Below are positions 1 through 63,704 of a stretch of DNA of 63,704 nucleotides, in pieces. Made by a program: the position numbers and the translations under genes. This DNA comes from Paramecium tetraurelia (Eukaryota): assembly GCA_000165425.1 (NCBI GenBank), contig CT868019.1, forward strand, positions 186,001-249,704, given 5' to 3'. The notes below the pieces were generated by a model. That model had not been told where the DNA came from. It did not search any database and worked only from the letters and a program-made list of their open reading frames with translations. The first letter of the stretch is position 1. Each line of letters opens with the position of its first letter.

Positions 1-477
1 GTTACAGTCTAGAAACACAAAATTGTTCCTTATAAATATATGCCTTTTTAATGAATCAATCAATACATATGTGGCTAATCGCTGCAAAGAATCCGTAATA
101 CCATTAATATTTGAAATACATCTATGGTATATTGTCCTAGTTTTTGCTCAAGGCGAAAATGTTATAGATAAATGTCACAGTAATTTGCAAAAAAGGATAA
201 ACGAAATTGGAAAATTAAGGATATTTACTCACAAAATATCTTGAAAGTATGACAGGGAGACTACAAATAAGACCGTATAGAGCATAATAGTAATTAGATT
301 CGCTAATGAAGGACAAAACAATAAATGTTCCAACAAACTAAGTATATTATGTATTTTATTTACCAAAATGAGGGTTGTCAATGTCTTATATTCATTTATC
401 ATATATGGTTAATAATTTATTCTATACTCTTACTCTATTTCAGGGACAATAAACGTGAGGAACATCTTGTGAAGCAT
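1..477 (-). CDS. Multi-pass membrane protein, N-terminal part (runs off the window)
   Basis: ATG at 477; MLHKMFLTFIVPEIEQEYR then hydrophobic segments; 26-nt GT-AG intron 338-363; open in the ciliate code. N-terminus resembles the gene at 50333. Confidence 0.75.
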
Positions 478-786
478 TTTAGTAACAAATAATAAATATT
501 GATAATTGAAAATTAAAAATTTAGATTATTAAAATTAATCTTATCAAATTATTTAATGCAAGATGTTAAGAATACGTAAGAAATCATTAAATATTATTTA
601 AATTTTATTTTAGAAATAATATATTTTTAAGCTATTTAAGCTCTTCTGAATTAATTCTATGAACTAAAAATTATATTTCTAATAAGATGCAATTTTATAG
701 TGGCGAATATTTTAATTAAGGAGAAGTCAAATATAAAAATATCACTTCTAAAATATCAATAAATTATATACATTTCATAATGTAAC

Positions 787-3357
787 TCAAATCTATAATT
801 CTTAAATTGATTAATTTATTGTTTAACAATAATTTGCTTACTCTTGACTTTCAGTTTTATTTTTAGTTTTTGTTTTCAATTTGTTTATGAACTCTTAATG
901 CAAAGGGTAAATTTATCTTTTGTTCATTAAAAACTATTTTATTCAAGAAATTACTTTCAAAAATTTAGAAGTGATTAATGAATTAGCAATCGATTCTTAT
1001 AATTCTATTTATTTGTTTTGCTGTTGCTTATTTACCCTATTGAAATATTTAAGCATTTTCTTATTTTATAAATTATTCGTTTTTCTCTTACTTATTTGTA
1101 GAATCCATTATTCGATTTCATTCTGCATCGTAACTGGATTTCGTTTACCATAATCATCCCATATATACATATGATTATCCTCAAACGTTGATTGCGTTTC
1201 AGGTTCCTCCATCTTAATAAAATTATCGAATATCTAATCCATTGGAAATAAATATTGAGCAATCCCTAAACTCAATTGAAACCAAACCAAATAATGGATT
1301 TCATTTTATAAAAGAATTTACCAAATGCAGTTTCCTATAGAGAATAACAAAATTGCCAACTCTATATATGTATCCACCTATTCATCAGCCAATTAACTGC
1401 CTATTGTTGGACCCTTTGAATACCGATAGATTAATAGGTATTTTTCAACCCAATAATCTATGACGATAAAACTTAAAGATATTAAAACCCCTAATGGAAT
1501 GAGTTGAGCATAAAATAGAGATAGCATTAAAGTTTTTGTTATGGTAGCATACTTTTTTGATAAATCTCCAGGCGAGCCTTCAAAAAGTAAATTAGCTTCT
1601 CTCTATGTTAGCGCACAAGTCTATCCCTAATTTTATGACTTTCTGATTTAATATTATCTATAAAAGTAATATGGATCCAATATATTAAATAACCAAGGGA
1701 ATATTGCATTCATGATCAAGACTAAACAAACATCGGATATTAATCCTCCATCTTTCCAAGTTTAAGTTAATATATCCTGATCATTTAATGCTACATTTAC
1801 TAATAGTGGAATTATGGCTGTGTTAAGAAATTAAGCCTATTTAATTATTCAATTAATTACTATGCCTAATTTATTAGCAAAACTGATATTGAATTCGGTT
1901 TAGGTTGAATGCAACTCCAGCGATACAAACTTTTTGATTAACAATCCCATAATGTTATTTAATATTGAGATTATGAAAGAAGCTATTAATCCAAAAACTG
2001 TTATGTACAATTCAATCGAAGTGGATCTACTTTTTTTGTCTGATTGATTTAGTTTATCCTTTAATTATATTTGTTGATACCTGATACACAGAAACACCCA
2101 AAATAGATCCAAAACATATGGCTAAGATAAACAAGGACCCTAAATTTGTTAAAATTTAATATTTAAACTAAATTAAAGGGTTAATACCTAAATTCTCCCA
2201 TATTACATCTCCTGGCTCTGGTGCTCTAATCACATGAGGTGTCTTTCCTTGAAATGTCTTAGTAGATTCTAAAGGATAGAAAAACAGTAATTTTTAAAGA
2301 ATGTACTAGAATTTGGTTTGAGTATGATATTTCCTAATTTACTTAGCTTGAGTCGATGTGTTATAGGTGATAAATGCTACGCCACTAAATTTAAATAGTT
2401 GAGGGTTTTGTTGGAATTAAATAATCTTAGTATTGATTTCATCCAATTGTTATTCTAGATTTAATGTTTATGAGCCCATAGAAAGATTTTATCTATTAAA
2501 TTTCAAATAGATAAATTTACTATTCAGATAGAATTGATGTTATTCTTAATTCATTTTCTATTTTGAGTTTAGTTAATTTATAGTATTCTTAAATGTCAAA
2601 ACCTAATACAATTTATACAATATTTAATTTTGAAATGGAAGATCCATTTAATTTGATTTCCGAAAAGTAGTCTGAAATCTCCTATTTGGTTGAGCTTAAT
2701 GGCAAATTACTTATTTGAATAGAGTAATCAGATATGGAGATATTCTTCTCATCGATTTTTGCAGCTATAATATTCAGGCGTCTTCTGTAATAGATTGAAA
2801 AGACAATCATAACCAAAATATTGCAAATGTCTAATCCCAGCAATATAACATCAGGGGTTCTAACATTGCAACTGAGAAAATACCTAGAGCTATTTGTAAG
2901 TGAGTAAGTGTTATAATAATTCAATTTGCAGACTGAAGAATTAATTTCACATTCTGATCCCTTATAATTATTTAATGCATTGTACAACCCAGATATTAAG
3001 CTAAATAATGATGATCTCATTCTTACAAATTCAAGGATAGTAAAATAGATACAAATATCATGAATTCAAAGAACAATGGTACTCCTGCCCCATTGAAAGC
3101 CAGCTCTTCATTTTTGCAACAAAAACTTAGTTGTGATTCAATTATAGGAAATCCACAGCAAGGACAATATTCGATATTGTCGATGTTTTCTATTTCCTTC
3201 GAATAACTAAACTTATTGGCTTTCTTCGAAATCATCAAAAATTTATTACTGCATGATTTTTGGCTAGTTAAAAGTTTGGAGGCCTTCTAAAAGGCTCGTA
3301 ATCATCATTTTATTCCTCCTAAAGATCCAGATCATTAATTATAGATTTTAAAAACAT
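787..3357 (-). CDS. OSCA/TMEM63 (CSC1-like) calcium-permeable stress-gated channel family protein
   Basis: N-terminal PPNF..A..H and CPCCG, GAGVPLFFEF, SISDYSIQISNLP, APEPGDVIWENLG, many TM helices, several short introns; 3' end assumes the 21-nt intron 934-954. Confidence 0.85.
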
Positions 3358-4307
3358 ATAATTATATTGTGATGACATCAAAATTACATTATATCAAATT
3401 ACTTCTTCTAGAATTATAGAGCTATTCATTTTATACCAAAGTAGAGGGATTGTTAAGGTATCATCCTTTTAATAAACGCTGGACTTTGAATATCTTAGTC
3501 TTAAAAAATAGAAAGGATAGTTTGCTTGAATTTTTTCAAGTAAATTTTTAACCGAACTTTTAAAAGAAATAAATAATAATTGCTATTTCTCCTAGAATTC
3601 AAATGATTTAAATCAAATCTATTACTAGTTCTATTTATAGACAATTAAAAGAAGACTTATTTTTATTCAAATAAAAAATTACTATCCTATACTGTTTATT
3701 AAATATTTTGTATAATAAATATTAAGAGCTTCCTTCTTTAAAATATAATAGTAAGTGTCTCCCAGATTAGTTCGACAATCTATATATACGAGTTCAAAAA
3801 TTTATATAATTAGGATGAGTTTTTCATTTAATAATCTTGATTTATAGATTATTTTATTGTAATATTAAAGAACAGTTCAATATTATAATTAGAAATTAAT
3901 TTACTTATTGGCTAGGTGATAGCAAATTCTGTGAAAATCAACTTGTAAAGCTCAATTATAATTTCATTAACTATCTTTTATGAATTGGATTATAGATTTA
4001 AAAAGATACTAAGGTAAGAGTGAACAGTCTCACTTATTATAATTTATAATTCCGTCAACTATTAATAATAATACATTTTTATCTTATAAATCTTTTCTAT
4101 TATGATGGTTCAACATTTAAATTGTTGTCAATCAGCCGTACATATTAATGTAGGATGAGATCTGTCCCTAAAGATCAGTCCCCCAATGATTGAATTAATG
4201 AATCAACAATAACTATCAATTTTAAATCATCCGAAGCTAGTCCTCCTGAGCATAGCTTATGGATTTTTGAGTTTACATGTATCTCCAATATTAATATAGT
4301 GTTTCGT

Positions 4308-5399
4308 ATGATTTAAGATTACATTAATTAAAATATGTAGAGTTTGTAATCTGATCTAAAATATATAAGAGATGCTCTTACTCTACTAATTGATAAGCTC
4401 CTACCCTATATAGAACAGAAGCAGATACTATAATTTTGCAAGACGTTGAAGAATAAAGTAGCTGACGATAAGGTTACAGCCTTTTCGATATACATGGAAA
4501 CTTAAAAAAGTTTTGAAGCAAGTCAAGTAAAAGCGATTAAGTTGAATAGTACATCGGATGAGAAGTTTACACTTAAAGTTCTTACTAAAATACGGTAAGC
4601 TTAGACTGAGTTCAAAAATAATACTCAATAATTTGCATCTATTTATAATTCAGTTAAAGAGAATGTCGAATCGGTTTATGTTTCTAGCCAAGAATTATAG
4701 ACCATGATGAATGAAAAGTAGACATAGAATAAGGTGGAATCAAGATAAGAGGAAATACGAAGGGTTTCGATATATAGCAAATAAAATAGATAAAAAACAG
4801 AGTAAGATATATCTGAGGAGAAGGCCAAAAAGTATAAAATTGAGGTTAAGCCTGAATAAAATAAGGAGATCAAATCAGATAACAATAAATTCGTTTAAAA
4901 AGTTGATTAAAAATCTGAAATTAAATAGGATAAGAGAGAGAAATCAGATTCAAAATATTCATTCGAAGGATCTAAGAAAGATATAAGTTCAGCTCAAGAT
5001 TTATTATAAAATTAAAGGGCTATTCATTAAAATTAATCGCAACAGTAAAATAAATTAGAGAAACCACAAGCTTAGCTATCACCAATAAATTATTAACAAG
5101 TAAAATCATAAAATATATCACATCAATCATCGTTTAATTATCTCCACACTCAACCTAATTCATACACTCAAGTGCCTTTATCAAAAAACTCTCAAACAAA
5201 CAATTACACTTTTGTGCAACAGTCATCCTAATCATAAAAGTAAATTTTATATTCCTAAAGTGATCAAAAATCAAATTCTTAAATGGGATCCTATGTTCCA
5301 AATTATGATTTGTTGGCTAGAGTAGATCAATTACTTTCTAAGACCAAGAGTAATATTTAAACCCAAAATACGACTCATTGTTTAACAAATAGAATATGA
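4308..5399 (+). CDS. Hypothetical Q/K/S-rich protein (5' end uncertain)
   Basis: Uninterrupted ciliate-code frame from 4194 to TGA 5397-5399; first in-frame ATG at 4308; coding-like sequence continues upstream past a TGA at 4191. Confidence 0.65.
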
Positions 5400-5446
5400 A
5401 TTCATAATTATATAATTTCAAATAATATCATTATCTATTCGTCATA

Positions 5447-8400
5447 TCACAATTAATACAAGGCTCTCATAGGAGCATGATTAATGAAGAAGTTCAATAA
5501 ATAGGCAATCGGAGCTTTTGTTTGGGCAATAATTTATTGTAAAGTCCAAGGATACAATAAAATTTTGAAAATGACGATTATTGGGTCGAATAGGATGTGA
5601 TTGGACAGGTAGGAAATCAGAAATTATCTGGCCCAATTATCAGCAGTATCAATTTAGAGTCCAATTACATTGTAGAAGTAATAGATACTAAAATAATGTT
5701 ATAATTAAATACAAGCATCCTCCTAAAATGGCGACGGTTAGACAAAATCCAATGATTTTTTCTTGTATCCATCCATTTAATTCAGCTTTGACAATTGCCA
5801 AAAAGAATACTGATATTTCTCCAATAAAAATAATCAATAGGATGTGTTGAATTTCATTCAGATACGTGATGGTATATGAACTAACAACAAACATTACCAT
5901 TAACTTCATATATAATTGCAACACTCTACTTGGTCTTGAGAACTTCGAATCGTAGTATAAGAAGATGCTTAAGAGTTCATGCAATTTCTAGAAGTATTAT
6001 TAAATGTCTTACTATCATTCCAGTTAGGACTAAATCTGCAGAAGTGTATTTAATACCCATCTCAACATTAGTTTAAAAGATGGGTTCATATTAAACAGCT
6101 GCATTGTGGAAATCATCTGATTGCTTTTGTTATTTATTGTAATTTTTATTAAAGATGGTCATATGAGAGAAATCTTCTTCCTTAATTGATTAATCAAACA
6201 GTTATTTCCCTTCGTATTTCTCAGTCTCCTTATTCTTGTACCTAACGCTTAACACACTAGATTTCTCTGGAAAAATAGTAGACTATTTAATCTTGGTAAA
6301 ATCAGCCGATTTATCAAACATCTTCTAATCCACGTCATCCTAATTTCCATGTTCACTCATAATGGGAGAGTTGACTGGTAACACAACTCTAGAAGATCTA
6401 AGATCCAAAATTGCTGTGATTATAGTAAATAGAATCATGATCCCTGACATTGTCCCAATCGTTAAGCCAATAACTGTGAGATGCATATTCTCAATAGACA
6501 CAAATTGGATTTCTCTCAGGTCTACGGGAATATATTCTTCCATCAGGATTATATCGCTAATGTATTTACAAGTACAAGTATGTTACGAAGTCAACACTGA
6601 TTTAGTACAATTGTCACCTGTGAAATTGGAGACAATTGATGCACATCTAGTGTTATTTTCAGAGTATTCAGTAATGAAGGGATATTTAAATTGGAAATGC
6701 TCAAATTACAAAACTACTTGATAATCTGATCCATTTTGAACTATAAATTAGGGACTGATATATTTGAGATTATTAGAGAATTGATTCCACTTAGCATATT
6801 CATAAACTTCTTATTTCCAGTAGTAAGGGTTGACAGAGAATGTAATGATTGAAACTAAATAGAGGTAATTTGGATTTATTTAGAACATCTCTACTTCTGT
6901 CAAATTTGTGAATAGATCTCTGTTCTCCCACATATAAATATTTCTTCGAGCTGCATAATTACCAGTATCTGTTTTATTGGATGTATCGATTTAAACTTCG
7001 AAATTGATTGTGTCATTGTTTAGATTCCAGTACCCACTGAATACTGGAATGGCAACTGCATCCAATTTCTCATCTCCAAACATGCTCACGTAATACTCGT
7101 CTTAAGATAGGTATTTTAAGACATTCTTAGTGGTGACTCGAGTGAAGGAGATGTTGAAATATTGAAAATTGCCGATAGATCACTCTCCCATTGGTCTCAG
7201 TGTATGAATTAATGATGAGATTCAAGACCTACACCAAACTAATGAGTCTCGTATAACAGATGTGGATCAAATCAAAATGATCTAAAGTCAGAGTTGATTC
7301 CTGTATCAATTGTGCTCTAAATGAATTGACACCGTCATCAGAAGAGACCAGATCTGATTCCTCAACTTGTTTGAGTAATCTGTTCTTGTTATTTGTATCA
7401 GTCAAATTCATAAACAACTCTTTTAAATAGTCCGTTGAATTTACATTCGTGGTATTAGCATTTATGGCTTCACTAATAGTGTCAGGGTTATCAATTGTCA
7501 TCCTACCTAAAAATGTATCAAAAACATCATGGACGTCATTTATCACTTAACCAATCACTCCATATAGGGATTACAATTCCAGATACAACTCTTAAGCTGT
7601 AACATTTCCTTTGTATTGTCCAGCAATCATGGACTTCTCGTTTATTTGAATCAAGGAAGTGAACTTAATGATATCCTTTCTGATTTCAGTTTAAAACTGG
7701 ATTAAGTATTACAATTTAAGGTCTATTGTATCTTCGCCTATGAAATTGATTCCTGTGGATTCAATCTATTGAAATATAAACATAGAATGAGTACCAAATA
7801 GATCGCTTTCTACAACATGATTTAATATTTGTCCTAGGTTTTGAGCAAGAATTCGTCGCTATAGTACTCCTTTAATTTTGTTAGTGTTTGATTAACAGTA
7901 ACAGCATAAGCAATTTTATCGTCAAAGGAAAAGGACTCATAGAGGTACTTCAATACGAGGGATGCACTCATGATTTTGGTGATGGAAGTTTCAGTATCTA
8001 GAGATACAAGTATTTCATCCAATTTGGACTTGGAGGTTTATATGGTAACATTCTAAGAAATTACGGAGGTCGCTCCCAGACTATCTTTTAATTGACAGAC
8101 TAGAGTGAATTGTCCCACAGGCAGATTTGTGGAGTAACTGCTCGATTCTATATAATCTGTTAGTTCGTATTATCCATTGATTGACTCAATGTTGATTGAT
8201 TATCCCTCATAGAACCAATATTTGTATAAAATTGGGGTGTGTGTGTCTGAGACTGAACTTACGATGATGTTCATGCCATTGGTTTCATCGAGTTTGATCT
8301 CACCATTCCTGGGGGGGTAATTAATACGAAATATTATTTCGTACTCTGCAGGATCAATATAGTTTTATAAAGAATATACGAAATGAATCCTGCATATTCC

Positions 8401-9063
8401 TATTTCTTAGGCATTGACTAAATCTGGGTAATAGTAGCTTGCTTGAAAACGGAGTCTGGGGTATAATTGCTAAAACTTCGAGACTTAACCGTCTAAATAT
8501 ATTGCCACTGATATTTTGGAGTCATCCGGGGACACTCCATCGTCTAATTGGATAGAGAAGTCGATGATCTCATCAAAGTTGACCAATCTGGATAGGATTG
8601 AGTAGGGGTAGGATATATTCAAAAAAGGAATGATGTTCTAATTAAATTCCACAATAATACTTGTGAGAAGTACAGTGTCACAGTACGGTTAACCACATAA
8701 TCTCCAGATATCAAGGCTGTGAACTGATAAGATCTCTTTGGAGATAATGTGGATTCTGGAATGACCACCGTGTAATTGAATTTGTCCAATGACAATTGAG
8801 ATCCGTCTGATTTTTTACAAACTGCATTCAGTGTCAAATCTTGACAATTCCATGTTACTGTCAAATTCTTTAACTACATATTGCTCTAATCTGTCTCCAT
8901 GTTCCAAACAAACAGATTTATCTGCACTTTTTCCTTCCAAAATACTTGTCTATCTCCTTATTAAATCAATGAAACCCAATTCGACTCAATTAAAATTAAT
9001 GAATACTGATTCTTAAGCTAATAAAATATAAGTCTGGGAGAGTAAGAGGAGCACACAGATCAT
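5447..9063 (-). CDS. PKD1/REJ-like surface membrane protein (signal peptide, REJ-like region, GPS-like motif, C-terminal TM helices)
   Basis: Signal peptide MICVLLLLSQTYILLA; VTWNCQD, INYPPRNG and LPVGQFTLVCQLKDSLGA (REJ-like); C..C..TCTCKYIS just before a TM helix; HELLSIFLYYDSKFSRPSR followed by further TMs. Confidence 0.75.
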
Positions 9064-9141
9064 TTCAATTAGATAATTATTATATTAAGTGTATTATTGG
9101 CTTCTATTGCTATTTTATAGTTTAATTTATTAATCTTTCGA

Positions 9142-10835
9142 ATGGGTTCATGTTAAGGTTCTACAGTGGATCTACAACAGGATCTGAGAATGAGAGAAGT
9201 CATGACCAAGTTTTAAGTTCCCATGCCCTACATCGATGAGTATTAAATATTCTAGACTTTGAAATAGGTTGAAATGTAATTTCTCAATAATATTCCCCCT
9301 TTAGCATTTAGCATAACAGCATCCCCCATTTCGATCTCATTTATTCAAAAATGGGCGATTCATCAGATAAAATGAAGAATCTAGTCAAAAAATGGAGGAT
9401 GAAATACCAATAGCATAATCATCCAAATTTATTGTCAATTCACAATGTTTCTATTCTTGATTCTATGAAATTATTTATACCATACACTGACATTATACTC
9501 CTAATTGACAAGCCACTCCAACCATTAACAAGGCATAAGAAAGTTATAATGAAATAGCCATTTTCACAGGATGAGATACTGTTCCTATTAGATTGTGTTG
9601 TCTCTGGTCTAGCATTTTAATAGCAAAACAAAATATATCCATCTGGATTCGACATCGATGACATTATCACTGTCAAGACTCCATTTAACACTGAAATTTA
9701 CAAATTAGTAGACAGGTACTAAAAACCTATCCGCTCCAATTTATTTTAGGATTTCATTTAGCTCTACGATGATAAATAAAGTACTTATGATCTCTATTCA
9801 TAACTTAGCACTCAACGAGTTAAAAAAAACAGCATTCTTTTCACCTGCTCAGATCGAAGCTATTCCCAAAAAAGACAAGGTATTACTTTATTTCTATATA
9901 TCCAGTATCTTAAACACAATAGATATAAATCAGATGTATTCAACTTTGCACTTATAATGATTTATTTAATATAAGCCAAACATCCAGAAATATTTGATTG
10001 GAAGAAATGGACTATCGATGATTTTGCTTTAAGAAAAACCTTAGATGATCTTCAAATGACAAATTTTGATGAAAATTTATTACACATTATAGAAATTATG
10101 TTGATAATTGAAGAAGATTAAAGACCTGATTTTTTGGAATTAGATGAGATGGTCAGTAAATTATTTTCAGATCTCTAAATGTAGCGTTTGTAAGAAAAAT
10201 ATTAAATGCAAGATTTTTTTATTATACCAATTGATAAACCATCTGATTATAATAATTAGATTCTTATTGATAATATTTATCAATACAAATAGCAACAATA
10301 ATAAATGGTGTCCTAAACTATATCTTAACATTAAAGAAACGATTCTTAAAAAGTAAAATAAATCGACTAAAGCTAAGCATCTATTAAACCTTAAAAAAAT
10401 GAAATTAATAACTCATTTGATAATAATATAGTTGTAACATAAGGGAAATTACATTATTCAAATGGGTTTTATTATGTAGGCTAAATTTGCAACAGAAGAA
10501 GACATGGTTTTGGAGTTTACTATAGTTCGGACAACCAGAAGGTTACTGAAGGCACTTGGATTTTCGACATTCCTGAAGGAGATGTGATACTTTATAATCA
10601 ACCAGAGGAAGAGAAGGAGAGGAGTCACAAAAATATGTCCAGAAAAGATTGGGTCCAGTATAAAGGGCAAATGAAACAAGGTCAAAAACATGGCATTGGA
10701 GTTCTCTACTTTTCTGACGGATCTAAATATATGGGCAACTTCTCTTTTGATTAAGCACATGGGAAGGGCCAGTTCGAATATTAGAATAAAGAATAAATTA
10801 TCGGAACTTGGTAACATGATATATACAATGGTTGA
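9142..10835 (+). CDS. Protein kinase-like (probable pseudokinase) domain plus C-terminal MORN repeats
   Basis: MGSC start; HPNLLSI, LLDCVVSGLAF, DVFNFALIM, RPDFLEL kinase-fold remnants; MORN repeats YVGQICNRRRHGFG, YKGQMKQGQKHGIG, YMGNFSFDQAHGKG. Confidence 0.85.
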
Positions 10836-10980
10836 TTGAATTTGTAATTAATATGAACTGCATAATTAAATATTGAAATTTATTCATATTTTATCTAATT
10901 AAGTTTCTATATTTAAGATAATATACCCAAACTCATAATAAAAAATCATTAAAAGTATTCATAAATCAATAAATAATATA

Positions 10981-12081
10981 ATGTAAAGCAAACAGGGTCA
11001 TTCATATCTATTGTCTCATAAGAGTTCTAAAAGTGAATGTATTAAAAAAACAGTCAATCACTTAAACTATTCGATTCCATGCATCAACTGTGATTCTCTC
11101 ATTCCAACTGTTGATGTTGATAAACATACTTAATTGTGTCAAGCCAATACACCACCTCACAGTTCTTAATCCAAAGATTTAACAGCAATGGAAGAAACCG
11201 ATATTAAGCTCAAAAAATTACGATAATCAATTGTAATTTAATCTAAAACAGAAACAAACACACATAATAAAAAATATCTGATAAGAGCAGAGGAGTTATG
11301 TACCTAAATCTTGAAATTGTAGAATTCGGACGACAAAGAATACCGAAAAATATTAGATATTTCAGAGGAAATAAAGATGATAACCGAATCATACAAAGGA
11401 GTGTTGCTTGTTCAATTATTTTTAGAAAGATTACACTCTTTAGCATTGGTGAAGCAGAAGAATATGAGATCTCTTAACTCAGAAAAGTTTTAATTGATAA
11501 ACAATTTATAAAAAAGAAACATTCAAGATATTGATAAATAATCATTTAATTTCTTAATAAATAAGGAAGAGCTGACCAATGCTAAATAACGTCTTGGTTA
11601 TTAAGCTTAAACTAGCAATAACTATTTGAGATAAAATGAAATATTTCGTAAGACATAAATAACGAAATTTTCAAGGGAAAATTAAAAATAGACTGTATGT
11701 GAATTAAAAAGTGAAATTTTAACTAAAATGTCTAGTTCATAATGTGAAGAAGAAGTTCAGGGAGGTGAAGATGTTCAAAATTCTAATAATTATTAGAGAC
11801 TATTTTATTCGAAATGCTTGAATCTGAAGGCTTAATTATCTAATATTGATCCGGCTTAAAAAGTTCCACTTTGTGTACTTTTTAAAGAAGTTCTAAGTAG
11901 AAGGATTCCGATTACCTAATGGAATTAGTTTATATTATCAGCTTTTGATAAACCTTCATAATATCTAGAGTTGTAGAAATAAAATATATTTAATTAAGCA
12001 TCCGCATTCCAAAATTCAGCTAAATAATTTGCAATCAATAGTAATTTCAAAGAAAGATTACGGAATCTTAAAATAATATGA
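10981..12081 (+). CDS. Hypothetical protein with N-terminal C2HC-like zinc-finger motif and coiled coil
   Basis: Open frame; IPCINCDSLIP..DKH...C; C-terminal RLFYSKCLNLK...W.QFI. Confidence 0.8.
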
Positions 12082-12231
12082 TAATTTAATATACATTTCA
12101 ATATTTCTCAAATACTAAACTAATATTAATTATTTTTATATATTAAATTATCCTGATACCTAGTTATCTATATATAAAATTTATAGTTTGATATATAATT
12201 TGATTAAAGAATTTACTTTAATTTATAAGAT

Positions 12232-12708
12232 ATGGTTGGATAGATTTCAAATATTTTTGAAGTTATGAGATCCTATTTAATTTAAGGATTTAATCAAATT
12301 CGTATCACATTAAAGACAATATTTATGAATCCTTAAAAGTTATTTGCTTGATATCTTAAAATCAGAAACATATCTTTGATGATTGTCGAAAATGAAAGAT
12401 AATCAACTTGAAGAAACATATTAAAAAAATATTTGTTGAAAAAAATTTAGATCCTGACTATCAAACATTTCTAAGAACCACTTTTTGCACTTGAATATAA
12501 ATACGAACAAGGAATTATTACTAGAAAGTTCATAAATGATATTAATCAAAAGATTGATAGACAAAATTTATATTCAAAGAGGAACCTAATATAAAATTAC
12601 TTAAAAAAATGGAATCTTAAGCATCTTTTAATTTAAACTGCTCTAAAAATATAGGAAAATCTTATAGCAAACATTAACTCATTAATTTATATCTATAATG
12701 AAATGTGA
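12232..12708 (+). pseudogene. Possible degenerate or short gene with an unexplained in-frame TGA
   Basis: One frame from ATG 12232 to TGA 12706-12708. The TGA at 12349 is removable by a 27-nt intron (12339-12365) but the TGA at 12409 is not. Confidence 0.3.
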
Positions 12709-12769
12709 AAGCCAACTATAAAAATAATAAAATTGTTATAATTTTAAAGATTTTCTTAAGCAAAAATTA

Positions 12770-15700
12770 ATGACACATGGTATGCTTTAAATTCTATACT
12801 AGTCCTTTATTTTGGAGTAGGAGAATTTGCTCTCTAAATGTAAACCATAACAGTTGAAAATTAAAAGTATTATAATTGTTGACCATTTAGATTGCAAAGA
12901 ATAATTTTCCCTTAAAACAAATATTCAAAAGATCCAAGCAAAACATATAAAAAGGGAGAACAAGAGTTATGTTTTATTAGTGTGCATTGTTGTGAGTAGA
13001 ACACATTTCTGATAGACAGTAAAGTATTAAGTTGTATTCAGATTAATACAATTTGTGGGGCTTTGGAAGTTCATAGTTTTCATAATTGGGTTTGTAACAG
13101 TCCTCAGTAGTGAGTCCAGTTAACATCTCCTAAATCACCTAAAATTTATATAAATCTGTGAGTGCTGGGACTGGTTATGTAGTAGCCTATTCAACTAATA
13201 AGAAACTTTATGTTTGGGGGAATTGGCATTAGCTAAATTATGGGGAAGTCTTAAAACTATCAGAAAAGCAAGGTTATTCTGAACAAATTGATTAGCAATA
13301 TTAAATTAGCTGTCTAGATATAACCTATAATTTTTCAATTATAAAGAATACGGAAAATGAGAGAAGATAAAGTCATTTGCCAAATCATTAAGCTGAAATT
13401 TTGGCTTTGAAATGTGTAGGAACAACAACATATTTATTAACTCCCAATTAATTATATTATTTAGGTCTATAATTACAGTTTCCAGTATAATTTGTTGGTA
13501 TAGCATGTGGTAAAAAACATGGTTTGGGTTGGGATGATTTTGGAAGAGTATGGAGTTGGGGTGAATTTGCAGATGGTAAATTAGGATACATGGACTTCAA
13601 GTTGTAAGATTAGAAAGAACCCAAACAAATTGAAAATATAACAAATAACATAGTATCATGTGCTTGCGGGTTAAATTATAGTATAGCATTGGACGCCAAA
13701 GGGGATATATATGGATGGGGAAAAGGGCCATTTAAAATGGATTTGTCAATAGCAGTTACACCCACTAAGTTGTGTCAAAAACAAAGACCTTTTATAAAGA
13801 TAATGGCAGGGGATTCTCACTTTGGAGCTCTAGATTTACAAGGCTAACTTTATGGATGGGGAATCAACCAAAAGAATTGTTTAGGCAATTTAAAAGATAA
13901 AACAAGGCATCCCCAACTTTTTGAATTAAAAAATATCAAAGTTATTGATGCAGCTATGGGGTCAACTTCAACAGTATTAATTGTACCCAGTAATGAAAAT
14001 TATAAAATACCTAATTTGAACATAGATCAATACACTTCACATCAGTAAAAGAGAATTAAAGAGGAAACTGCTTTTATGAAAGAATTCGCTGATCGTAAAA
14101 ATAGACTCGATTAAATCTAATTTAAATCTCCAACTTAAAACTATTGTGATACTCCAATCTCATTTAAAAGTAGCTCGAATTATGAAGAAGCAGTTTTCCT
14201 TTTAAAAAGAATGAAAAGTTAGGCAGACTCTTTAAAAGACAATCTAAGATTTAAAAATACTCCTAGTTCAGTACATTTTACAACAGATATTCCTACTTCA
14301 TAGACTTAAACCACTTATCAAGATTACGATGATGTAACAGCTCGATTAAAGTAATTGGAAAATGAGAATTATTTATATATACCATTATGTTAAAGCACTA
14401 CTCCTATTACTAGTTAACCAATTAAATAGAATGATGAGCACGAAGATCTTTCGAATTATGAGAATGATATGCTGAAACTATAATATATACTTATGGTTAA
14501 ATCCTAAGATGAATCTAAATTATTGGAAAATTTATTAAATGATCCAAAGAAACATTAATCGGAAACTATAAATTAATTTTTCTTGAAATAAAGGATTCTG
14601 AAATATAAATAAAATGATAAAGGGGTGAATGATAAAAAGAAATTTCATGATAAATATGATACATTTGATCCTTATTTTTTAGTTAATGTGAAAAGGGATG
14701 TTAAACTTTTGAATGAACAAAGAAAAGAGATTTTTTTTGTTAAATAAAAGCAAAGAGAATAATTAAATAAAGAGATTAGTGAGAAAATGCAGCTATAGAA
14801 GCATCCTCTCTAGAGCAGAGATGAAATTACTAAATGCATTTAACATAAAGCTCTTGAGAAGGAGTAAAAGTTAAGATTGGTGCAATTAAAAAAGAAAGAA
14901 AATTATGTTGGGAAGATGAACTTTTTACAATAACAAATCTTAGAGAAAACCCCTGAATTCAAATATAAGAAAAAACTTGATACTATCAAAACAAAATAGA
15001 ACTTACAAATATTAAATATGATTCTAATCTATTTAAACACTGAAAACATATGTTAGATGATTTAAGAGACTAGTCAACGTGGCTTGGAACTCAAAAGAAT
15101 GATGTTCAAAGAACACATGAAGGCAAGAGTCATCCAAAATACTATTAGGAAAAGAAATGTTATTCAAAGAATCAAACAAAAACTAGGGTTAAGACAAAAG
15201 AAGATATTACTCTCATTCATATTTAGATTTAAAATCAATTTCAGAATTAAATCCAAATATGGATATCTAAGAAAAATAAATTTGTTCCATCTTAAAAATT
15301 AACTCAGGGTTAAAGTAGCCATAAATCTAAAATCCATTACTCTTAAAACTGAAACCTTATAAAAATTTTGTAAGTTGTACAATAATATGTTTTATGTTTA
15401 ATTAAGTTATTTAAACTATAAATGGGATGAGTATCTGAAATACTGCTGTAAAGGAAATATGCCAGAAAAAGAGAGAGATGAAATCAAATAGTATGAATTA
15501 CCAAACTTACTTGAGAAATAGAGTCATTTAATTAAGAAATTAACTGTTCCATTAAAATGTAAAAACTGTTTTATAAGTGAGTTAAAATTATAATAAAGGC
15601 CTGTTTTAAAGGCTACAGAATTGAAAACAGGTTTATTGAAAAAAGTGAAGACTATTGTTTAAATTGATGAAGATTTTTAAGATGTTGAATTAAGGAATTC

Positions 15701-16413
15701 TGACAGGGTTCTATTGCCGTATACAAGATATGTTGAAAATATAGCGCTTTCTGTAGCATCTAAGGTTAGATTTGATTATTAAATGATGACATAATTGGAT
15801 GTTCATGAGAAGGTATTTATGGAAGAGTTGAATGTAAAATTTGAAGTCTTAAAAGAATAATTAGAGAAAATAAGAAGAGATCATTTCCTATCAATGAGAG
15901 AAGTAAACTATCAAATATATATTAAAGTTTTATGTCAAATTAAATGAGTATAAGGAAAATCATAAATAATAAATAAATATCGATAGAGGAAAAGCTATGA
16001 TTAGATTCAAAGTAGATGGTCCAGAATTCAAAATACTCAAATAAAAGGATGATTAAGATCTAAAATTAATTTTATCGAAAAGGGAAATGGCTCGAAAGAG
16101 GTATGGACAAAACTCAATAAAATATAAAGATATTATTTTTAATAAAATTAGATAACTTCAATAAGATCAGCACCCATTTCCTAATTTAATAATAAAATTA
16201 GCAGAAAACATGTGTGCAGATATCAGGCCCAAATTTAGAGTAAAACTTAACCAACTTGAATGGACAAGATTATTCAGTTAGTACCAATAGGAACTTAAAT
16301 AACGATATACTACTATAATGAATGAAGCAAGGAAAAATATCTCTATAAAGACGAAGTAAATAAAATCAAAAAAAGTTGTTTAGAGAACAAGAGTTCTTAA
16401 AACAGAATCTTGA
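12770..16413 (+). CDS. RCC1-like beta-propeller protein with long coiled-coil C-terminus and an IQ-like motif
   Basis: IACGKKHGLGWDDFGRVWSWG, CACGLNYSIALDAKGDIYGWG, MAGDSHFGALDLQGQLYGWG; ARVIQNTIRKR; at least 3 short introns. Confidence 0.88.
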
Positions 16414-16685
16414 TAAATAATTAATTCTATCATTTATACCAAAATTTATATTATTATAATATATTAATTCTAAAATTTCTCATAAGTATTATATCAGAAA
16501 TATATTTATTATAAAATGTATGGTTTAATAAATCAAAACATGTTGAATTATTTATCAGAATTTTGACTAATTCTATTAATCTATCCTATTAAGTTTATTA
16601 AATCAAAACATATCAGAATTTAAGATTATCTCAATTTATAATTACGATTTTTTTACTTCATTATTATAATTAATTACTGATTTAG

Positions 16686-16919
16686 ATGAAACCATTAGCA
16701 ACTAGATAATAAATAAAAAATAAGAATTAAGACAGAAGCAAACTCATGGTGACTAAAAAAAGAATTTCAAAGAAAAGTGGACCAAGAATCACCAGAACAA
16801 TCATAGAAACTATTGCGAATGCTCAAACCACCCAACCATCTGCTGGAACGAGAAGATTACCCAGATAAAATAGAAGAAATAAATTGGCTAGAGTGAATGC
16901 TTTAAGAAGAAGAAATTGA
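16686..16919 (+). CDS. Small very basic protein (77 aa)
   Basis: ATG-TGA ORF filling a GC-richer island between two genes; MKPLATRQQIKNK...ARVNALRRRN. Confidence 0.6.
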
Positions 16920-16969
16920 TTGATTATCAACTTATTTTATAATTATAGTTATTATTTAAAATAAATATT

Positions 16970-19198
16970 ATGCTCCCTAATTTAGCGAAACAGTATTCAT
17001 TTACACAAGAAGAAATAATTATGCTCAAAAATAGATTTGATAGACTTTGCGATAGAGGGATGATGACAAAATAACAATTTAGAGATTCTTTGGGAATTTT
17101 GGGATTAGAACAATTCTTGGCTGAAAGGATATTTAACTAAATTGATGGGAACAAGGATGGAGTCATAATGTTTGAAGATTTTGTTAAATATTTGAGTATG
17201 CTACTAAATGGATCTACGATCGATAAAGCATTATGGAGCTTTGGAATGTTATCAAGTAATTTGAGCAAGCTTAATAGATAGATAATAAGAGTATTTTAGA
17301 GTTGGAGGACATGGAAAAAATGATTTTTGAGATCTGTTATTTGTGGAATTCAATAACAGGATCGAAGTCAATGCCTAAGAAGGAGTTGGTTTCTGAAATA
17401 TTTCGAATATTTGATAACGATGATGATGGTATTGTTCAATTTGAAGAGTTTAGAGTTGTTTACTAAGAAGGAGTGGAATTGATTGGATGGTATGAATTTC
17501 TAAACAATGAAGATATGAGTACAAATAAAATTAAGGAGGAATGGGAGAATGTAACAAAAAATAAATCAAGAAAAAAAAGAATGACTTTAATTAATCGTTA
17601 ATTGGATGAGTAGACTCCTTAAGATCTTTTGAATAATCAATTAAAAATATTGTAATCAGAAATATAAGGGTGCAGTGAATTAATCAAATAAGAAAAGGAG
17701 AAGGAATAACAGTAAAAGTAAATAAACTTTTTGGCTTCCTTTTATTTTGATGAGAAATCATAAAAAACTCATGGTCCCATTTTTAATGATGGATAAGTTT
17801 AAAAGTTATATGGGGATGATGATCCTGATTAGAATGATGAGCCTTATTTAAAATAGTATAATTTGACTTCGACAATCAATAATGATAGATTTTAAAATAG
17901 CATCATGAATAGATTAAGAAATTTGTTAAAACTAACTGAGGACATTAAAAAGTTGAACAACCAATAAATTGTGCCTAAACTTCCAGAATAAAGTGTGGTA
18001 AAGTAGTTTAAGAAATCATCTCGATCCCCATCTCCCATATCTGTCAATTAGACTATGGATGATATATAGTAATAACAGTAAGAGAATGTTCGTAAGAATT
18101 TATCAATTTATTTTGGACATGAAAATTGGAATTTGGTTTTGAATATGATGATTGGGATTCGTAAGGCAATAAAATCATTACATCCTTTGACTGATGATAT
18201 TTTAATTACTGCAGCACATTTTGAAGTGAAAAATCAATTTGAAATAATACCAAAGAGAACTTAAGTATAAATTTTCTTTATTAAGGGAATTTGATTGGAA
18301 GAAATCTTGTTCATTTTATGAATATTCTCCTTTGATTTTTGAAAGAATAAGAAAAATGTATGGGATATCAAATGATGATTTCTTGAGATCAATAGGACCT
18401 GAACAATTATTGGGAGACTTGATTTTTGGCAATTTAGCTTCTTTAACAGAGAAGGTTTCAAGTGGAAAAAGTGGTAGTTTTTTTTATTATTCTTTTGATG
18501 ACAAATACATGTTGAAGACTATATAGAAGGATGAATTTGTGTTCTTCAAAAGTTTAATAAAAAATTATTATTAACATTTATTAGATAACTATCATTCAAC
18601 GATTATTAAAATCTTTGGACTTTATCAAATTAAAGTCAGCAAAAGTAAAACAAAATACCAAAAAATATATTTTGTTGTAATGCTTAACATATTCTATACT
18701 AATGAGGACATCAATTTTAGATATGATTTGAAAGGGTCTCTTTATTAGAGAACATCAAGAGTCAAGGGTTAAGCATCACTGGATCAAAATATCCCCTTGA
18801 AAGATCTAGATTGGTTGGAAGATAAACAACAAATCTAATTTGATCAAAAGACATTAGAACTCTTCAAAACTTAGTTAATAAAGGATGTAAATTTCTTTAA
18901 ACAAAATAAAATTATTGACTATAGTTTCTTGATTGGAATCGTTGATAATTATAGAATGAACAATGATAATGTGTAAACACAATGCAGATTTTATGAGAGG
19001 TGGAATGGAGGGTGTATTACGAGGGATCAAAAAAGGTTGTATTATTTCGGTATAATTGATATTTTCACTGAGTATAACAACAAAAAGTAATTGGAACACA
19101 AGGTGAAAAGTACTTTTGTTAGCAAAGATGTGTCATGCATTCCTCCTGAGAGTTATGCTGACAGATTTATTAAATTTATTTTGCATTCATTAAAGTGA
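16970..19198 (+). CDS. Phosphatidylinositol phosphate kinase (PIP5K family) with N-terminal NCS/recoverin-like EF-hands
   Basis: EF loops DGNKDGVIMFEDF and DNDDDGIVQFEEF; kinase motifs SSGKSGSFFYYS, MLKTI, YDLKGS, LKDLD, IIDYSFLIG, GIIDIFTEY, SCIPPESYADRF. Confidence 0.93.
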
Positions 19199-19235
19199 TA
19201 TAAATTAAATTTAGATATTATTAAAATTAACATAA

Positions 19236-19370
19236 ATGAAAATTCATAACACTTGGTTTGCTTAAGCCACCTATTTAGGAGTTATCGGTGCATTAGTTTT
19301 TGCTACAACAAGATTTACAGTCCCAGAATATAGACTCTATTACAGAGTTGCCAAAGTTTAACATCTTTGA
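19236..19370 (+). CDS. 44-aa single-pass membrane microprotein
   Basis: MKIHNTWFAQATYLGVIGALVFATTRFTVPEYRLYYRVAKVQHL; clean ATG-TGA ORF, GC-richer than its flanks, one hydrophobic helix. Confidence 0.7.
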
Positions 19371-19411
19371 GACATTCATTATATCAATTATAATAATCAC
19401 ATAAAATATAT

Positions 19412-19969
19412 TCACTTTTAAGTTTATGCAAGCTCTTGTTATATTTGTTCTGCTTATTTCTTCAATTTATGGGCTTGCACTTCCTTTTTGTAATTATCCA
19501 GACTTTCTAATGGAATTAAGAAATATTCATTAAAATCCATTTGATTGATTCTCATCGCCAAATCGAAATCCACTTGAGAAAGTCCATTCAAAGACGGAGA
19601 GAATCTTCATATTTCTAATTATTACAATTCTAAAGTAAGTAGCTCTCCTCCTACCAAATGTACACCTGGACAATTCTTAGTGGAAAGAGCGTCAATCTTT
19701 GAAACATCCTTAATAAATTGTATTCCAGACAAGTAGTCTTCAGTATAGAAATATCTAAACAATCTCAAATCAGTTACCTTCCACCCTAAAATTCAATTAA
19801 TTTCAATGAAAATACCTTCAATCATAGGTTTCATAGTTTCATATAATGCCTTAACTTGAATAGGTGTAAGTGGCTTTCCATCTTAATTATATCTGCAGCA
19901 TTTTTTGAATTATTTTTTGGTTATAATCTCACTAAAAAAAGCAGAATATTTAGGTTTAAAGAGCAACAT
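19412..19969 (-). CDS. Pterin-4-alpha-carbinolamine dehydratase (PCD)-fold protein with basic N-terminal extension
   Basis: GWKV..LRLFRYFYTEDYLSGIQFIKDVSKID...NCPGVHL...LTLELFSPSLNGLSQVDFDLAMRIN; two introns (one is 19605-19625). Confidence 0.7.
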
Positions 19970-20103
19970 AATTAATTATAAAATTAGTATTAATTGTGGA
20001 AAATTAGATTAATTAAAAATAAATATAAAGACAATATACTACCTGAGAGATTGTGGACTGCTTTTGAATTAAAAATGAATATAATATTAATAATAATATT
20101 ATT

Positions 20104-22347
20104 TCAATTATCTTCTTAAACTTAAGGATTAGATTCTAGAAGTTGTTAACTGCCATCTGGCTCTTCCTAAGGTTCTTAATTCTAAAATTAATTTTATTGT
20201 TATGGTTCTGGTTCACATAATTCTTATTAATTTTCCTATTCATCATTTTTACTATTTTGCTGATGTTGTTGTTACTGCTAATCAATCAACTCTGTTGGTT
20301 CTGGTTCTGGTATCAATTCAGTTTGTATTACTTCTAATTATAAATTAATATTCTCAGTTAAAATTCCAGGAACTTAGATCTCTTAATGTTGCTCTAATAC
20401 TTATTGATTATCATCAAATTAATTTTGATTGATGGAAGCAATCTGTATGGTATCTTATTAAATTTACTCTTCTTTATCATCAGATTGAACTTTATTGTTT
20501 GAGGTTTCATGAGTAGAAATCTGTAAGGCATCATATTAAATTTACTCATCTTAATCTTCAGATTGAATTTCATTGTTTAAATTCTCCTATACTTCAGCAT
20601 CATCATTTTGCTATTAATTGATGGGATTGTCGTCATTATTTTCTACATTTCTTATTCCTTAATATGAAATCAAAGGATCAGGCCTAAAGGGACTGGAAGA
20701 TCCAGAATTTATTTATTCCTTCATTCTAGGATTAACTCCTAACATCCATTGTAATTCTTTTTGGTTTATTTCGTTTAATTCATCTATGTATTTCTACCAT
20801 TCTTCCTTGATTTGATCAATGGAATTAGCTAATTCTTCTGATTAATTGATATTAGAATTAAGATAATTAGTAATTTTTGTCAAAATTCCTTAATACAATG
20901 GTTTCTATTTTCTTTCCTAGATCCCGTTATACTACATCAAAAATTTTAATAGTAATTAGTCTTGAAATAACAGTTTTTAAAGATAAGAAACTTTGCTTTA
21001 GAGAACTGTTATTACCAGTTTTTCGAAAAGGATTTATAATTAGTTATTGGAGGGATATTTGAGTGTAAGATTAAGGATATTTTAAAATATTATTGCTTGT
21101 GTAATCTCTTTTGCTATTTCTTCGGTTTAACAAAGTTAAATAATAAAAGAAATTAATGATAATTTGGAATCACCAAGTGGATAGACTTGATCTCCTTTTG
21201 ATGTTTGAAAAGCCACTTTAAAGATGTCTTGTTAGATCAAGGCTGAGGGTAATTATGAAATCACGCTAGAATATAGTTGTTTTAGATCAACTGCTTATTT
21301 TCCATCTTCTAACACTTCAATTTTTGTATAAAATTCAAACTATATGTTTAATAAGTTATAAACTGAAGTGTTTTGAGTTTAAATGGCAAGATTCATGAGA
21401 TATTAGGGTGAGGGAACATTAGGTAAAATTGTTCTCAAATGTGGTGTCGTGTCAATTGTTTATAATTCTCTCTTATATAGTTCGATGAATATATCACACA
21501 CATTGGATATGATAACATTTGAATGGGAGTTAGAAGTTAAAAACTTTTGCAATCTTATAATTAATTCTGCTCTTTCCTTTAGAAAGTGCTTTTCTTCATT
21601 TTCCTCTTGATTTGTGTCTAGAATGATCAGCTTCTCAATGATTTCAGTTATATGTCTTAGTGCTGCATGTTTGAACAGATTTGATATGATATTTTGATTT
21701 TTTATTATATACTCCCAAAACTATTTTAAATGTAATAGATTATTACATCATGCCCTCTTTTATGGATAATGGCTCCGATTATCTTATTAACATAGCCAGC
21801 TGTAGTGATTATTAGTGCATCTTTTTCTAAAACTACAAGGAAATCATCAAGTAAGTGTTGTCTAATTAATTCTTTATTTAATTATTCTTGAGTAGGTACA
21901 AGATCAGGCTATGAATCTTCCAAAGGATTCTATATATCTTCTTGGGTGTTTTCACTCTGTTTATCAAATAAATAGTTAATTAGTTTTTCATTTTCAGAAC
22001 TAAATACCTCACTAATTATAAATTGATATCTAATGATGAAATCGATAAATTACTTAATGTATGTGTTAATATCTTATTCTTGTGGTTCGACTTCATCAAT
22101 AATGTAATGGATCATTTTTTAATATTCATTTGGATGAGAGATAATGCTAAAAATAGTATTTAAAATTTAACAAATCAGCGAATTTTTCTGAGCTTGACAT
22201 TTTTAATTCTTGTAAAATGTCTTCTTCGTTTAAGATGGTCTCTAAAGTTAAGTTTTCTTATTTAAGCAGATTATCTAATTTAGATTGGAAACCGAATCCA
22301 AAGAATCGAGCAAAACTACTATTATTTCAATAAAATTACTTAAACAT
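20104..22347 (-). CDS. SIT4/PP6 phosphatase-associated (SAPS domain) regulatory subunit
   Basis: FFGFGFQSKLDNLLKQENLTLETILNEEDILQELK, TTAGYV, PLGDSK; acidic Q/E-rich tail. Confidence 0.85.
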
Positions 22348-22381
22348 GAAATGATTTTATTAATTTATTTAATTAATAATT

Positions 22382-23458
22382 ATGCATAAGCAAAAATAGA
22401 CTAAATAGTGCTCATAATGTGGTGGGTTAGATCCGTAATTCAATTTAGGAAGTTAAAATTTAAATATTTATTCTAGAATGCGGACATTACTTTTGTCAAA
22501 ATTGCCTATTAGCTTTTAAAAGAGACATAGCAAATTCTAAAAAATCCTAATTCTCTCTCAAATGTCCTTTGGAAACATGCAAATAAGAGGTGGATTTAAA
22601 GAAGCTGTTGAATTATTTGAGTTTGCCTAACCCATGCAAGAAATGCAACAAAGAATAATAATACACATGCAGCTAATGCGTTGTAAAAGAAATTGAAGAA
22701 ATTGCAAAAATAAACTATTATTCAAAATTATTAAAATTAGATCAATTGATAGAATTGGAATCTTAGAAAGAACTTTGTGAAGACTTATAGAAACATGAAT
22801 TGATATGTCCAGGTTGTAAGGAGTTCAATTAAATCCCAGTAATTGTGTGTTTATAAGGACATGAAATTTGCAAAGATTGTTACTATAACATCAGAAACAA
22901 CGAGACATTCAGATAAGTATGTCCACTTTGTGGCCTATAATTGTTATAAAAACCACCAAATAGTCTAAGAGCGTAAACTCTTATCTAGAATTTAGTTATT
23001 AAATGTCCCAAGGAGAATTGCAAATAATAAATCAAGTATACTGAATTTGTTTAGAATCATTATAGGAAATGTACATTTCTTTGTAGTTTTAGGTTGTGAA
23101 GAAAAGTAGGAATGTCCTGGCTGTCATGAACAAGTGGAGCAATTGTTTCTGGAGATACATCAATCTAATTATTGCAAGGGAAGTGCATGTCCATTGAATT
23201 GCAATAGAAAACTTGGAGTAACTTACCTCAATAGTTTAGGATCATCAAAACAATTTCATCATAGAACACTTACTAAACACAATGAGATCCAGCGGAGTGT
23301 CGCATTCATTTTTACACAGAATTTAGGTGGTTGAAAAATTCCTATTTTATGGATTTTTTGGAGTTTGCCCCGATTGTGAAGCTTCTTTTGCCTGGTAAGT
23401 TGATATCAGAGGAGTATAATCCACATTTTGCTTTTAATGCTTTACATTCACAGGATGA
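22382..23458 (+). CDS. Cys-rich protein with two RING-type fingers and TRAF/SIAH-type zinc fingers (putative E3 ligase)
   Basis: CGHYFCQNC...CP..C; CPGC...C..GHEICKDC...CPLC; further C/H clusters downstream. Confidence 0.82.
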
Positions 23459-23483
23459 TTAAATATAATTTATATATAATTTT

Positions 23484-24242
23484 ATGAAAATTAATTCTGA
23501 GTTAATTCAAGGGTCACACCATTTTATTAATCCATTAAATGAACGATAACTAGATTTAAGAGGTATTCCCTACATTTATATGTCCATAGCCAAGAAAATA
23601 ACAGCAATCGAAAATTTGGGAGCCACTTTGGTATCACCATTCTTAATTATAGGATTTCTTTGACCACATCGATCTAGGTGACAATGATATCAAGAAACTC
23701 GGAAATCTCACTTTGTTGAAAAGGTATTTTAGTTGTTCCATAATCTTCAGATTAAAAACTCTAAATTTATCCAATAACAGAATTGTGAAATTGACTGATA
23801 TTTCAGACTCATTACCCAACATTGAAAACTTAATTCTGATGAACAACAGACTCACAGATATTAATGAAATGTATTAATTAAGAAATTGCAAAAAGTTAAA
23901 GCGCTTGATTTTGCATGGTAATCTCATTACTCAACAACCTGATTACCGCTATAAAGTCATAGCCATTTTACCCAATCTCAAGGTTTTGGATTTCAATAAA
24001 GTGACATTGGCAGTTAAGTCTCTATCCTTATGTTTTAGGAACGTGAAAAAGCAGTTGAGTCCTTCAAGCCTGACGAATTGACAGATTACATGAATTTGGT
24101 TAACTTAAAGGATGCCACCATAGATAAAGATCATATTAAAAAATTACTAGAAAATGCAAAGACTTTTGATTAAATTAATTAGTTGGAGATGTTGCTTAAA
24201 TAACAATAAGTAAAAAATCTATCAATCCTTAATGATTAATGA
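23484..24242 (+). CDS. SNRPA1: U2 snRNP A' (leucine-rich repeat spliceosomal protein)
   Basis: FINPLNERQLDLR, IENLGATLDFFDHIDLGDNDIKKL, LRRs and LRRcap YRYKVIAILPNLKVLDFNKV; four short introns. Confidence 0.93.
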
Positions 24243-24318
24243 ATGATTATCAAATATATCTATTAAAATTTATTATTCACAAAGTTTAAAATCCTTGATA
24301 TAAATAATCTACTAATAT

Positions 24319-27300
24319 TCAACTATCCTAATCTCCTTCTTGTATTTAATTCCTTATATAATCCTTGATTGATCTAATTCGTAAAATTATTTTTAGAGGT
24401 ATCATCAATATCATGGCTCTTGTGCTCCATATATCCTTTGCCATCTTCAATGCTAAAGGCATCCATAATAAAAAGTAAATCACAAAAAGTAATACTTCAA
24501 AAAGTATAAAAATTGCTAATCTTTATAATTTCAAATTGTCCAGTTCTTTATTTAGTCCTTAAATAAACTGATTAGTCAAGTATCTAAAAGCATCTAAATT
24601 TTAAATATTTCTTTACTTTTAAAATAGTGATGCTATATCTCCCGATTTTCTTTGGCATGCAAGAAATTGTTAAGATTCAGAATGAAATTAGTGCTGTTAT
24701 CATTTTCTTTTGTTATGTTTTTAAACGTTGCAAAACCCCTGGCAAGTAATGTGAAATTAGCCTTTGAATTGTTATAGAATTGATCATATATAGTCCTTAA
24801 ATATCTTGCATTTTCAAAAAATCTTGGAACACCCACATTCAATCCTTATGAAAAACCACTATCCATTGCTAAAGCGCAAGACTATGCATCAATTGACTAA
24901 TCCTATTCTATTACTACCTGACAAGGATCCTCAATGTATAATGAATTGAATGCGTCAACGAATTTTTGTTATAACAAATCAATATTTAATGAATGAAGCT
25001 ATTACATATAAGAATTATGAGAATATAGCTCATCCTAATTTTCAACTACAGCATCGTAAGGGTCTTTTTCAAGTATCTTCATATTCCGAGAATAGAATAA
25101 GGATCTTTAGCAAATTTCTGCAAATCTATAAAATTGCTCAGTTCTTGCGGTCAAATTGTATTCACTACTAAGAGTGTGGATATTTTAGATAGATGCTCCA
25201 CTTAAAAAGTAAGTCAGGATGAAATAGCCTTGTATTAGGATTAAGATGAAAATTATGATATAAATAAAATACCTATATTCTTTATTGGCATTTTTGTATT
25301 TCTTTTTTGTTCTTTTCGATTTTAGAGTCTTTTGCAATTGTGCATTTTCTTCTTTATCTATGTTTTCATCATTCTCAGACATTAAATCGTCATCCTCTCC
25401 GATTTGGAGATTTGTAAGGAAGTTCTCACTTTTATGATACAAATATCGAATGGTTTTATCTGGAATATCTAAGAATAGACTTACTATCTCACTTTGAGAA
25501 CGAGATACAGATATGAGAGCAATTATTAATAGAAAGAGTCCAATATTAATAGTAGATATAGAAACAACCAATAACACTACAAAGATCCCAATCTTTTCCA
25601 TTGTCTTTTAAATTAAATTATCTATCAAATTATTTGATGATTCCTTCAAATACAACTATATACTATTAAGCCAATTCCTAATAACAAAATTGACATCTGA
25701 ATCCTCGAGATTTATTATGCTTAACTTCTTATCTCTTATGGCCAAAGATTTACTAAGAATCTATTAAATAGCCTAATTTAAATCATAATATTCGAATTGA
25801 CCATGTGTGTCAACTTAGATTTAGACATTTTTGTTAGAAAATTCAAAATCATAATTTGACTATGTCAAACTACTTGCTTTAGCTACAATTTCTTGATTCA
25901 ATATGTTTACATTATTAATGGAATCATTCATATTAGACCTCTAGTCCAATTCATAAATTTTAGCCTAATCATCTGTTAGGTTGAATACATTCTTATTTAA
26001 CAACTATAAGTTAAAAATTGAGCTCAAAATAATACCTAATTCGCTATTTCTTAAGTTTCCATCCTTCACCAATAAGATTGTATTAAAAATCTCATCTGTT
26101 TAGTTGATAGTAATGAAATAATCAATAAAAGAGAGTATAAGAATTATCAGGATTATTATATTGCTAATCCATTTAACCTTTACAATAACCCTAGGTGTTA
26201 CATTTGATGTAATAATACTCTCTAAGTTTTTTCTAGAACGAAAAATATTGTTTTCAACCTATTCTTGATCATTTATGGGATTTAAATCTTGTTATATTTG
26301 GAATACACTTTCTTTCTCTTCATCATCAGATATATTATTATCTTTATCATCAATTTCCTAAATTTAATTTTAGAAGAGTCGCAGAACCCTAATGTTTTCA
26401 GCATAGTTAATGACTGGTTTATCATGATCTGATAGTCTTATTGTTCTGCGTCGATTAGATTCTTAATGAGTAGTTTCATTATTAATTTGATTTGAAGACC
26501 CTAAAGAAGATTAGTCAACTTAATCCCATAGAATGCTTTGAGATAACTTTGAATTATTATCATCAACAAATTCACCCAAATACAATTTCTAATTTATTAT
26601 ATATTTAAATTAAAGATTCTATGAAACTTACTTTAATGGTAATAAGAGTTCCTTTGAATTCTAAATATACTATTCACACAATTCCAACTTAATATAAAAT
26701 CCCATAACTTCATTTGTGGTAATATTAACTATCTCTCTCATAGTGCAAGTGAAGTCTTGTTGTTTTTCAATGGTATTTTGATTAGATAATGAAAATTAAT
26801 TAAGAAAATTTTCTTGGTCATACTTGATTTTTCCTCCAAATTTTGTCATATAGGTTGTTAGATTTTCAATGAATTCAGGGAATAATAGATCAAATCTGAT
26901 TTTCTTATTAATTACATGTTTGTTTTCTATTCCTAATAACTGAATTGCAGTTGCTGAGATGGAGTCAATAATGTATTCTTGATCTACTATTATGTAACAG
27001 CTGGGCTTGAAAGCCTTGACAGTAATAAATTAAGCTGCCAAATTCACATTTTCATCAATTGTATGTAATATTCTCAAGACAATGTAACAAGGCAAAATAT
27101 AATTTTGTTTATCTTTTAGAAATATAAATCTATCTTTATTAATATTCTTTATATCACTCGTAAGGAGAAATCTTTCAATATATTAATCATGAAACTTCTA
27201 AAACAAGTTGGGCATAAATAAATTAATTTTCCTATTGATAATTTCCTATTTAGTATACCCTATAAGGTGACAACAGGATTAATTAAGAGTAATAACCAAG

Positions 27301-29250
27301 GCAAATTTTTCCATCGATGTTGATACTATTACTGTTGCCTATTATTCAAATCCTATTTCATCACCTGCAATAAACTAAATGATTTGCTTCTTTCTTTATT
27401 GAACTTATTATTAGTATAGTTCTGACTTTTTTAATAGTTGCTCTCCATAATCTTCATCTTATAAGACATCATTTATAAATTATCCATACAATCTCATCGC
27501 TTTAGATATATTAGAAGAAGCCTTCTATATTTTAACCCATAATTAATCTATCAAATTAAATAATTTGTTGATCTTCTGACCAATTTAGTATACTTTAGCA
27601 AGATCTGGGAAGTCTTCTTGTAAAATTGACCAAAATTCCATTTGTGATAATGTTGTTTATTCTATATACTACACTAGTTATCTATAATTGTTTTGAAACG
27701 ATATTTCTGAAGCAACGTCAACCTTCCCAAAGTTTTCATTCTAAAAGGAATCTAATTATTCTTATATAATAAACTTCTTTCTTAGGATTATAAACTCTTC
27801 ATCAAAAGATGGACTTATCTACTCAGCCTAAGTAAGTTCATTAAATGCCTGTTACAATTATCTCATATAATCAGACAATAGGAAAGAGTACCTAACCCTT
27901 AATGTCACTGATTCTGGGAATCGTTTAATTTGATTATAATAAATTTAACCTAAGACAAATATTAAATCCGTTTCTCTCTCTGTGAGTGTTGAATCCCTTA
28001 ATAAGGAATTAGACAATCTGATGTTTGGCTAATTCTTAATTTTAAGGTAACAGTCTTCTCTAACACAAGTAACTCTGTGAATTTCCAAATAACCGTCTAC
28101 TATAATTTAGGCATCGCTGTCTGTCTTAATAAAATGCAGTAATTTTAGGAGATAATTTGTTTGATTGATTATATCTTAAACATCGCTTACCTTCGAGTGA
28201 TTGATCAGTAATAAATCAAAATTCAGCTTCTCCATTCTGAATACAATTAATATCAGCAAGGGCAATCCTGTGATAAAGGCATAGATGATGCCATTAAATA
28301 TTACCTTCTCCAAAAACATTGAGCAACAAAGTAGTAAGGTTCCCCAAACGTTTAGGGTTACTGTAATAGACCAAAACTTCTATATAATCTTTTGATTATA
28401 GGGTAATTCAGTGTGAAATTTCTAAAAAATTATGAAACTCCCACCGATAAGTAAGATGAACAAAAAGTATTGGTTATTGTTCCGATCAACTAATTTTTGA
28501 AAAGAAGTTTGGATTAGTTGATATGTAAATAGCACGATTAATGGTCTTCCACTAGTCTTTGAGTTTGGATTTGTGGGAATGTACCTCGATTCGTAATAAA
28601 TCATTGCAAAACAGATGCAATAACAATAGAATAAAATAGAGAATACAATTGCTACTATACCATGGAGAATATGTGTATCAACCCAGCAATTTTATTCTGA
28701 AAATTAATTGTGAACATAAACTCCATTTTCATCAAAGCCGCAATCGATTATCGATATAAATACATCAATAATTGGCAAATAAAGGATTGATAAGAATAAA
28801 TTGATCAATATCTTTAAACCTTTTTTTATCCAATTATTTTCTTGTTTCCTTTTATTTAGCCTTAGTCCTACAAAAAAGCTTAACATCGTTGATAAAGTAA
28901 ACATTCCTATACAAAGGTAGAGTAATATAATAAGTGAAGAGTACGAATTTGTGTAGGGGGAGAGGAGGAAACACCTAAAATTACTAATTAAATTTATACG
29001 AGAGAAAATAGCTGATCGCATCAGATATAGGCTGATTTTTCCAAATATTCTAAATCTTTGAATTGAACATTAAATACGTGAGCTAAAAATATTAGATAAT
29101 AATCCCGAGACAGTTGATGGTTAAGGGTTATTGATCCTCATGGAGTAATTGAGAGGTCACTATGTAAATTAAATTCTTGGCCCTATCAACATACAATTGG
29201 AATCCGTTCCTGTCAGATACTCTTTTACTAAAATTCGATTGTAAATCCAT
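24319..29250 (-). CDS. Large PAS-domain multi-pass membrane protein (TmcB/TmcC-like ciliate family)
   Basis: N-terminal TM bundle, helical region (EFWSILQED.PDL), PAS segment LNQSCCHLIGYTKQEIINRKINLFMPNLFQKFHDQYIERFL, C-terminal TMs ending DIWSTRAMILMIPLKII. Confidence 0.87.
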
Positions 29251-29486
29251 TTTAATATTGAATATTTAAAATTGTCATTATTTATAATATCTGCTCTTAT
29301 TTATATTGAATATCATTTAGGTTTAAATTTAATATAGAGTTTGTTTGAAATAAATTATCGTTTTTGTGTTAATATTGATTCTTGGTAAGAACCACAATTC
29401 TAATCAATTATTTATCTAATTTTAGTCAATTATTTATAACTTAAAATTAACTCGAATAAAATTAAAATATTTTATTAATAAAATTA

Positions 29487-29825
29487 ATGCATTTCGTCTC
29501 GAACAAAAATTTACTTCCTATCTAATTTGTTATATTCTAATCCAACTCTATTTCAATCTACCCACATAACTCTTCAATTTTGCCAAGATATTCTATACCC
29601 CCTAGTTTGTCTGATTTAATTGATAATTACTTTATGTTATCTGTCTTATTTATACATAAGATTGACTCTACTGATACTATTTAATATACCATAATACCTT
29701 CATGTCACTATGAATTTAATCTCATAATTAAAAATGATCTTCATTTTATTAGAAATCAAATTAAATTGGCAAGTCAGAATATAAAATGGTTTAAAAGAAA
29801 AAGAATAAAGAGATAACTAAATTGA
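29487..29825 (+). CDS. Hypothetical protein (112 aa)
   Basis: ATG-TGA ORF in the ciliate code; no recognisable domain. Confidence 0.4.
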
Positions 29826-29880
29826 TGTCATTATATATGTAATTTGATTTGATATTTTAATATATTAACACCAATTAAAA

Positions 29881-30989
29881 TCAAATATATATGTCTAATT
29901 ATAATTACATTTCACTATCGAATAGGGCTTAATATAAGTTACAATTGTAATTAATTAGTTTACTCTATTTGCACCATTCTAATAACTGTTATGGATCTTT
30001 TTTATTCAGAACCATCAAAAGATTTTGATCTTGCTTAACTTTAAGATTTCTAATTATGAGTATGAGAGTCTTCTTTTGTAATTCCTGTTTCATTATGGGA
30101 ATTAAGTGAGTTTTACAATAGATATTGGTCAAGTGATAGAATAAGTTATTTTATGAAACTTCCTTAAAGTTTAAAATGACGGAAATAGATTTTTCTCTAT
30201 TATCATGAGTAACTAGATGATTTAAAACATTTTAATTAAATTTTTGGAAAATGTTGTTGGCAATGTGAGCTTAATGATAATTAGGCAGATTAAAGACCGA
30301 TAAAAGTTTAAAAGTACAATTAAAACTAGATCATATTTGATAAACAATTACCTTTTTTAATAAAGTTATATGATATCTGAATAATATGTTGCTTAGTTTT
30401 TGTTTGTATTCCATACATTTTATTGAAAATACATTTTAAAGCATTTTTAAATGCTAACCCTTACACAAATTTCAATAATTTCATCCTTTTGATTTTAAGG
30501 AATAAGTTGATGGTTTGCAATAAGCTCTAGGAATTATTTGATTTTATTCTTAAAATTTTTTGTTGGAGTAGACAATAAATTTGCAGCAATCTTAGCAGAT
30601 TTTATTAAAAGAGTTTCATCTTTGATGGTTTGAAACAATTTAATCATTTCATCATAATTCTAGTTTTTTATGGCATTCATTATCTTTTCCTCATTATCTT
30701 AGGATTCATTTTCTTATTCAATAATTTCTCCTTTCAAATTGGCAATAGCCATCTATAATTATACTCCAATATTTTCCAATATTTTATATTATTCATTGGT
30801 GCTATTGATTTACTTACGAAGTTGAATTTTCTTATTGTGCTACTCCATACACACATTAATGTTCTCTTCCAAGTATTTAGTCATATCATGGGAGGTTTTG
30901 TGAATTTGACTATTGATTTGACTCACAATATAAGGGAGTTGGTGCAAAGGTGTTTGTAGGATTCTTTCAGGAAAGGGATGCGAAATCAT
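29881..30989 (-). CDS. Hypothetical helical/coiled-coil protein
   Basis: Long ciliate-code frame from MISHPFPERILQTPLHQLP; N-terminal coiled coil. The span is not a multiple of 3, so at least one intron is unresolved. Confidence 0.7.
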
Positions 30990-31444
30990 ATATAAATAAA
31001 AATAAAGTATAATTTATTTTCAAATTATTGTTAATCCCTTTTGAATAAATTTAGGTTTTCTATATTGTGAATACTCTAGACTTTAAAAAGGGATAAATTT
31101 ACAGAAACTTAGGTAGATACTAATATGTAAGTAATCACAATAATTGATAACTTTATATTTATTTAAATTTATTTTGAAAGTTAGATTTCATTATTCATTT
31201 TTATCATATTGACAGTTAAGGCTTTAGCCGTATAAATGTTGGGTATCTCTTTAATAATAGTCAATAAGCATAAATTTAATATAATTCTTTGACATTTTTA
31301 TTTTGTTTTATTTATTACACATTCTACTGAGTGATTTAAAACTGTATTCTTTTCAAAAAATAGTTGATTTACATTGAAAATATTAAAGTGAGTTGTTATG
31401 TATTTATTTTTTCATTATTTATTCTATCTAAATAGTTACTACTA

Positions 31445-33518
31445 ATGTCACATAAAGAAGTTGAAAACAAACCAATACATGGTAATCCTCCAGACGAGTA
31501 ATTGGCTAACGGACCTATAGAAAACCGTTAATGCCGTGACTTGATCTGTTTCCTTTTATTTGTTGGAGCAACTGCCGCATTTGTCGTAATAATATCGATG
31601 GGATTCAATCAAGGGAAACCAGAAAGACTAAGTTATGCGTAATATCAATATTCTAATGTTAGATATGACCCTAATGGCAGAGCGTGTGGACATGATGATG
31701 GAGTGTTTAATGCTCCTTACATCTATTTGGTTGCGCCTTTGGTAGGGTATCTAAATAGATCGGTTTGCGTTTCTCAATGTCCCAATTGGCAAGAAGGAGC
31801 AAAATAACCAACTCGGTAATACAAAAATTTGAATTTTAGTTTAGAATGTGTTGTAAATAATGTTATAACAAACTGCTCAGAAAGGTATTCATACGATGGA
31901 GTGAATGATATAAGAGACTTCGATGTAAACTTCTTGCTCAATTCAGACAATTATGCTGATGAGCCATCAGTTGATAAATTATTTAACTACTCTACATTTA
32001 TTTACAATTCAACTAGTGTTTTGGATAGATTGTGTATACCAGCAGGGGATAAATATGTTGAAAAGATCTATGGAAATATGGATGATATTGCCTCTGTTTA
32101 AGTGTAATCTTAATATATATTTAAAGATTTTAATAGTGGGTGGCTGATATAAGATTGACATATAAAATTCTCTTTGCATCAGTTGGAATAGCATTTGCAA
32201 TTGGACTGTTTTACATGTTGGTCATGAGATATTGTGCAGGTACCTTGACTTGGACAGCCATTTTTTTGTATTTTGTTTGTATTGTACTTTTCATCATTTA
32301 TCTAAACGATAAAGCTAATGCTTAGTAATTAATTTGTATTTACAATTTTAATAGCAAGACTCGAGCAGCCCTCAATACAGCTTAAGGCATATCGGACACT
32401 GATAATCAAGACTTGTAGACCTATTATGGATTGAGGGGTTCCATGATTGGAATGTGTATAATAGGAGGGTTGTCCTTATTAGGATTGCTGTGTTACTTTA
32501 ATCGAATCAGAATGGCAATTGCAGTTATAAAGACAGCTGCATTATTTGTGATGGAAGTGCCTTCAGTTATGTTGGTTCCACCAATATTCTCCATTTTGGT
32601 TATGGGATATTGGGGATTGTGGATAATTTCTTTTTTTTATATCTATTCAATGGGAGACGTTAAAGGAAGCAGCGATACTCCCTTGGCTACAGTTGAATGG
32701 AATGATAACATCCGGTATTACTTGATCTACCATCTATTTTATGGATTATGGTCTAATGCTCTTCTATAGGCGTTCTCCTAATTTATTTTGGCATCCTCTG
32801 CCTGTCTTTGGTATTAGATTATACTATATTTAGGTTTTATTAACATAGTGACGGATAGTTAATTCATTTTTATGTTTTGGAGTCCTTTAAAAGGTCGATT
32901 ATTTATCACTTTGGCTCATTAATTTTCGGGGCATTATTATTGGCCATAGTTCAATTCATTCGGTTTTGGTTGGAATATATCAATTATTAAATGAAACAAT
33001 TTTAAGGTGATCCCAAACAACCCGTTAAATGCTTTATTGACTGTTTGAGATGTTATGCATCTTGTTTTGAGAGATTTGTGTCTTTTATTAATAAAAATGC
33101 CTTTATTTAGATCGCTTTAACAGGGGATAACTTTATTACTGCAGCCAAGAATGGATTTTACTTAGCTTGGAATAATGCAGGCTAATTTGCTGTAACATCA
33201 GGAATAGGAAGCGTATTTTGCACTCTATGCAAATTATTTATTGCGTTTTCCACAACTTTTCTGTGCTACATGATTATAACAACATCTGATACTTATAAAG
33301 AGAAACTCAATTCTCCTATTGTGCCTACATTATTATTCTTTGTTATTTCTTATGTAATTGGAGATCTTTTCATGTCAGTTTATGGAATGGCTATTGATGC
33401 AATTTTATAGTGTTCAATTACTGAATTAGAACTGGTTAAAGCAAAACCTGGTTTATTATAGAAAAAGAGAGCCCCTTAACCTATCTAAGACTTTTTGGAA
33501 GAACATAAAAAATCATGA
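31445..33518 (+). CDS. Choline transporter-like (CTL/SLC44) protein
   Basis: GPIENRQCRDLICFLLF, YDPNGRACG, RIRMAIAVIKTA, YHFGSLIFG, FINKNAFIQIALTGDNF, SVYGMAIDAILQC; many short introns. Confidence 0.93.
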
Positions 33519-33778
33519 TAAAATTAAATTTTATTTTTTATAATCATTATTATATATCTTAAAATGATTTTGAATTTAATATACTCTTTATATAATTTGC
33601 TATTATATAGAATTCATTAATAATCTTTAATCATATTTCTATATCATTTTGATAATTATTATTAATTGATATTATGATTCAAATTAATTAACTAAATAAT
33701 GATAATAATTATATTATTACTAAAGTATGAAATATTTCAAATAAGAAATTAAAAAAAACCTAATCTATATAATGTAAA

Positions 33779-35254
33779 TCACAATGTTAGAATATGATAA
33801 ATTAAATTCATTTGAGCTTTATTTTTTTTGGGAGAAGATGCCTATGAAAATATCAAACATTCAAATACACAAAAAATCCATTTTTTATTTTATCGTATTT
33901 ATAATGTAGAGAACTATCTGTTTTTTGATTCTCACTAATTTCAACACTGTCAAAATCAAAATAATGTTATTATTCATCATTCAAGTTTTCTTCACAAATG
34001 GATTTCTAATAGTTAGGATTGAGAGATTAGCAATAATTGATGCTAGTTTATTAAGTGAGACTTGAATTCTTACGAATATCGTCTCGCTGAATTGTATTCC
34101 TAGTAGAACCTACAGGAGGAGGAGCCAAAAGATTATTAGAACTGAATAATAAATAGAACGTACCCATTTTAGACAAGTCCTGATAGTTATTTCTCTATAG
34201 ACCTTTTCATCTCATTCGAGTTAAGTGGTATGTTGTTTCGACTTAAATTTTAATTTGTATCAGTCTTATAATGTGTTGATGATTTTATTTCAGTCCAATC
34301 AAAATTGCCATCAATCACAGTATTTGTGGAATCCGCAGCTCTTTTAAATTCCTACAATATCATTTTATAATTAGGCTCCTGCTTGAATTGCAATTTCCTT
34401 ATATAGCTATTAAATCTTAACAATGTTGTTACTCATATATTCTTTAAAGCTCCCCTGTCTAATCCTTAAATAAACTGCTTTCAAGGGCTAACTTCATATC
34501 CCCAACTTTCTTTGTCCTTTCATCATCAGTAACATTAATCATATTCTACCATGGTAGCTGTCTTTATTAATACATAAAGTAATACCCACGTAAGAAGTAT
34601 AACAGTATGTACATTAAGGACTCAAGGTCATCTTTTCTACCCAACTCATGTCCTAAATGAGCAGCAATAGAAGCATATCTTGTGGTTCCTAAAAAGGATT
34701 TCTATTCCTTAAAAGATCTATATATTTAGTTCTCTATCTTACATATGTTTCCCATTTGAATCTCTATATATTTTGCTTATGCCAAAGTCAATTAAGTACA
34801 ATTTAGCTAAGTCTCTTCCTATTCCAAGGATCATATTCTCTGGTTTGAGATCTCTGTGAATCACTCCTTTTTAATGAGATCTCTCTAGTATCTGCACAGC
34901 TTGAATCCCAAGGGTCAATACTGTTTTTAGTGAAAATTTCTTTAATTGTTTAAAATGATAAGCTAAGTCCTTACCCAACAATTAAATTACCAAAATATTA
35001 TAACCTTAATCTTCACCAGACCAAAGATATTTAGGAAACCCCTCTGCTCCATCCAATTTTTTTAGAATCTGCACTTCTCTCTCAAGTGAACGTACTTCCT
35101 CATTTTCCTCCTTCTCAACTTTAATTGCCACTTCATATTTTGACAACAAGTCTATTCCCAAAAAGACCACTCCGAATGAACCTGATGAAAGCTTTTTAAC
35201 TATCTAATATTGATTATTGAAAATCTTTTAGCTTTGAGATGTCTTCTAATGCAT
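33779..35254 (-). CDS. Casein kinase 1 family kinase
   Basis: [67 protein letters not shown]. The 3' end may instead be TGA at 33853 if the last intron is not used. Confidence 0.93.
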
Positions 35255-36066
35255 ACTTAATTTTCTTTAAATAAAACAATTATTATTTATTTTTATCTAT
35301 GTCAATACTCATACGTTTAAAGCATAATAACAGCTATTAGTCAATTTGCTAGTTGGCTTTGAGGATATATAAAATTCAATTGATTTCATGAAAAATTACA
35401 TTTTGTAAATAAACTCATAATGCAGTTTTTATGTTTATATGTTTTTATCAGACTAATTTAATAGAATGTAAATATTAATAAATTATTATAATTTTATTAA
35501 ACTTAAGAATATTAACGAAATTCAATTAATAAGTTGAAAATTCATTTAAGTTCATAGAGTTTCTATGTCAAAATTTAAGACCACTAAATTTATTAAATTA
35601 TTTTTTTAAATCTCATTTACATTTTTATTTTCAGATTATAGAAACACATATAAAGATGATGGATTATAATTTGTATTAAAATAAATATAGGATAGCTATT
35701 AAGTTATTCAGAGAAATATAATAGGTAGAAATGATTTTTGTATTTAGTTTCTATTATGATTTGCCAATTATTTAGATATTAAATTAATAGTTTATTTTAT
35801 GTACTATTGTTTACTATGAATCTTATTATAAAAAGTGGTGTTTTATCATTTATTTAATTAAAAATTCTCCAAATCATATAATGATAATATTGAGAACTTT
35901 AAAACTACATTTGTGTAATAGATATTCAATTCCATTTATATTTTTATATGAATTAATACAAGATGATTCAAAATATCTCCAAATATTAATCAATCTATAA
36001 TAGTAATTAAATAAATAGCAAAGTTATTAACTATATATTTTCAAAATAATTTTATTAATATTGATT

Positions 36067-37472
36067 ATGAATAATTACAGACACATTGATGGAGATAGTG
36101 GATTGATGACTTCATAATTTCATCTTGGAGATTCACCTAAGGCCATTATCGATTATAGCCAAAGCGAAAGAATTGAAACTCTAGTTTAGAAAGGCATCAC
36201 GAAATCAGAAATTAAAAAAAGTAGAACAGGTGAATCTTAGAGTCTGATAGAACATTCTAATATGCAATTAAATGGCCATTTGTTACCTCAAATAACTTTG
36301 ACTTGCCAATCCCCAGCAGTTTTTGATTAAATAGCACTTGAACTTAAATAATAGTAATTGAAATTTACTAATTTTATCAAGTAACTACACTTGTATCATG
36401 AGAGAAGCGAATCAAATGATGTTTCTTCAAACTAAGTGTGATTCATTTTGCCAAAAGATTATAAAAAACGTGTGTGCCCAAACCTACATAGCAAGTTAGA
36501 GCAACAATAGCCTTGTTTTAGTAAAGTATTCTAAATAGAAACTGAAAATAGATGCTTTATCAGGGGTATGCTCAATCATTAAATTAGAATTATAAATAAA
36601 ATGAAGATGTATTGTTGTCTGTTTGCACTGTGGTAAAACGGTATAATCAAATACATAAGGATTTTGAACCTGTAGATGATATGAGTCATATCAATCCTTT
36701 TGCCATCACAGCTATTTCGATGAACCGTATATATGTTTACTTGGATGACAATCAAGAGTTTAAATCAAAGTTGGATTCCCTTTTGTAGAACATTAATTCA
36801 ATAGCCAAACCAAAAAAATAATAATTGTAGAAATACTTGCAAGAAAGTTCGTAATTGGTTCTTGATACATTTTAGTAGTTTAAACAAAAAACGCTGAAAT
36901 ATGATTAGCAATATTATTTAATGGCAATAGAGAAAGTGGTGTTTGAATCAGTTTATGATAAGCTATTTCCCTTTTATATTGATTTCAATGAAAAGAATGA
37001 GAATCAATTTAACATCAAAAAGTATTGATAAATGAAATTAGAGATAACAAATAATTGCCAAGTTCAGTGAACATGACACAATGGAATTCTTGGAAATAAA
37101 AAATAAATATCGATTAAATCAATAATATTGGAATGGAATAGCTGAATTAAACAAGGTGGACAGATCTACAAATCCTAGGGATAAGCTTAGATCAATCTAA
37201 CAAATGTTGTGTCTAATAAAATGTATATACAAATAAATTTAATATGGTTAGCAATCATATACGAAAACAGCAATTGTGAATTATCAACAATGGACGATGA
37301 GCTACCAGTCATGATCTACATAATCTTATATAGTGAGTTTTAGAATAAATTCGCATCGATTCATTATGTGGATGACTTCTGTAATACTGATCCCACAATA
37401 GAAACTGAGAAAAGAACAGTAACTACTCTCAGAGTGTCTTTGGAGTATATTGCTAATGAATGGAATGTTTGA
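36067..37472 (+). CDS. VPS9-domain protein (Rab5-family GEF)
   Basis: ELNKVDRSTNPRDKL...STMDDELPVMIYIIL...VTTLRVSLEYI. Confidence 0.85.
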
Positions 37473-37502
37473 TAATTATATCATTAATTTTATAAAATTA
37501 TA

Positions 37503-38502
37503 ATGTCTGAAAAAAAAATAAGAAAGAAGTACCATGACAAAATAGACTTCAAATTGGATCTGCCTGATACAAACAATAAAAAGGAGAAAGCAAGATAAAG
37601 TGCTAAAAACACCAGATAGAGAAAGAAGGCATACATTGAAAGTCTAGAGTAAAAGGTTTAAAAATAAATAAAAGTGTGAGGTGGCTTAATTGACAGCTCA
37701 ATTGAATTAAAATAAGAAAGTAGAATCCAAGCCCAGTCTAATGTAACTGATGGAGCAGTTTTTGATAGATAGAAAATAATAATTCGATATGTTGGAAAAA
37801 GCATATTAAGAAGAAAACGAAGCTAGTATAAAAGTTATTACCAATTCATTAAGATTTAAATATGGTATAGCTGGTCAAGGTCGTTTGATGGCCATAAATA
37901 AAGTATTTGAATTGCTTATAGATTTATTATTGCCTATGCATATGAGATACCTCTTTTGGGTGGCTTCTGAAGGTGATATACATTTTAAATATTGTAGATG
38001 TCGATATTTTCAAGAGAGAGAGACAGTCAGGTGAATTTTATTCGTTTGATATGAGTGATAGCTAAATAAATTGCTTAAATTCATTTGGATTGGATGACGA
38101 TCAAATTCTAAAAATATAAAATATGCAATAGACAATATAAGAATAGAGATCACATTACGACAACTTAATAATTGAGATATATAAAATACAACAATCAATA
38201 ATCAAAGAAAGTGAAAAGTGTCAAACCATAGTGGATGAAATATGGGATGTTTTGGAACCGAAATAGGCGGCAGGGTTACTAATTACATTAGATAAGGCAA
38301 GTTTATTTTATAAAATTAGAGTCGAATAGAATAATTCAGAGAGAAGAAAGTGTATCCTGATTGTGTGATTTTAACGCTTTAAAAGAGGGCGAAAGAGGAG
38401 ATCTAAAGATAATAACAATACTCTTATTTTGACATGAAAAAAGAATAAAAACAGGAGGAACTTGGATTGAATAATTATTTTTAAGCAGATTTTAATAATT
38501 GA
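37503..38502 (+). CDS. bZIP transcription factor with C-terminal helical (DOG1-like) region
   Basis: KARQSAKNTRQRKKAYIESLEQKVAQL; VLEPKQAAGLL; introns 37656-37680, 37973-37997 and 38297-38319 give 309 codons. Confidence 0.85.
38297..38319 (+). other. Probable non-canonical GC-AG intron (23 nt)
   Basis: AAG|gcaagtttattttataaaattag|AGT; its removal restores the frame to TGA 38500-38502. Confidence 0.65.
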
Positions 38503-38656
38503 TTTATTATTATTATAAATTGATTTATTTATTTAATTGAAATGTTGATTATACAATCATTTGATTTGTATCTAATTAAGACTATTGCAGTCTTAAATAT
38601 TTGGTATTGCACTTATTGAAGGAATCTACTTTTATGAAGGTTAGATGGAAGTCTTA

Positions 38657-39754
38657 TCACTTTTACATTTGGTCCTCATTATTCTAGACTCGACTATCTA
38701 CGTTCCAAATCTTGATGCATATATTCTCTCCTCTGCATCTACGATATCATTAATAGCATACAGTAATTTACTTTCAAGATCACACTTTTTTTACTTAATT
38801 TTATTATAATAAATCTTACTTTATGGAATTTTGGTTCCAATTGGATGAAACTTTTAATTCTTTATAAAAGTTGATATTGTGGATTTTCAGCAGCTTTGTG
38901 TCTAGATAGAAGTACAAAATAGAATTCTATCTAGTATTTATAAGATACTTATGGCTGCATCATATTCGATTATGAATTGTCCGAAATTGCTTTGTATACA
39001 GAAAACATGAGATGTTTTTTGCGTTGTTTCCAATAAAATATTTTCGATTCTGACTCTTTCTTCGATCCAAGTCTTATCATTACTGAAGCCCTTCCTTACA
39101 AACATTAGGAAATATTGTTTATTTTTGTCATACAACATAAAACCGCGGAAGACTTTCATGTATTATTCATCCAATAATTATTTGCTTGAAAAACTCTACA
39201 AATCATTGTTTTCACTCGATAGTGTTGTAGAAGTTAACATTTTTTGGTTTAGTTATTCCTATATATTGGGCTTTGAGCTTGACAATTTGGAAATGAAGCT
39301 ATTATTCAACTTTAATTGCTCTTCCTTTGTCTTTATTAAATTTTCTATTTTAAACTTTTCCATAGCTTCGAGTTCTTTTATTTTGAGCTGATTTTAAAAA
39401 CTTAAAGATTACATTTTTGTAGTTAGGGACCTCACATAAGTACGCATAGATCATAAGTAGAAGCTCCGCTTAAAATATGTCGTCTACAAATTCATGCGAT
39501 ACCAATATCAGTAATCGATCTAAGCATATTAATTAAATAATACTTGTAAAATAATCATATTTGCCTCTCACTTTTCCTAACAATGATTGAATGGAGAAGA
39601 CCTTCTCTTCCATTACATTTTATTCTCCAATCTAATGCTGAATCTCTTTTATGGTTTATTACCACAAAGGAGTTTATTCGATATCCCTTCTTAATATCAA
39701 ACAAATTTGGTTGAGCTCAAAATTAAAGATGGCAAATGCTCTGAAACAATGCAT
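38657..39754 (-). CDS. Hypothetical protein with two internal repeats, possibly longin-like (3' end uncertain)
   Basis: MHCFRAFAIFNF... and MKVFRGFMLYDK... begin similar beta/alpha units; several short introns. Confidence 0.6.
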
Positions 39755-39914
39755 GACTTTATGATATAATTTATTTCTTTTTTTTTTTAATCAAGAAGAT
39801 AAAATACTTTAATATCAATTTCAGATCAATATTATAATTTAAATCTATTCTTAATGTATTCATAGCTGAAAAACATATTTGTTTCAATTCTTATAATTAA
39901 TATTTTATATAAAA

Positions 39915-40184
39915 ATGATGTGCTTTTAATATAATGGAGGCAAAACTAGATGTCACCATGGAACAGTTGAACATTTGGTTGATGGAAAATGGGTTAAACA
40001 AGATAAAAAGAACAAATAGATAAAATAGGTTATTCGAGAGATTGATGAAGATTAAAATTAACAATAATTTAAAATTCAAAACTAAGGACAATAATAATAA
40101 AAACCAATATAACCAGATTAGCAAGAAAAGCCAGAGGATTTGCAGTAAAATAATCAACCATAACTTAATAAAGATTCATCATGA
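39915..40184 (+). CDS. Small Q-rich hypothetical protein (89 aa)
   Basis: MMCFQYNGGKTRCHHGTVEHLVDGKWVK followed by a Q-rich tail; clean ATG-TGA ORF. Confidence 0.6.
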
Positions 40185-40859
40185 CCATTCCTATGGATTA
40201 TATATAATAGATGCATTATATTATATTAATAATATTACAAATTATCTTTATAGATTTGGTTGGAAAACACATTTAATTTCTAAAACTCTTGTTATTCTAA
40301 CTAATATTTAGATACTAAAGAGATCTTATTAATTTTTATAAAAGTAATTTATTGTTAATTAAATGAGAGGGTTATATGTACTTTGGAAATGATATTTATG
40401 ATACAAAATTATTAATGGTAAATTGTTCAATTAAAGATAAGGAAAATCAATAAAATTAAGAAATATTTATGAAAATTAAATTAATGTGAGAGAAATAAAA
40501 AGAAGATGGATAACTATAAACAAAAATAATTAAACATAATGATAAGTATGGATCATTTAAATGTAATATAATAACATATAATATACAAAATCATCCTATA
40601 TTTAATTGTTTAGAATTTTTAGAGCATAAAAATTAGTTTAAATTTATATTTATCATTAAAATTTCAGTGAGTATTAGAGAAAATCAAATGAATGATTTTT
40701 CTTTAAAATTCGTAAGATTGCAAAATTATTAAAGGAGTTTAATACAAAAAAAGATTAAACTTGATACGTATGTATATATGTATTTGATTAATATATAATT
40801 ATTATACTAAAACATTTGAAGGTAAATTTTAATTATTTATATTACTAAAGTCTTAGTTC

Positions 40860-41278
40860 ATGAACGGAGAAGATTTCAGAAGCAAATTAAGGGAATTCCA
40901 TTTAAGAAGTAAAGAGTAAAGTTCACAGGAGTCTAGGGTAATTCTGGAGGATGAAAAAAAGATGAACAATGCTTGTTGCGTAAAACTTTATTTAGAAGAT
41001 CACACTATAGGTATGGTTTATATTAGATGTGTCTTTTAGGTAATTTGACTAGAATGAACCTATTAAAGTAAAAGGAAGTGACATTTTCTGGATATAGACA
41101 GATTCATCCACTTTAACATACTATAGAAATCAAGGTTCAGACAAATGGATCAATCAAACCTTATGATGCTATATAAAAAACATTTTAAGATTTGAGTGAT
41201 GAATTCAAAAATTTGGAAGAAGAATGGGCAAGAAAAGTTGCTGAAAAAGAGAAACATTAAATGAAATTAGAAATATGA
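40860..41278 (+). CDS. RPB11: RNA polymerase II subunit RPB11
   Basis: NACCVKLYLEDHTIGNLTRMNLL...FSGYRQIHPLQHTIEIKVQT; one intron. Confidence 0.9.
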
Positions 41279-41299
41279 ATAATATTATAAATAATATAC

Positions 41300-43053
41300 A
41301 TGTAATAATAGAATGTAATTTAAGATGGGCAATCTGTTGATGAAAACATTTCAAAACTCTATCAATTATTGGAGTTTAAAGGGAAGGGAGCTTACGGAGT
41401 TATTTGGAAAGCAATGGATCGATAGACCAAGAAAATAGTTGCTCTGAAAAAGGTTAATAAAAATAGGTATCATGAAGGTTTTTGATGCTTTTTCAAATGA
41501 TACTGACGCATAGAGAACCTATCGAGAAGTTATTTATCTATAATAATTGACGTAGCATGAGAACATTGTTAAATTGCTACAAATTCATAGAGCGATGAAT
41601 ATGAAGGACTTGTATATGATATTTGAATACGTGGAATCAGATCTCCACAAGGTATTAAAAGGAGTTATCTTAGGTCATAAGAGCGAACCTACTCGAAGGA
41701 TAACATCTGATATACATCCTCTACTAAATATTGAAATGCCTCAAGTACATTCATTCTGGAGGTTTGATCCATCGAGATTTGAAGCCATCCAACATTTTAA
41801 TAGATTCTGATTGTAGAATTAAGTTGGCTGATTTTGGATTGGCAAGATTGGCAACAGACATAGATGAATTTACTGTGATGACAGATTACGTTGCTACGAG
41901 GTGGTACCGTTCTCCCGAGATTCTTTTAGGGTCTCCTCTTTACAATAATTCAGTAGACATGTGGAGTGTAGGTTGTATATTAGGAGAAATGGTCCTAAGT
42001 AAATCTATCTTCACTGGTTAATCAACCTTGAATCAACTGGAGAAAATCGTAGAGGTTCTAGGCAAGCCTTCCTAAGAGGATTTAGTATAGATAAATGCCC
42101 CCATTGCGGAGAAAATATTTAGAGAGATATAGATGCCCAGAAGAAAGTCATTATTTACTTATATCAAATCTACGGATATTATCATCGATTTCATTAGCAA
42201 ATGTTTAACTTGGAATCCAAATAAAAGAATGACAGTTGATTAAGCACTCTAACACCCTTTATTGAATGATTTCAGAGGCACTGAAAGAGAGAATAATTAT
42301 CCATCCAAAATTACTATTGAGCTATCTGAGAATGTTAAATTGGATAAAAAGAAATATAGGGAAATCTTATACAAATTGGATGTAAATTATTAAAAATAGT
42401 AATATATCAAATAATTAAGTAATGAAGAACAAATTCCATCAGCTATCAAAAGCAAAAAGCTTTCAAATTAAATTCAATAAACTTATCAAAAATATCTAAA
42501 TAATGGAATCGACTCCAAATATTAAAGAGTCTCAAAGTCTACATCTAAGCCTAATCAATTTCATTAGAATTTTTAATCTTAAATGGATATTTAAAGTTAA
42601 ATTCTTTTAACCTAATCTATCTAACAACAAAATCAATAAATCATGAAATAAAAGATGCTATAAAATAGAATTAAGACACTCCCTGAAAACTATGTTGACA
42701 TCATTATCCCAACTGAGCAAAAAAGTCCAAATAGAGAACGCTATTTTTCTTAGATTAAAATTACCAATACTCAACCTCAAATCCCTCAATCCTCTACTCC
42801 CATCAGAAGCAAATCAATGAAGAATAGACTATATAATGAATCTGCTGATCATTGTGTGCAGCCAAAAGAAAATGACTCCAAAAAAAAGTTACTTACTGCA
42901 TATTTAAATCAAAAACCCAAAAGACCTGTTCTCTATAATTTTAAAAAGACGATTATTCGGAATAAACTCAACACGGATCAACTACTCAATAAAAAACATC
43001 TTGGCCACTTAAATAATATGGATACTTCAAATCTGGTCTCAATTGCTAAATGA
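41300..43053 (+). CDS. MAPK15: MAP kinase, ERK7/ERK8 (MAPK15)-like, with long C-terminal tail
   Basis: [39 protein letters not shown], activation loop [19 protein letters not shown]. Confidence 0.88.
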
Positions 43054-43152
43054 TATATACATTTTTGGAAATTAATTATGCATATAATTATTAAAAACTT
43101 ACTGCTTTATTAAGTGTTTATATTATAAACTATTTAAAATTAATTTGATTTC

Positions 43153-46100
43153 ATGGATATCCGAAACCCCACTAATAAAAAACCCTAGTTAGCAATACTG
43201 CATACTAAAAATCTAAGCAAACAATTTTCAATGAAATCAGAGAAAAGAATTAAAACAACTACATCGGATTCTAATAGATCTGTAGATACAAAAAAAATCT
43301 TAACTGATTTCTATGACTCATGTAAGCGAAGAAAAAGTATTTAACATAAACTAATTAGTTACTTCCTAATTTATACACGAAAGAAATAAATCCTAATAGC
43401 ATTAAAATGAATCACTCTTTTAGTCTATTGATAGTTGGCGTTCTTTTCGACAGCAGGCATCTACTTCTCATGTCTCTCCTCCAAATAAATTCTTTCTATT
43501 TAACACATGTGAAAAAGTGCTTTGTTAGAAAAGTAATGGGTCTAAAAGAATTTAAACCCAGTATGCTGAAAAGCTTTTCTTATAGCAATTGAATTCAAAT
43601 AACAAGCAGGATTTATTATTGAAAATTGAACAGTATATCCGAGATTATTTTACTGATGAATGTAGAGAGATGGCTAATTTATTTGACACTTTTATGAGGG
43701 AACTTAATTCATAAATTTCGGATTAAAAATTCTAATTAACATTGCATGAAAAGTAACTTGAAATTCAAAAGTTAGATGAGATTATCAAAATGAATACTAA
43801 TCACACTTGGGCGCATCAGGACATGGAAAGATAATTAAAGTAATTATAATCTTAACATTGCGAATAATTGAATTTGATTGCAAAGTATGAAAACGAAAAC
43901 AAAGACTTGTAGTTAAGGAATAATCAATTGAAGTAGCAATTAGATATAAAACAAAAAGAGATAGTTTTGAAAAATAAAAAAATAAAAGAATTAGGTTATG
44001 AAGTATTATAATTGTAAAGAAAATTAGAATATGTTGAAAATAAAGTCTAGAAGGATCATCGATAATCAATTTAATAAATAAGGTATTCAATGTTTTAGAG
44101 TTAATAAATTGGTTCAAATTCAAATTTAAGCTAAACTGGCAATAATAATAATAATTAGCCTAATAAATTTACTCCTCTTATTGAGGAATTAGTTGAGGAT
44201 TCTTCTCCTTCTTTAACCGAATAAGAAGATGAAGAAGAGAAAGAACTTAATCAAATTGAATTTAATACTGAAAGAATAGTGGAAACAAGAGAGAAAGAAT
44301 CATAGGTTGAGTACGATATCATAAAAAACTATACAAAAGAATAAGACACTTAAACTTGCTTAAAATTAGCAGAGAGAAAATTTGATGATTTGACATAAGA
44401 TCTTTGCGAGCAAGCTCTTAATTTCATAGACTTTTTAAATGTTCATTAAGATAAAGTAGAAATTGATATGAATTAAGTAAATGCTAATTTAAGTAATATT
44501 AATCTGGAAAAGGTTTCAGATGAAGAAATTGTGAAATATTTTGATCAATAAGCACTCTTATAATCTAATTTATAATTATCTACAGCTTCTTAAAATCATT
44601 CATAATTAGTTAGGCAACCTTCAGTTAGAGGAAATATGAAAAGGACTTCTATGATACTTGATAGACCATCAATCTAGAGCTAATAATAATTGCCGAATTA
44701 AATAAAGATGAAATCTATGATTACGTTTATAAAAATGTAAGGCAGTAAGATGAAACAATTAGAAACATAGTTAAAAGAAGGAATATAAGAAATCGAAGGA
44801 TTAAAATAGGTTAATAATAATTTGGAAGTACATAATAAAGAAATGAAAGAATAAAATTCTAAATTGCTAGATTAAATTACTAATCTGCATGTTAAAGTTA
44901 ATGATCTAGAAAATTAGATTATGTCTGATGCAATGGATTTAAACTAGGTATTGTCTTAACAGGAAAAAAGACCTCCAAATATTAAATAAAACACTTTTGT
45001 TTAGAGAAAGACCAAAAAAGCAGCTCCTCATTTAGGATAAAAAGTATATTTAATTTATAAGTTAGATTACAATTAGTTATGATTTTCAGAAGAATCAATC
45101 AAAATTGCTTATTGATAAAATTAAATCAAAAAGCATGGGAAAGTTCTCAAATTATTTACCATTAAAACTTGTTTTAAAAATGATAACTACGTTTTATTTT
45201 GAAAAAATCTCAAACCAAAAAGAAAATAAATAGTTGAGAGATTAAGATATGGCATCATATATTTATAACTATTATTTGTAATAGTTTGGATATACGAAAG
45301 TCACAGAATAAAGATTCATGATACTTGTTTTGTCGGTTAAAAAGTATATTTCAATAGTTAGAGTTAATTTGTTTGCTAAATTTATGAATCTATTAGAAGA
45401 AAAGAGTAATTACAGAGTAGAAGAACTCTAAAGATATTTGGAAGCACTAGAATATGTTTCAAATATTTAGAATTTGGGTATAGCAATAAAAGACAATGAA
45501 TAAGAGCAGAAACACTATATTCCATATGTTAGAGCTTTAGCATATTTGGGTCAGCTATAAAATTTTAATTTTACTTAAGAGGAACTTAACTATTTGAAAT
45601 TGGAATTGGAAAATCAAAAGGAAACTGACCCAAAAAATATGAATAAAGCTGGAATAATAGATTTTGACCTATTAATGATTAGAGTGTTGACAATTTTCAG
45701 GAACAATGTCGAAAAAACAAAACTTTATGTTATTAATGCTTTTGCAGCATGTGATCTCGATGGAAATGGGATGTGTAACATTGATGAATGGTTGCTTTTG
45801 ATTAGACACATAGAGCCTGAGAAATTTGATGAGGATAAATTTATTGATATATTCGAAGAGTTTGCAGATTTAGTAGAAGAGGATGAGAAAAATCTATCTT
45901 TTGACAGATTTTCAATTTTGTGCATGGAACATGAGTTGTTTAGTGATGCACAATAGAATAAATTCTTAAGAGTCAAAAGTATGACATAATTATAATAAAT
46001 AGGTAACTAAGAAGCTGATTAAAAATTGGAATAGATTAAATAAAATTGGGGTTAGATGTATATGGAACAATTAAAGAGACTTAATGAAATAAAAATGGAA

Positions 46101-46223
46101 GAGAACGAAAAGTAGAAATGGCAAAAGATTCTGGGGGTGCTTGATAAAAAATTATCAGATCAACATAGTAGTAAAAAACCTTTATTGATTGCCTATAAGA
46201 TATTTTTGGAAGAATCCAAATGA
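43153..46223 (+). CDS. Coiled-coil protein with C-terminal EF-hand region (tandem paralog A)
   Basis: Long coiled coil; YIYNYYLQQFGYTKVTEQRF; EF loop DLDGNGMCNIDEW; three short introns. Confidence 0.85.
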
Positions 46224-46330
46224 CACTCACGTACTGTATATATATATAAATTTGAATCATTCTCAAACATATTGAGTAAAATTTATTAATATTCCAGTTA
46301 TTATAATCAGATCAAAAGTAAATAATCAAT

Positions 46331-49300
46331 ATGGATGCTTAAAGACCAATGACTACTCCTTCTAAATCTATTTTCTCTGATTATTTAAAAAGATAGAGTC
46401 AAAGCTAAAGCAGATCACATTTCAGAACTTTGGGAGAATCTAAGAATGAAGAAGCCAATAAAATATTATCAGATTTCATTGAACAAAGCAAGCAAAGACA
46501 ATGTAAGAGCAATAAAAATTTTAGAAACTAGTTAATTCTTAAATTCTCGATAGAGAACTTCTTAAGAAATGCTATAAAGTATTGTGTCTCATTAATCATC
46601 TACAAATAAATTTTATGTGCCATTTCAATCTGACTTTGCTAAAAGAAAAAATAATTCCTTAAGTAGTTTTGAAAAAGTTGGATCCTCTTCTAGAATTGGC
46701 AATAGGAGACAGCAAATTCAATAGACCGAGCAATTCTTCCAATCCTAAATCACGCCTTCAAATAGACAGGAATATCTAGACAAAATGGAAGATTTCATTA
46801 CAGAAATCTTAACGGAAGAATTCAAGGAAATATCTTCTTTGTTTACTACTTTTATGAAATAGTATTAACTCTACATTGATGATTATTAATTATAGTTGTC
46901 TATTAAAGAAAAGCAACTTGAATTAGAGAACCTTACAGAATTTGAGAGAATGAATAGCAAATATTCTAAAACAAGTCAATAATATGAAAACTAAATTAAG
47001 TCACTCAATTATAATGTAGAACAATATAACATTGATATTCATAAATTGAAATCTGAGATCTAAGATCAAGGACGTAAATATAAAGAACTTCGCTAGAGAT
47101 TCGAGTTAAAACAAAGAGAAATAGACATTAAAAATAAAAAGATTAAATCATTAGAATGTGATATTCAATCTTAGTAAAAGAAGATCTAATATTATGAAAA
47201 TAAGTTGCAATAAACATTTGGAAAAGATTAAATGACAGATATCAAGCAATCCTATCAAGACACCTTCTAAAGGAAGAACAGTACCTCTAATTTAAACATA
47301 TAAACCTATAGTTAACAGACTCCAAGTAATAACCTGATTCCCTTGAGAACGAGTGTAAAAAAGGTAAGTATTGTTAGTATCTTAAACTCTCCAATAAACC
47401 AACCTCCGGATTTATTGAAAAAGAAATCAACAACCCAGAAGTCTGATTCAAGCATTGAATAATTAGAAGAAGAAGTTGAAGAGTAAGATAAATTGAATTA
47501 AATTGAATTGAATTATGATAGAATTATTGAGTATAGAACATCAGAAGCCTAAGTAGAGTACGATTTATAAGAAATGTATTGTAAATCAATTGAAGTCTAA
47601 ACTGAATTGACTATGATAGGATAAAACTACGATTCATTAAAATAAGAAAACATTGAAAATGCTTTAAAATACACTGAATTTATCAAAGAAGTTAATAATA
47701 AAGGAGAAAATTAATAGGATTAAAATTTTGACAAAATGTTTGATTAATTGTTGAAGGATGCAGAAGATGTGAATGCCTAAAATGGCGTATAGATTGTATC
47801 GAATACTCAAACTCAGGTTCAAAGCAGCAAAAGGCTATCGATGTATGGAACATCAAAAGATTCCATTAACTTAGATGATAATTCATAATTGCAATAAAAA
47901 AATAAACAGAAGAAGGAATAGTAAATAAAGCAATTATATTCATTTTTCAATTACTCTAAAAGTAGATTAGTTGAATTAACTGACGATAATGATTAAAAGA
48001 AAATAACTATAGTTTCACTGTAATTTTAAAACGAAAACCTATCTAACCAAATTAAACAGTTATAAGAAGAAATTCACAAATTGAAACTATAAGCTATAGA
48101 TGATCGAATTTTAATTTAAGATTTAAAAACGAAACAAGAACATGCAACCGTTGTCCAACACACTAATGCAGAATAAAATCTGATCACTTCTTAACCATTA
48201 TCATAATAAAATGAACATAAATAGTAAAAACAGTAATAATAACCCAAAAAAGGAGTCAAAAATAGAATACCTTAATTAGGTTAGAAGGTAATAGATATTT
48301 CATTTTTTAGGTAACTATTTCCTATGACTTTTAAAAAAATTAGTCCAAATAATTAATAGACAAGATCAAGACCAAAAATATGACAAAGTTCACTAATTTT
48401 CTACCTCTGAAAGCAGTATTAAAATATATTACCACATTATATTTTGACAAAATTCATAATTAAAAAGAATAAAAATAATTAAAAGATTAGGATATGTCAG
48501 CATTTATATACAATTACTATATGTAACAATTTGGTTACACTAAAGTTACAGAACAGCGTTTCATGATTTTAGTTCTCTCTATTAAGAAGAATGTAAAATT
48601 AGTAAGAGCCAATGTCTTTGCTAAGTTTATGGGGTTATTTGAGGAAAATTAAAATTATAGTGCAAATGAGTAACAAAGATATTTAGAGGCTTTGGAGTAT
48701 GTAACCAATTAATAGAATTTGGGGATTACCATAAAAGACAATGAATCAGAATCTAGATATTTCATTCCTTATGTTAGAGCATTGTCCTATTTATCATAAC
48801 TTTAATAATATAACTTTTCTCAAGAAGAGTTCAATTATCTAAAATCAGAGTTTGAGGAGCTGAAAGAAAATGATCCAAAAGGGCAGAATAAATTGGGAAT
48901 TATAGACTTCGATTTAATGATGATAAGAGTATTGTAAATATTTAGGAATAATGTTGAGAAAACTAAAGCATATGTCATAAATGCATTTGCTGCAAGTGAT
49001 TTGGATGGAAATGGAATGTGTAACATTGATGAATGGCTATTATTGAATAGACACATTGAAGGAGAGAAATATGATGAGGACAAATTGATTGATGCATTTG
49101 AAGAAAATGCTGATTTAATAGTAGAAGAAGAGAAAAATTTATCCTTTGAAACCTTTTCAATCTTATGCATGAGTTTAGAATTATTTAGTGATGCTGCTTA
49201 AAATAAATTCCTAAAAGTACGAAGTATGTTATATAAGTAATTTTAGACAACTAAGATGTATTAGTTAGATTTTAATAAGTATAGACTGTCTGGACTGAAG

Positions 49301-49467
49301 AGTATACAAAATGCTTATAAAAATTGAGTGCATCTGAAATAGAAGAACAGGAAAAACAAAAATGGGGAACCATATTGAATGTTCTTAATGACAAAATATT
49401 ATCCAATCCAGAATAAGTAAAACCACTCTTAATTGCTCATAAAATTTTTATCGAAGAGATCAAATGA
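46331..49467 (+). CDS. Coiled-coil protein with C-terminal EF-hand region (tandem paralog B)
   Basis: Same architecture and intron positions as paralog A; FIYNYYMQQFGYTKVTEQRF; DLDGNGMCNIDEW. Confidence 0.85.
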
Positions 49468-49496
49468 ATATCGAATTTTTATTTTATAATTAAATA

Positions 49497-50139
49497 ATGT
49501 TTAATAAACCACAGTCAAATTATTTAACCTTAGATTTCAAAAAGGTTAAAATTAAAGATGTGCAGACTTCCTAGCCCCAGACTCATCGAATTAATACATC
49601 AAGAACTATCTTGAGAAAGCTCAGAATGGATGGGTACTATTCTATAATTTAGTTTTAGATGCTAAACAGATAGAGATAAGAATTCGTATCAGGAGGTCAC
49701 TAATTACGCTCAAGAGAAGTTGATTTACAAATAAGAGTTTGAGGATGAAAGAAAGAAAAAGCTCGAATAATTGAGATGTGAAGTGGAAGAATTAAAGTTG
49801 GATTACGTATAAAAATAAAAGGAACTTATTCAAAGTAGGAAATAAGTAAACAATGCTCTCAAGGGTCTAGTCAATTCACACACAAAATATAAAGATTATC
49901 AAATTGGGGATGTTAAACTCTATCAATAATATTATCGTTGTAAGACAGATACTCCCTTTCATCTAAAAAATACCATTTATGATGCTTAGAAATATTAAAA
50001 CTATTACGGTAAATTGTAAAAAGCCAATTTAAAACTTAATCATCAAGTTCAATTTGCTATGATTCAATATCGTAAACAACTAGAAGAATCTCAGTAAAGA
50101 ATTCCAAACTTTTTAAAATCTATCCAATAAGTTTTGTGA
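49497..50139 (+). CDS. Hypothetical coiled-coil protein
   Basis: Ciliate-code ORF with one short intron near 49634-49658. Confidence 0.7.
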
Positions 50140-50332
50140 ATGATTATTTTACACACTAAATATGTTTTGAATATGTGTTTAAACTATTTAATGAATATAA
50201 ATGGTGTTTATTTTGTCATTAGTTACTAATATTCTGGTGCAAAATTAAACTATTTAGGTTGAATATTTTTATTATTAAATTTCTTACACCACATGAGTGG
50301 GATACAATATCTTCAAAAAATTTAATTAATTT

Positions 50333-51793
50333 ATGAAATATATTAAAAAACTAATCCTAACATTTGAGAGTAAGAGTTTAGAACAACAATATTAGTTGGA
50401 AAAAAAAAACTAAATCTAGCTACCTATTTTCATATTTACAATTACACTCTCTTTTATTTCAAACTTTGTTGTTCTTGGATTCCATTTTTTCAATTCAAAG
50501 ATTGAGACATGGTACTTGAATATTGCATTTAGCATTACAACTTTACTCCTATTCATATTTATTGTAATTATGAAAAAACATTAGTATCTATAAGATGCAA
50601 TTACTCTATCAAATCTCATTTTGGGTTTTTTAGAATTCAATGTAGACCCTGCAACATCCAATTATATTGAATTTTACTCTTATGGAAATACATTTATGCA
50701 GTTATAAGCAGTTTTATATATCGTGTCTAATTTTAATCACGCAACCCTTCAAGTCATTTTTCATTTTGTTTTGCGCATAGCCATAACAATACTTTTATCA
50801 AAACGGACAGATTACCTATTAATCTTTATAGGCTTAACAAGTAGTGTTATAATACTGGTGACAATATTCTACAAAGAAAAGAGCTCAAGAAAATTGTTTA
50901 TATAAAATTTGAAGGAAAATAATTGGGAAAATAACATTTCATTTATTATCCAAAAACCGTATTTTAGAATTAATTATTAATAAGAATAGTTACTATTTAA
51001 TTTAATAAAAGATAATAAAATTGAATAATTTCCAGGTTACGATAATTTTTATTGTGATGGATGTAATGTAAGAAAGCTATTAAGATGCTATTTTATCGAT
51101 AAAAACTTAACATTAGAAGAATATTTGAGAAATTAGAAAAATCATATTTCTTAAAAACTTATTTTAACTTTTAAAAAACGAAAATTTATACTAAAATTAT
51201 GTACTTTGGATATTCAATAAATTCAATACTTGTTTATTCTTGATGAAATCAGCATTTAATTTAAAAAAGAAGAAGACAAAAAAGTAAAATAAAATGATTT
51301 GATTGAATTTCTAAGATCAAATAAAGCATTTAGTTATTAGCATTTTTTCAATTGGGGAGCACAATCGCTATTATTTTTAAACTCTAAGATTATCAAAAAA
51401 ATAAATTTATAAGAGTTAATGATTTAGCTCCTCCATATATTTAAATAGCATGTATTTCATTAAATCTAAGTTAAAATTATTACTTATGATTAGAACACTT
51501 CTATTTATACATTCTATTATTAAATTAAAATATTTATGATGTAGCTTTTTGAAGTACTATCAATGATTCAAAGAAATAATAATCTATAAAACTAAATCAT
51601 TCTCAAAAGAAAGGGATGTGATATTTTAATTAAAATTACTAATTTAGATCTTGAAACTTTCGAGTAAATGTTTGAAAAAAATTTCTTTTTAAAAAATCTT
51701 TAAACCTTATTGCTCCATGAAATTGAGATATATGAAGGAATATAATTGCATTTTCGAAACTATCCGATAAAATCATTTGCATTTGATATTTGA
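50333..51793 (+). CDS. Multi-pass membrane protein of an expanded ciliate family
   Basis: LILTFESKSLEQQYQ then about 6 TM helices and a soluble C-terminal half; related to the gene at 1-477. Confidence 0.78.
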
Positions 51794-52103
51794 CTTTATG
51801 TTTATTCTTTTTATTAAAAAAATTGAATTTAAATTATTCAGCAATCCATTTAAATCTGAATCTTTGAATTTCTTAAAGTTTTTTTTTTAAATCATAATAA
51901 AACAAATAATCTTATAGAAATTTATACACCATACTTTTTTATAGCATAAATTAAAAATTATTAATTACTTAGCTAAATAATAATCACAAGACGAACAATT
52001 ACACAAAAGTGTTTACAGTTATTATTTAAATCTAAAAAGTACGCATTATTCACATTTGATTCTAAATAATTATCTATTACTAAAATTCAATCTATATAAT
52101 GCT

Positions 52104-52635
52104 ATGAATTTAATGATTAAATAATCAAAATGTACTGGTAAGTACAAGCGATTAAATAGGTAGCTGTTGGAAAGTGAAATGGTCTTAAATAAAAAAATGT
52201 GAATTTTTTTAAAGTCCATTTTAACCAATTACTAAAGATTAAGAATTTCATTAATTAGTCTAAGAGTTGAAAAAACTTAATTTGAAAAAGGTCTAATATC
52301 ATTATGCAACTGGGTAGCTTCTTAATACTTAATTAACAAAATTTGACAAACCTGTTTTATGCAAGTTGAGTAAAAACCTATTTGAGCAACAGATTAATTA
52401 TTTTTTTTCAATTGGTTCAATTTTATACTCACCACTTTTCAATAAGAAAACTTAGTATTAATTATTGATGTTACTTCATTAAGCCAAAAATTGGAATGCT
52501 TAGATTGAAGTTAAAACATCATAAAATTAAGCTACTTTAATTACAAGAATGTAGCCATAATTCTTATTTTGTTTCGGCCTATTATAAAAATTATATTACA
52601 AGCCTTAATTTATAATTATTCAAAGATTAAATTGA
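52104..52635 (+). CDS. Hypothetical protein
   Basis: Frame is maintained across two plausible introns (gtaagt...aatag near 52138 and gtatta...ttaag near 52455). Confidence 0.45.
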
Positions 52636-52734
52636 AAATAATCAATAATAATTAAATTATTTTTGAAGAGAAATCGATTTTTCGTTAACTTACAAATGAT
52701 ATTAATATTTAAGGTAATATATTCTGTTTATTTC

Positions 52735-52748
52735 TGGCCACGTCAGCA
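52735..52748. promoter_or_regulatory. UPRE/G-box-like bZIP binding site (TGCTGACGTGGCCA on the minus strand)
   Basis: Isolated GC-rich TGGCCACGTCAGCA in an AT-rich spacer about 70 nt upstream of the bZIP ATG; contains TGACGTGG. Confidence 0.6.
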
Positions 52749-52815
52749 AAATTATATATTAGTACATATTCATTCATTTTTGTTAGAATATTAAGTTTAA
52801 CTAAAACTTAAATAA

Positions 52816-53839
52816 ATGAATTATATTGATTAAGATGATTGTAATATCCCTTTTGATTACGAGGATGATTTAATTTTCCCTCCCTATTATGAAAATGCAG
52901 AAACACCCGAACATAGCAAATCTACTGATTTAGAATAAAAGATCAAAAACGATAGAAAAGAAAGGATTTTGAAAAAAAGAATAGAAAAAAAACAAAAGAC
53001 CAATTCTGATTCTAGCAACAATCTCTCAAAAGAAGAGATAAGGAAACTAAGAAATAGAAATTCTGCCTAACAGTCAAGAGATAGAAAAAAATAATAGTTT
53101 GATTCTTTGATGTTAGAGAACCAAAATTATTAAATCTTACTAAAACAATAGGAAGAGTAAATTTAATTATTAATTGAAGAAAACAATTAGTAAAGATTAA
53201 AAATACAATACTTGGAAGAAATAAAGTATTTAAATAAAAATATAAATTAGTTAAAGTTACAAATGTATGAATTGTGCATCGGAAGTAAACCATGAGATGA
53301 TAAGAGTAAATGTCATTTCTAAATAAAAGATGATGAACTATGGATTATTATCTTTGTTGACAATCACTTGTATTTTGTCAATTGTCAATAATGAATACGA
53401 ATTCTCACCAAAGCCAATATCACTTCATCAGATTTCAGAATAAAAATATGAATTTTTAGCTCCTAAATAAAAATAATAGTTTTCAAATCCAACATCATTA
53501 ACACTCTACAACCATTTAACCATGCCTGAACATTAATATAATAATCAAACTCTATTTTATAATTGCACAGGCAATTAAAAGGAATGTCAATCATTTTTAA
53601 ATATCATCAAGGCTGAGAATTCTAATAATTTATATTTTGTAAATGATGCTTAAGAACACTTCCCTGCTGAACAAGATCATTATTTCGAGAAAGGAGAAAA
53701 TGTTTATTTAATCAAAATCAAACAAGATGATGAAGACAACTTTTAGATATTTAGGGCAAGATGCTAAATAACCGAAAGTAATAAGTTGTTTTTCGAAAGG
53801 GACGATTAAGATTCTTATAACAATAGTTTGTAATACTGA
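52816..53839 (+). CDS. Membrane-tethered bZIP transcription factor (XBP1/CREB3/ATF6-like)
   Basis: Acidic N-terminus; NLSKEEIRKLRNRNSAQQSRDRKK plus zipper; 25-nt intron 53226-53250; hydrophobic YGLLSLLTITCILSIV; about 150-aa C-terminal domain with NQT/NCT sequons; 333 codons after splicing. Confidence 0.85.
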
Positions 53840-53940
53840 TATTTACTCTTTCCATTTTTTTATTTCTATTAATTTTTTAATTTATGAAAATTAATTAAGA
53901 ATGCAACCTTAACCATTTTAAATATTTTCAATAAGAAGTA

Positions 53941-54893
53941 TCAGAATGAATTGACTAAATCAATAACTTAATCAGCATTAAGATTATTGTTTAATTCAGC
54001 TTTTGCCAAGGCGACAAAATTTTATCTAACTCTAATTATAAAGGTCTCTGAATAACTATCACTTTGTATAACTTCTCCTCTTGTATACAGAAAGAAGAGA
54101 GCATATAAGGCAAAAACACCACAGTCCTAGAATTAATAAATAGTTTACTGAAACTCCAGTTTGCCTTGGAGTATTTTTTTATATTTCCCATTTAAAATTT
54201 TTTGTGCATTTATATTTTATAATTCTTTCAATTCCAGCCATAATATCTGATTTGTATCCGTTTAGAGAATCCTAATATATAATTTTGCCCTCTTTAAAAT
54301 AGACTAATACGCTTATCCAATGAGAATTTCCTAAGTTAATTGGAAAATATGCATAATCATAATTAGCAATTGAACTTCCTTTTTAATAATCATTATTCAA
54401 AGTTTATTGAAAAAGGAGAGTTTCTAATTAAGAAATTTTGAAAATTCCCTCATCTACTTATTTAATTTCATTAATGCTTATGATTTCGAACATAAATTTT
54501 TTCTATTTAGTCTTCGCTTTATAAACTTCTTCCTTAGCTTATTGAATTGGTTAGTTCCTTTCTAAATTCGCTGAATTGGAAATGATATTTGATTAGCAAG
54601 TCTTCTTATCCACTATCTATTATTTGATTTTATTAATTTTTTCAAAGTCAATCAAATCGTTGGATAATTGGTTGGTTAGTTTTGGCATAAACTCAGCGAA
54701 GAAATAGCAATCAACTAAAAATATCTAATGATCTTGAATAATTTACATTTCTTCTATTGGAAAAATATTTATTAAAAACGTTTTAGAAAAATATCAAATG
54801 TGAACTTGTCAAAAATTCTTGATTCTCAAGGATTTTTATGAAATTTTAATCAATTGTTACTCCGTTTTTTCTATTACCAATTTATTTTAACAT
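53941..54893 (-). CDS. Ulp1/SENP family (peptidase C48) SUMO/ubiquitin-like protease
   Basis: YFPINLGNSHWISV...YQDSLNG...PRQTGVSDCGVF, i.e. His-Asp-Cys triad plus oxyanion Gln; two introns. Confidence 0.9.
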
Positions 54894-54942
54894 ATAAATC
54901 TATTAATAATATTTTAAAGAATAATTATTAATTAAAAGCAAT

Positions 54943-55341
54943 TCAATCTACATATATGAAATAAATAGTAAATAACAAATATGGTAATATTAGAGAGTGA
55001 TCATAAAAGATAATAAAACAAGGAAATTTGTTAATTTTATTTTTTCTTTTAATAAAAATTAAATTTGTTACAAATACAAGTTGTCTTATTTCATCATCAT
55101 CATTTTTCATTTTCAAATGCTGTATATACTTGAAGAATTGATTTCCTTTGTACTATTATAATTATACTATTTCGCTTAGATTTTGAACCCAAAACAATTA
55201 GGTTTGATTTTAAAAAATAACACTTTCCAAATCTACATTTATATACTGAATTTATATATGGATAGATCTATTGATAGGGAATCCATCGATGTCTGACCTT
55301 TTTACACCCTTAAATTAAACTATCATTTACAATAATAGCAT
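54943..55341 (-). CDS. Possible small hypothetical protein
   Basis: 133-codon open frame with RSDIDGFPI; a frame this long could be chance in a one-stop code. Confidence 0.3.
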
Positions 55342-56176
55342 TTTATTTATATGATAAACATTTTTTAATTTTAATAGCAGAGGAAAATAAGGATAAATTT
55401 ATTTTTAGTTTACATATTTTTCTTCAAGAAGATTTACAGATATTTAATATTATTAATTAATCCAATTAGTACCTAATTATAAATCATGTCTTTTTTTGCT
55501 GCTACTTAAAGACTTAATTTGAATAATGATAGATAAATAAAGTTATTCTTAATTATTTCTATGAAAGCCGTTATAATACATTCCACAATCTTAATTGGCT
55601 ACTTTATAAATTTGTGATTACTCTTGGGTTAAAAATAACTTAATATTTAATTTAACTGATTTTATTACATAAGTTTCTTTTATTTAAAAAAGAAAATTTA
55701 AGATTTATAAATAGGAAGATTACATTATTGAGTTTATTGAAATTATCATTAATTTTAATTTTAAAATCTTCAGTAGATAATCTCTATAAAGTAGCAATTG
55801 TTTTAACGAAGCAACTAAATTTTTAAAAGAATTAATAATTATAAGTGCCAACAAACAAGGTTTTAATAGAATTAAAATAGCTTTGGATTTAGATCAATAT
55901 ATTTATAAAGGGCTCTTTTTCTAATGAGATATAAATTAATAAAACAAAATATTTAGTATTAAATTTGATTTTGTTTAGTAATAAAATTAATTGTCAATCA
56001 ATCTTAAAAAATTTAGAATAAAAATAGAAATCATTGTTTAAACAGCTTTTGTAATATTTTATTGTATTAAGAAACTGGATACGCATTTTGCCCTCATAAA
56101 TCATTTATAATCAGCCATTATTAAGGAGTGTGAGAATTAGAGATCATCCCAAATACATTATAGTAAATATATTCAA

Positions 56177-56655
56177 ATGAGTAAAACTTCCTTTGCTGAG
56201 CTGCTGTAATCCGACAGAAGCCAAGAGAGCTAATCAGAATCATCAGAGTTTAAAGTTGAATTACGGAAACAAAGGGGTAGTTAAACAGCCAATGCCGACG
56301 CTAAACGTTACCATAAAATACCATTAAAAACACAAATTTTATTGTTTTAGATGGTCTTTTCATAAGGAAAACGAATAAAACAGGTAATGACCTTCAATAC
56401 TATATTTAGGTTGCGAAATAATTAGGAATGAATTACTCAAGTGCAAAGTCTTTGATACATTATTACAAAAACAACAAGAGACCAACTCCCACTGCTATTT
56501 CTAGCATAATAAGCTTAAACAAAGCCTGTGGTATTAGGAAAACGAAATAAGGAAATAATAATTTTTTCGTTGATATACGAATAAAAAAAAAAAGGATAAG
56601 GAAATACAATTATTATGTATTTTTAACCGAAGAACATAATTAAATAACCAATTGA
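56177..56655 (+). CDS. Small helix-turn-helix (homeodomain-like fold) DNA-binding protein
   Basis: RYHKIPLKTQILLFQMVFSQGKRIKQVAKQLGMNYSSAKSLIHYYK; 26-nt intron; 151 codons. Confidence 0.8.
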
Positions 56656-57299
56656 ATTAGAAGGAAAATGATTTATAATTATATCAAGTTTAATTTGCTC
56701 TTTAATCAAACCTTTATATACTTTTGTTAGATAAAATTATTTTTGAAGGTATTAACCAAGCAATCCTCCGAAAATATAATGTTTAGAGAGATAATTCGTT
56801 TTTGACAATTAATTCTAGCATAAGAATTTTGCATCAATAACGCTTTTTAATAAATGAAAAACATCACAATCATAATTATAAAAATTAATTATCATTATAT
56901 ATTATTGTAATTTAAATAATAATTGGATATTCGAATCGCTAAACATTTTACCTTTAAAGTTAAATTGCTATTCTAGATGTAATATAGAAATGCATTTGAG
57001 TGTAATATTTTTTAGATCATGATGAAGTATTAAAAAAGATTAATCTGAATAATTTTAAAGAAAACCAATGGGAATTCCAATAGATCACCATAGTTTTGTA
57101 TTATTTATTCATTTCTATCAAAGAGTATGGCTTTTGATGGTAATTTTAGATTAAATTTGAAAGATAGGTATACCTTTTTAATTAAAATTTATGATAAAAA
57201 ATTATTCAAATTTCATAATTTTCAATTCTAATACCTGTTTCGAATCATTTGATAAAGTATTGATCATAATTTACGATAAAAAACTTAATAATTAAATAT

Positions 57300-58275
57300 A
57301 TGTTTTTATTTTTTATTATACCGATTGTTTTTACAAGTGATAATTATCAAATTCCATCCTATTACGGATCAAAAGAATTGGATTTTCTTTTGAGAAAAAG
57401 CATAATAAATGGCAATTTAAGTTCTTTTTATTGGCATCCAAGTGTTTCTAAGAATGATAATACTTCTACATTTTACTTGGGTTATAAAAATGCAATATTC
57501 GAAATTGATAAAGGTACTACTAGTTCCAATATTAGACAATAGAAGCAAAATAATAGCAGGCTCCTCCTCAGGGAAGTCAGGGTTTAGAGATGGTGACGCT
57601 GCAAGTTCTCTATTTAATAATATCAAAAGTGTAATTTACTTTTCTAAAAATGAAACATTAGCAAAGTAAGAATATACTAAATAAACAATAATTTTGGCTA
57701 ACAATAATACAGAATGTTTAAATGTTGATTCTACAAATTTTACTCAATGTTTAGATACCTAAAGTGATCCAGTAGATCCTTATAGAATAAAGGATGTATA
57801 TAAAGAATAATCTGTACCATAAGAGGAGTTCAAAGAATTTCTTTATATAGTGGATTCTGGAAATCATTGTATTAGACAAATAGATTTATAGAAGAAAATA
57901 ACAAAGACAATTGCAGGCATTTGTGGATAGAGGTATTATACATAAATTATCATTAGTGGCTTTAAAGACGGTTTGTTGGGAATGAACTTATTTAACACAC
58001 CAGATTAAATGGGAATTGATGTTTTAGGCAACATTTTTGTTAATGATTTTAATAATCACTTTATTCGGATGATAACATTAGATGGATATGTGAATACGTT
58101 AATAAGTGGAAGTTGCAGATAGGATGTGAGATATTAGGACATCTAATTTGATAAATTGAATTTAAAGAGGGTCATTTGTTTAAAGACCTGGATTAAAACA
58201 TCAGGCTAACCTTCAGATCACCTAGTAGTGTAAAATTATAATATATGTACTTAACATATTATAGATTGTTAATGA
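57300..58275 (+). CDS. Secreted NHL-repeat (beta-propeller) protein
   Basis: Signal peptide MFLFFIIPIVFT; GFRDGDAASSLFN, LYIVDSGNHCIRQID, GFKDG, GNIFVNDFNNHFIRMI. Confidence 0.87.
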
Positions 58276-58733
58276 TTAATTATCAAAACATAAAATTTAG
58301 TAAAAATTATGACTCTCCATAATAACAATAATAATCAACTAAACTTCCTTTGATAATTGATCTGCACAAAAAAAAAGAGCATTAAATCAAAAATAATAAA
58401 GTCTAATCTAAATCTATGCATCACGGTGAAAGGAAAAACAATTTTATTCTAAACAGCATTATAACAGATGTAAATGAAATGATTAAATAATATCATGTTT
58501 CTGTGTTTAAGGAAGACTAAGGAGATAAATCTGTGAGAGATTAGAAAAAAACCAAATAATTATGGTTATAGGAAAATGAAAACAAAGATAATAAGTTAAT
58601 AACTTAATATCAATTGCTTGAGCTAAGATTAAAATAACATTAAATAAAGAAAGATAAGTCAACAATTTCTATATAGGGAAATAGACTATAAACTATTAGT
58701 ACAATTACATATGACACAATTAGCAAAGAATGA
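58272..58733 (+). CDS. Hypothetical Q/K-rich protein (start uncertain)
   Basis: 154-codon open frame; the first ATG overlaps the TGA of the NHL gene, with an alternative ATG near 58416. Confidence 0.5.
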
Positions 58734-59124
58734 CAATCAAATATATCAATATATTATAGAAATTATTGTTTCACTTATTAATCGAATGAATTATCTCTTA
58801 ATATACGGTGATATTATCAAAAATGAATCATATTCATAGTCGTCAATTCTCCAGATTTTTTATGATCTTTTGAACTAAAGATTTACAAAACAAATTAATT
58901 TTTTATAGAAAATATACCTCCAACACATTTTTATCAATTAAAAATGATTTTTGAGATTTTTAAAAAACTAAACATATCTTATATATTAAGGTATGAAATC
59001 CATCCTTTATGACATTCAAATGCATTTTTAATACATATAAAAATTTTTAGAAAATAAGTATGGATTATATGGAACATTCATGATCAAATTTATAAAAAAT
59101 ATTCTTGGTATAGTTTATAAGATG

Positions 59125-60013
59125 TCATAAAAACGAATCAATGAAGCACTCATAATCAAGAGGATTTAATGCTGTGCTGTTATAATCAACGTATGGGTTT
59201 GGAGAACCGATTTTTGATTCCTAAAAATCTAATTCTTTTGAACATTTATAGTCACCTAACAATTTATTAGTTTGGGTGTCACTTTTATCTAAAATTACAG
59301 AAGGAAATACTTTCTTATCTTAATTCCTCGTTTATGGCATGGAGCATCTACCCAACCTATTTAAATTTTACTTCGATGTCAACACTTTGATTGTAAACAA
59401 ACTTATTATATTATCTATCATACATGATTTAAATTCTGCATTTAATCGATAAGATATGATGAAGTTTCTTATAATAGTTTCATATCTTCTTTTAATTTGT
59501 TATTAGTTTCCTTTATATCTAAGGCGCATTCTTTAAACAAGTTTTATTCCTCTTTGATATTTATGGCTACAAAATACTATGATTATAATACTTGGTTCTT
59601 CTTATATCTGAGGTGCCTGAATGTCTTCTTGATTCCTTCTTTTAATAAATTGTAACATGGATCTACAATACTTGTAACAATATTACTTCATTCCTTTTTT
59701 GAAGCATTTGTGCTTAAAAATTTACCCTTCATTTGATCGAACTTTCTTGAAATTATATAGGTTTAACTATCTAGAAGATGTATATTATTTGCCATATACC
59801 TCACAAAGCTAGAGTAATTACTGTGTTTAAAGAAATTTTATAACACTTATTTTTCCATTTGCTACTGATTGTAAACTATGAAAGCAGTGCCTTGTGCAGT
59901 CCAACTAACAATATTACTATTTTTAGGTTCCTTAATAAATTCTAAGACTTTATTACTTCGAGCATTTGATAGGTTTTCAAAATGAAAGTAGGTATTGGAG
60001 TTCTAGTACTCAT
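59125..60013 (-). CDS. Heat shock factor (HSF)-type DNA-binding protein
   Basis: PTFILKTYQMLE...IVSW...GTAFIV...FFKHSNYSSFVRQLNLYNFKK followed by a coiled coil; several short introns. Confidence 0.93.
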
Positions 60014-61156
60014 AATTCTAAATATAATATTATTATTTTGCAAAAGAAATAATCCAATATTTAAATTAAAGTGACTTGAATATTTGTTCTTCACTAAAGG
60101 AAGTGAGAATCAAATTAATAATTCAAATCAAAACTTTTGTTATTTATTATTAATTACCCACTCCAAATAATTCACCAAATAAAGAAAAACTATATTTTTT
60201 ATACAAAATAAAGATTTACAACAAATTAATACAGATTAATTAAGTAATTATAGTGTTGCTTAGAGTAATGCTTTGTTAATTGATCATATATTTTATCATT
60301 AAAAAATAGAGAATCATTTGTTAATTATTGATTGATTGATGAATAAGTTGATTTAACTAAAAATTATATTTTATTAACTTAATTAATCATGATAAAATAA
60401 TTTATATTCGCTAAATAAAAAATAAAATAGTTCTAATTCAAAGTATAGAAATTGTTAATCATTGCTCTAAAACTTTAAGATTGTAATTTGATTCCTCAAG
60501 AGTATGATAAATTTAATAAACTTAATTAATACAAATTTTTTTATTATGTAATTACAATAATCAATGTTGATAATATTTTAAGTTTCATAAATACAATTGA
60601 TGAATGTTTTAGTCATTTATTAAAATTAAAATTGATTAGAGACGTATATCTAAATATTTAGATATAGATTATAATTGGACAAATAATTATTGTACTAATT
60701 AGTTAATTAAAAAAATCAAAATAAATTGATATTTTGTAGAATTCATTAATAAATACATAAATTTGCTAAATAATGTATATTTCATACAATTTTAGAAAAC
60801 TTGTCACATGAACAAACTAGAAATCCTTTTTTCTAAAATTATTTGTTATTTAGGATAAGTTCTCTTCAATTATAATTTAATTTAAATTCTTTAATTCAAT
60901 AGTAATAAGATAACCAAAATTATAAAATTTATCAATTGAATTTTGCAAAATTTATTGATATGGCTATACTTATCAAAGTATTGCATTGATAGAACCATAA
61001 AGGATTTATTTCCATAATTTACTATAAATTGTCTAGACCTTTAGAAATCATATTTAAAGATGTCAAATTCAATAAAAAAATACAATATATATATAAACAT
61101 ATGTAAACAGATCTCTAACTTAACTAGCATGATAATTGATATATTATATTATAAAA

Positions 61157-62167
61157 TCAATCAACATATCTTTAGCATTCTTACATTCTCTCTAACTAAC
61201 TTTTCATATTATAAAAAGCTATTAAGTTTCCTAAAAACTAATCGTCTAATTTTTCACCTGATCGAATGTTATATAGATTCTTGAAGATATTGTCACTGAT
61301 TTAATAAAGCCAATCTGAATTGGTTCTATTGGTAGCATTTTAATCAAATGATTAGAAATTGTTTTCAATTTTAATATGATCCTACATATCAGACTTTTAA
61401 TCTGAAAACTATTAGAAATGATTATTGAATTAATCATCATCTCTTTTTGCATCTGTTTTTATTTTCTTTTTTGATTTTTTTCCATTGGATTCTTATTTTA
61501 TACTATCATAAATAGGGAAATTTTTCTTCAGCTTTTCAAAAAATTAGGATAATTTCCTATTAGCTAAATTTACAAATTCTTCAACCTTAGTCTCATCAAC
61601 AGACCAACTAGATTCATCATTTCTTTTAAAAACAACTGCTGAAAGACATCCTTTTACTGTTCTTGTAGCCATGCCTGTAAAATTCTTACCATTTTGTCTT
61701 CTTAAGAAAGGGAGATAAGGTTCTGTTACATTAATGAGGTTGTTCAAAGTAGCGTTACCATTTTGAAGTTGAATTGCTTTAATTAAATGGCCAGTCAATG
61801 ACATCTAGTATAATTCTTCTTTGTCAATCATATCCTACCATTTGTTCACATCAAATGCTCTTGCTTGCTACCATTATTACACAATAAATATTACTAATTT
61901 GATTGCTTCCGAATGATGTTTCCGTTCTTCTGGCCGAGGTTAGTTTAATCTAATATTGATGATTTAACTCAATAACAAAGGTTTACTTTGTTTAAAATAC
62001 TTATTCTAATTGTCACATAGATCACTCTACTTTATAATATTTTTAATATACTTCCACTTTAGTTTTTTAATCCATTGCCTTGTTTTTATATAAAATTACC
62101 CCCTTTAATAAATTAAATAACGGGGATCGCATTCCTCCTTTAACTTAAATAGTCACCCCGTAATCAT
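61157..62167 (-). CDS. Putative winged-helix-like nuclear protein
   Basis: LTGHLIKAIQLQNGNATLNNLI...LRRQNGKNFTG...TVKGCLSAVVF...W; basic KKSKKKIK stretch; 5' exons approximate. Confidence 0.6.
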
Positions 62168-62422
62168 TTATTTTTAACACAGATCATATAATTTGATGTA
62201 AAGAAATGAAAGATGAGATGAGAAAGACTTTCCATTCTATTCAAATCTTTAAATCATTTTTTGGAATTAAAAAATACAAAATAATCAAACTTTTTCTAAC
62301 ATTCATATAACCAATCTCATTGTAAGTGAAGATTTGATTGGATCAGCATATAAGCTTAAAATATTTATTAATTACATTTAATTAATTAAGTAAAATCATC
62401 CAAAAACTCAATTTAATCTTAA

Positions 62423-63704
62423 ATGAAATCTAGTTAATCTGACAGCATTGAAGAAGAATCAGGTAATTGGAATCTTTCTAGTCCTCAAGGGCCTTAAATT
62501 TCTTTAAGAAATACGTTTGCAAACTATCAACCTGATTCCTCAGTTCACTCGTATGAATCTGAGAGAATTTAAGATAAATCAGAAGAATAAAAATAGTAAT
62601 TCACTATTGAATTTAACCCAGATGCTTAACCTATTTTTAAGAGAACCATGATAAGAACAAATCCTTTGCAAAAATTGCATCAGATAGCTGCGAAAAACAG
62701 ATTGGTCAAATAATTCAAATAAAATCTCTTCATGAATTCATATATATTGTCAAAAGACTATTAGTAACAATTGATTTTATTTAAATAGAGACAAAATATT
62801 GTAGTTTGAATAATTTTCGTAAAATAAAAATTTGGATTACTTAATTAGTAAAACTTAAAGTTCAATTTTACCTGTTTTTGAGGCTTATAGTAACTTAATG
62901 AAAGGATGGGATGTAATAATGATTCTCTAACAATTAATACAATTGTGGTTTCTACCATTTATAATAAGTTTTTACGGATTTGATTCGAATATTTATGTAA
63001 TAAGAGAATTTTTGATCTTGATGACATTACTAGACATTATTGTTTCAATGAACAGAGAGATATTCTATAAGGGAAGTTACATTGGAAATCGACAATAAAT
63101 TTTTAGACAGTATACAAAAAATGGATTAGTTGGAGATATAATTTAATTAATTACTTGGTTTTGTTTCTTGTTTATTTACTAAAATATAGAATATAAAGCC
63201 TACTTAATTTTACTAGGAATTTTAATGGTAGTTTGTTGTATCAAATCACTATTAAGAAAAACTGAATATTACATTGATAGTTATTACAATAAAGGGAATC
63301 TTAGTAACTTTTTGGATCTCTTTATATTAATCCTACAGATTTATTTTGTAGCACATTATATGGCATGTCTTTGGCATTTTGTTGGGTAAATGGGTATATA
63401 AGTCGAAAAGGCAACTTGGCTTAGTGAATACGGGTTTCTCGATGAATCTATCACTACCAAATACAACTATTCCTTTTATTGGGCCACTATGACAATGGCT
63501 ACTGTGGGATATGGAGATATTACTGGAAGAAATAATTATGAAATACTGGTATCTAACATCATGATGATCCTTTCAAGTTGCATATTTGCATATTCAATGA
63601 ACTCTATCGGGAACATATTAAAAAGCATAAATGATTCAAAGTTGAATTACAGGTATCATTAAACAATAATTCTTTAGGAGGACTATATCATCAATTAATA
63701 ATTC
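62423..63704 (+). CDS. K+ channel of the EAG/cyclic-nucleotide-binding-domain type, N-terminal part (runs off the window)
   Basis: Six-TM layout; AHYMACLWHFVG; pore YSFYWATMTMATVGYGDIT; S6 CIFAYSMNSIGNIL. Confidence 0.92.

What the first reader, a model, noticed from the sequence alone, without database searches (positions are those of the whole stretch)
19236..19370. 44-aa transmembrane microprotein squeezed between two genes
Seen: a complete ORF starting 37 nt after the PIP5K stop and ending 41 nt from the convergent PCD-like stop, with one helix (ATYLGVIGALVFATT) and a Tyr/Arg-rich tail. It is below the ORF-track cutoff and easily missed by annotation. Inference: size and composition resemble small accessory subunits of mitochondrial inner-membrane complexes, which are numerous in ciliates.
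Basis: partly seen in the sequence, partly recalled or inferred. Interest (0 to 1): 0.6.

Follow-up and report, generated by a model that had tools for sequence, protein, structure and literature searches.

The report
Paramecium copy of complex II subunit SDHTT11
The tiny 44-residue open reading frame is a real, strongly transcribed Paramecium gene, and it is the counterpart of SDHTT11, the smallest membrane subunit seen in the solved structure of Tetrahymena mitochondrial complex II.

Summary
Under the ciliate code, 19236-19370 (+) gives 44 aa, 37 nt after the PIP5K stop and 41 nt before the stop of the convergent gene.

An ORF of this length is not unusual here: 450 ORFs of 44 aa or more lie in the 63.7-kb window. 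Four other lines show it is a gene:

- **Composition:** GC is 34% in the ORF, against 5% and 15% in the two spacers.
- **Transcription:** three stranded oligo-dT RNA runs give a discrete plus-sense transcript confined to about 19231-19391. Its depth is 149-328, against 2.6 or less on PIP5K and 25 or less on the convergent gene.
- **Conservation:** 44-aa relatives at 77-95% identity occur in other Paramecium records.
- **Paralogue reads:** all three minor read variants are synonymous third-position changes.

A search of all PDB chains returns only SDHTT11, the 46-aa single-helix subunit of Tetrahymena thermophila complex II. The match is end to end and ungapped. E improves from 0.011 to 9.3e-5 as the Paramecium profile grows, and hhalign gives 92.6%. 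None of 5000 shuffles reaches the observed score.

This is a new member of a known kind. The protein is already deposited, but without a name.

The parts
19236..19370 (+). Coding sequence of the 44-aa single-helix protein (ATG 19236-19238, TGA 19368-19370; TAA read as Q at codons 10 and 42). Proposed Paramecium orthologue of SDHTT11.
   Evidence: Translation. GC is 34%, with 40/40/22% at codon positions 1/2/3. Relatives. PDB match. Controls.
19231..19391 (+). Approximate extent of the small polyA+ transcript. Fragment ends cluster at 19231-19245 on the left and at 19369-19371 on the right, and depth falls to background by about 19392.
   Evidence: tables 2 and 6. Depth is 149-328 in the bin 19281-19317. 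All reads have the first mate on the minus strand, as do the PIP5K reads, so the RNA has plus-strand sense. True ends were not mapped, because there is no cap or 3'-end data.
19199..19235 (+). 37-nt spacer of 5% GC between the PIP5K stop and the ATG. It must hold the transcription start and a very short 5' UTR.
   Evidence: depth 0-0.5 in the bin 19170-19206, then a steep rise. Paramecium 5' UTRs have a mean of 21.7 nt (PMC5485702, passages read).
19371..19411 (.). 41-nt spacer of 15% GC between the two convergent stop codons. It is 3' UTR space shared by both genes.
   Evidence: Paramecium 3' UTRs have a mean of 44.6 nt.
18356..19198 (+). Upstream neighbour: the last exon of a PIP5K gene. It is context and not part of the small gene.
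   Evidence: Pfam PF01504, E 1.8e-73. RNA depth is 2.6 or less.
19412..19787 (-). Downstream convergent neighbour: the last two exons (19412-19604 and 19626-19787) of a weakly pterin-4a-carbinolamine-dehydratase-like gene, with a 21-nt intron at 19605-19625. It is context only.
   Evidence: Pterin_4a matches below the cut-off. Loose ends at 19604 and 19626 in the RNA reads. Sequence and frames.

Best explanation
The ORF is a stand-alone nuclear gene of a Paramecium of the aurelia complex. It encodes a 44-residue single-pass membrane protein orthologous to SDHTT11, the smallest ciliate-specific subunit of mitochondrial complex II (succinate:ubiquinone oxidoreductase) in Tetrahymena thermophila. 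Shown here: the gene is transcribed on its own at a high level, the protein is conserved, and it resembles SDHTT11 specifically and over its whole length. Inferred from that homology and from the published Tetrahymena structures: the protein is imported into the mitochondrial inner membrane and sits as one transmembrane helix in the membrane anchor of complex II. In ciliates the canonical anchor subunits SDHC and SDHD are cut down to one helix each and are partly replaced by lineage-specific subunits. The protein would therefore have a structural role, helping to build or stabilise the membrane domain. It would not be catalytic, since it has no cofactor-binding motif. By the positive-inside rule, the basic C-terminal tail (R26, R33, R37, K40) would face the matrix. 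That orientation is inferred and was not checked against coordinates.
For: **Transcription.** Three oligo-dT stranded RNA runs with the same species label laid 637, 408 and 338 reads on window 18800-19900. Peak-bin depth over the ORF is 328, 211 and 149. The largest PIP5K bin reaches 2.6, 1.9 and 1.9, and the largest bin of the convergent gene reaches 21.9, 14.8 and 25.1. Read orientation matches the plus-strand neighbour. No joint was seen, so the ORF is not spliced.

**Composition.** GC is 34% in the ORF against 5% and 15% in the spacers, and third codon positions are the most AT-rich.

**Gene layout.** Spacers of 37 and 41 nt fit Paramecium UTRs, which average 21.7 nt (5') and 44.6 nt (3') (PMC5485702). 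They also fit intergenic regions of 'a few dozen base pairs' (PMC11334263).

**Conservation.**
- 44-aa relatives occur in P. sonneborni and P. primaurelia (two intact copies), in a Logan contig and in JGI records, at 77-95% identity, with 26 invariant columns among 6 sequences.
- A 55%-identical partial relative, P0011, was also found.
- The three minor read variants (19322 C>T, 19343 C>T, 19349 T>A) are all synonymous third positions.
- A loose end reads G-I-L where the window has G-V-I. This matches the deposited P. tetraurelia paralogue P0009.

**Homology to SDHTT11.**
- phmmer against 177,635 distinct PDB sequences returns only SDHTT11, E 0.011, query 2-42 against chain 4-44, ungapped.
- The profile of 6 sequences gives E 9.8e-4 and the profile of 7 gives E 9.3e-5.
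- hhalign gives probability 92.6% over 41 columns at 32% identity.
- None of 5000 shuffles of the query reaches the observed ungapped score of 64 (mean 21.7, sd 4.1, max 54).
- Among 1233 six-frame ORF pieces of the window, this ORF scores 64 and the next best 38.
- In MAFFT register, R26, the acidic residue 31, the basic residue 33, Y13, T25, Y32, Y35 and A39 coincide. Hydropathy correlates at r = 0.82.

**What SDHTT11 is.** Both structure papers list it as nuclear-encoded and 46 residues long, and Han et al. add 1 TMH and modelled residues 4-45 (PMC10227065 Supplementary Data 1; PMC10060162 supplement). It is one of 11 ciliate-specific subunits of complex II, in which SDHC and SDHD are reduced and partly replaced.
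Against: - The similarity to SDHTT11 is modest: 13 of 43 identities, 19-25 bits. It joins two short, compositionally biased single-helix peptides.
- No intermediate from a third ciliate lineage was found. The profile search of 1.84 billion representatives gave 10 hits at E up to 0.001. Seven are Paramecium-type relatives. I judged the other three (P0012, P0014, P0015) to be unrelated repeat proteins. The Tetrahymena protein was not recovered at that library size.
- No protein-level evidence for Paramecium was seen: no proteomics, no localisation, no structure.
- There is no recognisable mitochondrial presequence, though this is usual for such small inner-membrane subunits (recalled).
- The AlphaFold model is one helix, residues 3-42, at only moderate confidence (pLDDT 67.5). 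It discriminates nothing.
- No orthologous DNA could be obtained, so dN/dS was not computed.
Confidence: 0.82

Rival explanations
1. It is a real, conserved small membrane protein, but it is not a complex II subunit in Paramecium. It would sit in another inner-membrane complex or another organelle membrane, and the likeness to SDHTT11 would be convergence between short tail-basic single-helix peptides or very distant paralogy.
For: The match is only 19-25 bits. No Pfam family covers either protein (0 families for the 8 members at E up to 10). There is no physical evidence from Paramecium.
Against: The match is the only one in the whole PDB at E up to 10. It is end to end, ungapped, and between proteins of 44 and 46 residues. 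It strengthens as more divergent Paramecium sequences enter the profile. Composition-matched controls do not come near it. The PDB copy holds the other small subunits of the Tetrahymena complexes solved in the same entries (150 proteins in that supercomplex), and none of them matched.
Confidence: 0.12
2. The abundant small polyA+ transcript acts as RNA, and the ORF is incidental.
For: The transcript is only about 150-160 nt long. ORFs of this length are common by chance under a one-stop code.
Against: - The amino-acid sequence and the exact length of 44 codons are kept across Paramecium species, with conservative replacements.
- The paralogue differences seen in reads are synonymous or conservative.
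- GC by codon position is typical of coding sequence.
- There is no Rfam match at E up to 1 in 19100-19500.
- The protein-level match to a subunit seen in a solved structure would otherwise be unexplained.
Confidence: 0.03
3. It is a chance ORF inside the overlapping 3' UTRs of the two convergent neighbours.
For: It lies between two convergent stop codons only 213 nt apart. Overlapping chance ORFs exist on both strands.
Against: RNA depth over the ORF is roughly 80 to 125 times that of PIP5K. It rises abruptly about 33-47 nt after the PIP5K stop, and the reads are antisense to the convergent gene's reads. Conservation and the SDHTT11 match also speak against it.
Confidence: 0.02

Closest known systems
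SDHTT11 of Tetrahymena thermophila complex II (PDB 8bqs chain CO, 8b6g, 8gym, 8gzu; source EST DY684362.1)
   Same: - It is nuclear-encoded and of nearly the same length (46 against 44 residues).
- It has one transmembrane helix followed by a Tyr- and Arg/Lys-rich tail.
- It aligns end to end without gaps, at 30-32% identity.
- Y13, T25, R26, D/E31, Y32, K/R33, Y35 and A39 are shared.
- It belongs to no Pfam family.
- Gene annotation handles it poorly.
   Different: About 70% of positions differ. The helix core is G/A/V-rich in Paramecium and T/F/Y-rich in Tetrahymena. The Paramecium protein is present in several copies per genome (ohnologues or duplicates). Its membership of complex II is inferred and has not been observed.
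Other single-helix ciliate-specific complex II subunits (SDHTT6, SDHTT9, SDHTT10) and the reduced SDHC and SDHD of Tetrahymena
   Same: They are small nuclear or mitochondrial single-TMH proteins that make up the non-canonical membrane anchor (PMC10227065, section 8 and Supplementary Data 1).
   Different: None of them was matched by the query or its profiles in the PDB search at E up to 10.
Small supernumerary single-helix subunits of respiratory complexes in other eukaryotes, for example lineage-specific complex II subunits of plants and trypanosomatids (recalled, not examined here)
   Same: The general kind is the same: very short, lineage-restricted, structural membrane subunits added to a conserved catalytic core.
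   Different: No sequence relation was detected. These are independent acquisitions.

Membership tests
SDHTT11 (ciliate complex II subunit) | Significant full-length sequence similarity to the T. thermophila protein seen in the structure | tested here: met
   It is the only PDB match. E is 0.011 for the single sequence, 9.8e-4 for the 6-sequence profile and 9.3e-5 for the 7-sequence profile. hhalign gives 92.6%. None of 5000 shuffles reaches the score, and the ORF is top of 1233 window ORF pieces, 64 against 38.
SDHTT11 (ciliate complex II subunit) | About 45 residues with one transmembrane helix | tested here: met
   The lengths are 44 aa against 46 aa, with 1 TMH in the Tetrahymena protein. 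The hydropathy profiles correlate at r = 0.82. AlphaFold gives one helix, residues 3-42, at pLDDT 67.5.
SDHTT11 (ciliate complex II subunit) | Nuclear-encoded and expressed as polyA+ mRNA | tested here: met
   The ORF lies between nuclear genes and uses TAA as Q. It is covered by oligo-dT RNA reads at depth 149-328. The Tetrahymena protein is listed as nuclear and known from an EST.
SDHTT11 (ciliate complex II subunit) | Physical presence in complex II of the mitochondrial inner membrane | not testable with these tools
   This needs Paramecium complexome proteomics, cryo-EM or localisation. No paper holding both 'SDHTT' and 'Paramecium' was found in the searched library.
SDHTT11 (ciliate complex II subunit) | Conservation of the residues that contact neighbouring subunits or lipids in the structure | not tested
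   Coordinates of 8bqs and 8gym could not be inspected here. Only the list of shared residues is available.
Canonical SDHC/SDHD membrane anchor (Pfam Sdh_cyt and CybS; names recalled) | Match to the family profiles, or to any solved SDHC or SDHD chain | tested here: not met
   There are 0 Pfam families for the 8 members at E up to 10. No PDB sequence other than SDHTT11 is matched at E up to 10.

The most novel reading that the evidence does not exclude
SDHTT11-type helices may be relics of the ancestral six-helix SDHC/SDHD anchor, and not newly invented subunits. On this reading, a helix split off when the ciliate anchor genes fragmented, as happened to ND1, ND2, ND5 and COX3 in the same supercomplex. 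It then persisted as a separate nuclear microgene across the Paramecium-Tetrahymena divergence. The conserved Y13, T25-R26 and D/E31-Y32 positions would then mark an old quinone-site or lipid-site contact. [quoted passage not shown] No sequence link to SDHC or SDHD was found.
Probability: 0.06. Interest if true: 0.6.

Novelty: new member of a known kind. Interest (0 to 1): 0.33.

Why it matters
- **Reach of SDHTT11.** SDHTT11 was defined only from cryo-EM density plus an EST in one species. This finding shows it is conserved between Tetrahymena and Paramecium, so it is a feature of ciliate complex II and not peculiar to Tetrahymena. The conserved positions are now candidates for functional contacts.
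- **A name for deposited proteins.** Several Paramecium proteins deposited as 'unnamed protein product' get a name. The mis-framed 'transmembrane protein' models of sister copies are flagged for correction.
- **Method.** A 135-nt gene with spacers of 37 and 41 nt can be told from the very many chance ORFs of a one-stop-codon genome by its step in composition, by stranded RNA depth and by a PDB sequence search.

The biological surprise is small. An orthologue of a respiratory subunit in a related ciliate is what one would expect.

Tried and rejected
- **Whole genome of the window:** none is held. I therefore made no search for the ohnologue, for other SDHTT subunits, or for genome-wide ORF statistics.
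- **Orthologous DNA for dN/dS and synteny:** Re-sent with alignment A2, it found 101 pattern matches, none confirmed. A degenerate DNA pattern for VFATTxFTVPEY found 0 matches in metagenome contigs.
- **RNA holders:** no RNA holder was listed among the indexed runs. The expression evidence comes only from the three raw-read runs that were laid. Contig run X3 gave one piece, 18800-19202. It ends 4 nt after the PIP5K stop, which is not evidence of a transcript end.
- **More distant family members:**
  - The word-indexed search with the Tetrahymena stretch found only the PDB-derived entry.
  - The search with the joint alignment A4 found nothing new.
  - The exhaustive profile search added only Paramecium-type sequences, plus three repeat proteins that I set aside as spurious. 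P0014 and P0015 were read. P0012 was not fetched.
- **Second copy in the window:** tblastn found one weak hit at 1515..1414 (-), E 0.002. It is a membrane stretch inside a 256-aa ORF (943..1713) and not a paralogue.
- **Family libraries:** Rfam gave no match. Pfam gave no family.
- **Structure:** the AlphaFold model is a plain helix of moderate confidence. I did not send it to a fold search, because a single helix cannot discriminate.
- **Earlier notes of this scan:** nothing on this genome, this sequence or these words.
- **Complex prediction:** not used, because no Paramecium complex II partner sequence was in hand.

Full report
**Observation**

The window is AT-rich (27% GC) and reads as a ciliate nuclear genome with TAA and TAG as glutamine. 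Under table 6, 19236-19370 (+) gives the 44-residue protein MKIHNTWFAQATYLGVIGALVFATTRFTVPEYRLYYRVAKVQHL, with TAA at codons 10 and 42.

The upstream plus-strand frame ends at 19196-19198. It is a PIP5K (PF01504, E 1.8e-73). The convergent minus-strand frame ends at 19412-19414. Its last two exons match Pterin_4a only below the cut-off (E 0.081 and 0.051), in co-linear order.

**Is the ORF more than chance?**

As an ORF, no. With a single stop codon in a 27% GC genome, 450 of the 1065 ATG-started ORFs in the window reach 44 aa, about 7 per kb. ORFs of 43, 88 and 104 aa overlap this one on the other strand.

What differs is everything else. The ORF has 34% GC, with 40/40/22% at codon positions 1/2/3. 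The flanking spacers have 5% and 15%, so the step in composition falls exactly at the start and stop codons.

**Transcription**

No indexed run was on record as RNA. Three raw-read oligo-dT paired RNA-seq runs with the same species label were laid on 18800-19900 and gave 637, 408 and 338 reads.

| Region | X19 | X20 | X21 |
|---|---|---|---|
| PIP5K, any bin up to 19206 | at most 2.6 | at most 1.9 | at most 1.9 |
| Bin 19207-19243 | 15.9 | 11.5 | 9.7 |
| Bin 19281-19317 (peak over the ORF) | 328 | 211 | 149 |
| Bin 19355-19391 | 59 | 32 | 25 |
| Bin 19392-19428 | 2.8 | 1.5 | 1.0 |
| Convergent gene, largest bin | 21.9 | 14.8 | 25.1 |

The rows for the bins from 19207 to 19428 give depth on the orientation of the small gene's reads (first mate on the minus strand).

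- All reads over the ORF have the first mate on the minus strand, like those of the plus-strand PIP5K and unlike those of the minus-strand neighbour. The RNA is therefore sense to the ORF.
- Fragment ends pile up at 19231-19245 and at 19369-19371.
- No joint was reported, so the ORF is unspliced.
- This is a separate transcription unit of about 150-160 nt. It is far more abundant than either neighbour and is not a 3' UTR.
- Such tight packing is normal for Paramecium. 5' UTRs average 21.7 nt and 3' UTRs 44.6 nt (PMC5485702, passages). Intergenic regions are 'a few dozen base pairs' (PMC11334263, passages).

**Conservation**

The word-indexed protein search found 4 proteins, and the cluster look-up added members.

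- The identical protein is already deposited for this genome (NCBI, UniRef, EukProt), without a name.
- 44-aa relatives exist in P. sonneborni (CAD8065312.1), in P. primaurelia (CAD8045263.1 and a second copy, CAD8045206.1), in a Logan contig and in JGI records.
- Six full-length sequences are 77-95% identical to the window's. They have 26 invariant columns, and the replacements are conservative: V/I/L/F, T/S, R/K, Q/R.
- The exhaustive profile search listed 10 proteins at E up to 0.001.
  - Seven are Paramecium-type relatives. One of them is a more divergent partial sequence, P0011, at 55% identity.
  - I set the other three aside as repeat proteins. P0014 and P0015 were read. P0012 has 4937 aa with 8 short stretches and was not fetched.
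- The RNA reads also carry traces of a paralogue.
  - Minor variants at 19322, 19343 and 19349 are all third-position synonymous changes: GTC>GTT, TAC>TAT and GTT>GTA. I worked these out by hand.
  - A loose end before 19287 reads G-I-L where the window has G-V-I. That is exactly the difference shown by the deposited P. tetraurelia protein P0009.
- No orthologous DNA could be fetched, so no formal dN/dS was computed.

**Identity**

- phmmer of the 44-aa protein against all PDB chain sequences (177,635 distinct) matched, at E up to 10, two sequences only. Both are SDHTT11 of T. thermophila (8bqs, 8gym, 8gzu, 8b6g). E is 0.011, query 2-42 on chain 4-44, without gaps.
- A profile of six Paramecium sequences lowered E to 9.8e-4. 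Adding P0011 lowered it to 9.3e-5 at 25.3 bits.
- hhalign of that profile against the Tetrahymena sequence gave probability 92.6% over 41 columns at 32% identity.
- Controls: the ungapped BLOSUM62 score is 64, with 13 of 43 identities. Across 5000 shuffles of the query the mean is 21.7, the sd 4.1 and the maximum 54, and none reaches 64. Against all 1233 stop-to-stop pieces of 30 aa or more in the six frames of the window, a composition-matched natural null, this ORF scores 64 and the next best 38.
- In register, R26, the acidic residue 31, the basic residue 33, Y13, T25, Y32, Y35 and A39 coincide. The hydropathy profiles correlate at r = 0.82.
- Neither protein matches any Pfam family. The locus matches no Rfam family.

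**What SDHTT11 is**

Tetrahymena complex II has the four canonical subunits plus 11 ciliate-specific ones, SDHTT1-11, numbered by decreasing mass. SDHC (7 kDa) and SDHD (5 kDa) are strongly reduced and partly replaced by ciliate-specific subunits. I read passages of the bioRxiv version 10.1101/2022.06.26.497646 and of PMC10060162.

Han et al. describe a 288-kDa, Y-shaped, heme-less type-D enzyme with seven transmembrane subunits (PMC10227065, section 8 read in full). Their Supplementary Data 1 lists SDHTT11 as nuclear, 46 residues, modelled 4-45, one TMH. Its only identifier is the EST DY684362.1, with no UniProt entry. The supplement of the Nature paper says the same. Figures and coordinates could not be seen, so I cannot say which subunits it touches.

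**Mechanism**

*Shown:* an independently and highly expressed nuclear microgene; a conserved 44-residue product; a specific full-length likeness to a subunit that is physically present in a solved ciliate complex II.

*Inferred:* the Paramecium protein is imported into the inner membrane and occupies the equivalent single-helix position in the complex II membrane anchor. Its role would be structural. It has no cysteine or histidine motif for a cofactor, and the single H4 is in the N-terminal tail. By the positive-inside rule the basic C-terminal tail should face the matrix.

My confidence is about 0.97 that it is a real coding gene, about 0.9 that it is homologous to SDHTT11, and about 0.82 for the whole statement, including membership of complex II.

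**Rivals**

- A conserved membrane peptide of some other complex: 0.12.
- A functional RNA with an incidental ORF: 0.03.
- A chance ORF in the neighbours' UTRs: 0.02, in effect excluded.

**Novelty**

No paper in the searched library holds both 'SDHTT' and 'Paramecium'. 'SDHTT11' occurs in one preprint and 'SDHTT1' with 'Tetrahymena' in five papers. The two main structure papers do not mention Paramecium in their main texts. Subscription journals and bioRxiv supplements were not searchable.

The deposited Paramecium proteins are unnamed. This is therefore a new member of a known kind: it gives a name to an existing uncharacterised gene and widens the known range of SDHTT11. The interest is moderate to low.

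**Side observations**

- Several deposited models of sister copies keep the first 20-32 residues and then leave the frame, running on through the antisense of the downstream gene. They are listed as 'transmembrane protein' of 120-210 aa.
  - P0008 and P0010 fit the window ORF with 28 or 31 nt skipped from the equivalent of 19320. That gives 42 of 70 identities, against 28 and 26 without a skip.
  - P0013 and P0016 fit a 1-nt skip near 19293-19296. That gives 46 and 48 of 70, against 19.
  - The script did not resolve P0009, which comes from another locus.
- The window copy shows no such joint in RNA. Variant reads attributed to the paralogue cover 19322 and 19343, inside the piece those models skip. 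This suggests that the skipped pieces are spurious introns, but it cannot be settled without the DNA.

Noticed in passing
window 19320-19350 (equivalent positions in other Paramecium records P0008, P0009, P0010, P0013, P0016): Deposited gene models of sister copies in P. pentaurelia, P. tetraurelia (GSPATT00024248001), P. octaurelia and P. primaurelia share the N-terminus of the 44-aa protein and then shift frame. The shifts are consistent with a skipped 28- or 31-nt piece or a 1-nt indel. The models then extend to 120-210 aa through the antisense of the downstream gene. They are likely annotation artefacts or decayed duplicates.
   Followed up: partly
window 19278-19349: The RNA reads carry a minority second sequence: G-I-L in place of G-V-I, and synonymous variants at 19322, 19343 and 19349, at about 4-12% of reads. 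This matches the deposited P. tetraurelia paralogue, so at least two copies are expressed.
   Followed up: partly
window 19368-19372: Many RNA fragment ends fall at 19369 and 19371, on or next to the TGA stop codon (19368-19370). This points either to an extremely short 3' UTR or to a priming or trimming bias in the AT-rich tail. It was not resolved.
   Followed up: no
window 19605-19625 (-) and about 19788 (-): The convergent PCD-like gene has a 21-nt GTA...AG intron. It is supported by loose ends at 19604 and 19626 in the RNA reads. There is a further splice junction at 19787.
   Followed up: partly
window 943-1713 (-): A 256-aa ORF with several hydrophobic stretches gave a weak tblastn hit to the 44-aa protein (1515..1414, E 0.002). 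I judged it a chance likeness between membrane helices. The protein itself was not identified.
   Followed up: partly
P. primaurelia contig of 911,660 bases (records CAD8045206.1, CAD8045238.1, CAD8045263.1): Three related models lie on one contig, within 57 accession numbers of each other, and two lie on one P. pentaurelia contig. This suggests local duplicates in addition to whole-genome-duplication copies. Only one copy lies in this window.
   Followed up: no

What the first reader, a model, noticed from the sequence alone, without database searches (positions are those of the whole stretch)
52735..53839. Candidate ciliate ER-stress transducer: membrane-tethered XBP1/CREB3/ATF6-like bZIP
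Seen: a bZIP (LSKEEIRKLRNRNSAQQSRDRKK) followed by one hydrophobic helix (about 53330-53386) and a C-terminal domain with N-glycosylation sequons and Cys residues, ending IFRARCQITES. Known: type II membrane bZIPs (ATF6, CREB3 family, plant bZIP17/28/60) are ER-stress sensors, and the basic region resembles XBP1 (RKLKNRVAAQTARDRKK) as I recall it. Inference: this is the sensor arm of a transcriptional unfolded-protein response in an alveolate, where I know of no characterised example. I see no canonical RxxL site-1 protease motif in the luminal part, so release may use another route.
Basis: partly seen in the sequence, partly recalled or inferred. Interest (0 to 1): 0.8.

Follow-up and report, generated by a model that had tools for sequence, protein, structure and literature searches.

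The report
Paramecium membrane-tethered ER-gene bZIP regulator
This is an expressed Paramecium gene for a transcription factor with a predicted membrane anchor whose own promoter, like those of many ER chaperone and protein-import genes, carries a UPR-type DNA element, which points to an undescribed ciliate ER-control circuit in a genome where the usual releasing proteases were not found.

Summary
The gene is real: genetic code 6, ATG 52816, a 25-nt intron (53226-53250) joining the bZIP frame to the TM frame, stop 53837-39, 332 aa, transcribed. It has an acidic N-terminus, a divergent bZIP (best solved bZIP match: chicken CREB3), one short conserved hydrophobic helix with type II charge bias, and a conserved three-cysteine C-terminal domain.

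New evidence: the exact UPRE (TGACGTGG) lies about 70 nt upstream in 3 of 4 ohnologs. A related [AC]CACGT element precedes Sec61-alpha (8/8), GRP94 (5/5), GRP170 (2/2), ER HSP70 (5/8) and Derlin (2/5), but only 1/13 PDI-like genes. It occurs in 0/18 cytosolic/mitochondrial HSP70/90/110 promoters and in 1/29 chaperonin regions.

No S1P site was found, nor S8 or M50 proteases, nor IRE1 hairpins in its mRNA; IRE1-like, SPP and rhomboid genes exist. Best reading: an autoregulated ER-tethered activator of ER folding/import genes, released by a non-S1P/S2P route. Binding, localisation and stress induction are untested, and about 50 other bZIP matches, including a second TM-bZIP family, compete for the role.

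The parts
52738..52745 (-). UPRE-identical element TGACGTGG (CCACGTCA on +), 70 nt before the ATG; likely autoregulatory or UPR-responsive site
   Evidence: same 8-mer at the same distance in 3 of 4 ohnologs; 115 copies genome-wide; UPRE and plant pUPRE definitions from PMC3645738 passages
52810..52815 (+). probable transcript 5' end and very short 5' UTR
   Evidence: 16 molecules of run X21 end at 52810; all first mates lie on -, so the RNA is probably +; contig X3 however reaches to 52690
52816..53225 (+). exon 1 (code 6): acidic N-terminus, basic patch, bZIP
52816..52935 (+). acidic N-terminal 40 aa (net charge -11), activation-domain-like (inference)
   Evidence: net -6 to -11 in all 17 rows
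52954..52998 (+). conserved basic patch, NLS-like (inference)
   Evidence: residues 41-61, identity 0.91
53026..53091 (+). bZIP basic region (N-x7-R)
   Evidence: identity 0.94
53092..53225 (+). zipper / coiled coil, irregular leucine repeat
   Evidence: one helix 72-144 with block pLDDT 74-94 over residues 81-140
53226..53250 (+). 25-nt GT..AG intron that puts bZIP and helix in frame
   Evidence: 25 letters left out in X3; 25, 26, 24, 24 nt in the four ohnologs
53251..53839 (+). exon 2: linker, helix, luminal domain, stop
53330..53389 (+). single short predicted TM helix (residues 164-183), type II charge bias, rich in G/S/T/C
   Evidence: KD19 1.83 in the window protein and 1.83-2.15 in 12 homologs, second-best window 0.52 or less; net +2 before and -1 after; kept in the P. 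bursaria homolog
53525..53776 (+). conserved luminal core (residues 229-312), Cys242/249/308, sequons at 235 and 241; predicted helix plus beta strands at low confidence
   Evidence: identity 0.86; 3 Cys in all 17 rows

Best explanation
A type II membrane-tethered bZIP transcription factor of Paramecium that works like ATF6/CREB3/bZIP28. Shown: gene structure, expression, domain order, conservation across the genus, the cis-element in its own promoter and in ER-gene promoters. Inferred: it is inserted in the ER with the bZIP in the cytosol and a glycosylated, disulfide-bonded sensor domain in the lumen. When ER load rises, the N-terminal ~165 aa are freed, enter the macronucleus and bind [AC]CACGT elements of Sec61-alpha, BiP, GRP94, GRP170, Derlin, PDIA6-like, SPP and its own genes (positive feedback). 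Because S1P and S2P were not found and the mRNA has no IRE1 site, release is most likely by another intramembrane protease. SPP (A22B) is my first guess (about 0.35 of the release routes), then rhomboid, then ubiquitin/proteasome-dependent processing. Step odds: membrane anchor 0.9; acts on the CACGT gene set 0.65; activation triggered by ER stress or load 0.55.
For: Helix conserved and hydrophobic in 12 aurelia homologs and P. bursaria. Best solved bZIP match is 6IAK, chicken CREB3, an ER membrane-bound factor. Exact UPRE in 3 of 4 ohnolog promoters although the flanks have diverged. Element within 150 nt of the ATG in ER HSP70 5/8, GRP170 2/2, GRP94 5/5 readable, Sec61-alpha 8/8 intact copies and Derlin 2/5, against 0/18 cytosolic/mitochondrial HSP70/90/110, 1/29 chaperonin regions (that hit lies downstream of the likely ATG) and 2/97 heuristic background promoters. 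A decayed ninth Sec61-alpha copy keeps the flanks but has lost the element. Of 99 exact-UPRE places classified, the clearly promoter-like ones were this gene, two PDIA6-like ohnologs and two unassigned genes. No S8, M50 or MBTPS1_4th match; the table of PMC3341644 lists 0 S8 for P. tetraurelia and has no M50 row. SPP-family 9 matches, rhomboid 9 matches; the two SPP-proper ohnologs carry the element just before the ATG. bZIP-plus-helix proteins are common among the distant hits.
Against: No binding, localisation or stress data. Only 1 of 13 Thioredoxin_6 PDI-like genes, 0 of 3 divergent ER HSP70s and 2 of 5 Derlins carry it; one ohnolog of this gene lacks it. Counts include recent duplicates; at clade level one test gave only p 0.048. 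The relaxed motif was defined after seeing the HSP70/HSP90/PDI data. The helix is short (about 15-19 residues) and only moderately hydrophobic; no dedicated topology predictor was available. Pfam bZIP score is below cut-off. A divergent M50-type protease could be missed: Plasmodium has an S2P and an M50B-like gene.
Confidence: 0.55

Rival explanations
1. Same tethered activator and same target genes, but it is a secretory-capacity regulator of the CREB3 type, triggered by physiological demand (for example regrowth of secretory granules) and not a sensor of unfolded protein.
For: Best solved match is CREB3. The strongest target class is the translocon (Sec61-alpha 8/8) while PDI-like genes mostly lack the element (1/13). 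PMC3116243 passages say CREB3 activators are not limited to ER stress and list the box-B element TACACGTAATC, which some of the Paramecium sites resemble.
Against: BiP, GRP94, GRP170 and Derlin are core UPR/ERAD genes, and the gene's own element is the exact UPRE. The luminal core is strongly conserved, as a sensor would be.
Confidence: 0.18
2. The gene is a downstream target or feedback modulator; another bZIP (the second TM family or a soluble one) is the activator of the CACGT gene set.
For: An element in its promoter shows it is regulated, not that it regulates. 60 bZIP matches and a second TM-bZIP family with a stronger Pfam score exist.
Against: Acidic N-terminus in all rows. The three family-2 genes have no ACGT within 200 nt of their ATG and no comparable conserved luminal domain was seen.
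Confidence: 0.13
3. bZIP60/XBP1-like: IRE1 cuts the mRNA between zipper and helix, shifting the frame and removing the anchor.
For: Two TM-kinase-KEN genes exist; one keeps an RNTKNHY segment in the KEN domain. A shift to either other frame after codon 141 would stop within 2-46 codons.
Against: No CNGNNG loop with a stem over 2 bp in any of the 4 mRNAs; folding z-scores -0.69 to +1.37 and consensus energy -3 kcal/mol; the linker is the least conserved region; a conserved folded luminal domain is not expected. No joints in 3 raw-read runs, but depth there was low and stress state unknown.
Confidence: 0.06
4. Regulated retention of the 25-nt intron makes a soluble, anchor-less bZIP.
For: Retention gives 159-aa and 143-aa helix-less products in the window gene and its closest ohnolog.
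Against: In the other two ohnologs the intron is 24 nt without a stop, so retention keeps the helix; the tails are not conserved; the only contig laid is spliced.
Confidence: 0.04
5. The hydrophobic segment is not a membrane anchor and the protein is an ordinary nuclear bZIP with a C-terminal domain.
For: Short helix with polar residues; AlphaFold gives it low confidence.
Against: KD19 1.83-2.15, the only such segment, with type II charge bias, followed by conserved sequons and Cys; same layout in many distant hits.
Confidence: 0.04

Closest known systems
CREB3/OASIS subfamily (animals)
   Same: Type II layout; the bZIP's best solved match is chicken CREB3 (6IAK, E 0.0015); CREB3 factors are reported to bind UPRE TGACGTGG and box-B (PMC3116243 passages).
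   Different: No luminal S1P motif; no S1P or S2P found in the genome; match confined to the bZIP; orthology not tested.
ATF6 (animals) and bZIP17/28 (plants)
   Same: Cytosolic bZIP, one TM helix, luminal domain; target promoters carry UPRE/pUPRE-like CCACGTCA cores (PMC3645738 passages).
   Different: These have a canonical S1P site and are cut by S1P/S2P; here neither site nor enzymes were found. The protein is only 332 aa with a 149-aa luminal part; luminal homology could not be shown.
XBP1/HAC1/bZIP60 (IRE1-spliced)
   Same: Same class of DNA element; an IRE1-like kinase-KEN gene is present; bZIP60's unspliced form is also membrane-bound (recalled).
   Different: No IRE1-type hairpins or conserved RNA structure; the only intron is a GT..AG one whose removal creates, not removes, the anchor.
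Membrane-bound factors released without S1P/S2P (plant NTL NAC factors by a presumed rhomboid; ubiquitin/proteasome-dependent processing)
   Same: Precedent for other release routes (PMC9237531 passages).
   Different: Different DNA-binding families; no evidence here for which route applies.

Membership tests
ATF6/CREB3/bZIP28 RIP-activated bZIPs | N-terminal bZIP | tested here: met
   N-x7-R basic region conserved; Atlas 0.93; PDB best hit CREB3; Pfam below cut-off
ATF6/CREB3/bZIP28 RIP-activated bZIPs | single TM helix after the bZIP, type II | tested here: met
   hydropathy and charge only; prediction, not experiment
ATF6/CREB3/bZIP28 RIP-activated bZIPs | luminal S1P site Rx[LIT][KL] / RxxL | tested here: not met
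   0 of 17 rows, two of which are probably the same genes twice; motif as given in PMC9237531
ATF6/CREB3/bZIP28 RIP-activated bZIPs | S1P and S2P present in the organism | tested here: not met
   0 candidates for PF00082, PF02163, PF23090 (the PF23090 control rang nowhere); published table 0 S8, no M50 row; very divergent copies could be missed
ATF6/CREB3/bZIP28 RIP-activated bZIPs | luminal domain homologous to ATF6 or bZIP28 | tested here: inconclusive
   no Pfam hit; Atlas 0.86 to unnamed clusters, a lead only; models pLDDT 51; best Z 4.2
ATF6/CREB3/bZIP28 RIP-activated bZIPs | binds UPRE/ERSE-type elements of ER genes | tested here: inconclusive
   elements present and enriched; binding not tested; other bZIPs exist
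ATF6/CREB3/bZIP28 RIP-activated bZIPs | ER residence and stress-induced release to the nucleus | not testable with these tools
   needs tagging and stress experiments
ATF6/CREB3/bZIP28 RIP-activated bZIPs | orthology by phylogeny | not tested
   no ATF6, CREB3 or bZIP28 sequence was obtained as a usable record
XBP1/HAC1/bZIP60 | IRE1 kinase-RNase in the genome | tested here: met
   two TM-kinase-KEN genes; both read HHG where the kinase catalytic HRD is expected (recalled motif)
XBP1/HAC1/bZIP60 | twin stem-loops with CNG-CNG loops after the bZIP | tested here: not met
   0 of 4 mRNAs; consensus recalled
XBP1/HAC1/bZIP60 | unconventional joint in RNA under stress | tested here: inconclusive
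   no joints in 3 runs of 58-nt reads, depth 0-6.7 over 53152-53289, conditions unknown

The most novel reading that the evidence does not exclude
Ciliates run an ATF6-like UPR arm without S1P or S2P: this luminal domain senses ER stress and signal peptide peptidase frees the bZIP in the ER, driving a feed-forward set of genes (translocon, chaperones, Derlin, SPP and the factor itself) through the same UPRE core used in animals and plants. With the many bZIP-plus-helix proteins among the unnamed distant hits, this would make the tethered-bZIP/UPRE module pan-eukaryotic and older than its S1P/S2P coupling, or able to survive its loss.
Probability: 0.22. Interest if true: 0.87.

Novelty: new variant of a known kind. 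Interest (0 to 1): 0.68.

Why it matters
My literature searches (open-licence papers only) found no described UPR transcription factor or UPR element in a ciliate. Passages read state that ATF6 was not found in Dictyostelium (PMC6025073) and that Apicomplexa have no ATF6 homologue and Plasmodium apparently no bZIP (PMC5249076). This finding supplies a candidate factor, a candidate cis-element with a target list, and candidate proteases in an organism open to RNAi and tagging. That makes two questions directly testable: whether the tethered-bZIP arm of the UPR exists outside animals and plants, and how such a factor is released where S1P and S2P are missing. The CACGT element is also a concrete promoter motif for Paramecium.

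Tried and rejected
Luminal fold: full-length model pLDDT 51 with no Foldseek match at E 0.001; domain-only model pLDDT 51.5, best Z 4.2, none at Z 5; no conclusion on the fold. Atlas search with helix plus lumen gave only 0.84-0.86 unnamed clusters. Named homologs were found only in Paramecium; a search for longer forms found none (weak evidence); a metagenome scan matched 444 stretches and confirmed none. No named Tetrahymena ortholog was found; the Atlas lists a 74-member, mostly ciliate bZIP cluster at 0.93 that I could not open. The 20 or so distant hits align only over bZIP and helix, apart from fragments P0018 and P0023, so they are not shown to be orthologs. IRE1 splice site: rejected. 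Intron retention as switch: not conserved. The linker CxxC (142/145) is not conserved in all copies. The second TGACGTGG in the window (6330) lies in GC-richer, coding-like sequence. Most exact-UPRE places are in coding-like sequence: 11 of 99 had low-GC flanks; likewise 8 of 61 for ACACGT places. No calreticulin-family match (control rang nowhere). No run holding the stretch was on record as RNA. A CTGCAG-type hairpin in two family-2 genes lies after the helix and is not kept in the third, so it was not taken as a splice site. Earlier findings of the scan: nothing returned. The main text of PMC1557398 gave no relevant passage and three of its supplements were unreadable. Rhomboid and proteasome promoters were not examined.

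Full report
1. Gene and organism. The window is AT-rich (GC 22-33%) and reads with code 6. It lies in a 72-Mb, 697-contig genome; named homologs are Paramecium aurelia-group proteins, and the genome is evidently P. tetraurelia (inference from those names and a matching contig length). The bZIP is in the frame starting at ATG 52816 and the hydrophobic helix in another frame. A 25-nt GT..AG intron at 53226-53250 joins them into 332 aa, the length of the 96%-identical P. octaurelia protein. Contig X3 (RNA by guess) lacks exactly these 25 letters. Three stranded RNA runs laid 96, 486 and 103 reads, all with first mates on the minus strand, from about 52810 to 53841. Reads near the intron carry letters of the closest ohnolog, so the raw reads do not themselves show this copy's junction.

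2. Anatomy. Over 12 aurelia homologs, mean column identity is 0.74 in the acidic N-terminus, 0.91 in a basic patch, 0.94 in the basic region, 0.75 in the zipper, 0.65 in the linker, 0.91 around the helix and 0.86 in the luminal core. The bZIP scores below the Pfam cut-off, but AlphaFold models a long helix there, the Atlas gives 0.93 to two bZIP clusters, one mostly ciliate, and the best of 27 PDB matches is 6IAK (E 0.0015), chicken CREB3 according to the listing and abstract start of PMC6423718. The helix is the only hydrophobic segment (KD19 1.83-2.15; next best 0.52 or less), with net +2 before and -1 after it, consistent with type II. It is short, and no dedicated topology predictor was run. 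All 17 rows examined (4 genome copies, 12 aurelia proteins, P. bursaria; two probably counted twice) have 3 luminal Cys, 3-5 sequons and no S1P motif. The P. bursaria homolog (38%) keeps helix and luminal core. The luminal fold could not be determined. From recall, the order of its predicted helix and strands resembles the conserved C-terminal luminal region of ATF6; this is an untested lead.

3. The promoter element. An exact TGACGTGG lies at 52738-52745 on the minus strand. This is the mammalian UPRE, and its reverse complement is the core of plant pUPRE (passages of PMC3645738). It sits 76-79 nt before the ATG (position of the ACGT core) in 3 of 4 ohnologs, including one from an older duplication whose flanks have diverged. 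The genome holds 115 copies. I classified 99 of the 100 listed places (the other is an ohnolog already held); 11 had low-GC flanks, and the five clearly promoter-like ones were this gene, two PDIA6-like ohnologs at -60 and two unassigned genes.

4. The wider gene set. Counting [AC]CACGT on either strand within 150 nt of the ATG: signal-peptide HSP70s 5 of 8, GRP170-like 2 of 2, GRP94 5 of 5 readable (two more copies lie at contig ends and were left out); Thioredoxin_6 PDI-like 1 of 13; cytosolic and mitochondrial HSP70, HSP110 and HSP90 0 of 18. The relaxed motif was fixed after seeing these. Tested afterwards: Sec61-alpha 8 of 8 intact copies, Derlin 2 of 5, A22B proteases 2 of 8 loci, the two SPP-proper ohnologs, and as control chaperonins 1 of 29 in 350-nt regions, that one downstream of the likely ATG. 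A ninth, decayed Sec61-alpha copy was left out of the count; it keeps the flanking bases but has lost the core. A heuristic background gave 0 of 97 on the sense strand and 2 of 97 on either strand, both signal-peptide genes, one of them the PDI-like gene above. One search gave 24 of 42 against 1 of 47 (Fisher p 4e-9); one GRP94 in that count was found through the motif, so the fair count is 23 of 41. Ohnologs are not independent; a clade-level test on the first families gave p 0.048, before Sec61-alpha, Derlin and SPP were added.

5. Release route. No match for subtilases (PF00082), S2P (PF02163) or an S1P-specific domain (PF23090) was found, while other eukaryotic families rang in the same genome. 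Supplementary file 7 of PMC3341644, read whole, lists 0 S8, 8 A22 and 5 S54 for P. tetraurelia and has no M50 row; files 5 and 13-16 were not searched. Divergent M50 proteins could be missed (PMC5249076 passages). Two IRE1-like TM-kinase-KEN genes exist, both lacking the expected catalytic Asp, but none of the four mRNAs has an IRE1-type hairpin or conserved structure between zipper and helix. Intron retention would remove the anchor in only 2 of 4 copies. SPP (9 matches) and rhomboids (9 matches) are present. I rank SPP first because the helix is type II, short and rich in small polar residues (SPP's preference for such helices is recalled; passages of PMC9237531 support the role of broken helices) and because the SPP ohnologs carry the element; rice SPPL genes are likewise bZIP-induced under ER stress (listing and passages of PMC13434819). 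This step is inference only.

6. Competitors. The genome has 60 bZIP_1 matches, 50 over cut-off, and this gene is not among them. Of the 30 fetched, three form a second family with a helix after the zipper; their promoters have no ACGT within 200 nt. The other 30 were not examined. So the element cannot be assigned to this protein from sequence alone.

7. Spread. A profile search of 1.84 billion representatives gave 22 hits. Ten full or near-full unnamed proteins examined have a bZIP followed by one helix, and three of them an S1P-like motif within 60 residues, but they align only over bZIP and helix. They show that the layout is common, not that they are orthologs.

8. Verdict. It works like ATF6/CREB3/bZIP28 by layout and by its likely targets, but fails two defining features (S1P site; S1P/S2P in the genome) and is not filed as a member. 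It also fails the IRE1-hairpin test for XBP1/bZIP60. Seven searches of open-licence literature showed no described ciliate case; subscription papers were not searched, and passages of PMC6025073 and PMC3116243 give the context. New variant of a known kind; best explanation 0.55; interest 0.68.

Noticed in passing
L251, L261, L268 (G000 C291, C402, C5): Second family of bZIPs with a hydrophobic helix after the zipper and a short C-terminal tail; L261 and L268 have a 7-bp hairpin with a CTGC(A/T)GT loop near the 3' end, not kept in L251.
   Followed up: partly
L035 and L170 (G000 C280, C80): Two IRE1-like TM-kinase-KEN genes whose kinase reads HHG in place of HRD, so probably pseudokinases; no CACGT seen in the loci checked. 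A SUMO-like gene lies just upstream of the C280 copy (L169; recognised from recall).
   Followed up: partly
L286 (G000 C43): Decayed Sec61-alpha copy with broken frame whose promoter has lost the CACGT core while keeping the flanks.
   Followed up: partly
L044, L045, L062, L270, L271, L232, L234: In one BiP clade, one Derlin clade and SPP the element lies within about 15 nt of the ATG, at or inside the expected transcript start, unlike the -55 to -80 position in the other genes.
   Followed up: no
L223:1243-1638 +: Signal-peptide thioredoxin-like gene with CACACGTCA 34 nt before the ATG; the most AT-rich flank among 61 ACACGT places.
   Followed up: no
L161:891-1139 - and L018:1051-1455 -: Two unassigned genes with an exact promoter UPRE; L161 looks like a multi-pass membrane protein; no clear Pfam family.
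   Followed up: partly
window 37578-37664 +: Another bZIP-like basic region in the same window (weak PF00170 match), with a counterpart on the ohnologous contig C680.
   Followed up: no
window 54059-54748 -: Ulp1-type (Peptidase_C48) protease gene converging on the 3' end of the finding.
   Followed up: no
window 50333-51793 +: 486-aa ORF with several N-terminal hydrophobic segments and no Pfam family, upstream neighbour.
   Followed up: no
L003 and L004: The two more distant ohnologs have 24-nt stop-less introns at the shared position, so retention would add 8 residues in frame.
   Followed up: partly
G000, whole genome: No calreticulin-family and no subtilase (S8) match at all; CG-containing words are about four to five times rarer than their reversed controls.
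   Followed up: partly
P0017, P0022, P0024, P0026, P0031: A coherent unnamed family of about 335-aa bZIP-helix proteins with their own Cys-bearing C-terminal domain, no S1P motif near the helix in the four tested.
   Followed up: no
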